Shown: positions 1 to 32,000, numbered from the stretch's first letter. The stretch: DNA of 32,000 nt from an uncultured Candidatus Saccharimonas sp. (GCA_963528875.1 CAURWT010000003.1:30001-62000); one strand, 5' to 3'. Program-made: numbers and translations. Notes: generated from the letters alone by a model not told the origin.

Positions 1-1449
1 GAATCAACTAATTGGTTCATTCTTGGCAAATCTAAATTAAACGAAACTGATATGTTAGCCACGCCAGAAGGAAACCCAGCGCAAGTTTGGGATGCTTTTC
101 AGTATGATGATATTTCTGATCGCTTATTGGAAATGAGCGTGGAGCGTTCGGTTAAATTTCCATATAATGTGCAGTCTGGAATAGCTGATATAAAGCTAAA
201 TAATTATGATGATTATTTCTCATTTTTCGAAACAACAAAAAAGAGCCCGATTGCTGAATATATTCTGCCAAAACGACCTTTGAGGCTTTATTTAGGCGCA
301 AAAAATGTAGGAACGGTTCCGGTTTTTGTTGGGAATACTGAAAAAATACCGACTTACAACAATGATAAAACGATTACTTGGTCTGCATTAGATTTTTTGA
401 GTGATATTGCCGAGACAAAAGTTAATCGAACTGTTATGTTGAGGGATGTTTCAACCGATGCGCTCTTGAAAGAAATATTTAAACAATACGGAATGGATGA
501 AAACCAATACCGTATAAGTAGGGGACAAAATATAATTCCATTTGTCTATTTTAAAAATGATGACAATGTTAGCACGATATTAAAGAATTTGGTTCAGGCC
601 GAGAATGGTTTATTGTGGCTCGATGAGCAAGGGATAATTCGTTTTGAGAATCGCAGTGGTAATTTGGATAAAACGCCAGTAATGACATTTAACGCAAGCA
701 ATATTATTGATATTGAAACAGAAAAAGCTAATGATGTGGTTAATTATGTTAGCATTAAAAGTGATGTGCGAGAAGTCCAGCCTTTGCAGCCAATTTTTAG
801 TGCGGAAGGTAAAAATGAGTGGGTTATTCAGCCTAGAGCCAGCCTGTCTATATGGTTAACTCTTGATGACCCTGCTTGGAGTGTTCGCCCTATCTCGGTT
901 GGCCAAAAAACTGGTGAAAGTTGGGTGGAATTTAAAAAAGGCGAGAAAATCGACAATTCAGGTATTCAATTGAAAGGTGAGCTTTTTGCTGATGCTTACA
1001 AATTGACAGTCAATAACCAAGGAGCAAGCCCTTCAAAAATATCAAAAATTGAACTATGGGGCGAGAGTGCAAAAGTCGTAGATACCATTAAATATGAGGC
1101 TTTTGACCGTGAAAGTATGGAGCGCTACGGTAAAAAAGCGATTGAAATTACCGACAATCCATATTTTGGCGATTATCGTAACTGCGACCTTTTTGCGACA
1201 GATATTTTAAAGAAATATGCTAGTTTTTCGCCCACAATTTCAATGAAAGTTAAAGGCAATCCAGCCCTACAATTGGGAGATGTTATTAGTGTAAATTATA
1301 AAGATAAAGGCGACTATTTGGTGACAGGTATTAAGCTGAACCTAAGCGATAACGGCTATGAAACAACTATAACTGGAAAACCACATATTGTTTCGAAATC
1401 ATTTATTTTGGATAAGTCTATTTTGGATGGAAAGGATCTATTGGCGTAA
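1..1449 (+). CDS. Phage tail/baseplate structural protein, 5' end truncated by window edge
   Basis: The frame of ORF 52..1449 has no stop back to base 1 (ESTNWFILGKSKLNETD-MLATPEG...), so the gene probably starts upstream. It is 465+ aa and lies just before small coupled genes and the lysis cassette, the usual place for tail tip/fibre genes. Family call is by context only. Confidence 0.55.
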   Translation, partial: ESTNWFILGKSKLNETDMLATPEGNPAQVWDAFQYDDISDRLLEMSVERSVKFPYNVQSGIADIKLNNYDDYFSFFETTKKSPIAEYILPKRPLRLYLGAKNVGTVPVFVGNTEKIPTYNNDKTITWSALDFLSDIAETKVNRTVMLRDVSTDALLKEIFKQYGMDENQYRISRGQNIIPFVYFKNDDNVSTILKNLVQAENGLLWLDEQGIIRFENRSGNLDKTPVMTFNASNIIDIETEKANDVVNYVSIKSDVREVQPLQPIFSAEGKNEWVIQPRASLSIWLTLDDPAWSVRPISVGQKTGESWVEFKKGEKIDNSGIQLKGELFADAYKLTVNNQGASPSKISKIELWGESAKVVDTIKYEAFDRESMERYGKKAIEITDNPYFGDYRNCDLFATDILKKYASFSPTISMKVKGNPALQLGDVISVNYKDKGDYLVTGIKLNLSDNGYETTITGKPHIVSKSFILDKSILDGKDLLA

Positions 1450-1718
1450 TGGCGATTGAAAAAAATATTGAATTTCAGGGCGACAGAGTGGTAAATTCGC
1501 TGGGTGGAAATATAAAACTAAACCAGACTACGGGTGAGCTGATTGTATCAAAAAATGGGGTGATTTTAACCAAAATTAATAAGGACGGCTTTGTTTATTC
1601 GGAAGAAAATGGCACTCGACGAATTTTAATTGGAAGGCATCCTAAAACTGGGGCTGTGGGTGAGTGGGTTAGCGTGGTTGGTGAAGATGTGATTGAGATT
1701 TTAGAGAATGAAACCTAA
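1449..1718 (+). CDS. Small phage protein, unknown function
   Basis: 89 aa ORF. Its start overlaps the upstream stop (TAATG at 1447-1451), implying translational coupling. Confidence 0.5.
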   Translation: MAIEKNIEFQGDRVVNSLGGNIKLNQTTGELIVSKNGVILTKINKDGFVYSEENGTRRILIGRHPKTGAVGEWVSVVGEDVIEILENET

Positions 1719-2331
1719 TAAATTTATTGATCGAAGTGAATTTATCAAGCCTGTTGTAGTTTTTGAATACAACGGTAGCTTTATGAGTAATATTAAAACT
1801 TTTGATATTGAGCATAACCTGCCGTTCGTGCCATTGATTATAGGCGAGTATAGTTTAAATAGCGATTTCTCGAATGCTCGAGATTTCCGTTTTTGGACAA
1901 GTGGAGATGAAAACTTTCTTGTTGGCGCGTTAGAGAAAACTATTCGGTTTGCTATTCGAGGGGTCGATCCACCGCGAAAAGTTTATGTGCGTTTAATTGG
2001 TATTGCTCCGCCTGATTACTCGGGAGAAGTGACGCCATTAAAGCGAAGAATATTAAATGATTCAAGAAATAGAAGCCTGAAGATTTTAAACTTTGGGACA
2101 TTTAGAAATGATAGCACTATTGAACATAATTTGGGTTATTTGCCGATGGTTTATTTTTGGGAAGAAACGGTTATCTTTAGAAAAAATAATTCATCTATTC
2201 TTGACTTAGAAAAATGCTTGAGGCCAAGTAGCCCTGTTAACAGCATTAATAATAACGAAGTTCATATATCTGGAAGAGGTGATGGAAAAGGATATTATGC
2301 TATTTTTGGAGATGCAATAGATGAAAGTTAA
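1708..2331 (+). CDS. Phage protein, unknown function (structural module)
   Basis: 207 aa ORF. ATG 1708 lies 11 nt inside the upstream gene (ATGAAACCTAA), so it is coupled. Confidence 0.5.
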   Translation: MKPNKFIDRSEFIKPVVVFEYNGSFMSNIKTFDIEHNLPFVPLIIGEYSLNSDFSNARDFRFWTSGDENFLVGALEKTIRFAIRGVDPPRKVYVRLIGIAPPDYSGEVTPLKRRILNDSRNRSLKILNFGTFRNDSTIEHNLGYLPMVYFWEETVIFRKNNSSILDLEKCLRPSSPVNSINNNEVHISGRGDGKGYYAIFGDAIDES

Positions 2332-2713
2332 TAGTTTTGTTAAAAATTCTGATTTCTGGCAGATGTCACTTGATGGTGAAAGTGTTGTTTTGGATTTTAG
2401 CTTGCCAGCTGGAGATTTTGAGAACGGATATAAGACTAAAAGAGTTTTTCCTAGTAGGAACCGCAAAGGTTTGATTATTGATCACTATTGTTTTAATGGA
2501 CAATGGGGATCAAGAAACGAGTATAAAATTAGCTCTAATGGTTCAACAGAGAATAGGATATATTTTGAGATAATTAGGCGTGATGATGACATTATTGTTA
2601 CAGCTGAATACATTGAAATTACAGATGGAGAGGGAAGCCGGAATAATCAAACGATCTCCTCACAGAAGGTGGATGTGAAAATTAGGCTGAACTTCATTAA
2701 GAATAATTGGTGA
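2321..2713 (+). CDS. Phage protein, unknown function
   Basis: 130 aa ORF with the same 11-nt overlap geometry (ATGAAAGTTAA). It ends with TGA at 2711-2713. Confidence 0.5.
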   Translation: MKVNSFVKNSDFWQMSLDGESVVLDFSLPAGDFENGYKTKRVFPSRNRKGLIIDHYCFNGQWGSRNEYKISSNGSTENRIYFEIIRRDDDIIVTAEYIEITDGEGSRNNQTISSQKVDVKIRLNFIKNNW

Positions 2714-2794
2714 TGTGGTTTTATCACTCGACTATTTATTTTTACAATATGGGTAGATAGAAATTACAATTTAAAGGAGAAGCTAAAAACTAAT

Positions 2795-3187
2795 ATGCAA
2801 ATAACAGTTGGTGAAATCGGGACTTTTATTGCATTTCTGGTTGGGTTAATTGGCGGAGTTTTAACACTTTTTCGCCACGCTAAAAATGGCCTGAAAGAAA
2901 TGCTAAAAGGAGAGTTCGAAGGGGTAAATGAAAATTTTGATTCTGTTCGAAGGGAAATACACGAAGTTCGAGATATTGGGCAGAACAACGCCAAAAACGG
3001 CAAGCGTAACGAAATTTTATTAATGATTAATGTTCAGCCTGAAAAAGTTGATGAAATCGAGCGAGCGTTTGAAGAATATAAAGCGTTAGGAGGTAATGGT
3101 TATATAGATAGTTTAATTGAAGCTTGGCGTGAAGAATATGAGAAAGATTTAATTAAGGCTAGACTCAAAAGAAAGGAGAAGAAATAA
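2795..3187 (+). CDS. Holin-like small membrane protein
   Basis: 130 aa with one N-terminal hydrophobic helix (IGTFIAFLVGLIGGVLTLF) followed by a charged helical tail. AAGGAG at 2774-2779. Its stop overlaps the endolysin start (TAATG 3185-3189). The holin call is positional. Confidence 0.45.
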   Translation: MQITVGEIGTFIAFLVGLIGGVLTLFRHAKNGLKEMLKGEFEGVNENFDSVRREIHEVRDIGQNNAKNGKRNEILLMINVQPEKVDEIERAFEEYKALGGNGYIDSLIEAWREEYEKDLIKARLKRKEKK

Positions 3188-4851
3188 TGAGTAAATATAC
3201 ACAGGTAGCAACTCCGAACCTTGATATTAGAGCAAGTCGAGGCTGGTGCTTACAATACGCAGATGATGTAGTTAATGCACCTGTTCGTAGGGAATCGGCA
3301 GGACTAGAATACCTAGCTCAAAGAGCAGCAGGAAATATCCACGAAGAAGAACCTCCTGTTGGACTATGGGTTCCGGTCTTCTTTGATATCACAAGCGGAG
3401 AATATGATCCTTACGAGCATGTAGGCTGGGCTTACAAACACGGAGACGGAAGGATCGAGATTCACGACAGTGAAGTGCATAGTGGGGCTAGAGGAATTTA
3501 TAACTCGATTGCTGAAATCTGTGGCTGGTTTGGTAAATTCGGACTTCGCTATCTTGGTTGGAGTGAACGAATCGGCGGCGTTCAAGTTGTTGAAAAGAGT
3601 GACAATGTTCGTGTAGTAAATTCAGGTGTTGGTGTAAATGTTCGATATGAACCTACAACTCAATCTGGAGTGTTCGCAACTTATCCAGATGGTTCAGATA
3701 TTGAAATGGCAGGTTGGGTTTATGGTGAAAATGTAAATGGTGAAGATCGCTGGTTTAAATCTCAGCGTTCAGGTGTTTATCTTCATTTCTCAGCCTTTGA
3801 TGAAAAAGAAGGATCACTACCAAATCTGGGAGATTTTCGAAAAGCTCCACAACCAGAAAGTAAAGCAGTAGTTCCAGAGAATAAAGCACCAGAATTTATT
3901 GATTTCGAAAAAGAGTTCGACTTTGTAGATGAAGTAGTTCCTGCTCATGTATCGAATCAGTTCTATGGACGAAAGAATCTCAAAGATGATAACGGAAAAT
4001 ACTTTGGCAATATTCCACAAGATTATGAAATCCAGAAAAAGTTTGTAGATGAATTACAGCGAGATTCGCAACCGATTCGTGAAATTACAGTTCATAACAC
4101 AGCAAATGATTCAATTGAGGCGACAACAAATGAATTTAGGCGCAAGGAAAGCTTTAAATCTGCTCATCTTGTAGTTTCGAATGAGAAAATTGTTCAAGTT
4201 GTGCCAAAAGGGAATACGGCTTTCACAAATGGTAATCACGAGAGTAATATCGAAAGCTTTACGATCGAGTTTCTAGACAATGTAACTGATGAACGTTATG
4301 TTGAAGTTCTAAAGAAAGTTTCGCAAGCGCTTGGCGTGGATAAAATCGGAAAGCACCGCGATCATTCTTCAACGGCTTGCCCAGCGCAACTTTCGGACGA
4401 AAGATTTGGTAAAATTTTAGCGAAAGTTAAGGGTGAAGATGAAGCTAAGCCTGAAGCACCAAAGCAGCCTGAAAATGAGCCAAAAACACCTGAAAACGAA
4501 GGTATTGCAACTCAAAATGAGGCTGAAAATAAAGTGTCGCAAAATGTTAAAAATGAAGTTAAAGCTGAACGAAGAGCTTTAACAGAAAAGGAGATTGAAA
4601 TGTTGGATAAAATGCAAGAAGAAGTGGCTAAAAATATCGCGAATACGGATTATGAGCCACGAATTAGCGAAAAGGCGAAAACTACAGTCTATTTCATTGC
4701 TGACCTTGGAATTTTAACAAATATGTTAATTGCAACAATTTGTGTAATTTTAATTCCAAATGCAACGAAAGAAATTTTGGCTGTTAGTGGCGCAATTGCT
4801 ACAGCATTCGCAGGATTAAAACCTATTTTCAAACTAGGAGCTAAAAAATAA
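3187..4851 (+). CDS. Multidomain endolysin: Cys/His peptidase-like (CHAP/NlpC-like) N-domain, SH3b-like domain, Amidase_2 (N-acetylmuramoyl-L-alanine amidase) domain, charged linker, C-terminal 2-TM anchor
   Basis: GWCLQY...HVGWAY (Cys/His pair). VNVRYEPTTQSGVFATYPDGSDIEMAGWVYGENVNGEDRWFK (SH3b-like). ITVHNTAND...AHLVVS...GKHRDHSSTACPA (Amidase_2/PGRP-type Zn ligands). E/K/P-rich linker. C-terminal hydrophobic stretches TTVYFIADLGILTNMLIATICVILIP and ILAVSGAIATAFAGL. Confidence 0.85.
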   Translation: MSKYTQVATPNLDIRASRGWCLQYADDVVNAPVRRESAGLEYLAQRAAGNIHEEEPPVGLWVPVFFDITSGEYDPYEHVGWAYKHGDGRIEIHDSEVHSGARGIYNSIAEICGWFGKFGLRYLGWSERIGGVQVVEKSDNVRVVNSGVGVNVRYEPTTQSGVFATYPDGSDIEMAGWVYGENVNGEDRWFKSQRSGVYLHFSAFDEKEGSLPNLGDFRKAPQPESKAVVPENKAPEFIDFEKEFDFVDEVVPAHVSNQFYGRKNLKDDNGKYFGNIPQDYEIQKKFVDELQRDSQPIREITVHNTANDSIEATTNEFRRKESFKSAHLVVSNEKIVQVVPKGNTAFTNGNHESNIESFTIEFLDNVTDERYVEVLKKVSQALGVDKIGKHRDHSSTACPAQLSDERFGKILAKVKGEDEAKPEAPKQPENEPKTPENEGIATQNEAENKVSQNVKNEVKAERRALTEKEIEMLDKMQEEVAKNIANTDYEPRISEKAKTTVYFIADLGILTNMLIATICVILIPNATKEILAVSGAIATAFAGLKPIFKLGAKK

Positions 4852-5351
4852 TGGCCAAATTGACTTTACCGCACCCAAATAAAGATTTTGTGCCGCTATC
4901 TCCGCTAACGGCGCAAGAACTTGATGAAATGGTGGCTAATAATAAAGCGGTGGCTGATTTTGCGAATGGCTTAGCAAGTGGAAAAAATATTGATGATAGC
5001 TCTATTGAACCGATTAAACTCAAACAGTCTAACGTTCAGATTATTCAATCTGGAAATCTAGCCACTCAGCATAAAACGCAACAAGTGCACACTCAGTGGT
5101 TCGATCAGACATATTGGAACGCCAATTTCTTCCGACAAAGGAATGAAAAAACAAGAATTGAATTTCCTAAAGCGTTTAAAAATCCACCAGCTGTAGCAGT
5201 TCAAATTTTGAATGCAGGAATAAACCCGCTGACTGTATTTAGCACGGTGGTTACTACGACCTATGTTGAATTTACAATGGCATCTTTAGCTAGAATTAGT
5301 CAAGAGCTTGACGTTACTGTTTCGGTGATTGCGACAGGGGAGTTGGCTTAA
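4851..5351 (+). CDS. Phage protein, unknown function
   Basis: 166 aa ORF coupled to the endolysin stop (TAATG 4849-4853), last gene before a terminator. Confidence 0.5.
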   Translation: MAKLTLPHPNKDFVPLSPLTAQELDEMVANNKAVADFANGLASGKNIDDSSIEPIKLKQSNVQIIQSGNLATQHKTQQVHTQWFDQTYWNANFFRQRNEKTRIEFPKAFKNPPAVAVQILNAGINPLTVFSTVVTTTYVEFTMASLARISQELDVTVSVIATGELA

Positions 5352-5376
5352 AGAGAATAGTGAAAGTTGAGAGAAT

Positions 5377-5405
5377 AAAAAGAACCTGTTTTGGGTTCTT
5401 TTATT
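5377..5405 (+). terminator. Intrinsic terminator after the lysis operon
   Basis: AAAAGAACC-TGTTTTG-GGTTCTTTT hairpin followed by a T-run. Confidence 0.6.
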
Positions 5406-5447
5406 TCGCACTTTCTGGTATAATAAAAGAAAAAAGAGGTGGTTGCT

Positions 5448-5672
5448 ATGGAAATAGGACTATTGATGCGTTATGATAAAGTCTACGGATTTTTTCATGA
5501 AGATGATGAAACGAAGCCAGTTGTGCTGATTTATTCAGGAGAACGGACGGCAGAGTTTAGCACTTTCAGTTATTTAGTTGATGAAGCAAAAGGAGTGGAA
5601 CAACACTACAAGTTCCTTCAAAATGATATTCAACTAAGCCCTTTCAAAGACGGTTGGATAGCAGCAGAATAA
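5448..5672 (+). CDS. Small accessory (moron-like) protein, unknown function
   Basis: 74 aa. The ATG at 5448 is preferred over the GTG at 5439 because AGAGGTGG sits 5-12 nt upstream. Extended -10 TGGTATAAT at 5416-5424 and its own terminator. Confidence 0.5.
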   Translation: MEIGLLMRYDKVYGFFHEDDETKPVVLIYSGERTAEFSTFSYLVDEAKGVEQHYKFLQNDIQLSPFKDGWIAAE

Positions 5673-5700
5673 ACCACTCGTCATGAGTGGTTTTCTATTG
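5672..5700 (+). terminator. Intrinsic terminator
   Basis: AACCACTC-GTCAT-GAGTGGTT followed by TTTTCTATT. Confidence 0.65.
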
Positions 5701-5714
5701 TATTTTTATTAACT

Positions 5715-5739
5715 AAAAGAACCCAAAACGGGTTTTTTT
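5715..5739. terminator. Bidirectional hairpin terminator
   Basis: AAAA-GAACCC-AAAAC-GGGTTT-TTTT, with A-run and T-run flanks on both sides. Confidence 0.5.
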
Positions 5740-5929
5740 ATTTATCCTTATTTTTATCACCCCAGCGTTTTTCTGTACCAGCCTTACCATGCCCTCGAGC
5801 GACTTTCGAGCGTTCTTCAGGGAGAGGTTTTTCCATAACCCTGAACCACCTTTTGAGCCATTTTTACTCATAATGGTTCTTTTAGTAAGTTTTTTGAACT
5901 AATTTAATTATGCCAGGCTAATAGTTTTA

Positions 5930-5961
5930 ATAAAAAAGAAAACACCCCGAAGAGTGTTTTC
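5930..5961 (-). terminator. Terminator of the DUF3800 gene
   Basis: GAAAACAC-CCCGAAGA-GTGTTTTC (5938-5961). On the minus strand it is followed by a T-run (plus-strand AAAAAA 5932-5937). Confidence 0.55.
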
Positions 5962-6075
5962 AGCTGCTTACAGGTCGGTATAGGAAAAACTATACTTACT
6001 AACTAAAGCTCACTGTAAGGCTTATGCTACGTTATTATTTTATATTATTTTTTTAAAAAAGTCAATACTTTTTTT

Positions 6076-6729
6076 CTATTTTCCAAACTTACCTTGTGGA
6101 AAATGTTGGCGGCTTTCTATTCTACTTTCAATTATTTTTAAGAAATGCTGTTTTCCACTCTTTATGGATTGATAGATAGTATTACTAATAACATCAGCGG
6201 CTTGTAGCCCTAAAGAACTTTTAGAATTTGCTTGATCAACTGTAATATTTCCATAAAAACCCGTCATAGTATATAGTTTAATTCTTATGTAGTCACTTAA
6301 TGAATTCATTGATGCAACTTTAGTTGTTCTCTCATCAAACAGCATGTGTATATCCTGAGTAGGGTATTTTTTAGCAATCTCTATAGCCAACAAACCTGAA
6401 AAATAATTATATACAAGGTTCTTAGGCTTACCTTGTTTCAACATAGCGACATTATTTTTATCTGCAATAAAGTAGAAAATTTCGTGGTCTGGTTGTTTTG
6501 CCATTAAATGTAAAAATTTCTGCCTATCAACAAAAGATAAATCGTATGACTTAAGCTCTTCAAGAGCTTTACCATTTTGAGCTTTCCCAACATTAAGAGC
6601 GGTCCTTTTAACTAATCTCTTTATTCTTTTAGATCCAGAATTCCTATCATCAAAAACAACAGCCGCAAGAACAAAATATCTTCCACCTCTTCCTAAATTT
6701 CCAGATTCATCAATAAAAACTGTAATCAT
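6076..6729 (-). CDS. DUF3800-family protein
   Basis: 217 aa. N-terminal MITVFIDESGN and C-terminal GLQAADVISN match the DUF3800 hallmark motifs (xIDESG ... LQxAD). Own promoter: TATAAT 6737-6742 (minus), 7 nt before the ATG. Confidence 0.65.
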   Translation of the reverse strand: MITVFIDESGNLGRGGRYFVLAAVVFDDRNSGSKRIKRLVKRTALNVGKAQNGKALEELKSYDLSFVDRQKFLHLMAKQPDHEIFYFIADKNNVAMLKQGKPKNLVYNYFSGLLAIEIAKKYPTQDIHMLFDERTTKVASMNSLSDYIRIKLYTMTGFYGNITVDQANSKSSLGLQAADVISNTIYQSIKSGKQHFLKIIESRIESRQHFPQGKFGK

Positions 6730-6861
6730 ATCTGTTATTATATATCAATACTGGCAGAAAAACAACAAAAGGGTACCTTATAGGAATTGTAAAATATACA
6801 ACAAAATTACAATAGTCTATCTATGGCACTATTTTAATAATCTTATTAACCCGTAGGTGAT

Positions 6862-7215
6862 TTATCGATTATCTCCGCTGCCGTGAATCTTATTGCGTTT
6901 TTGTCGGCTAGCTAATTTATTAAGGTTAGTTTTTGCAATATCTTCAAGTTCAATATCATTATAAAAGGCTAGGGCGGAAAGATACCACAATACATCGCCA
7001 AGTTCTTTTTTAAGTTTTTCGCGATCTTCTTGTGTAGTTTCAAAAGCTCCGCCCTTGTCTCGAATCATTTTCTTAATTATTTCTAAAACTTCACCAGTTT
7101 CACCAGCCAAACCTAAGGCTTTTTCCATATAGCCGTTATAGCGAGCAGAGTCTGTAGTAGCGTTATGTGCAACGTCTGTTTGAATTGCTTGATTTTGGTA
7201 TTCATTAAAATTCAT
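6862..7215 (-). CDS. mazG: MazG-like nucleoside triphosphate pyrophosphohydrolase (small all-alpha NTP-PPase)
   Basis: 117 aa. YQxxA...LGLAGETGEVLEIIKK...ELGDVLWYLSALA is the typical EExxE/D metal-binding helix pattern of the MazG family. GGAG 8 nt upstream of the ATG. Confidence 0.8.
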   Translation of the reverse strand: MNFNEYQNQAIQTDVAHNATTDSARYNGYMEKALGLAGETGEVLEIIKKMIRDKGGAFETTQEDREKLKKELGDVLWYLSALAFYNDIELEDIAKTNLNKLASRQKRNKIHGSGDNR

Positions 7216-7276
7216 TTCTTAACTCCATTTATTTTACCTTATCTATAATAACATTTAATGATAATATAGAACAAGG

Positions 7277-7305
7277 TTGACTTTAATTAATTATTTTGAT
7301 ATAAT
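7277..7305 (+). promoter_or_regulatory. Consensus sigma70-type promoter
   Basis: TTGACT (7277-7282), 17 bp spacer, TATAAT (7300-7305). Confidence 0.6.
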
Positions 7306-7326
7306 TAAAAAGCTATATGGAGCAAC

Positions 7327-7376
7327 AAAAACGCCTCACGCTGATGAAAATCAGTGTAGGGGCGTTTTGCTTTCTT
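7327..7376 (+). terminator. Terminator/attenuator-like hairpin in the leader of the 7448 gene
   Basis: AAAACGCCTCACGCTGA-TGAAAA-TCAGTGTAGGGGCGTTTT (imperfect stem, GC-rich base) followed by GCTTTCTT. Starts about 20 nt after the predicted transcription start. Confidence 0.45.
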
Positions 7377-7447
7377 GGAAAAATGAGACAGCCGAAAACC
7401 AACCGCTCCGTTTTACTAAAAATCTTGTCAAGACTTTTGGAGGGAAA

Positions 7448-7852
7448 ATGGAAAAAAGTTTTATTTTATGCGGCCGTCGAATAAAAACTATGCGCGAACG
7501 GCTTGGCAAAGCTTGCGACTTAATAGACAATGATCAATTTTTAGGCGTTTTTAGAAATCGTCAAATTAACTATGAAAAAGAATTTGACCAATCTGTTAAA
7601 ATGGTTAAATTAATGAAAAAAGCAGGTAAAATTAAGAATACTAGTCATTATTTTGCTAAGATTTGGAAAAAAGAAAATATTAATAAGACATTAAAAATCG
7701 TGCGAGAATTTTTAAATCGTCAAATTTCTAAACTAGCCGAAAAACGCGAGCAGAAAAAACAAAATGAACGCAATGAGATAATTTCGAATAGCTTTAATAA
7801 CTCGGGCTATTTAAAATTTCAAGCAATGAAACATAATTTTAATTTAAGTTAA
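7448..7852 (+). CDS. Small basic protein, possible HTH DNA-binding regulator (XRE- or excisionase-like)
   Basis: 134 aa from the ATG at 7448 (GGAGGG just upstream). GRRIKTMRERLG...LGVFRNRQINYEKE weakly resembles an XRE-type HTH. Lies next to the integrase. The longer track ORF from 7277 is rejected. Confidence 0.45.
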   Translation: MEKSFILCGRRIKTMRERLGKACDLIDNDQFLGVFRNRQINYEKEFDQSVKMVKLMKKAGKIKNTSHYFAKIWKKENINKTLKIVREFLNRQISKLAEKREQKKQNERNEIISNSFNNSGYLKFQAMKHNFNLS

Positions 7853-7876
7853 TTCACAATTTGACAAAACTATAAA

Positions 7877-7903
7877 AACAGTTTCTAAAACTGTTGTTTA
7901 TTG
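7877..7903 (+). terminator. Intrinsic terminator
   Basis: AACAGTTT-CTA-AAACTGTT followed by GTTTATTG. Confidence 0.5.
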
Positions 7904-8123
7904 CGTTTTAGCTGAATTATTATATAATATTATTTAATATTTGTAAAATATAAGAGCATAAATGCTAAATATGTAAAATACTATGCAATATTCTCTATTA
8001 TTTAGCAATAAAGTATTTTATTTTTTAATGAGTGGAAAATGATAAAAATTTAAGTTTTTAGGTTCTAATTAGAATTCTTTTTGATTTCTTTTTAATTTTT
8101 AATTATAGCTCAGAAAGGAGTAT

Positions 8124-8990
8124 ATGTTTTTAGAAATATTTGATAGTTTTTTATATGATGAAATAATTTCTATTGGGTATAGTAGAAAAACAGAAGAAAG
8201 ATATGTAGTTTTTTCAAGATTAATCACTAAATTTTTCGGCAATATAGAAATATCAAGATTGGATGATAGAAAAGTTAGAGAATGGAGAGAATATCTTGCT
8301 AAATATCAATCGCCAGATACAGTTAGGGGTTATGTGATTTGCCTTAGGAAATTTATTAGATATTGTGAGCGAAGGTTTGATATGAAAATTTCTGCCGAAA
8401 ATATAAAAGTTCCAAGGAGAGAAAAAAGAAAAATTGATATATTGACAAATGACGAAGTTATCGATTTCATAAACGCCATCGGCGAAAAGAAACGTGGATA
8501 CAGTGAAGTTAATCGTCTCAGAAATATCGCAATAGCTAAGCTAATTTACTGTTCTGGATTAAGAGTTGGGGAAGTTTGTAAATTAAATAAAAATTCTATC
8601 AAAAATAGACAAATGACGATTGTGGGTAAAAGTTTAGAGCCGAGACTGTGTTTTATTAATCGAGACACTGAACTTGCTATTTATGAGTATTTAAGCGCTC
8701 GAAACGATATTGAGCCCGCACTTTTTATCTCTAACCAAAACGGAAAGAGAATAACTGAGTCGAATATTCAAAGGATTTTTCAGAGAGTTTGCGAAAATTC
8801 GAATGGTAAATTTGAAAAGGTTCATCCACACACTTTACGACACTGTTTTGCAACCAGTATGCTTGATCGAGGAGTAGATATTGTTTATATACAGGATTTT
8901 ATGGGTCATCAAAGTTTGGACACTACAAAAATCTACACTCACTACTCAAATAATAAACTCAGAGAAGTTTATGAGAAAGCAAATATTTAA
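8124..8990 (+). CDS. int: Tyrosine recombinase / phage integrase (XerC/D-like)
   Basis: 288 aa. C-terminal catalytic signature HPHTLRHCFATSMLDRGVDIVYIQDFMGHQSLDTTKIYTH, with the upstream R in GLRVGE. AAAGGAG 5 nt before the ATG. Confidence 0.9.
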   Translation: MFLEIFDSFLYDEIISIGYSRKTEERYVVFSRLITKFFGNIEISRLDDRKVREWREYLAKYQSPDTVRGYVICLRKFIRYCERRFDMKISAENIKVPRREKRKIDILTNDEVIDFINAIGEKKRGYSEVNRLRNIAIAKLIYCSGLRVGEVCKLNKNSIKNRQMTIVGKSLEPRLCFINRDTELAIYEYLSARNDIEPALFISNQNGKRITESNIQRIFQRVCENSNGKFEKVHPHTLRHCFATSMLDRGVDIVYIQDFMGHQSLDTTKIYTHYSNNKLREVYEKANI

Positions 8991-9006
8991 AACTTATGCT
9001 TAGATA

Positions 9007-9035
9007 TTGACTTTTTGAAAAATGTGTGATATAAT
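9007..9035 (+). promoter_or_regulatory. Consensus promoter driving the tRNA-Gly-like gene
   Basis: TTGACT (9007-9012), 17 bp spacer ending in TGA (extended -10), TATAAT (9030-9035). Confidence 0.6.
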
Positions 9036-9103
9036 GAAAACATAATTGAATAGTACATAAAAAACCATAAACTAAGTCCGAACTGTAGTTCGGCAATAAT
9101 GCT

Positions 9104-9166
9104 GCGGGTTAGAGCGCTTCCTTGCCATGGAAGAGGCCAGGAGTTAGAGTCTCCTAACCCGCACCA
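9104..9166 (+). tRNA. tRNA-Gly(GCC)-like, 63 nt, lacking the 5' half of the D-stem and the D-loop (mini-tRNA or pseudo-tRNA)
   Basis: GCGGGTT-AGAGCG-CTTCC-TTGCCAT-GGAAG-AGGCC-AGGAG-TTAGAGT-CTCCT-AACCCGC-A-CCA. Perfect 7-bp acceptor, 5-bp anticodon and 5-bp T stems, anticodon GCC, encoded CCA. Only 6 nt lie between the acceptor and anticodon stems. The T-loop has A where C56 is normally conserved. Confidence 0.6.
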
Positions 9167-9182
9167 ATGTAGATATTGAAAT

Positions 9183-9207
9183 GACTGCTTAGGCAGTCTT
9201 TATTTTA
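9183..9207 (+). terminator. Intrinsic terminator after the tRNA-like gene
   Basis: GACTGC-TTAG-GCAGTC followed by TTTATTTTAT. Confidence 0.6.
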
Positions 9208-9225
9208 TGACAGTAGTATAAATTA

Positions 9226-9252
9226 CTATAGTTTCTATAGTTTCTATAGTTT
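9226..9252. repeat. Perfect 3 x 9 bp tandem direct repeat (CTATAGTTT)
   Basis: CTATAGTTT at 9226-9234, 9235-9243 and 9244-9252, read directly. Confidence 0.9.
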
Positions 9253-9292
9253 TGATTAATTTTATTGATATTTTGCATAAAATTTGTTCCTT

Positions 9293-9364
9293 TTTAGTGA
9301 GCGGTTAAAGCCGAAGAATTAGGAGGGAAAAGTCTTTTTTCTTCAGCTTGAATCGCTCACTAAA
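9293..9364. other. 72-nt extended imperfect inverted repeat (long hairpin)
   Basis: TTTAGTGAGCG-GTTA-AAGCCGAAGAA-[19-nt loop TTAGGAGGGAAAAGTCTTT]-TTCTTCAGCTT-GAAT-CGCTCACTAAA. An 11-bp outer helix and an 11-bp inner helix (one C/A mismatch) separated by a 4x4 internal loop. Confidence 0.7.
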
Positions 9365-9384
9365 GGTTATAGATTATTTAAACA

Positions 9385-9417
9385 AAAAGAATGACTGTTC
9401 GTTGCTCAGTCACTCTT
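9385..9417 (-). terminator. Terminator of tRNA-Leu
   Basis: Minus strand: GAGTGACTG-AGCAACGAA-CAGTCATTC followed by TTTTTGTTT. Confidence 0.6.
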
Positions 9418-9419
9418 TT

Positions 9420-9507
9420 TGGTACCGCGAGCCGGACTTGAACCGGCACGAGCGTAATGCTCACCAGATTTTGAGTCTAGCGTGTCTACCAATTCCACCA
9501 TCGCGGC
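9420..9507 (-). tRNA. tRNA-Leu(CAA), type II with long variable arm
   Basis: Reverse complement reads GCCGCGA-TG-GTGGAATTGGTAGACAC-G-CTAGA-CTCAAAA-TCTGG-TGAGCATTACGCTCG-TGCCGG-TTCAAGT-CCGGC-TCGCGGT-A-CCA. Canonical cloverleaf, GG in the D-loop, TTCAAGT T-loop, anticodon CAA. Confidence 0.9.
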
Positions 9508-9578
9508 TTATTATGGTTTTGACTATTTACATAGCTCAGTGTCTATTGTATACTAAGAGTAGGGAAAAATCAAGAGAA

Positions 9579-11027
9579 ATGAATGATAATAATAAAAAAA
9601 ATCAAAACAATGGATTAAATATACCTGAGAGACAGCTGCAGAGTACTTTTTCAAATGATAGAAATCGTGCTGTGATTGAATTTCGAAGGCAAAAAGTTCA
9701 ACAGCTTTACCAAAAAGCCAATACTGAACAAATTTCAGAAATCCAGCAAAGCAAAAAAGAAGCTCGGCCAGAGAAAATTAACTTGGCAGAATATTTAAAA
9801 AATCAAAATAACTCTAAAAAAGTTGATGGGCAGCGAGAAGAATTAATCAAGAACTCAATTGAGGAAGTTTCGAAACCATTTCAACCACAACCAAAAGCTA
9901 GTTTTAATTCTGGTGTTGGCCAAGAGACTGATGACTTTAAGGCTCGCCAAAAAGTTATTCAACCGCTCCAGAATAAGCAAGATATTGTAAAAGTTGATGA
10001 AAACTCACATAATTTAGGAGCGATAAAATATAAGCCTCAGCAAGCTGTTCAAAATTTGTATAATATCCAGCAAGAAAATCAGCCAAGTGAGCAATGGAAA
10101 CGATACCACGCGGCTTGGCAGAATTATTATCAAAAGTATTACGAAACCTATTATTCGGCGGCCTTGGAGCAGCAAAAAAAGCAAACGGTAAATATTCAAC
10201 CAGAAGTTGCAGAAGATTTAACAGAAAACCAGAAAAAAGAACGAGCTTTGGCGAAGCTTCGAAAAGATATTTCAGAAAAAGCGCGTCAGAAAACTGAGAA
10301 AATTCGAAAATCCCGTCATTTTGTACCAATTTTTTCAGCAATTGTTGTGGTAGCTTTGTTTCTATTTTTGCAATATAATAGATTAATTTTTGCTTCAGTT
10401 GAGGCTTATGTTGCGCCAGGAAATTCTAATGCTTCTCAAACAATTTATAGCCCGAATTCTTCTAACTTGGTTGGGCAAGAGCCAAAATTGATTATTCCAA
10501 AAATTAATGTTGATGTTCCAGTTGTTTATGGTGTTGGTAATGATAATGCGTCTCAATTGAAAGCAATGGAAAAGGGTGTTGCGCATTTTTCAATCCCAGG
10601 CGCAAATGCGGTTCCAGGGCAAAATGGAAATACTGTTTTGAGCGGGCATTCAAGTAATGATTTGTTTGATACGGGTGACTACAAATTTATTTTTGCTCAG
10701 CTTGATAAACTTAAACAAGGTGATGTAATTTATGCTAATTATAACGGCAAACGATATACTTATAATGTAACAAAAACAGAAGTCGTAATGCCAAATCAAG
10801 TAAATAGAGTTCAAATTGGGACAGATAAACCAATGCTAACTTTGATTACTTGCGTTCCTCTCGGAACTGCTGAAAAGCGTTTGCTCGTTTTTGCCGAACA
10901 GGTTTCTCCAGATCCAACCAAGGCTGAAAAACCGGCCGCGCAGGAGAATTCCGATAATAAAAAAGTGACTCTTCCACGAAATTCTCTAACATTTTTTGAA
11001 AGATTATTTAGCTGGAAATGGGATTAA
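9579..11027 (+). CDS. Sortase-family transpeptidase with long low-complexity N-terminal region and TM anchor
   Basis: 482 aa from ATG 9579. Catalytic His context NTVLSGHSS and Cys context PMLTLITCVP (TLxTC), then RLLVFAE (Arg). TM helix FVPIFSAIVVVALFLFLQY. The first ~270 aa are Q/K/N-rich. Confidence 0.85.
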   Translation: MNDNNKKNQNNGLNIPERQLQSTFSNDRNRAVIEFRRQKVQQLYQKANTEQISEIQQSKKEARPEKINLAEYLKNQNNSKKVDGQREELIKNSIEEVSKPFQPQPKASFNSGVGQETDDFKARQKVIQPLQNKQDIVKVDENSHNLGAIKYKPQQAVQNLYNIQQENQPSEQWKRYHAAWQNYYQKYYETYYSAALEQQKKQTVNIQPEVAEDLTENQKKERALAKLRKDISEKARQKTEKIRKSRHFVPIFSAIVVVALFLFLQYNRLIFASVEAYVAPGNSNASQTIYSPNSSNLVGQEPKLIIPKINVDVPVVYGVGNDNASQLKAMEKGVAHFSIPGANAVPGQNGNTVLSGHSSNDLFDTGDYKFIFAQLDKLKQGDVIYANYNGKRYTYNVTKTEVVMPNQVNRVQIGTDKPMLTLITCVPLGTAEKRLLVFAEQVSPDPTKAEKPAAQENSDNKKVTLPRNSLTFFERLFSWKWD

Positions 11028-11033
11028 GATAAT

Positions 11034-11071
11034 AAATTGCTCAAGCTTAAATTTGAGCAATTTATTTTTTT
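11034..11071 (+). terminator. Intrinsic terminator
   Basis: AAATTGCTCAA-GCTTAAAT-TTGAGCAATTT (11-bp stem) followed by ATTTTTTTT. Confidence 0.75.
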
Positions 11072-11079
11072 GAAAACCC

Positions 11080-11108
11080 TTGAAAATTTAGTAAAAATGA
11101 AGTAAAAT
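11080..11108 (+). promoter_or_regulatory. Promoter
   Basis: TTGAAA (11080-11085), 17 bp, TAAAAT (11103-11108). Confidence 0.5.
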
Positions 11109-11133
11109 ATACATAAGCTAAATAGGGAATGAA

Positions 11134-12138
11134 ATGAGAGACGAAATTATCATAAACGGAAAAAAATATGATGCAATCACGGGTGAACTTTTAAGTGCTC
11201 CAAAAAATAATTGTAGTATTAAAAATAAAGATATTTCGAAAATTCATAATAATTTGCAGCGTTCAAACACTTTGAATCGTAAATATGTTACAATTCCAAA
11301 GAGGCAAGGAGTTTCTCTTCACCAAGATGAAATGATTAGTCAGTTCAAACGTCGCCACGATTATCAAGAGGCGATTTTGCGCGCGCGTGAAGCAAAAGAG
11401 ACTCAACAAGACCGAATCTTAATTTCACGTTTTTCGAAAAATTCTAAAATAATCTCACCAATTTCAAAAGAGCAAATTAAAGAAGCTGAGAAGATTGCTC
11501 CTTTCGAAGAACATCCGCTTGCCAAAAAAGCTAATGAAGAACTTCGAGCAAAAAAAGCTCAAAAACAAGAAATTTCAAACCAAGAAGTTAAAGAATTTGC
11601 AATTAGTCAAGCAATTAAAAAGTCTCGCGAAGAAAGTAAGAAAAGTCGTGGAATTCACCAAAAGAGTTTTTTTGCGCGCAAGAAGTTTATTAGTTTCTCG
11701 ATGGGCTTTGCTGTTGCGATTTTTGGTGTTGGATATCTAACTTATGTCAACCTACCAGATATTGCAAGCAGAATTACGGCTTTTCAATCTGGAATAGCGG
11801 TTGAAACTCCTGCTTATATCGCGAGTGGGTACTCTCCAAAAGGTCTAGCTTATTTTGATGGAAAAAATGTTAATTTTGAATATAAAAAAGGTGATTCGAA
11901 TTATAAGGTTCAACAATCGCAAAGCGGCTGGGATAGTTCAGCGTTATTACAGAATTATGTTACAAAAAAATGGAGTGAAGATTATTCAACAACCTATAGT
12001 AATGGTCTAACAATTTATTCGAACCGTCGTGGGGAATCTGTTTGGGTGAACAATGGAAAACTTTATAAAGTTGAGGTTTCCGGCAATAAGATTTCAGATG
12101 AAGAAATTCGAAAAATCGCAACCAGTCTTAGTGCATAA
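11134..12138 (+). CDS. Membrane-anchored protein, unknown function (C-terminal domain reminiscent of DUF4367)
   Basis: 334 aa. Charged N-terminal half, one TM helix (FISFSMGFAVAIFGVGYLTYV), extracytoplasmic C-domain ending ...KLYKVEVSGNKISDEEIRKIATSL. Family resemblance is from memory only. Confidence 0.55.
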   Translation: MRDEIIINGKKYDAITGELLSAPKNNCSIKNKDISKIHNNLQRSNTLNRKYVTIPKRQGVSLHQDEMISQFKRRHDYQEAILRAREAKETQQDRILISRFSKNSKIISPISKEQIKEAEKIAPFEEHPLAKKANEELRAKKAQKQEISNQEVKEFAISQAIKKSREESKKSRGIHQKSFFARKKFISFSMGFAVAIFGVGYLTYVNLPDIASRITAFQSGIAVETPAYIASGYSPKGLAYFDGKNVNFEYKKGDSNYKVQQSQSGWDSSALLQNYVTKKWSEDYSTTYSNGLTIYSNRRGESVWVNNGKLYKVEVSGNKISDEEIRKIATSLSA

Positions 12139-12140
12139 AA

Positions 12141-12166
12141 AAGTGGCTTTTGGCTACTTTTTTGTT
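12141..12166 (+). terminator. Intrinsic terminator
   Basis: AAGTGGC-TTTTG-GCTACTT (one G-U pair) followed by TTTTGTTTT. Confidence 0.45.
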
Positions 12167-12171
12167 TTGGG

Positions 12172-12200
12172 TTGAGAAAAAATAAAAATTAAAGTATAAT
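12172..12200 (+). promoter_or_regulatory. gltX promoter (leaderless configuration)
   Basis: TTGAGA (12172-12177), 17 bp, TATAAT (12195-12200). ATG at 12209, only 8 nt after the -10 box, with no SD. Confidence 0.55.
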
Positions 12201-12208
12201 AGGTAATT

Positions 12209-13666
12209 ATGAAAGCAAGAACTCGTTTTGCGCCAAGTCCAACTGGTTATATTCACGTTGGAAATGTTCGAAGCGCACTTTACCCTTATTTGATCGCTAA
12301 GCAAACTGGCGGAGATTTTATTTTGCGAATTGAAGATACCGACCAAGCTCGATTTGTTGATGGTGCAGAAGATTTAATTCTTGATACTTTAAAATGGCTT
12401 GGTTTAGACTGGGATGAGGGTCCAGTTTATGGTGAAAAAAATCAAGAAAAAGGTGATTTTGGGCCATATCATCAAACTCAGCGTCGTGAAAAATATCTTG
12501 AATGGGCACACAAAATGATCAAAAAAGGCCTAGCTTATGCCGACCCATATTCACCAGAAGAAGTTGAAGAATTTCGAAAAAAAGCTAAAATTGAAAAGCG
12601 TGCATTTTTATACCGCGACCATCGCCCCGAAAATCCACCAGAATGGGAGCTTGGAATGCCACTCCGTTTTAAGACGCCAGAAATTAAGCGCTATACTTGG
12701 CACGACGCTGTGATGGGTGAGCTTTCAGCTGGTCCTGAGGCTTTAGATGATTTTATTTTAATTAAAGCAGATGGACTTCCAACTTATAATTTTGCACACA
12801 TTGTTGATGATTTCGAAATGAAAGTTACGCATGTAATTCGTGGCTCAGAATACGTTGCTAGCACTCCAAAATATCTTTCGTTATATGAGGCGCTTGAAAT
12901 TAAGCCGCCAATTTTAGCTCATTTACCGCATATCTTGGCGCCAGAAGGTAATAAGAAACTTGGTAAGCGCGATGGGGCAAAAAGTGTTAGTGAATATCGG
13001 GCAGATGGAATTTTACCAGAGGCAATGCTGAACTTTTTGGCTCAACTTGGCTGGAATGATGGCACTGAACAAGAAATCTTTACTAAAGAAGAGCTAATCG
13101 AAAAATTCTCTCTTGATCGTGTGCAAAAATCTGGAGCAAGGTTTGATGAACAGCGACTTTTGTGGCTCAATGGTCAGTGGATTCGTAAAATTTCTCTTGA
13201 AGATCTATTTGAGCGCGTGCAAGATTTTTGGGGAGAAAATGCTAAGAATGCTAGTGAAGAATACAAAAGAGAAGTTCTTGGTTTAGTTTTTGATCGCTTA
13301 AAAACACTTAAAGATCTCCCACTTGCTAGCGAATACTTTTTTGCTGAACAACAAGCTGATTTAGAGATGATTTCGAAAAATAAGCAGCTTAAAAAACTTG
13401 AAAAATCGCAAATTATGGAACTTTTGAATTTGGTGATTTCTGAGTTGGAACAGCTTGAGGATTGGAATGATGATGAAATCCAAGAATTATTAAACAGGTT
13501 GCTTGAAAAAACTGGCCAGAAACCGGGAATTCTATTCCAGATTATTCGGATTTCATTAACTTGGGCACCATTTTCGCCAGCCTTGAATCAAACTCTACGA
13601 GTGATTGGCAAGGATGAAAGTATAAAACGCCTTAAAAATTCACTACAAGAAATTGAAAAAATGTAA
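12209..13666 (+). CDS. gltX: Glutamate--tRNA ligase
   Basis: 485 aa. RTRFAPSPTGYIHVGNVRSALY (HIGH-type motif), KLGKRDG (KMSKS-type motif), overall class I GluRS layout. Confidence 0.93.
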   Translation: MKARTRFAPSPTGYIHVGNVRSALYPYLIAKQTGGDFILRIEDTDQARFVDGAEDLILDTLKWLGLDWDEGPVYGEKNQEKGDFGPYHQTQRREKYLEWAHKMIKKGLAYADPYSPEEVEEFRKKAKIEKRAFLYRDHRPENPPEWELGMPLRFKTPEIKRYTWHDAVMGELSAGPEALDDFILIKADGLPTYNFAHIVDDFEMKVTHVIRGSEYVASTPKYLSLYEALEIKPPILAHLPHILAPEGNKKLGKRDGAKSVSEYRADGILPEAMLNFLAQLGWNDGTEQEIFTKEELIEKFSLDRVQKSGARFDEQRLLWLNGQWIRKISLEDLFERVQDFWGENAKNASEEYKREVLGLVFDRLKTLKDLPLASEYFFAEQQADLEMISKNKQLKKLEKSQIMELLNLVISELEQLEDWNDDEIQELLNRLLEKTGQKPGILFQIIRISLTWAPFSPALNQTLRVIGKDESIKRLKNSLQEIEKM

Positions 13667-13668
13667 AA

Positions 13669-13698
13669 ATAAGCTCCGCAATAAACGGAGTTTATTTA
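13669..13698. terminator. Bidirectional terminator between convergent gltX and hydrolase genes
   Basis: AAGCTCCG-CAATAAA-CGGAGTTT with A/T runs on both sides. It overlaps the hydrolase stop region. Confidence 0.55.
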
Positions 13699-14507
13699 AT
13701 ATTTTCGAAAATAATTTTAGCAATTTCTCGTGGTTTTTCCATTGGCAACAAATGGCCAGAATTCTCAAGAATATAAAAATCTGATTTAGGGAAGTTTTTG
13801 CGGAATTTCTCTTTATTAAAAGGCTGAACTGTTCCGTCTTTATCACCAATAATAGCAATTTTGATATAGTTCTCGGTTTCGAATACTTTTTTATCAAGTG
13901 CGATTGGGATTGTTGATTTTTGTGCGAGTAAATTCTTTGCTGAGTTTTGACATAAAAACATATTTTGATAAATATTTTTATTTGCTTCAAGCGACCAAGT
14001 TTTTTGGAGAGTAGCTGCTTTAAAAGGCGAGAAAACTGGCAGATTTGAAAAAATCATTAAAAATCTAGATTTATTTAATAATTTCATCCCAGCTAAAAAT
14101 GAATCGCTAGGCTCAAAAACGGGATTTATAATAATAGTTGGAATTTTTTTTGAAATCTCATTATCGCTGACAAAATAAGAACTAAAAGAGTGGCCAACAA
14201 TAAGATGAATTTCACCAAAATTACTAAGTTTTGAGATCATCTTTTTGTAGAAAATTCGAAAAATATCAATATTTTGAAAGGTACTAAGTGAACTTTTACC
14301 GTGAGCAGGTAATTCACAAATAATAATTGAATATTTTTTTGAAAGCTCAAATCCAAGTGGAGTTAGTCCAAAATAGTTTCCACCAAAACCATGAAAAAGA
14401 ACGGCGATTGGTTTACTTTCTTCTAAATTTTTATATATTGAAATTTTATTACCATCAATATTGATAAATTCATTTTTCAGCTTTCTTCGCCAAGATTTTA
14501 GATTCAT
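13692..14507 (-). CDS. Alpha/beta-fold hydrolase
   Basis: VLFHGFGGN (oxyanion region) and nucleophile elbow GHSFSS (GxSxG). Start moved to ATG 14507 because a TTGTAA-17-TATAAT promoter lies inside the first 14 codons of the track ORF. Confidence 0.75.
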   Translation of the reverse strand: MNLKSWRRKLKNEFINIDGNKISIYKNLEESKPIAVLFHGFGGNYFGLTPLGFELSKKYSIIICELPAHGKSSLSTFQNIDIFRIFYKKMISKLSNFGEIHLIVGHSFSSYFVSDNEISKKIPTIIINPVFEPSDSFLAGMKLLNKSRFLMIFSNLPVFSPFKAATLQKTWSLEANKNIYQNMFLCQNSAKNLLAQKSTIPIALDKKVFETENYIKIAIIGDKDGTVQPFNKEKFRKNFPKSDFYILENSGHLLPMEKPREIAKIIFENIK

Positions 14508-14513
14508 TGTATA

Positions 14514-14542
14514 ATTATACCATTTTTGAGTCCTAATTACAA
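14514..14542 (-). promoter_or_regulatory. Promoter of the hydrolase gene (leaderless configuration)
   Basis: Minus strand: TTGTAA (14542-14537), 17 bp, TGG-TATAAT (-10 at 14519-14514), then 6 nt and ATG 14507. Confidence 0.5.
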
Positions 14543-14569
14543 AATACACTTTTGAAAAAGCATAAGTTG

Positions 14570-14578
14570 TGATATAAT
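14570..14578 (+). promoter_or_regulatory. Extended -10 promoter element for the phosphatase gene
   Basis: TGATATAAT at 14570-14578. AAGGAA-type SD precedes ATG 14623. Confidence 0.45.
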
Positions 14579-14622
14579 ACAGTTAAAGCTTAAGAATTTT
14601 TAAATAAAAAGAAAGGAAAAAA

Positions 14623-15435
14623 ATGGCAAATCCGCTGCGACTAGTGATGATTCGGCACGGGCAAAGTGAGGCTAACATTGTTCAGCATGCGCAAAAGCTC
14701 GGGCAAAAAATTGATCTAGAGAAAAAGGTTGAGGCGCGTGCAGACTGGCGGCAGCGGCTCTCGCCGAAAGGTAAAGAGCAGGCTGAGAGAGCAAGTAGAG
14801 AACTTTCGAAAATTTATGGAAGTTTGGATTTTTTTGATTCGAAATATACCTCACCTTTTATTCGAGCAAGAGAAACTGCTGCAATTTTAAGTGGAGAAAA
14901 TTGCCATTTCTGGAAGATTGATGACTTGCTCTCGGAACGAAACTGGGGAATTTTTGGTCGCGTAGATATGAATGAGCGAGTTGATAATTTTCCAATTACA
15001 ATGAGATACCTTTATAATGATCCATTTTTTATGCGGCTTGATGGTGGTGAGAGCATTTTTGATGTTTATTTGCGTTTTCGAAGTTTTTGCGAGCGTCTAA
15101 AGAGAGAGGAGTCGAACCAGAATGTTTTGATTGTTTCTCATAAACAGTTGATTCAATCCGCTTGTTATTTAATTGAAGGATTTTTGCCTGAACAGTGGAA
15201 TAATAATCGAATACGAGATATTTACGATGTACCAAATTTGGGGGCAATTGAGTATTCAAGAATCAATCCAATGAATGCGAGTGATGTTCGTGAAAATTTT
15301 GCTTGGCGGAGGGTTTTGAACTTGGGCGAAGCTGACGGAAAATATGGAGATTGGGAAGAATTTGATATTCGCCGAGATTTTTCGAATGATGAATTATTAA
15401 CTCAAGTTAGTGAAAATAAACCTTTTTTAAAATAG
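14623..15435 (+). CDS. Histidine phosphatase family protein (phosphoglycerate mutase-like)
   Basis: 270 aa. N-terminal LVMIRHGQSEAN (RHG catalytic motif), downstream SHKQLI histidine region. Confidence 0.8.
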   Translation: MANPLRLVMIRHGQSEANIVQHAQKLGQKIDLEKKVEARADWRQRLSPKGKEQAERASRELSKIYGSLDFFDSKYTSPFIRARETAAILSGENCHFWKIDDLLSERNWGIFGRVDMNERVDNFPITMRYLYNDPFFMRLDGGESIFDVYLRFRSFCERLKREESNQNVLIVSHKQLIQSACYLIEGFLPEQWNNNRIRDIYDVPNLGAIEYSRINPMNASDVRENFAWRRVLNLGEADGKYGDWEEFDIRRDFSNDELLTQVSENKPFLK

Positions 15436-15438
15436 TTA

Positions 15439-15467
15439 TTGACAAAGCTTAAACGTTTTGATATAAT
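15439..15467 (+). promoter_or_regulatory. Perfect consensus promoter
   Basis: TTGACA (15439-15444), 17 bp spacer ending TGA, TATAAT (15462-15467). Confidence 0.65.
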
Positions 15468-15473
15468 TTTATC

Positions 15474-15613
15474 ATAGTTGATGTGTTATCAAGGGCGATG
15501 TTTGTTTTCTCCCCTAAATAACACTTATAAATAAAAATAAATAACAAAAACCGCCCAGGGTGGGCACACATCAACAAATAAATCACTGCTTGAAAAAGTA
15601 GTGATTTTATATT
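15474..15613 (+). ncRNA. Candidate structured RNA (cis-regulatory leader of murF or independent small RNA), class not recognised
   Basis: 10-bp closing helix GTTGATGTGT (15477-15486) / ACACATCAAC (15566-15575). Mutually exclusive GGGCG (15493-15497)/CGCCC (15552-15556) pairing versus GCCCA-GGG-TGGGC hairpin (15553-15565). Then hairpin ATCACTGC-loop-GTAGTGAT (15582-15605) followed by TTTTATATT. Confidence 0.4.
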
Positions 15614-15616
15614 ATA

Positions 15617-16936
15617 ATGAATAAGATTATGTTTAAAAAAGGAATTCAGAGAAAACTTGAAAAATATGTTCGAAAATATTTCGAAACTCACCCAGACATT
15701 AAATTGATTACGGTTGCTGGTTCTGTTGGAAAAACTAGTACAAAACTTGCGATTGCAACTATCTTGAGTCAAAAATATCGTGTACGATTACACGAGGGGA
15801 ACCACAATACACATTTGAGTGCCCCTTTGGCGATTTTGGGAATAAACTTTCCTGGAAATCCTCGTAATTTTTGGCAGTGGCATAGAGTTTTTAAAGCTGT
15901 AAGAAAGCGAATTAAATCACCGAGTGATCAAGAGCCACAAATTATCATTCAAGAACTTGGAACTGACCACCCCGGTGATATTGAACAGTTTAGCAAATAT
16001 CTTGCTCCAAATATTGCAATTATTACCTCTGTTACTCCTGAACATATGGAGTTTTTTGGAAGTATCGATGCTGTTGCGCAAGAAGAACTTGAAGCTGCGA
16101 GTTTTGCTAAAATGGCAATTTTAAATCAAGATGATATCTCGCCAGATTTTTTTAAATATGTTCGAAATTCGAATATTGCAACTTATAGCTCGGTTGGTGG
16201 AGCTAACTATAATTTTATAGCTAATAATTTCTCTTTGCTTGATGGATTTAGTGGTAAAATTCAAACTCTAGAATATGGTGAAATTAATGTTCGAGCAAAA
16301 GTTTTTGGCGAGCATTCTCTCAGGCCAATTACTGGTGCAGTAGCGGTCTCTATTAAGCTTGGCTTGAACCCACAAGAAATTATAGGTGGTTTGGCAAGTT
16401 TGAAGCCGGTTCCCGGTAGAATGAATTTTATGCGAGGCGTTAAAGACTCTGTTTTGATTGACGATACTTATAACTCGAGTCCGGCCGCATTAGAAGCTGC
16501 GATTCAAACACTTTATTCTCTTTCTGTGCCTTCGAAGATTGCAGTTATTGGAAGTATGAATGAGCTTGGTGAAGCTTCTGCTTTTGAACATCAAAAAATA
16601 GGTAAAATGCTTGATGGGATTTCTATTTCGTGGGTGGTTACTGTTGGTGAGCATGCAAATAAGTTTCTTGCTCCAGCTGCAAGATTGCGGGGCTGTCAGG
16701 TTTATGAAGCAAAAAATGCAATTGATGCAGGAACTTTTGTTCATAAGATTATGGAGCGAGGCACTCTAGTTCTACTTAAAGGCTCTCAAGGTAAAATTTA
16801 CCTAGAGGAGGCTACAAAAATCCTACTTTTAAATAAAGATGATGAAGAATGGTTGGTTCGTCAGGATGAAAAATGGAAAAAAACCAAAGATGACTTTTTT
16901 AGTAGCTTCACAGAAGTTGCTGAAGACGAGGTTTAG
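15617..16936 (+). CDS. murF: UDP-N-acetylmuramoyl-tripeptide--D-alanyl-D-alanine ligase (Mur ligase family)
   Basis: 439 aa. Mur ligase P-loop ITVAGSVGKTSTK, IDDTYNSSP motif typical of MurF. Alternative start ATG 15629 (MFKKG...) is possible because TATAAT 15613-15618 overlaps the first ATG. Confidence 0.8.
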   Translation: MNKIMFKKGIQRKLEKYVRKYFETHPDIKLITVAGSVGKTSTKLAIATILSQKYRVRLHEGNHNTHLSAPLAILGINFPGNPRNFWQWHRVFKAVRKRIKSPSDQEPQIIIQELGTDHPGDIEQFSKYLAPNIAIITSVTPEHMEFFGSIDAVAQEELEAASFAKMAILNQDDISPDFFKYVRNSNIATYSSVGGANYNFIANNFSLLDGFSGKIQTLEYGEINVRAKVFGEHSLRPITGAVAVSIKLGLNPQEIIGGLASLKPVPGRMNFMRGVKDSVLIDDTYNSSPAALEAAIQTLYSLSVPSKIAVIGSMNELGEASAFEHQKIGKMLDGISISWVVTVGEHANKFLAPAARLRGCQVYEAKNAIDAGTFVHKIMERGTLVLLKGSQGKIYLEEATKILLLNKDDEEWLVRQDEKWKKTKDDFFSSFTEVAEDEV

Positions 16937-17473
16937 ATGAAAGAAATTTTACCGATTGTTGATGAAAATGATAAAATTATTGACGAAATTGATAAGGCTG
17001 AATTTGATAAAACTACGGGGCAAATTTATCGAACGGTTTCGTTAATTTTATTCAATTTAGATGGTGATTTTTTGATTCAGCGGAGATCTTTTTCGAAAGC
17101 TACATTTGCCGGAAAATGGCAAAATTCGGCGGCGGCTGGTCATGTTCGGATTGGCGAAAGTTATCTGGGTGCGATTCATCGTGAAACTATTGAAGAGATT
17201 GGTTTGAACTTGCGGTTTCAAGATTTTATTAAAGTTGAAAAGGTTTTTATTCATACTAAAGAAAATAAGCGGCGTTTTATGCAAGTTTTTGCTGCAAAAA
17301 CGAATTTTAATCTTGAAGAATTAGCGATTGCGCGCGATGAAGTTGCCGAAATTAAGCTAGTGAATTTTAAAGAATTTCGAAAAATGATTGAAGAACATCC
17401 TGAAGATTTTACAGATTCGCCAGAAGTTACATTAAAAATTCTTGAAAAAGCCCGAGCAAAAATTGAAAAATAA
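16937..17473 (+). CDS. NUDIX hydrolase
   Basis: 178 aa. Nudix box GHVRIGESYLGAIHRETIEEIGL (GX5EX7REUXEEXGU). ATG directly follows the murF TAG. Confidence 0.85.
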   Translation: MKEILPIVDENDKIIDEIDKAEFDKTTGQIYRTVSLILFNLDGDFLIQRRSFSKATFAGKWQNSAAAGHVRIGESYLGAIHRETIEEIGLNLRFQDFIKVEKVFIHTKENKRRFMQVFAAKTNFNLEELAIARDEVAEIKLVNFKEFRKMIEEHPEDFTDSPEVTLKILEKARAKIEK

Positions 17474-18031
17474 TTATTCGCAAGCAATTTTATAAAGGGC
17501 TATTCCGGTTGCAACTGAAACATTGAAACTTTCTTTTTGGCCAAACATTGGAATTTCAAGAGTTTTATCGCATAAATCGAGCAATTCTTTCGAAATTCCT
17601 TTAACTTCTTCACCTAAAAGTAGGGCAATTTTGGCATTTTTATCGGCTACAAAATCTTTTAAGAAAATTGATTTTTTGCTTTGTTCGAGCGCAAAGATTT
17701 CGAAACCTTGACTTTTTAGATTTTGAATCGTTTTAAAAATATCTTTAGAAATTTCAGCTGGAACAATTTTTTCAGCTCCGAGCGCGGTTTTATGAATTTG
17801 TGAATTAATTTTTTGTGCAATATGTGGCAAACGGCCAGTTTTTTGAAAATCTTCATCCTTTAAAATTGGGAAGGGTGAATATCCGCTGAAGATAATTTTT
17901 GAAACTCCAAAGCCTTCACTAGTGCGTAAGATTGCGCCAATGTTATGAATTGAGCGAATATTGTGCGCTAAAACAATAATTTCACGATTTTGTACACGGT
18001 TTTGATTTTCGAAAGAGTTAGGATTTTTCAT
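17474..18031 (-). CDS. SpoU/TrmH-family RNA 2'-O-methyltransferase
   Basis: 185 aa. NIGAILRTSEGFGV, LLLGEEVKGIS and LEIPMFGQKESFNVSVATGIALY are the three SPOUT motifs. TGCTAAAAT (-10 at 18040-18045) lies 8 nt before the ATG. Confidence 0.85.
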   Translation of the reverse strand: MKNPNSFENQNRVQNREIIVLAHNIRSIHNIGAILRTSEGFGVSKIIFSGYSPFPILKDEDFQKTGRLPHIAQKINSQIHKTALGAEKIVPAEISKDIFKTIQNLKSQGFEIFALEQSKKSIFLKDFVADKNAKIALLLGEEVKGISKELLDLCDKTLEIPMFGQKESFNVSVATGIALYKIACE

Positions 18032-18097
18032 TATCTTCTATTTTAGCAGATTTTTTAAAAAATAAAAAGAGCCCGAAGGCTAGAATTTTAACGCTTG

Positions 18098-18439
18098 TTA
18101 TTTATGGCGTTTAAGTTTTGACAATGTTCGACCGATGATTTCATAGGTGTATTTTGCGAGCTCTGGTGAAACCCCACCGGTATTTATTATTTCGAAAGTA
18201 TACTCGCTTTCGTAAAGTCCTTTTTTAAAAGTTACCAACGATGAGCTTTTGCTGTCAGTTTCTAGTTCTTCAATTTGAACAAAAGCAGAATATTTTGAAA
18301 GTATGCCAATTTTTGCGCGAAAAGAGTTTTCGATTTTTAGAGAAATGTTCGAGTGGTTTTTGAACGGGGCATTTATTTCTTTTTCTACTTCTGGGCAACT
18401 TTCGAAAATAGCTTGCTCGATTGTTTCTTTAAGGTACAT
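18098..18439 (-). CDS. Hypothetical protein
   Basis: 113 aa from ATG 18439. AGAGGTGA SD 5 nt upstream (the track start at 18448 is a GTG inside the SD). AGCC-UUCG-GGCU hairpin plus T-run downstream (about 18063-18081). Confidence 0.5.
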   Translation of the reverse strand: MYLKETIEQAIFESCPEVEKEINAPFKNHSNISLKIENSFRAKIGILSKYSAFVQIEELETDSKSSSLVTFKKGLYESEYTFEIINTGGVSPELAKYTYEIIGRTLSKLKRHK

Positions 18440-18500
18440 TTTGCTCACCTCTATTTTAAATATTTCGCTTGAAGCGATGAGAATATTTTAGCATTTTTGA

Positions 18501-18529
18501 TTGAAAAAATAAAGTGCTTGTGGTAAAAT
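18501..18529 (+). promoter_or_regulatory. pilB promoter (leaderless configuration)
   Basis: TTGAAA (18501-18506), 17 bp, TGG-TAAAAT (18524-18529), 7 nt, ATG 18537. Confidence 0.55.
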
Positions 18530-18536
18530 TGAGTTA

Positions 18537-20165
18537 ATGGAAGAAAATAAAGTTCAGCTAATGCGTAGGCAAAAGGAAGAAGAGGCGACCGAGCAACGGG
18601 CTAGAATCCTTGGGCTAACGTATCTTGATACGCGAGATTTCGAAGATATTTTTCCTCTCGCGAGAGATCTTTTTACAAATGAGCAGATGCATCGGGCATT
18701 TTTGGCGCCACTTCAAATTGGTGATATTGATGAAAATAAGCCTTGGCGAGTTTTGATCACCAGCTTAACTCCACGCTCAGTTATTCAAAAATTAAGTAAA
18801 AAATATCAAGATGAAGGTAAGACTCTTGAGCTTTTCTTGATTTCTGAAAGTGCATGGAAGAATATTATGCGGCGCTATGACCCGCCGAAAAAGATTGTTT
18901 ATGATGATATTGAAATTGCCGGTGAGGGTGATAGTGCTACTTTAGATAAAGTTAGCCAAACTTTGGCAAATGTTGCTTCCGATCAGGTTTTTGATTATCT
19001 GATTGATCAAGCAGATAGACTTGGTGCAAGTGACATCCACATCGAAAATCAACGCCAGACGATTCGAATCCGGATGCGTGTTGATGGTGCGCTTCACCCA
19101 GTTGCTGAGCTTGGGCGAGATCGATACCGTGTTATTATGGGTGAACTTTCTTCGCGAGCGGGAGTGTCGAGCGCTTCAAAAACTTCACAATCTGGGCATA
19201 TGCAGAAGGATATTTATCGTGATGGAACTTCGCATCTTTTAAATTTGCGTGTCGAAACTGTGCCGACAATGTATGGAATGGACGCTGTGATGCGTTTGTT
19301 TAACTTCGATGAAAGTATGCTTCAGCTTGATTTGCTTGGAATTGCGCCAAAAGAGCGAGCTGAAATTGATGAGATTATTTCGCACCCGCGTGGGATGGTT
19401 TTGATGGTTGGTCCAACTGGTTCCGGTAAGTCAACAACTCTTTATTCTATGCTTAATGCCTTAAACACGCTTGATCGTAAGATTATTACGCTTGAAGATC
19501 CAATTGAATATGGTATTGGTGGGATTTCACAAATCCCGATTGACACAACGCATGGCGCTAGTTTTGCCGACGGCTTGCGTTCAGTTTTGCGTCTTGATCC
19601 AGATGTTGTAATGGTTGGTGAGATTCGTGATAACGATACGGCGAAAACCGCAATTCAGGCTTCAATTACTGGCCACTTGGTGCTTTCAAGTTTTCACGCC
19701 AATTCAACGAGTGCGGCTTTTTCGCGTATGATTGATATGATTGGTATGAATCCAATTTTCTCAAGTGCAATTCGACTTTTGATCGCTCAGCGACTTGTTC
19801 GAAAGCTCGACAAAAATGCTAAAGAGTATATCCCAGATGAAGCAACTAAAAAATGGGTTCGAAATGTTCTTGAAGGCGTCCCAGCTGAAAAACTTCCACA
19901 AGATATTTCTGGAGATTTTAAGCTTTGGAAGCCAGTAGCTTCAGAAGATAGTCCTTTTGGTTATAAGGGGCGAATTGTGGTTATGGAAATGATGGTTGTA
20001 AACGATAATATTGCAGCATTTTTACGCGGGGAAAGAGGCGTTATTTCGACTGAAGCTATTGAGGCTCAAGCTCGCAAAGACGGCTTGTTGACCCTTTTAC
20101 AACAGGGCGTAATTTCAGCGCTTCGTGGTGATACAACTATTGAAGAAGTAAATCGTGTAATTTAG
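18537..20165 (+). CDS. pilB: Type IV pilus assembly / type II secretion ATPase (PilB/GspE family)
   Basis: 542 aa. Walker A GPTGSGKSTTLYS, Asp box LEDPIE, Walker B VVMVGEIRD, His box LSSFHAN. N-terminal T2SSE_N-like region. Confidence 0.9.
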   Translation: MEENKVQLMRRQKEEEATEQRARILGLTYLDTRDFEDIFPLARDLFTNEQMHRAFLAPLQIGDIDENKPWRVLITSLTPRSVIQKLSKKYQDEGKTLELFLISESAWKNIMRRYDPPKKIVYDDIEIAGEGDSATLDKVSQTLANVASDQVFDYLIDQADRLGASDIHIENQRQTIRIRMRVDGALHPVAELGRDRYRVIMGELSSRAGVSSASKTSQSGHMQKDIYRDGTSHLLNLRVETVPTMYGMDAVMRLFNFDESMLQLDLLGIAPKERAEIDEIISHPRGMVLMVGPTGSGKSTTLYSMLNALNTLDRKIITLEDPIEYGIGGISQIPIDTTHGASFADGLRSVLRLDPDVVMVGEIRDNDTAKTAIQASITGHLVLSSFHANSTSAAFSRMIDMIGMNPIFSSAIRLLIAQRLVRKLDKNAKEYIPDEATKKWVRNVLEGVPAEKLPQDISGDFKLWKPVASEDSPFGYKGRIVVMEMMVVNDNIAAFLRGERGVISTEAIEAQARKDGLLTLLQQGVISALRGDTTIEEVNRVI

Positions 20166-20168
20166 CTC

Positions 20169-20197
20169 TTCACAAAAACTAAAAAGTATGATATAAT
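20169..20197 (+). promoter_or_regulatory. rplS promoter
   Basis: TTCACA (20169-20174), 17 bp, TGA-TATAAT (20192-20197). About 40-nt leader. Confidence 0.5.
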
Positions 20198-20240
20198 GAA
20201 TCTTGATTGTATATATTAAATTTAAAAGTGAGTGGAAAAT

Positions 20241-20666
20241 ATGAGTTTTGAGTTAATCAAAAAAGTTAATGACGCACAGAAAAAAGAAGCCGTTCTTGAT
20301 ATTAAAAGTGGCGATACTGTTCGCGTTCACCAAAAAATTAAAGAAGGTAATAAAGAGCGAATCCAGATTTTCGAAGGTGTAGTTATTCGAACTGACCGCA
20401 AGAAATCACATACTTCTCGAATTACTGTTCGAAAAGTTGCTAGCGGTGTTGGAGTTGAGAAGTCTTTCCTTCTTCATAGCCCGTTAATTGAAAAGATTGA
20501 GATTGTTCGCCGTTCGAAAGTTCGCCGAAATTACCTTTCATTCTTAAGAAACCGAAGCGGTAAAAGTGCTCGTCTTAAACAAGTTGCTTTTGACCGTGAA
20601 GCTGTAAATACTTTACCTGAAGCTCCAAAAGCGGAAGAAAAAGTTGAAGAAGCCAAAGAAGCTTAA
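20241..20666 (+). CDS. rplS: 50S ribosomal protein L19
   Basis: GDTVRVHQKIKEGNKERIQIFEGVVI...ITVRKVASGVGVEKSFLLHSPLIEKIEIVRRSKVRR is a classic L19 sequence. ATG 20241 preferred over GTG 20232. K/E-rich C-terminal tail. Confidence 0.93.
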   Translation: MSFELIKKVNDAQKKEAVLDIKSGDTVRVHQKIKEGNKERIQIFEGVVIRTDRKKSHTSRITVRKVASGVGVEKSFLLHSPLIEKIEIVRRSKVRRNYLSFLRNRSGKSARLKQVAFDREAVNTLPEAPKAEEKVEEAKEA

Positions 20667-20682
20667 TTGTTTTTATAAAATT

Positions 20683-20712
20683 AAAATCGCTCAAATTTTG
20701 GGCGATTTTTGA
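20683..20712 (+). terminator. Intrinsic terminator (copy 1 of a 27-nt repeated element)
   Basis: AAAATCGC-TCAAATTTTGG-GCGATTTT then TGATT. Identical 27-mer at 24880-24906. Confidence 0.7.
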
Positions 20713-20740
20713 TTGACTTTTTTAGAGAGTGTGCTATAAT
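20713..20740 (+). promoter_or_regulatory. Pilin promoter (leaderless configuration)
   Basis: TTGACT (20713-20718), 16 bp, TGC-TATAAT (20735-20740), 8 nt, ATG 20749. Confidence 0.55.
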
Positions 20741-20748
20741 TGAAGAGT

Positions 20749-21252
20749 ATGAAAAAGCTTAAGCTAAATAGTGGTTTTACAATTATTGAGGTTGTTTTAG
20801 TTCTTGCGATTGCTGGCCTGATATTTCTAATGGTATTTTTGGCTCTACCGGCATTGCAGCGTTCGCAGAGGGACACTCAAAGAAAACAGGTTATTCCAAA
20901 AATTGCGGCAATTTTAGAGGAGTCGAGAACGAACAATAAAGGTAATTACGTGAGTGATTATGATACTAATAATGAGCTTGAAAATTTTATTAAAAACTAT
21001 CTAAGGCCCCACGAGAGTGAGTTTTTGGATCCAAGTACAGGGCAATTTTACACGTTTTTAAAGTGTGGAAGTAAGGTAAATTGTGGGACAGGGGTTGGCC
21101 AAGATAATCTTGAAATTGGTGAAATTTACTATAACTCAAATGCTGATTGCGAGGTTGGGAGATTCGTTGACAAACCTGCTAATGCAACGAATTTCATTTT
21201 ACTTACAAGACTTGAAACTGGCGGATTATATTGTTTTTCTTCTTCAAATTAA
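20749..21252 (+). CDS. Type IV pilin / pseudopilin with prepilin-type N-terminal methylation motif
   Basis: MKKLKLNS-GFTIIEVVLVLAIAGLIFLMVFLALPAL: class III signal peptide (G/F cleavage site, E at +5, hydrophobic helix). Cys pairs in the C-terminal domain. Confidence 0.85.
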   Translation: MKKLKLNSGFTIIEVVLVLAIAGLIFLMVFLALPALQRSQRDTQRKQVIPKIAAILEESRTNNKGNYVSDYDTNNELENFIKNYLRPHESEFLDPSTGQFYTFLKCGSKVNCGTGVGQDNLEIGEIYYNSNADCEVGRFVDKPANATNFILLTRLETGGLYCFSSSN

Positions 21253-21267
21253 GATTTTTAAAAATTT

Positions 21268-21294
21268 AAAAACTCCTCTCATGAAGGAGTTTTT
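21268..21294. terminator. Bidirectional terminator between pilin and LtaS-family genes
   Basis: AAAAACTCCT-CTCATGA-AGGAGTTTTT. Confidence 0.7.
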
Positions 21295-21296
21295 AA

Positions 21297-23246
21297 TTAT
21301 TTGATTTTATAGAAATCACCAAGGCTGTATTTATTTCCGCTTAAAATATCGTATTCAATCATTTCGAAATCTTTTAGAATATCACTTTTTTCGTCTGTTT
21401 TTACGAATTGTTTAGTTAAGGCGGGATATTTTTCTCGCAAATCACTTAGTAAGTATTGAAATGCTGAAAGTTTTGAATCAAAAGAATTTAAAGCTAAGAT
21501 TTGATTATAAATCAAGCTTGAGGTTCCTAAATCTTTCTTTTCTTTTTCGAAATTTGAATAAACGAAAAGTGGTGTGCGGCGAATATCGTTTTTATTTAAT
21601 TCTTTTTCGAACATTTCACCATAAATTCCTGGCCAGTGATCGCCCCAAAAAACTACAATAGTTTTTTCGTTTATTTTTTCAATTTCAGAAAGAAAATTCT
21701 TCATTGCTTTATCTGAACGTGAAATTCCTTCAAGATAGGCCTGAATAGTTTTTGCATTTTCTGGATTTGCGCCATTTTTTGCATTAACACTAAAATTATG
21801 TTCTGAATAAGCATTTTCTTCGTATGGCATATGATTTTGCATTGTTACGAGGTGAATGAACTTAGGTTTTTGGCTATTTTTTAGTTCAGTTAAAACTTCA
21901 TTAAAAGCGGATTCGTCTGAGATATATTTTGAATTATCAATTTTCGAATTATTTTTGAAATCGTCGGCACTCTTATATTCTTGAAAACCAAGGTTTGGAT
22001 AAACAACTTCACGGCGATACATATTACGATTATATGGATGCATTGCGATTGTTTTGTAGCCGTTTTCATTAAAATTTTTCACGATCGAAGGTGTGTCTTT
22101 ATTTGCGTGTACAATTGAAGTATAGGGGATTGAATTCAAAAAGAAATTACTTAATCCCGTCAAAGCTTCAAATTCGACATTGGCTGTTCCGCCGCCGTAT
22201 TCGCTCGAAGCAGCCCAGCCTGAACTTTGTGATTTTTTGAGCTTTTTAGTATACGGGATCGGTTCTTTTTTCCCATAATCATAAAGATGCTTGCCAAGCG
22301 CTGGGTCGATAAAACTCTCGCTCATCACATAAACGACATTTACTTTTTCATCACTTAATTTTTTGCGATTTTTATTTTTCTCCTCGGCAATTTTTTTATA
22401 TTTTTGGACAATTTTTTGTACGGCTTCTTTCGAATAACCTTCTGGCTGTTTTTGAGTTTTAGCTTGAAGGTTGGAGATCGTTGCTAAAATAAAACCGTTG
22501 GTTTGGTAGTTATAAGCTTGATCAGTAAAGTCAATAGAAGTTTCGAGATTTTCAACTTTAATGAAAGTGCCTTTTCCGCTAAGGTTTCGAATTTCTAAAG
22601 TGTGTAAATTTAAAAAGTGCGCACAAATTAGAATTAAAGCAGTTTGTGGAATAAAGATCGCTATTTTTTGTTTTTTTGAAAATTTAAAATGCCAGATTTT
22701 TTTTGAAATTTTATTTACAATAATGGTTATGATTATAATTATCGAAATCGTAAAAAGCATATTTAAGAATCGTTCTAAATTAATCATCGAGGCTAGTCCA
22801 CCAGCCTCGCCAGACATCGCTAAATCTTCAGGTAAAAACGGTGTATTGCGTGAGGCCATTTTTTCAGTATTGATATACATCACGATTGTGGCGAGGGAAA
22901 ACAGAACGCCCATTGAGATTCGCCAGTTTCGAAAGATTCCAACAAACAAAAAACTGACTAAAATTGTTATAATTTGGCTAAATTCGGCAATTTTTGGATT
23001 TTTCGAAAGAAATTCGTTAGCTTTTTCCCAGCCACCAAATTGAAGATTTAAAATATATTTTGTAAGAAAAGTTCCTAATAAATAAACACAAATTGTTGAA
23101 AATATCAAAAAAGTGGCTTTACTTTGAATGATTTTTTTACCAATTTTTGCGTATTTTATAGCGTTTTTTTGTGATTTTTTAGACAAATATTTTTTAAAAA
23201 TTTCTTTAAAGTGTTTTTTGAAATCAAGCTTTTTAAAATTTTTCAT
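21297..23246 (-). CDS. LTA synthase family protein (membrane-anchored sulfatase/phosphoglycerol transferase superfamily)
   Basis: 649 aa. About five N-terminal TM helices, then an extracytoplasmic alkaline-phosphatase-superfamily domain (VVYVMSESF..., MHPYNRNMYRR, VTMQNHMPY, FWGDHWPG). Confidence 0.8.
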   Translation of the reverse strand: MKNFKKLDFKKHFKEIFKKYLSKKSQKNAIKYAKIGKKIIQSKATFLIFSTICVYLLGTFLTKYILNLQFGGWEKANEFLSKNPKIAEFSQIITILVSFLFVGIFRNWRISMGVLFSLATIVMYINTEKMASRNTPFLPEDLAMSGEAGGLASMINLERFLNMLFTISIIIIITIIVNKISKKIWHFKFSKKQKIAIFIPQTALILICAHFLNLHTLEIRNLSGKGTFIKVENLETSIDFTDQAYNYQTNGFILATISNLQAKTQKQPEGYSKEAVQKIVQKYKKIAEEKNKNRKKLSDEKVNVVYVMSESFIDPALGKHLYDYGKKEPIPYTKKLKKSQSSGWAASSEYGGGTANVEFEALTGLSNFFLNSIPYTSIVHANKDTPSIVKNFNENGYKTIAMHPYNRNMYRREVVYPNLGFQEYKSADDFKNNSKIDNSKYISDESAFNEVLTELKNSQKPKFIHLVTMQNHMPYEENAYSEHNFSVNAKNGANPENAKTIQAYLEGISRSDKAMKNFLSEIEKINEKTIVVFWGDHWPGIYGEMFEKELNKNDIRRTPLFVYSNFEKEKKDLGTSSLIYNQILALNSFDSKLSAFQYLLSDLREKYPALTKQFVKTDEKSDILKDFEMIEYDILSGNKYSLGDFYKIK

Positions 23247-23729
23247 AATAATTTAATTATAACATTTTTTAGAAAAGTTGGCGAGAGTTGCTCTTAGAAT
23301 TTTTAGATTTTAAATATTTTATTTTACTATGAAAAAACTCGGCGGCGGCTAAAAACGGTAGTGGATGTAATTAATATTCTGTTGGAGTTTATTCTGCTTT
23401 TGGGTTTGGAGGTGTCTAATTTTATGCAGTAAAAAAGGCTACGCAAGAATAAGCGTAACCGTAATGAATAAATAACCTCTCACCAGTGAAGATGTGATTC
23501 ATTTTATAAACTATTGCCGTAGTTTATAAAACTACTTGATAAAAGAACTATCTCCTTTCTTCGGAAGTTTTTTAGTTATCACTTATCGGATTGTAAATAA
23601 AAGATTTTTTATATTTTTATATCTAATATAAACTTTCAACAAACGATAACTATTAAATTATAATAAAAACATTCCAACTTGTCAATAATAAAATTAGATA
23701 TTTTTGCAAGATTTTTGAGTTTAAAGTGC

Positions 23730-23758
23730 TTGAAATTTTAGTTTTTTTGTGTTAAAAT
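23730..23758 (+). promoter_or_regulatory. rplJL promoter
   Basis: TTGAAA (23730-23735), 17 bp, TGT-TAAAAT (23753-23758). Confidence 0.55.
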
Positions 23759-23764
23759 AAAATG

Positions 23765-23919
23765 AGTTGCCAGAGACAGTAGCCGCCTCGCGTTAGCTAG
23801 GCTTAATCTGCTACCGAGGAATACTTTTTCTATCTGCCAACGAGTTTTGAAGGGAGGCTTTCAAAACGCCAGAATCTTAACAATTAGGTCGAAGAATATT
23901 AACCAAAAAAGGAGTTTTT
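23765..23919 (+). promoter_or_regulatory. Structured 5' leader of rplJ (candidate L10 autoregulatory leader)
   Basis: About 155-nt leader. GTTGCCAGA (23765..) pairs with TCTGCCAAC (one mismatch), enclosing CAGTAGC/GCTACCG and GCCT...AGGC helices. Then an 8-bp hairpin GTTTTGAA-GGGAGGCT-TTCAAAAC. AAGGAG SD before ATG 23920. L10(L12)4 feedback on such leaders is established in other bacteria. Confidence 0.4.
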
Positions 23920-24429
23920 ATGGCATTATCACGCGATAAAAAGAACCAATTGGTTGCTGAATTAAGCGCCGCTCTTAAAGACGCAAAAATGACAGCTTTT
24001 GCTGAATATAAAGGTTTGACAGTTGCCGACCTTCAAGAACTTCGAAAAGAAGCTCGCGAAGCTGGTGTTCAAATCAAAGTTGTTAAAAACCGCCTTGTGC
24101 GAGTTGCAATGCAAGAAGTTGAAGCTTTGAAAGAATCTGACACTTCTGCGCTAAAAGGTCAACTTGTTTACGCAATTTCAAGCGAAGATGAGATTGCTGC
24201 TGCGCAAGTTTTGGGTAAATTTGCAAAAAATCACCCAGAAATGAAGCTTGTTGGTGCGTTTGCTGACAACGGTAATGTAATGGACACTGCAACTGTTACG
24301 ACACTTTCAGAACTTCCAAACAAAGACCAACTTATTGGTCAAATTGTGGACACACTTCTTTCGCCAATCAACGCGATTGCTGGTGGTCTTACAAACGAAG
24401 ATTTGGAATTTCGAAAAGCAACCAATTAA
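23920..24429 (+). CDS. rplJ: 50S ribosomal protein L10
   Basis: 169 aa. KKNQLVAELSAALKDAKMTAFAEYKGLTVADLQELRKEAREAGVQIKVVKNRL is typical L10. Followed by rplL. Confidence 0.93.
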   Translation: MALSRDKKNQLVAELSAALKDAKMTAFAEYKGLTVADLQELRKEAREAGVQIKVVKNRLVRVAMQEVEALKESDTSALKGQLVYAISSEDEIAAAQVLGKFAKNHPEMKLVGAFADNGNVMDTATVTTLSELPNKDQLIGQIVDTLLSPINAIAGGLTNEDLEFRKATN

Positions 24430-24474
24430 TTTATTTTAGAATATTAACCATTTAAATTTTTAAAGGAGTCAAAA

Positions 24475-24840
24475 ATGGCTGACATTAAAAAATTGGCTGA
24501 AGAATTGGTAAAATTGACTATTCTTGAAGCTAACGAATTGAAAGAATACCTCAAAGAGGAATACGGAATTGAACCAGCTGCTGTTGCTGTTGCCGCTACC
24601 GCCGGTGCTGCTGACGCTGCTGACGAACAAACAGAATTTACAGTTACTTTGAAAGACGCTGGTGCGCAAAAAGTTGCTGTTATTAAAGCAGTTAAAGAAA
24701 TCACAGGTCTTGGACTTGGTGAAGCTAAAGCTATCGTTGACGGTGCTCCAGCACCAGTTAAAGAAAAAGTTTCTAAAGATGAAGCTGAAGAAGCTAAAAA
24801 GAAACTTGAAGAAGCTGGCGCAACTGTTGAGCTTGCTTAA
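24475..24840 (+). CDS. rplL: 50S ribosomal protein L7/L12
   Basis: 121 aa. Ala-rich hinge then [27 protein letters not shown]...[25 protein letters not shown]. Confidence 0.95.
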
Positions 24841-24879
24841 TTATAATACAAATCAAATCGACCTAATTTAAGATTTTCG

Positions 24880-24912
24880 AAAATCGCTCAAATTTTGGGC
24901 GATTTTGTTTTT
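24880..24912 (+). terminator. Intrinsic terminator (copy 2 of the 27-nt repeated element)
   Basis: AAAATCGCTCAAATTTTGGGCGATTTT (24880-24906) then GTTTTTT. Confidence 0.7.
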
Positions 24913-24932
24913 TATAAAATGTATTACTACTA

Positions 24933-24961
24933 TTGACTTTATTTTATTATTATGTTATTAT
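24933..24961 (+). promoter_or_regulatory. Promoter of the 25023 gene
   Basis: TTGACT (24933-24938), 17 bp, TGT-TATTAT (24956-24961). Confidence 0.45.
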
Positions 24962-25022
24962 ATTATCCTAGAGTTTGAGATGACTTTAGGCGAAGGTTAT
25001 AAAGTCTTATCAAAGGAATCTT

Positions 25023-25520
25023 ATGGAGAAAAACTTAAATAAATCAAAAACTCAACAATATCTTTTAGATAATGCTTATGCTGAATGGGCGCTAAACGCA
25101 AATAAGGGTTTTCGAAAACAACCGTCTTATAACAAATATTATACATTGAAATCATCGCCGGAAAATGTTAAAAGAGCAATAGATGATTTAGATTTATCAA
25201 ATCTCGCTCTCGTTGATGAAGGGCGGCTGAATGATAGTTATGATCCAAATTTGGCACATGATGGTGGAGGTTATGATCAACCCTGGGAATTATATTCCGA
25301 TGGAAGATATGAAATTTTAAGCCACGACCTTAATGTAGGTGATTTTGGGATAGGTGATCAACATCTAACGATTTATACCGACAATATTGAAGTAGCAGGC
25401 GCGCATTATTTGGATTTTGGAGCGGAAGAGCAGCATATTATCGAAGAGCTCAAAACTATTTTTTGGGTACGAGATATTCTCAAAAATCAGCTAAACCACA
25501 AAAATACTAAAATAGAATAA
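25023..25520 (+). CDS. Hypothetical acidic cytoplasmic protein
   Basis: 165 aa ORF, no TM or signal sequence, AAGGAA SD, own promoter. No motif recognised. Confidence 0.5.
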   Translation: MEKNLNKSKTQQYLLDNAYAEWALNANKGFRKQPSYNKYYTLKSSPENVKRAIDDLDLSNLALVDEGRLNDSYDPNLAHDGGGYDQPWELYSDGRYEILSHDLNVGDFGIGDQHLTIYTDNIEVAGAHYLDFGAEEQHIIEELKTIFWVRDILKNQLNHKNTKIE

Positions 25521-25641
25521 TCATTCTTCTATTTTTAATTACTTTCTGAATCTGTGCGGTATCCCTAACTGCTATTAGTATGAACACCCTAGAGTTCTAC
25601 TAATATAGCAATAGCCTTAGCTGAAACGGATCCGCTATATT

Positions 25642-26074
25642 TTAAATAGTATCCGTCATCATCGTTTTTTCACAAACCGTGCCAAGAACGATATTCCAAC
25701 TGCCCGGCCTATGCTAATAACTGTCAAGTTCACTATATGTAACAATTTGGGTTGTAGTAGAATTAAAGGAGCCGAAGTTGTCGATATGACCATTAGGATG
25801 ATCATTTAAGTATTGGCTTTTGTTCTAATAAGGTTTAAGTTTTGTCCAAGCATCGTTATTTCCATTAAAGGGATCCCTACCGCCATTATTAGCCCTAAAT
25901 TGAATAACTGCAGCCAAAATAATTGCGGGCATTATTTTTTCTTGCCGTATATCTTTGAGATTACCCAAGAGCAGGTACGGCAAGAAACATCATTAAAAAT
26001 ATCAGCCCAGCCACTGCAAGAACTAAAATAATTTTAATAATTGTAAAACCATGGTTAAGCTTATATTTTTTATA
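25642..26074 (-). pseudogene. Decayed type IV pilin paralog
   Basis: Minus strand reads YKKYKLNH-GFTIIKIILVLAVAGLIFLMMFLAVPALG-TAA-SQRYTARK..., versus the intact pilin MKKLKLNS-GFTIIEVVLVLAIAGLIFLMVFLALPALQRSQRDTQRK. ATG replaced by TAT (26072-26074), in-frame TAA at 25961-25963, a frameshift in the A-run near 25931-25941 (next frame KIMPAIILAAVIQFRANNGG resembles ...IPKIAAILEESRTNNKG), and further TAG stops. Confidence 0.7.
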
Positions 26075-26209
26075 GTTTTAATTATATTACCCCCTAAAAT
26101 CAAGTTTATTGACTAAAGTATATTTTTTTGTTAGTATGTTTACATAGATATTTGTTAAAATAGTTAAAAACTGATTTTTATTGTAATTTTCATGTATTTA
26201 GGAAATAAA

Positions 26210-27199
26210 ATGATTCTTGGGATTGATGAAGTTGGTCGTGGAGCGTGGGCTGGGCCTTTGGTTGTAGGTGCTTGCGTTTTGAATGGTGCCAAAATTGAAG
26301 GGCTAACAGATTCGAAAGCTCTTTCTAAAAAGCAGCGCGAGAATTTAGCAAAAGGAATTGATGAAAGTTCTGCAATTGTTGGCTTGGGTTGGGTTTCGAA
26401 CGATGAGATTGATGAAATTGGTTTAAGTGCTGCGTTAAAACTTGCAACAAGGCGAGCTGTTAAGGAAGTGCAGCTAAAATGTAAAAAACAAAATATTAAA
26501 TTTGATGAAATTATTATTGATGGCACTGTAAATTTCTTGGCTGGCACGCCACTTGAAAAATACGCCTCCACTCTTAAAAAGGCTGATTTACTAATTTCAA
26601 GTGTTTCTGCGGCTGCAATTTATGCAAAAGTTGCGAGGGATAATTTTATGGCAGAGCTTTCGAAAAAACCTGAGTTTGCACCATTTGGTTTTGAGAGCCA
26701 CGCGGGCTATGGGACATCAAAACATAGAGCGGCTTTATCTGAATTTGGAGTGAGCAAAGTTCATCGCAAAAGTTTTAAACCTATTGCGGAATTTTTAGAA
26801 AATTCTAAAAATAAGAATATGAATACCTTTAAGGTGAAGAAAGCTGAAAAAATTACCACAAAAGAGCTTGGTGATAAGGCTGAGGATTTTGTGACGGAAT
26901 TCCTAAAACAAGAAAAGCACGAGATTTTGGCGCGAAATTGGCGAACAAAATTTTGTGAAATTGATATTGTTTCAAAATATGGTGAAAATTACTATTTTAC
27001 AGAAGTTAAATTTCGAAAAAATAATGATTTTGGCGGTGGAGAGGCTGCAATTTTAAAGAATAAGGTTGATCAAATGAGATTTGCGGCAGAATTTTTTGCC
27101 TATAAAAATAAGTTAAAAAATAGAGAGATGCGGCTTTCTGTGGCAATAGTTGAGGGTGAGAATTTTAAAAAGTTTGATTGGTTTGAAATTACCGATTAG
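26210..27199 (+). CDS. rnhB: Fusion protein: ribonuclease HII (N-terminal) + YraN/UPF0102-family endonuclease-like domain (C-terminal)
   Basis: MILGIDEVGRGAWAGPLVVGACVL...TDSKALS...IIDG...SVSAAAIYAKVARD...HAGYGT..H...HRKSFKP is RNase HII. After a ~20-aa linker, LGDKAEDFVTEFLKQEKHEILARNWRTKFCEIDIVSKYGENYYFTEVKFRK...FGGGEAAI...K matches the YraN pattern. ATG 26210 follows AGGAAA. Confidence 0.8.
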   Translation: MILGIDEVGRGAWAGPLVVGACVLNGAKIEGLTDSKALSKKQRENLAKGIDESSAIVGLGWVSNDEIDEIGLSAALKLATRRAVKEVQLKCKKQNIKFDEIIIDGTVNFLAGTPLEKYASTLKKADLLISSVSAAAIYAKVARDNFMAELSKKPEFAPFGFESHAGYGTSKHRAALSEFGVSKVHRKSFKPIAEFLENSKNKNMNTFKVKKAEKITTKELGDKAEDFVTEFLKQEKHEILARNWRTKFCEIDIVSKYGENYYFTEVKFRKNNDFGGGEAAILKNKVDQMRFAAEFFAYKNKLKNREMRLSVAIVEGENFKKFDWFEITD

Positions 27200-27873
27200 C
27201 AATTTTGCAAAATATTTTGCATTGCTGATTTTTCAGAGGCAGTTACCCAAATTGAGTATTTTTTCTTGATTGAAATTTGGCGAGAAATATATTCACAGCG
27301 AAAATCTTTATTTGAGGGAAGCCAAGAGGCGGCGTCAGAATCACCTTTTTGCTGATTGGCTGGGCCATCTGAAGCTAAAAGATTTAGCGGATCATTCGCA
27401 AATTCGATTCGTTTTTCTTTCGAAAATTGTTGAGCGCCTTTTTGCCAAGCATCAGAAAGTGCAACAATGTGGTCGATTTGAACAGCAGAAGTATTTTGCT
27501 TGCGTGAAAAATCAATTTCTTTACCAGTGTAAGGGTCTTTTAGGGTTCCGCTTAAAATTTTGCAGTCTGAATTTTCTACAACATTTATTAAATCACGTTT
27601 TAAAATACGGTTTCGTGTATCGCAACCACTAGAATCTTTTGCCCAGCCTTTACCAAATTGCTCGCGAGAATAACCAGTTTTTGGTGAACGGCCTTTAACT
27701 TCAAGTGAGTTTAAATCGGTTAAAGAAGTTTGAAAATCTGATTTTTTGTTTGAATTTGGTTTTGAAGTTTGCCAAAAATCTGGATTTGCTAAAATTGCTG
27801 CAATTGCGATCGTGGCTATAAAAAATAAACCAAAAATTCTCCTTCTTCGAAAAATGCTTTGCTTTTTTCTCAT
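27196..27873 (-). CDS. Membrane-anchored/secreted HNH-type nuclease (DUF1524, GmrSD C-terminal-like)
   Basis: 225 aa. N-terminal anchor IFGLFFIATIAIAAILA. GYSREQFGKGWAKDSSGCDTRNRILKRDL...VQIDHIVALSDAWQKGA...NDPLNLLASDGPANQQKGDSDAASWLP is the DUF1524 His-Me finger pattern. Confidence 0.7.
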   Translation of the reverse strand: MRKKQSIFRRRRIFGLFFIATIAIAAILANPDFWQTSKPNSNKKSDFQTSLTDLNSLEVKGRSPKTGYSREQFGKGWAKDSSGCDTRNRILKRDLINVVENSDCKILSGTLKDPYTGKEIDFSRKQNTSAVQIDHIVALSDAWQKGAQQFSKEKRIEFANDPLNLLASDGPANQQKGDSDAASWLPSNKDFRCEYISRQISIKKKYSIWVTASEKSAMQNILQNC

Positions 27874-27908
27874 AAAAATATTATAATGGTTATGATATGA
27901 TTTTTCAA
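27859..27908. promoter_or_regulatory. Back-to-back overlapping divergent promoters sharing a palindromic -10 region
   Basis: Plus: TTGCTT (27859-27864), 17 bp, TATAAT (27882-27887), 9 nt, ATG 27897. Minus: TTGAAA (27908-27903), 17 bp, TATAAT (27885-27880), 6 nt, ATG 27873. The -10 boxes overlap in ATTATAAT (27880-27887). Each -35 lies inside the other gene. Confidence 0.55.
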
Positions 27909-28889
27909 CATAAAACTTTTTGGAGAGTAGCTCGAACTTTAGTCGTTATTGCTGTTCTTGGTGGTGTAGCATTTTTTGTGCTATCTAATCAACGCGGGAT
28001 CCGTGATTATTTTGCAGCACAAAATTATAAGCCAGATTCTGAAATTTTAAAAATAGAAAATAAAATTAAACTAACCACTAATGCTAAGACAATTTTTTAC
28101 GCTTCTAACCCAAAGGTTGAAGATTCGGAGGAATTTAATAAAAATTGCAAAAATCGTGAAGAAGATTCAGCAATTTTGGGGTGTTATAAGTTGGGTAAAA
28201 TTCATCTTTATGATGTAAAAAACTCGAAACTTGACGGTATAAAAGAGGTAACGGCAGCTCACGAGCTTTTGCATGCAATTTGGGAGCGAATGAGCTTGAG
28301 TGAACGAGATAAGATTGGCAAACTGCTTAATGCTGAGTATGAGAGGGTTAAGGATGCAGATTTCGAAAAGCTGATGCAGTCTTATGATCGGACTGAGCCT
28401 GGTGAGCGAATCAATGAGCTTCATTCCTTAATTGGCACGGAGCAGCTGGAAATTTCGAAAGAGCTCGAAGAGCATTATGTTAAGTTTTTTAAAAATCGTA
28501 GGGAAATCGCTCAGATCTATCAAAGTTATAATAAAAACTTTAAAGATTTAAAAAACCGAACAGAATCTTTGACTGCGGAGCTTGAAAAAATGAAGCCAGA
28601 GATTGAACAATCTACGAAAAAATACTCTGAATATTCTAAAGAATTGGAGGAAGATATTGCTGAGTTTAATAATGATGCTAAAACTAGAAAGTATGAAACT
28701 CAGGCAGAATTTAACGCTGACCGTGCAAAGTTATTGCGAAGAATTCGAAATCTTGAGACTTCGAGGCTGAAAATTAATGATTTAGTGAATAGTTATAATT
28801 CAAAAATTAATGAACTTAATGAAGTTTCAGTCCAGCAAAATGAACTCTATAAAAGTATGAGTTCAAATTTAAATTCACCAAGTTTATAG
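27897..28889 (+). CDS. Membrane-anchored HExxH protein (putative zinc metallopeptidase) with C-terminal coiled coil
   Basis: 330 aa. TM helix TLVVIAVLGGVAFFVL, motif TAAHELLHAIWE (HExxH). The last ~140 aa are heptad-like and E/K-rich. Family not recognised. Confidence 0.55.
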   Translation: MIFQHKTFWRVARTLVVIAVLGGVAFFVLSNQRGIRDYFAAQNYKPDSEILKIENKIKLTTNAKTIFYASNPKVEDSEEFNKNCKNREEDSAILGCYKLGKIHLYDVKNSKLDGIKEVTAAHELLHAIWERMSLSERDKIGKLLNAEYERVKDADFEKLMQSYDRTEPGERINELHSLIGTEQLEISKELEEHYVKFFKNRREIAQIYQSYNKNFKDLKNRTESLTAELEKMKPEIEQSTKKYSEYSKELEEDIAEFNNDAKTRKYETQAEFNADRAKLLRRIRNLETSRLKINDLVNSYNSKINELNEVSVQQNELYKSMSSNLNSPSL

Positions 28890-28925
28890 TTTTCAAAAAA
28901 GATTTATTGTGATAAAATATTAGTT

Positions 28926-30278
28926 GTGGCGAAGTTAAAAACAAAATTTGTATGTCAAAATTGTGGAGCTTCTTATCCTAAATGGTCGGGAAAATGTGAA
29001 AACTGTGGCCATTGGAATACCTTGGTTGAGCAAGTTGAAGAAGTATTAGGAAAAAACGCAATCAGTAAAAGTGCGAAAACTGGTTGCATTTTGAATGTGC
29101 AAGATTTGAATGAAGTTATTTCTGAAAAAAAACAAGAAAGAATTTCGAGTGGTATAAGAGATCTTGATATTGTTCTAGGCGGTGGAATTTTGCCAGCAGG
29201 AGTGCTTTTGATTGCGGGGCAGCCTGGAATCGGAAAATCTACGCTCTTAATGCAGATTTCAGCTTTTATTGCTGGTTCGAAAAATGTTTTGTATGTTTCA
29301 GGTGAAGAATCGGCAGAGCAAGTAGCATTGCGTGCAAAAAGGCTTGGTGCTTCTAAAGCTAAAAATCTTAAATTTGCTGCCTCAACTTCAGCTGATGATA
29401 TCTCAGCAACAATTCGTGGGGGTGGTTTTGATTTAGTTATTATTGATTCAATTCAGACTTTGGCGATGGAAGAAATCTCGAGCGCACCGGGAACTGTTTC
29501 ACAAATTACGAATTCTTCTAATTTAATAATTCAAGCAGCTAAAATCTCTGGAACTGCCGTAATCTTAGTTGGCCATATTACAAAAGAAGGTTCAATCGCT
29601 GGGCCAAAAACACTTGAGCATCTAGTTGATGTAGTTTTAAACTTCGAAGGTGACCGATATGGTGGCTTTAAAGTTGTGCGTGCAGTAAAAAATCGCTATG
29701 GTTCAACTAGTGAGGCGGCGATTTTTGAAATGGTTGATAACGGTTTAAGAATTGTAGAAAACCCTTCGGCAGCACTTTTAGCTGAGCGCCAAAATACGGA
29801 TGGCTCGATAATTATGGCAACTCTAGAAGGAACTCGCCCGATTTTGGTTGAGATTCAGGCTTTAGTAACAACCTCAAATTTTGGGTATCCAAAACGGGCA
29901 GCAAGTGGATTTGATATAAATCGCCTCAATTTATTGATCGCAGTTCTTCAGCGACGAACTAAACTTGATTTAAGTGATAAAGATATTCACATAAATGTGG
30001 TTGGGGGGTTAAAACTTGATGACCGAGCGGCCGACTTGGCCGTTACGATGGCGATTGCTTCGGCGGCCGCAAAGCGAAAACTCTCTGACGGTGTAGTAGT
30101 TTTTGGTGAAGTTGGCTTGGGTGGTGAAATTCGAACAGTGATTCAAGCTGAAAGAAGAATCTCTGAAGCAAAGAGGCTTGGATTTAACAATGTTCTTGCT
30201 CCAAAAAAATCTTCGAAAGATAACATCGTGACATCTGTTCGTGATTTGCGAGAAGCTTTAATTAAATATTTACAATAA
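28926..30278 (+). CDS. radA: DNA repair protein RadA/Sms
   Basis: 450 aa. Zinc ribbon CQNCGASYPKWSGKCENCGHWNT, Walker A GQPGIGKST, KNRYG motif, Lon-like C-domain. GTG start 7 nt after TGATAAAAT (-10 at 28913-28918). Confidence 0.93.
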   Translation: MAKLKTKFVCQNCGASYPKWSGKCENCGHWNTLVEQVEEVLGKNAISKSAKTGCILNVQDLNEVISEKKQERISSGIRDLDIVLGGGILPAGVLLIAGQPGIGKSTLLMQISAFIAGSKNVLYVSGEESAEQVALRAKRLGASKAKNLKFAASTSADDISATIRGGGFDLVIIDSIQTLAMEEISSAPGTVSQITNSSNLIIQAAKISGTAVILVGHITKEGSIAGPKTLEHLVDVVLNFEGDRYGGFKVVRAVKNRYGSTSEAAIFEMVDNGLRIVENPSAALLAERQNTDGSIIMATLEGTRPILVEIQALVTTSNFGYPKRAASGFDINRLNLLIAVLQRRTKLDLSDKDIHINVVGGLKLDDRAADLAVTMAIASAAAKRKLSDGVVVFGEVGLGGEIRTVIQAERRISEAKRLGFNNVLAPKKSSKDNIVTSVRDLREALIKYLQ

Positions 30279-30286
30279 AGGAAAGT

Positions 30287-31174
30287 ATGGAAACATTTTT
30301 ACTATTTTTAATTTTATTTATTGTGTGCGGAATTTGGTTTGATTCGAAAAATGATAAACCGTTGATTTCAAAAACAAAAAAACAAGTATTGGTTGATACA
30401 TCAATTTTAATTGATGGCCGATTTTTAGCAGTAGCAAGAACTGGATTTATTAATTTTGATATTCTGATTCCGCGGAGTGTAGTTGGTGAGCTTCAAATTT
30501 TGGCGGATGGTGGCGATGATGAAAAACGAGTTCGTGCAAGATATGGCTTGGATATTATTTCAGCTCTTCAAAATGAAGAAAAAATAACTGTAAGCATTTT
30601 GGCGGATGGAAATTCTGCGGCAGAAGGGGTGGATAATCGTTTGATTTCGCTAGCTAAAAAAATGAATGCTAATATCTTAACGGCAGATTACAACTTGAAT
30701 AAAGTTGCAAAAGTTGAGGGAATTGAAGTTTTAAATATTAATGAGCTAGTGCAGTCGGTTCGTGCAGATTATTTACCGGGCGAAAAAATTATGCTTGAAA
30801 TTACTCAAAAAGGTAATGAGAAAAAACAAGGAATTGGGCATTTACCAGATGGCACGATGGTTGTAGTTGAGAACGGCGAAGGATTGATCGGCACGATTAG
30901 TGAAGTTGAATTTATTCGTTCACTTCAAACTGCCGCAGGGAAGATGATGTTTGCGCGACCTGCTGGTGTTAAGGTTTCGAAAGTTGAGACTCAAAAGAGT
31001 AAAGGGCGAGCGCCAGTTTTAAAAAATGCAACAGGCGAAAAAAAATCGAAAGAATCTTCTAAAAAATCAAAAAATATTAAGCAGAATTCGAAATCTAAAA
31101 CTAAAACTCAAACTCGTCATCGAACTCAAAAAACAGTAGAAGACAGTTTAGTTAAGCTTGCTAATCGTGATTAG
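30287..31174 (+). CDS. PIN/TRAM domain protein (YacL-like) with N-terminal TM helix and K/S-rich tail
   Basis: 295 aa. VLVDTSILIDGRF...PRSVVGELQ...LTADYNLNKVA (PIN acidic residues), then GEKIMLEITQKGNEKKQGIGHLPDGTMVVVENG (TRAM-like). A radA-adjacent yacL-type gene is a known arrangement in Firmicutes. Confidence 0.75.
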   Translation: METFLLFLILFIVCGIWFDSKNDKPLISKTKKQVLVDTSILIDGRFLAVARTGFINFDILIPRSVVGELQILADGGDDEKRVRARYGLDIISALQNEEKITVSILADGNSAAEGVDNRLISLAKKMNANILTADYNLNKVAKVEGIEVLNINELVQSVRADYLPGEKIMLEITQKGNEKKQGIGHLPDGTMVVVENGEGLIGTISEVEFIRSLQTAAGKMMFARPAGVKVSKVETQKSKGRAPVLKNATGEKKSKESSKKSKNIKQNSKSKTKTQTRHRTQKTVEDSLVKLANRD

Positions 31175-31229
31175 CAGTTGAACTTTTGAGGTTTTTTTGC
31201 TAAAATTAAAGAATAAAAGAAAGGAAAAT

Positions 31230-31760
31230 ATGGCAGATTTTAATAAAATTTTAACTCCTGGTGATTATAAAAATGGAATTATTAATGTTGTGGTTGAAAT
31301 CCCAACTGGCTCAACTCATAAAATTGAATGGAACCGCGATTTGGCCGTAATGCAGCTTGACCGTGTCGAGCCAAAAGCTTTTGCGAAGCCAACGAATTAT
31401 GGTTTTATTCCGCAAACTTTGGATGAAGATGGTGATGAGCTTGATGTTTTACTTATTACAAATGACCCACTTACAACTGGAATTTTCTTGGAAGCACGAA
31501 TCTTGGGTGTAATGAAATTCGTTGATGATGGAGAAGTTGACGACAAAATTATTGCCGTGCCTGCTGATGACCGTGATACTGGAAATGCTTATAAAACTTT
31601 GGCTGATTTACCAGAGCAACTTATTAAACAAATTGAATTTCACTTTAATCACTACAAAGATTTGAAAAAAGCTGGAACTACGAAAGTTGAAAAATTTGGC
31701 GACATTGAAGAAGCAAAAGAAGTTATTGCAGAATCAATTGCACGCTGGAACGAGAAATAA
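31230..31760 (+). CDS. ppa: Inorganic pyrophosphatase (family I)
   Basis: 176 aa from ATG 31230 (AAAGGAAAA SD). VVVEIPTGSTHKIEW, YGFIPQT, EDGDELDVLL and DDKIIAV are family I PPase motifs. The TTG at 31197 is rejected. Confidence 0.9.
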   Translation: MADFNKILTPGDYKNGIINVVVEIPTGSTHKIEWNRDLAVMQLDRVEPKAFAKPTNYGFIPQTLDEDGDELDVLLITNDPLTTGIFLEARILGVMKFVDDGEVDDKIIAVPADDRDTGNAYKTLADLPEQLIKQIEFHFNHYKDLKKAGTTKVEKFGDIEEAKEVIAESIARWNEK

Positions 31761-31818
31761 TTATTGATTGAAATTGGGCTTACGGGCTTGATTTTGAGGA
31801 TTAAAATAATATAAATAA

Positions 31819-31849
31819 AAACTGAGCGTATGCTCAGTTTATTTTTTTT
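31819..31849. terminator. Bidirectional terminator
   Basis: AAACTGAGC-GTAT-GCTCAGTTT followed by ATTTTTTTT, with an A-run on the other side. Confidence 0.7.
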
Positions 31850-32000
31850 GATTTCTATCAGTCTCCATTTTGCTGGAGATAATATTATTAAAGATTGAGT
31901 AGATAGGCTTGTTATTTTTTACTATTAATAGCTTAAGGTAACCTTCTTCGACTCTTATTTTTCTTATGTCTTTCAATAAATCGTCTGTTATTTCAGATCT
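31839..32000 (-). CDS. 3' end of an unidentified gene entering from the right window edge
   Basis: The minus-strand frame is open from base 32000 to TAA (31841-31839): RSEITDDLLKDIRKIRVEEGYLKLLIVKNNKPIYSIFNNIISSKMETDRNQKK. Ends in the terminator. Too short to identify. Confidence 0.3.
   Translation of the reverse strand, partial: RSEITDDLLKDIRKIRVEEGYLKLLIVKNNKPIYSIFNNIISSKMETDRNQKK

What the first reader, a model, noticed from the sequence alone, without database searches (positions are those of the whole stretch)
9007..9207. Self-contained transcription unit for a 63-nt D-arm-less tRNA-Gly(GCC)-like RNA next to the phage integrase
A consensus promoter (TTGACT-17-TATAAT) is followed by a ~60-nt leader with a 7-bp hairpin (CCGAACT-GT-AGTTCGG, 9079-9094), the tRNA-like sequence, and an intrinsic terminator. 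The RNA keeps perfect acceptor, anticodon and T stems, anticodon GCC, discriminator A and CCA. Between the acceptor and anticodon stems it has only AGAGCG, so the 5' D-stem strand and the whole D-loop (about 12 nt in a normal tRNA-Gly) are missing. The T-loop reads TTAGAGT, so the C56 that normally pairs with D-loop G19 is also gone, which fits the missing D-loop. A perfect 7-bp acceptor helix is very unlikely by chance, so this is a deletion derivative or a selected mini-tRNA rather than a random att remnant. D-arm-less tRNAs are established in metazoan mitochondria; I know of none as normal bacterial or phage features. Possible roles: a decoy for tRNA-targeting nucleases, a primer, part of attP, or a dead gene.
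Basis: partly seen in the sequence, partly recalled or inferred. Interest (0 to 1): 0.7.

Follow-up and report, generated by a model that had tools for sequence, protein, structure and literature searches.

The report
Prophage attachment site, not mini-tRNA gene
The 63-base "D-arm-less tRNA-Gly" is real sequence, but it is the right-hand junction (attR) of a prophage inserted into the host's normal tRNA-Gly gene, so it is an ordinary attachment-site tRNA fragment with a few unusual details.

Summary
The anatomy is confirmed: promoter 9007-9035, hairpin 9079-9094, 63-nt tRNA-like sequence 9104-9166 and terminator 9183-9198.

Bases 9108-9166 are 59/59 identical to positions 18-76 of the host's full-length tRNA-Gly(GCC). 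That genuine tRNA has the same UUAGAGU T-loop and A73. All four att forms were found:
- attB: empty site with an intact tRNA (L030).
- attL: intact tRNA followed by phage early genes (L209).
- attP: free phage, int-promoter-mini-tRNA-phage terminators-early genes (L201, L121, L202).
- attR: this window.

Only GCGG (9104-9107) lies outside the shared core. It is most likely a relic of a complete phage-borne tRNA-Gly gene. Sister phages still carry one as attP (L213-216, L123).

Several results argue against a working tRNA:
- Relatives carry uncompensated A:C mismatches in the "acceptor" stem.
- A lysogen with a nonsense-mutated integrase has a decayed copy (CCA to TTA).
- RNAfold prefers a rod over the three-arm fold.

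The host is a Saccharibacteria (Ca. Nanogingivalis-like) bacterium. One point remains unexplained. The promoter and leader hairpin are conserved across the whole integrase family, so a short transcript is probably made.

The parts
1..9107 (+). Right-hand part of a prophage: tail, endolysin, DUF3800/MazG morons, integrase and the P arm. The window starts inside the prophage.
   Evidence: PHROGs and Pfam find a tail protein, an endolysin/amidase and an integrase. The region is 88-97% identical to phage contigs L119-L122, L033 and L034, and that homology stops at 9166/9168.
8124..8990 (+). Tyrosine integrase, 288 aa, XerC/D-like, with no arm-binding domain detected.
   Evidence: Pfam Phage_integrase scores 5e-31 and PHROG_1 integrase 1e-49. 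Members of its 90% identity cluster are named 'XerD [Caudoviricetes sp.]'.
9007..9035 (+). Phage promoter P1 (TTGACT-17-TGtgaTATAAT) in the P arm.
   Evidence: It matches 11 of 12 consensus positions plus TG. It is conserved in every relative with 78-100% integrase identity. An equivalent promoter is present in most of the relatives examined at 35-58% identity.
9079..9094 (+). Leader hairpin (7 bp, 2-nt loop) in the phage P arm.
   Evidence: The stem is kept with compensatory or completely different sequences in relatives: ACGAACT/AGTTCGT, CGAACC/GGTTCG, CCGAG/CTCGG, GCTGAG/CTCAGC.
9104..9107 (+). GCGG, the phage-borne relic of the 5' acceptor strand. It is the only part of the 'mini-tRNA' outside the att core.
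   Evidence: The four-way alignment of attB, attL, attP and attR shows identity starting at 9108. Variants are GCAG in L119-L122, L199 and L200, and GCGA in L207 and L210.
9108..9166 (+). The 59-bp common core of attB, attP, attL and attR, equal to tRNA-Gly(GCC) positions 18-76 (D-stem 3' strand through CCA). The crossover lies somewhere inside it, probably at the anticodon loop 9122-9128.
   Evidence: The core is 59/59 identical in L030 (attB), L209 (attL), L201 (attP) and the window (attR). L203 has a host-type TACCCGC 3' strand, which places the crossover 5' of position 66. In the wider family the tRNA-matching segments begin or end at the anticodon loop (L126, L133, L138).
9167..9212 (+). 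Host DNA: the native 3' flank and intrinsic terminator (stem 9183-9198) of the interrupted tRNA-Gly gene.
   Evidence: Terminator scan. It is homologous to the terminator after the intact tRNA-Gly in L030, with 88.9% identity over 9108-9222. It differs from what follows the core in the free phage.
9423..9507 (-). Host tRNA-Leu(CAA), a neighbouring gene that is not part of the element.
   Evidence: ARAGORN and Rfam at 55.2 bits. The same synteny is seen in L033, L210 and L030.

Best explanation
Window 9104-9166 is attR, the integrase-proximal junction of a temperate phage of Saccharibacteria (Ca. Nanogingivalis-like host) that has integrated by Campbell-type site-specific recombination into the host's tRNA-Gly(GCC) gene.

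The phage's attP is a truncated copy of that tRNA gene. It consists of promoter P1, a 60-nt leader with a hairpin, four bases of the 5' acceptor strand (GCGG), 59 bp identical to tRNA positions 18-76, and then phage terminators.

The XerC/D-like integrase recombines attP with the chromosomal tRNA gene inside the 59-bp core. By inference the crossover is at the anticodon stem-loop, with AGAGCGCTTCC and GGAAGAGGCCA as the half-sites.

After integration there are two products:
- attL carries the host promoter, the host 5' part with its D arm, and the phage 3' part with phage terminators. This is an intact tRNA-Gly.
- attR, seen in the window, carries the phage promoter, leader and GCGG joined to the 3' 59 nt and the host terminator. 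This is the 'mini-tRNA'.

The perfect 7-bp 'acceptor helix' has two sources. GTT at tRNA positions 18-20 happens to equal positions 5-7. GCGG is most likely inherited from an ancestral complete phage-borne tRNA-Gly gene that lost 13 nt (positions 5-17) of its D arm. Sister phages still carry a complete tRNA gene as attP.

Shown here: the four att forms, the core boundaries, phage versus host ownership of each flank, and decay of the fragment in a defective lysogen. Inferred: the crossover position, descent by deletion, and that the RNA is not a working tRNA.
For: 1. Core identity. A genuine tRNA-Gly(GCC) reads GCGGGTTTAGCTCAGTTGTTAGAGCG... and has an identical 3' 59 nt, T-loop and A73 in many contigs.

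2. All four att sites were found and aligned.
- attB is L030: M20 peptidase, host promoter, intact tRNA (1195-1270), host terminator, then a tRNA-Leu remnant.
- attL is L209: the same M20 peptidase (92% identical), host promoter, intact tRNA (3962-4037), then phage P' terminators and the SLT and YqaJ early genes.
- attP is L201, whose P arm is identical to the window's over the aligned stretch, together with L121, L119, L122, L199, L200 and L202. The order is int, P1, hairpin, mini-tRNA, two terminators, then YqaJ exonuclease, a resolvase-like gene and a DnaD-like gene.
- attR is the window, L033 and L035, and also L034 and L203 in other hosts.

3. Homology of the phage contigs to the window ends at 9166/9168.

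4. Descent from a full tRNA.
- L213-L216 (integrase 56% identical) have a complete tRNA-Gly as attP and attR.
- L123 (52%) has a full tRNA-Gly and L130-132 (41%) a full tRNA-His, each 110-165 nt after int on the same strand.
- The phage-borne 5' halves in the L123 clade show decaying D stems and a 7-nt duplication.

5. Against a working tRNA.
- G3 to A (L121 group) and G4 to A (L207/L210) give uncompensated A:C mismatches.
- L203 has a U7:U66 mismatch.
- In L210/L211 int carries a GAG to TAG nonsense codon, and the fragment has 4 substitutions in 59 nt, including GCACCA to GTATTA.
- The RNAfold minimum-energy structure of the mini RNA is a rod at -28.2 kcal/mol, against -22.8 for the three-arm fold, with anticodon-stem and T-stem pair probabilities of about 0.01. 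The full tRNA folds into the cloverleaf.

6. The literature describes exactly this class of object. tRNA gene fragments at the ends of integrated elements are mis-called as tRNAs (PMC9897764). [quoted passage not shown]
Against: - The attL of the very genome the window comes from lies outside the window. It is inferred from L209, which has the same host locus and the same P' as L201.
- Promoter P1 and the leader hairpin are under evident purifying selection across the family, and the att-site reading alone does not explain this.
- The 7-nt 5' acceptor strand is better conserved than the 9 nt preceding it. D-arm deletions that retain the acceptor strand recur in at least three further lineages (L125, L212, L140), interleaved with full-length forms on a rough integrase tree. 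This could hint at selection for the mini form.
- The crossover point has not been mapped.
- No expression data are available.
Confidence: 0.9

Rival explanations
1. A selected mini-tRNA. The phage maintains the promoter-driven, CCA-ending, D-arm-less tRNA-Gly mimic as a functional RNA in addition to its att role. It might act as an RNase P/Z processing module that defines the 3' end of the int or P1 transcript at the leader hairpin, as a decoy for a tRNA-targeting nuclease or tRNA-binding protein, or as a regulator.
For: - P1 is near-consensus in every lineage even where the leader has diverged to about 55% identity. The leader hairpin is kept with unrelated stem sequences.
- The free phage supplies its own two terminators right after CCA.
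- The 5' acceptor strand varies less than its upstream neighbours.
- L125 has a different acceptor pair set (GCGAGTG/CATTCGC) that still pairs 7 of 7.
- D-arm-less forms occur in at least four lineages.
Against: - Uncompensated A:C mismatches at 3:70 and 4:69 are fixed in whole sub-lineages.
- The copy at attR decays when int is dead.
- The predicted fold is a rod rather than a tRNA-like shape.
- P1 and the hairpin are equally conserved in relatives whose att fragment has no 5' acceptor strand at all (L126, L133) or only a 5' half (L138). Their conservation therefore does not depend on a closed tRNA-like structure.
- The 59 nt must stay identical to the host tRNA anyway, in order to rebuild attL.
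Confidence: 0.1
2. A plain att remnant with chance pairing. The phage attP only ever carried the 3' 59 nt of the tRNA, as in the classic arrangement. The four upstream bases GCGG complement the 3' end by coincidence, and there was never a phage-borne full tRNA.
For: - Only 4 nt need explaining, a chance of about 1 in 256 at one fixed position. The GTT match is intrinsic to the tRNA sequence.
- Relatives show GCAG and GCGA, so the match is not strictly kept.
- Other family members have no 5' strand (L126, L127, L128).
Against: - GC-G/A-G/A persists in lineages whose adjacent leader is otherwise unalignable (L207, L202).
- Independent lineages L125, L212 and L140 also join an acceptor-like 5' strand directly to TTAGAGC.
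- Sister clades carry complete tRNA genes at the same place after int.
Confidence: 0.08
3. A host tRNA-Gly pseudogene created by an internal deletion and unrelated to the prophage.
For: The 3' 59 nt and the terminator are host-like.
Against: - The sequence left of 9108 (GCGG, hairpin, P1) is phage DNA. It is found, together with the mini-tRNA, in free phage genomes next to early genes and in three different host contexts.
- The prophage-free locus has an intact gene.
Confidence: 0.01

Closest known systems
Classic prophage or genomic-island attachment sites in tRNA genes (for example P4, P22, HP1, mv4, Ms6 and L5-type tyrosine integrases; the Islander concept of a regenerated tRNA plus a displaced fragment)
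   Same: A tyrosine integrase lies next to attP. A common core made of tRNA sequence includes the 3' end. An intact tRNA is rebuilt at one junction and a partial copy is left at the other. The partial copy is flagged by tRNA finders (PMC10865867 introduction; PMC4383910 abstract; PMC9897764).
   Different: - The core is long (59 bp) and reaches back to the D-stem.
- The fragment sits at the integrase-proximal end, with its 5' side facing int.
- The phage arm adds a near-consensus promoter, a structured leader and 4 nt of 5' acceptor strand, so the fragment closes into a tRNA-like helix.
- The host is a Saccharibacteria (CPR) bacterium.
tRNA gene fragments mis-annotated as tRNA genes (van der Gulik et al. 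2023, RNA Biol, PMC9897764)
   Same: A partial duplication of a tRNA gene produced by integration of a mobile element scores as a tRNA. Here Rfam gives 37 bits, above the gathering score of 29.
   Different: The fragments described there are simple direct repeats. Here the fragment is completed by a relic 5' strand and has its own promoter.
tRNA-dependent lysogeny in actinobacteriophages (Guerrero-Bustamante and Hatfull 2024, PMC10865867)
   Same: There is an interplay between a phage-borne tRNA gene of the same isotype and integration into the host tRNA gene. Sister phages here (L213-216, L123) carry a complete tRNA-Gly.
   Different: In that system attP and attB share only about 10 bp, the host tRNA is destroyed, and a separate phage tRNA complements it. 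Here the phage tRNA-derived sequence is itself attP and the host gene is rebuilt at attL. That system's defining features were tested here and not met.
D-arm-less tRNAs of metazoan mitochondria
   Same: The geometry is the same: acceptor, anticodon and T arms with a short connector. ARAGORN -mt calls the element.
   Different: Those tRNAs are functional, co-evolved with dedicated translation factors, and occur as genes in their own right. This element is a deletion copy of a normal bacterial tRNA at an att site. It shows uncompensated mismatches, decay and a predicted non-tRNA fold.

Membership tests
Prophage att site within a tRNA gene (displaced or duplicated tRNA fragment) | A tyrosine integrase gene lies next to the fragment. 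| tested here: met
   int at 8124-8990 ends 114 nt before the fragment.
Prophage att site within a tRNA gene (displaced or duplicated tRNA fragment) | The fragment is identical to part of a genuine tRNA gene of the host. | tested here: met
   59/59 identity to positions 18-76 of tRNA-Gly(GCC) in L030 and L209.
Prophage att site within a tRNA gene (displaced or duplicated tRNA fragment) | An intact tRNA sits at the opposite prophage junction (attL), with the same core as a direct repeat. | tested here: met
   L209 3962-4037 is an intact tRNA-Gly between the host M20 peptidase and phage early genes. This comes from a homologous lysogen. The window itself starts inside the prophage.
Prophage att site within a tRNA gene (displaced or duplicated tRNA fragment) | An unoccupied attB exists at the same chromosomal locus. 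| tested here: met
   L030: M20 peptidase, intact tRNA-Gly, the same terminator, then tRNA-Leu remnant.
Prophage att site within a tRNA gene (displaced or duplicated tRNA fragment) | The free phage genome carries the core (attP) between int and the other prophage end. | tested here: met
   L201, L121, L119, L122 and L202: int, P arm, core, P' terminators, then YqaJ, resolvase-like and DnaD-like genes.
Prophage att site within a tRNA gene (displaced or duplicated tRNA fragment) | Strand exchange is catalysed by the integrase within the core. | not testable with these tools
   This needs in vitro or in vivo recombination. Only bounds were obtained. The crossover lies between position 18 and position 66 (L203). 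The anticodon loop is inferred from family comparison.
Functional canonical bacterial tRNA | A complete cloverleaf with a D arm, called by a standard bacterial tRNA finder. | tested here: not met
   There is no D-stem 5' strand or D-loop. ARAGORN in bacterial mode does not call it even at a relaxed threshold. Rfam aligns it only by skipping 15 D-arm model positions.
Functional canonical bacterial tRNA | Stem pairing is maintained by compensatory change among homologues. | tested here: not met
   Acceptor pairs 3:70 and 4:69 become A:C without compensation, and 7:66 becomes U:U in L203. The other stems are invariant because they are host tRNA sequence.
Functional canonical bacterial tRNA | Processing, CCA integrity and aminoacylation. 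| not testable with these tools
   No RNA data are available. CCA is lost (TTA) in the L210/L211 copy.
D-arm-less (mitochondrial-type) tRNA | Acceptor, anticodon and T arms with a short connector in place of the D arm. | tested here: inconclusive
   The geometry is present in the sequence and is called by ARAGORN -mt. The thermodynamic model gives the three-arm fold -22.8 kcal/mol against -28.2 for a rod, with stem probabilities of about 0.01.
tRNA-dependent lysogeny (Hatfull) | A short (~10 bp) core so that the host tRNA is not reconstructed, with a separate complementing phage tRNA. | tested here: not met
   The core is 59 bp and attL is an intact tRNA. No other tRNA is seen in the phage parts examined.
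Phage-encoded tRNA gene | A complete tRNA with its own promoter and terminator in the phage genome. | tested here: not met
   The promoter and terminators are present in attP but the tRNA lacks 13 nt. The feature is met only in sister phages L214/L216 and L123.

The most novel reading that the evidence does not exclude
The phage family deliberately keeps a promoter-driven, terminator-bounded, CCA-ending tRNA-Gly mimic without a D arm as a functional small RNA that also serves as attP. It might act as an RNase P/Z-cleaved module that sets transcript ends next to int, or as a decoy that titrates a tRNA-directed host factor in a CPR bacterium with a minimal tRNA set. D-arm loss that retains the acceptor strand would then have been selected repeatedly (window clade, L125, L212, L140).
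Probability: 0.1. Interest if true: 0.7.

Novelty: new member of a known kind. Interest (0 to 1): 0.28.

Why it matters
As found, this is mainly a cautionary case. A sequence that passes Rfam's tRNA threshold and looks like a self-contained D-arm-less tRNA gene turns out to be a prophage junction.

It has modest positive value in three respects.
- It defines attB, attP, attL and attR, with a 59-bp core, for a temperate phage of oral Saccharibacteria. These organisms have few genetic tools, and an int-attP module with a known target could be useful for them.
- It exposes an integrase family whose attP ranges from a complete tRNA gene, through D-arm-deleted copies, to 3'-only or 5'-only halves.
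- All of these attP forms lie behind a conserved promoter and hairpin whose role is unknown.

Tried and rejected
- BLAST of the region and of the 9.4-kb prophage end against 50,697 GenBank phage records found nothing.
- The single metagenome scan, using the promoter pattern, gave only 3 contigs. These were useful (L201) but too few for statistics.
- A scan for the P' arm in IMG/VR found only the 4 attP contigs already known and no attL. attL was eventually reached through homologues of the phage YqaJ gene.
- I first read the sequence after CCA in L006, L007, L011 and L021 as a third host context. Gene content showed it is the phage P' arm.
- The weak DNA match of L011 and L034 to window 20735-20885 is only the conserved N-terminus of pilin-like genes.
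- Rfam found no known RNA in the conserved P' region or the leader.
- A column-wise covariation count on alignment A3 was abandoned. The hairpins of L202 and L207 do not align in register, so they were folded individually instead. Individual z-scores are weak (-1.2 to -2.5), and the argument rests on their recurrence at the same position.
- I did not try to walk to attL of the window's own contig.

Full report
**1. The observation**

The sequence is as described.
- A near-consensus promoter with an extended TG lies at 9007-9035 (11 of 12 positions).
- A 7-bp hairpin lies at 9079-9094.
- A 63-nt tRNA-like sequence at 9104-9166 ends in A-CCA.
- A terminator lies at 9183-9198.

Rfam's tRNA model scores 37.0 bits (gathering score 29) and skips 15 D-arm positions. 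Standard ARAGORN does not call it. ARAGORN in metazoan-mitochondrial mode calls a 63-base D-arm-lacking tRNA-Gly(gcc) (its label: 'D-loop mtRNA-Gly(gcc)'). A 288-aa tyrosine integrase ends at 8990. Everything upstream in the window is phage: a tail protein, an endolysin, DUF3800/MazG and the integrase. Downstream lie host genes: tRNA-Leu(CAA) on the minus strand, sortase, GltX, MurT-like ligase, a type IV pilus ATPase and ribosomal proteins.

**2. What the 63 nt are made of**

A 28-nt probe from the element hit 32 IMG/VR stretches. Most of them are full-length tRNA-Gly(GCC) genes reading GCGGGTTTAGCTCAGTTGTTAGAGCG..., with exactly the same anticodon arm, variable loop, T arm (T-loop TTAGAGT), 3' acceptor strand, A73 and CCA.

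The unusual T-loop is therefore a trait of the genuine tRNA in these bacteria. It is not a correlate of D-arm loss. The window element equals the real tRNA minus 13 nt (positions 5-17). Identity to the tRNA begins at G18 (9108). Because positions 18-20 (GTT) happen to equal positions 5-7, only GCGG (9104-9107) is extra.

**3. All four att sites**

- Homology of related phage contigs to the window stops at 9166/9168, the end of CCA.
- **attB.** L030 is the same chromosomal locus in a related host without this prophage. It carries an M20 peptidase, a host promoter, an intact tRNA-Gly (1195-1270), a terminator homologous to window 9183-9198, and a tRNA-Leu remnant occupied by a different prophage.
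- **attP.** L121/L006, L119, L122, L120, L199, L200, L201 and L202 show int, P1, hairpin and mini-tRNA followed by two intrinsic terminators. After these come a lytic transglycosylase, a YqaJ exonuclease, a resolvase-like gene and a DnaD-like gene. This is the circular phage configuration. L201 has a P arm identical to the window's over the aligned stretch.
- **attL.** Homologues of the YqaJ gene led to L209. It carries the same M20 peptidase (92% identical to that of L030), a host promoter, an intact tRNA-Gly (3962-4037), and then the P' arm of L201 with the phage early genes.
- **attR.** The window, L033 and L035 are attR in this host. L034 and L203 are attR in other Saccharibacteria hosts.

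The four-way alignment shows a 59-bp common core. The left flanks pair attB with attL and attP with attR. The right flanks pair attB with attR and attP with attL. This is textbook Campbell integration. It also shows that the terminator in the window belongs to the host gene while the promoter, leader and GCGG belong to the phage.

**4. Host**

The window's GltX falls in a 90% identity cluster that contains a protein named 'Candidatus Nanogingivalis sp.' (Saccharimonadota). Members of the integrase cluster are named 'XerD [Caudoviricetes sp.]'. Prophages are known to be common in Saccharibacteria (120 reported in PMC10746230). I found no description of their att sites.

**5. Where GCGG and the promoter come from**

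Across the integrase family (and IMG/VR loci), the region after int nearly always has the same layout. A strong sigma-70-type promoter is followed by a 60-100-nt leader with a hairpin, and then by tRNA-derived sequence on the same strand. What follows the leader varies.

| Loci | Integrase identity | tRNA-derived sequence after the leader |
|---|---|---|
| L213-L216 | 56% | Complete tRNA-Gly gene with a second, host-like promoter, seen both as attP (L214, L216) and attR (L213, L215) |
| L123 | 52% | Full tRNA-Gly |
| L130-132 | 41% | Full tRNA-His |
| L124, L008, L031 | about 52% (L123 clade; L124 52%, L008 and L031 assigned by P-arm sequence) | 5' halves with a 7-nt D-loop duplication or broken D stems |
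| L125, L212, L140 | 51-58% | D arm deleted; acceptor-like 5' strand joined directly to TTAGAGC |
| L126, L127, L128, L133 | 39-48% | Only the 3' part of the tRNA |
| L138 | 35% | Only the 5' half of tRNA-Thr up to the anticodon loop, in a free phage genome |

The simplest reading is that the ancestral attP was a phage-borne tRNA gene. The part 5' of the crossover is not needed to rebuild the host gene, so it decays by point mutation, duplication or deletion. The tRNA-matching segments of the 3'-only and 5'-only forms meet at the anticodon loop. This, together with the dyad AGAGCGCTTCC/GGAAGAGGCCA around it, suggests the crossover occurs there. That is the classical anticodon-loop sublocation (from my own knowledge of Williams 2002). 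L203, which has a host-type TACCCGC 3' strand, shows that the crossover lies 5' of position 66.

**6. Is the mini-tRNA itself functional?**

Evidence against:
- Within the window clade the 5' strand is GCGGG (window, L201, L202, L203), GCAGG (L119-L122, L199, L200) or GCGAG (L207, L210). The last two give uncompensated A:C mismatches at 3:70 and 4:69.
- L203 has a U7:U66 mismatch.
- In L210/L211, at the same site in the same host species, int carries a GAG to TAG nonsense codon. The fragment there has 4 changes in 59 nt, including GCACCA to GTATTA.
- ViennaRNA predicts a rod at -28.2 kcal/mol rather than the three-arm fold at -22.8, with anticodon-stem and T-stem probabilities of about 0.01. 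The full-length tRNA folds as a cloverleaf.

Evidence for some function of the transcription unit:
- P1 remains near-consensus in all lineages.
- The hairpin is retained with unrelated stems and with loops of 2-13 nt.
- The phage supplies terminators after CCA.
- The 7-nt acceptor strand changes less than its upstream neighbours.
- D-arm-less forms are interleaved with full forms on a rough neighbour-joining integrase tree.

However, P1 and the hairpin are just as conserved where no closed tRNA-like structure exists (L126, L133, L138). Their conservation therefore does not argue specifically for a mini-tRNA. I put about 0.1 on a selected RNA function.

**7. Comparison with what is known**

The object belongs to the well-known class of tRNA-gene att sites. 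[quoted passage not shown] The partial copy at the other junction is often mis-called as a tRNA (PMC9897764).

It is not tRNA-dependent lysogeny, because the core is 59 bp and attL is intact. It resembles metazoan D-arm-less tRNAs only in geometry.

The unusual details are these:
- The core is long.
- The fragment lies at the integrase-proximal junction with its 5' side facing int.
- The phage arm contributes a promoter, a leader hairpin and a relic acceptor strand.
- The host is a CPR bacterium.

**8. Verdict**

I rate it a new member of a known kind, with interest about 0.28.

Limits of this analysis:
- attL was seen in a homologous lysogen, not in the window's own genome.
- The crossover point and the direction of evolution (full to mini) are inferred.
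- No expression data are available.
- The function of P1 and the hairpin is unexplained.

Noticed in passing
window 9007-9094; L213 3364-3530; L133, L137-L143, L123-L125 just after int: A near-consensus promoter plus a leader hairpin directly downstream of int, pointing into attP, is seen in most of the integrase-family relatives examined (35-100% identity). This holds whatever tRNA-derived sequence follows. The hairpin stems are unrelated in sequence. Its function is unknown.
   Followed up: partly
L138 10783-11010 (IMG/VR 3300033121_000420): A free phage genome (endolysin, int, then transglycosylase, exonuclease, resolvase) has an attP made of a promoter plus only the 5' half of tRNA-Thr(GGT) up to the anticodon loop, followed by a terminator. 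Integration would rebuild the tRNA from a phage-supplied promoter and 5' half, the mirror image of the usual 3'-half replacement. attB, attL and attR were not seen.
   Followed up: partly
L214/L216 3364-3610 (attP) and L213/L215 (attR): A sister phage (integrase 56% identical, mouse-gut metagenome) uses a complete, ARAGORN-valid tRNA-Gly(GCC) gene as attP. The gene has two promoters and phage terminators.
   Followed up: partly
L030 1195-1270, L209 3962-4037, L123 11020-11095: The genuine tRNA-Gly(GCC) of these Saccharibacteria has the T-loop UUAGAGU (A instead of C at position 56), the D-loop AGUUGUU without the usual GG, and discriminator A73. The D-loop/T-loop tertiary pairs must be non-canonical.
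   Followed up: no
L210 2243-3300, L211: A defective lysogen at the same site in the same host species. int is interrupted by an in-frame TAG (GAG to TAG). The attR fragment has mutated (AGGCC to AGTCC; GCACCA to GTATTA).
   Followed up: yes
L030 1360-2480; window 9423-9507: The neighbouring tRNA-Leu(CAA) gene is itself an integration target. In L030 only its 3' end (TGGTACCGCGA) remains next to a different integrase on the minus strand.
   Followed up: partly
L208 3801-4100: A phage with closely related early genes (YqaJ 91% identical) and the same P' motifs sits next to tRNA-Gln(TTG). This points to exchange of int-attP modules between otherwise similar phages.
   Followed up: no
L121 1195-1290; L209 4125-4215; L141, L137 and L214 downstream of the terminators: A conserved phage P' element follows the two terminators: TTTCAATTGAGGCG / TCGGGG...hairpin...CTCCGTAG...TTAACAATTTGG. 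It is shared by phages that target different tRNAs. There is no Rfam match. It may be an early control region.
   Followed up: no
window 9223-9249, 9293-9364, 9383-9421: The host intergenic region between the att site and tRNA-Leu contains a 9-nt tandem repeat (TTTCTATAG, copy number differs in L210), a 26-nt inverted repeat, and a 15-nt inverted repeat that looks like the tRNA-Leu terminator.
   Followed up: no
window 6076-7215 (minus strand): DUF3800 and MazG-like pyrophosphohydrolase genes are transcribed against the late genes, between the lysis module and int. This is a moron-like position, with possible defence or counter-defence cargo. The pair is absent from or replaced in some relatives (L204-L207).
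   Followed up: no
L130-L132, about 60 nt after the tRNA-His: In a more distant relative, the complete tRNA-His(GTG) after int is followed by a second copy of its anticodon stem-loop segment (GGATTGTGGTCCAAATC). This may be a secondary or remnant core site.
   Followed up: no
window 27196-27873 (minus strand): The host encodes a GmrSD-C/HNH-type restriction endonuclease-like protein.
   Followed up: no
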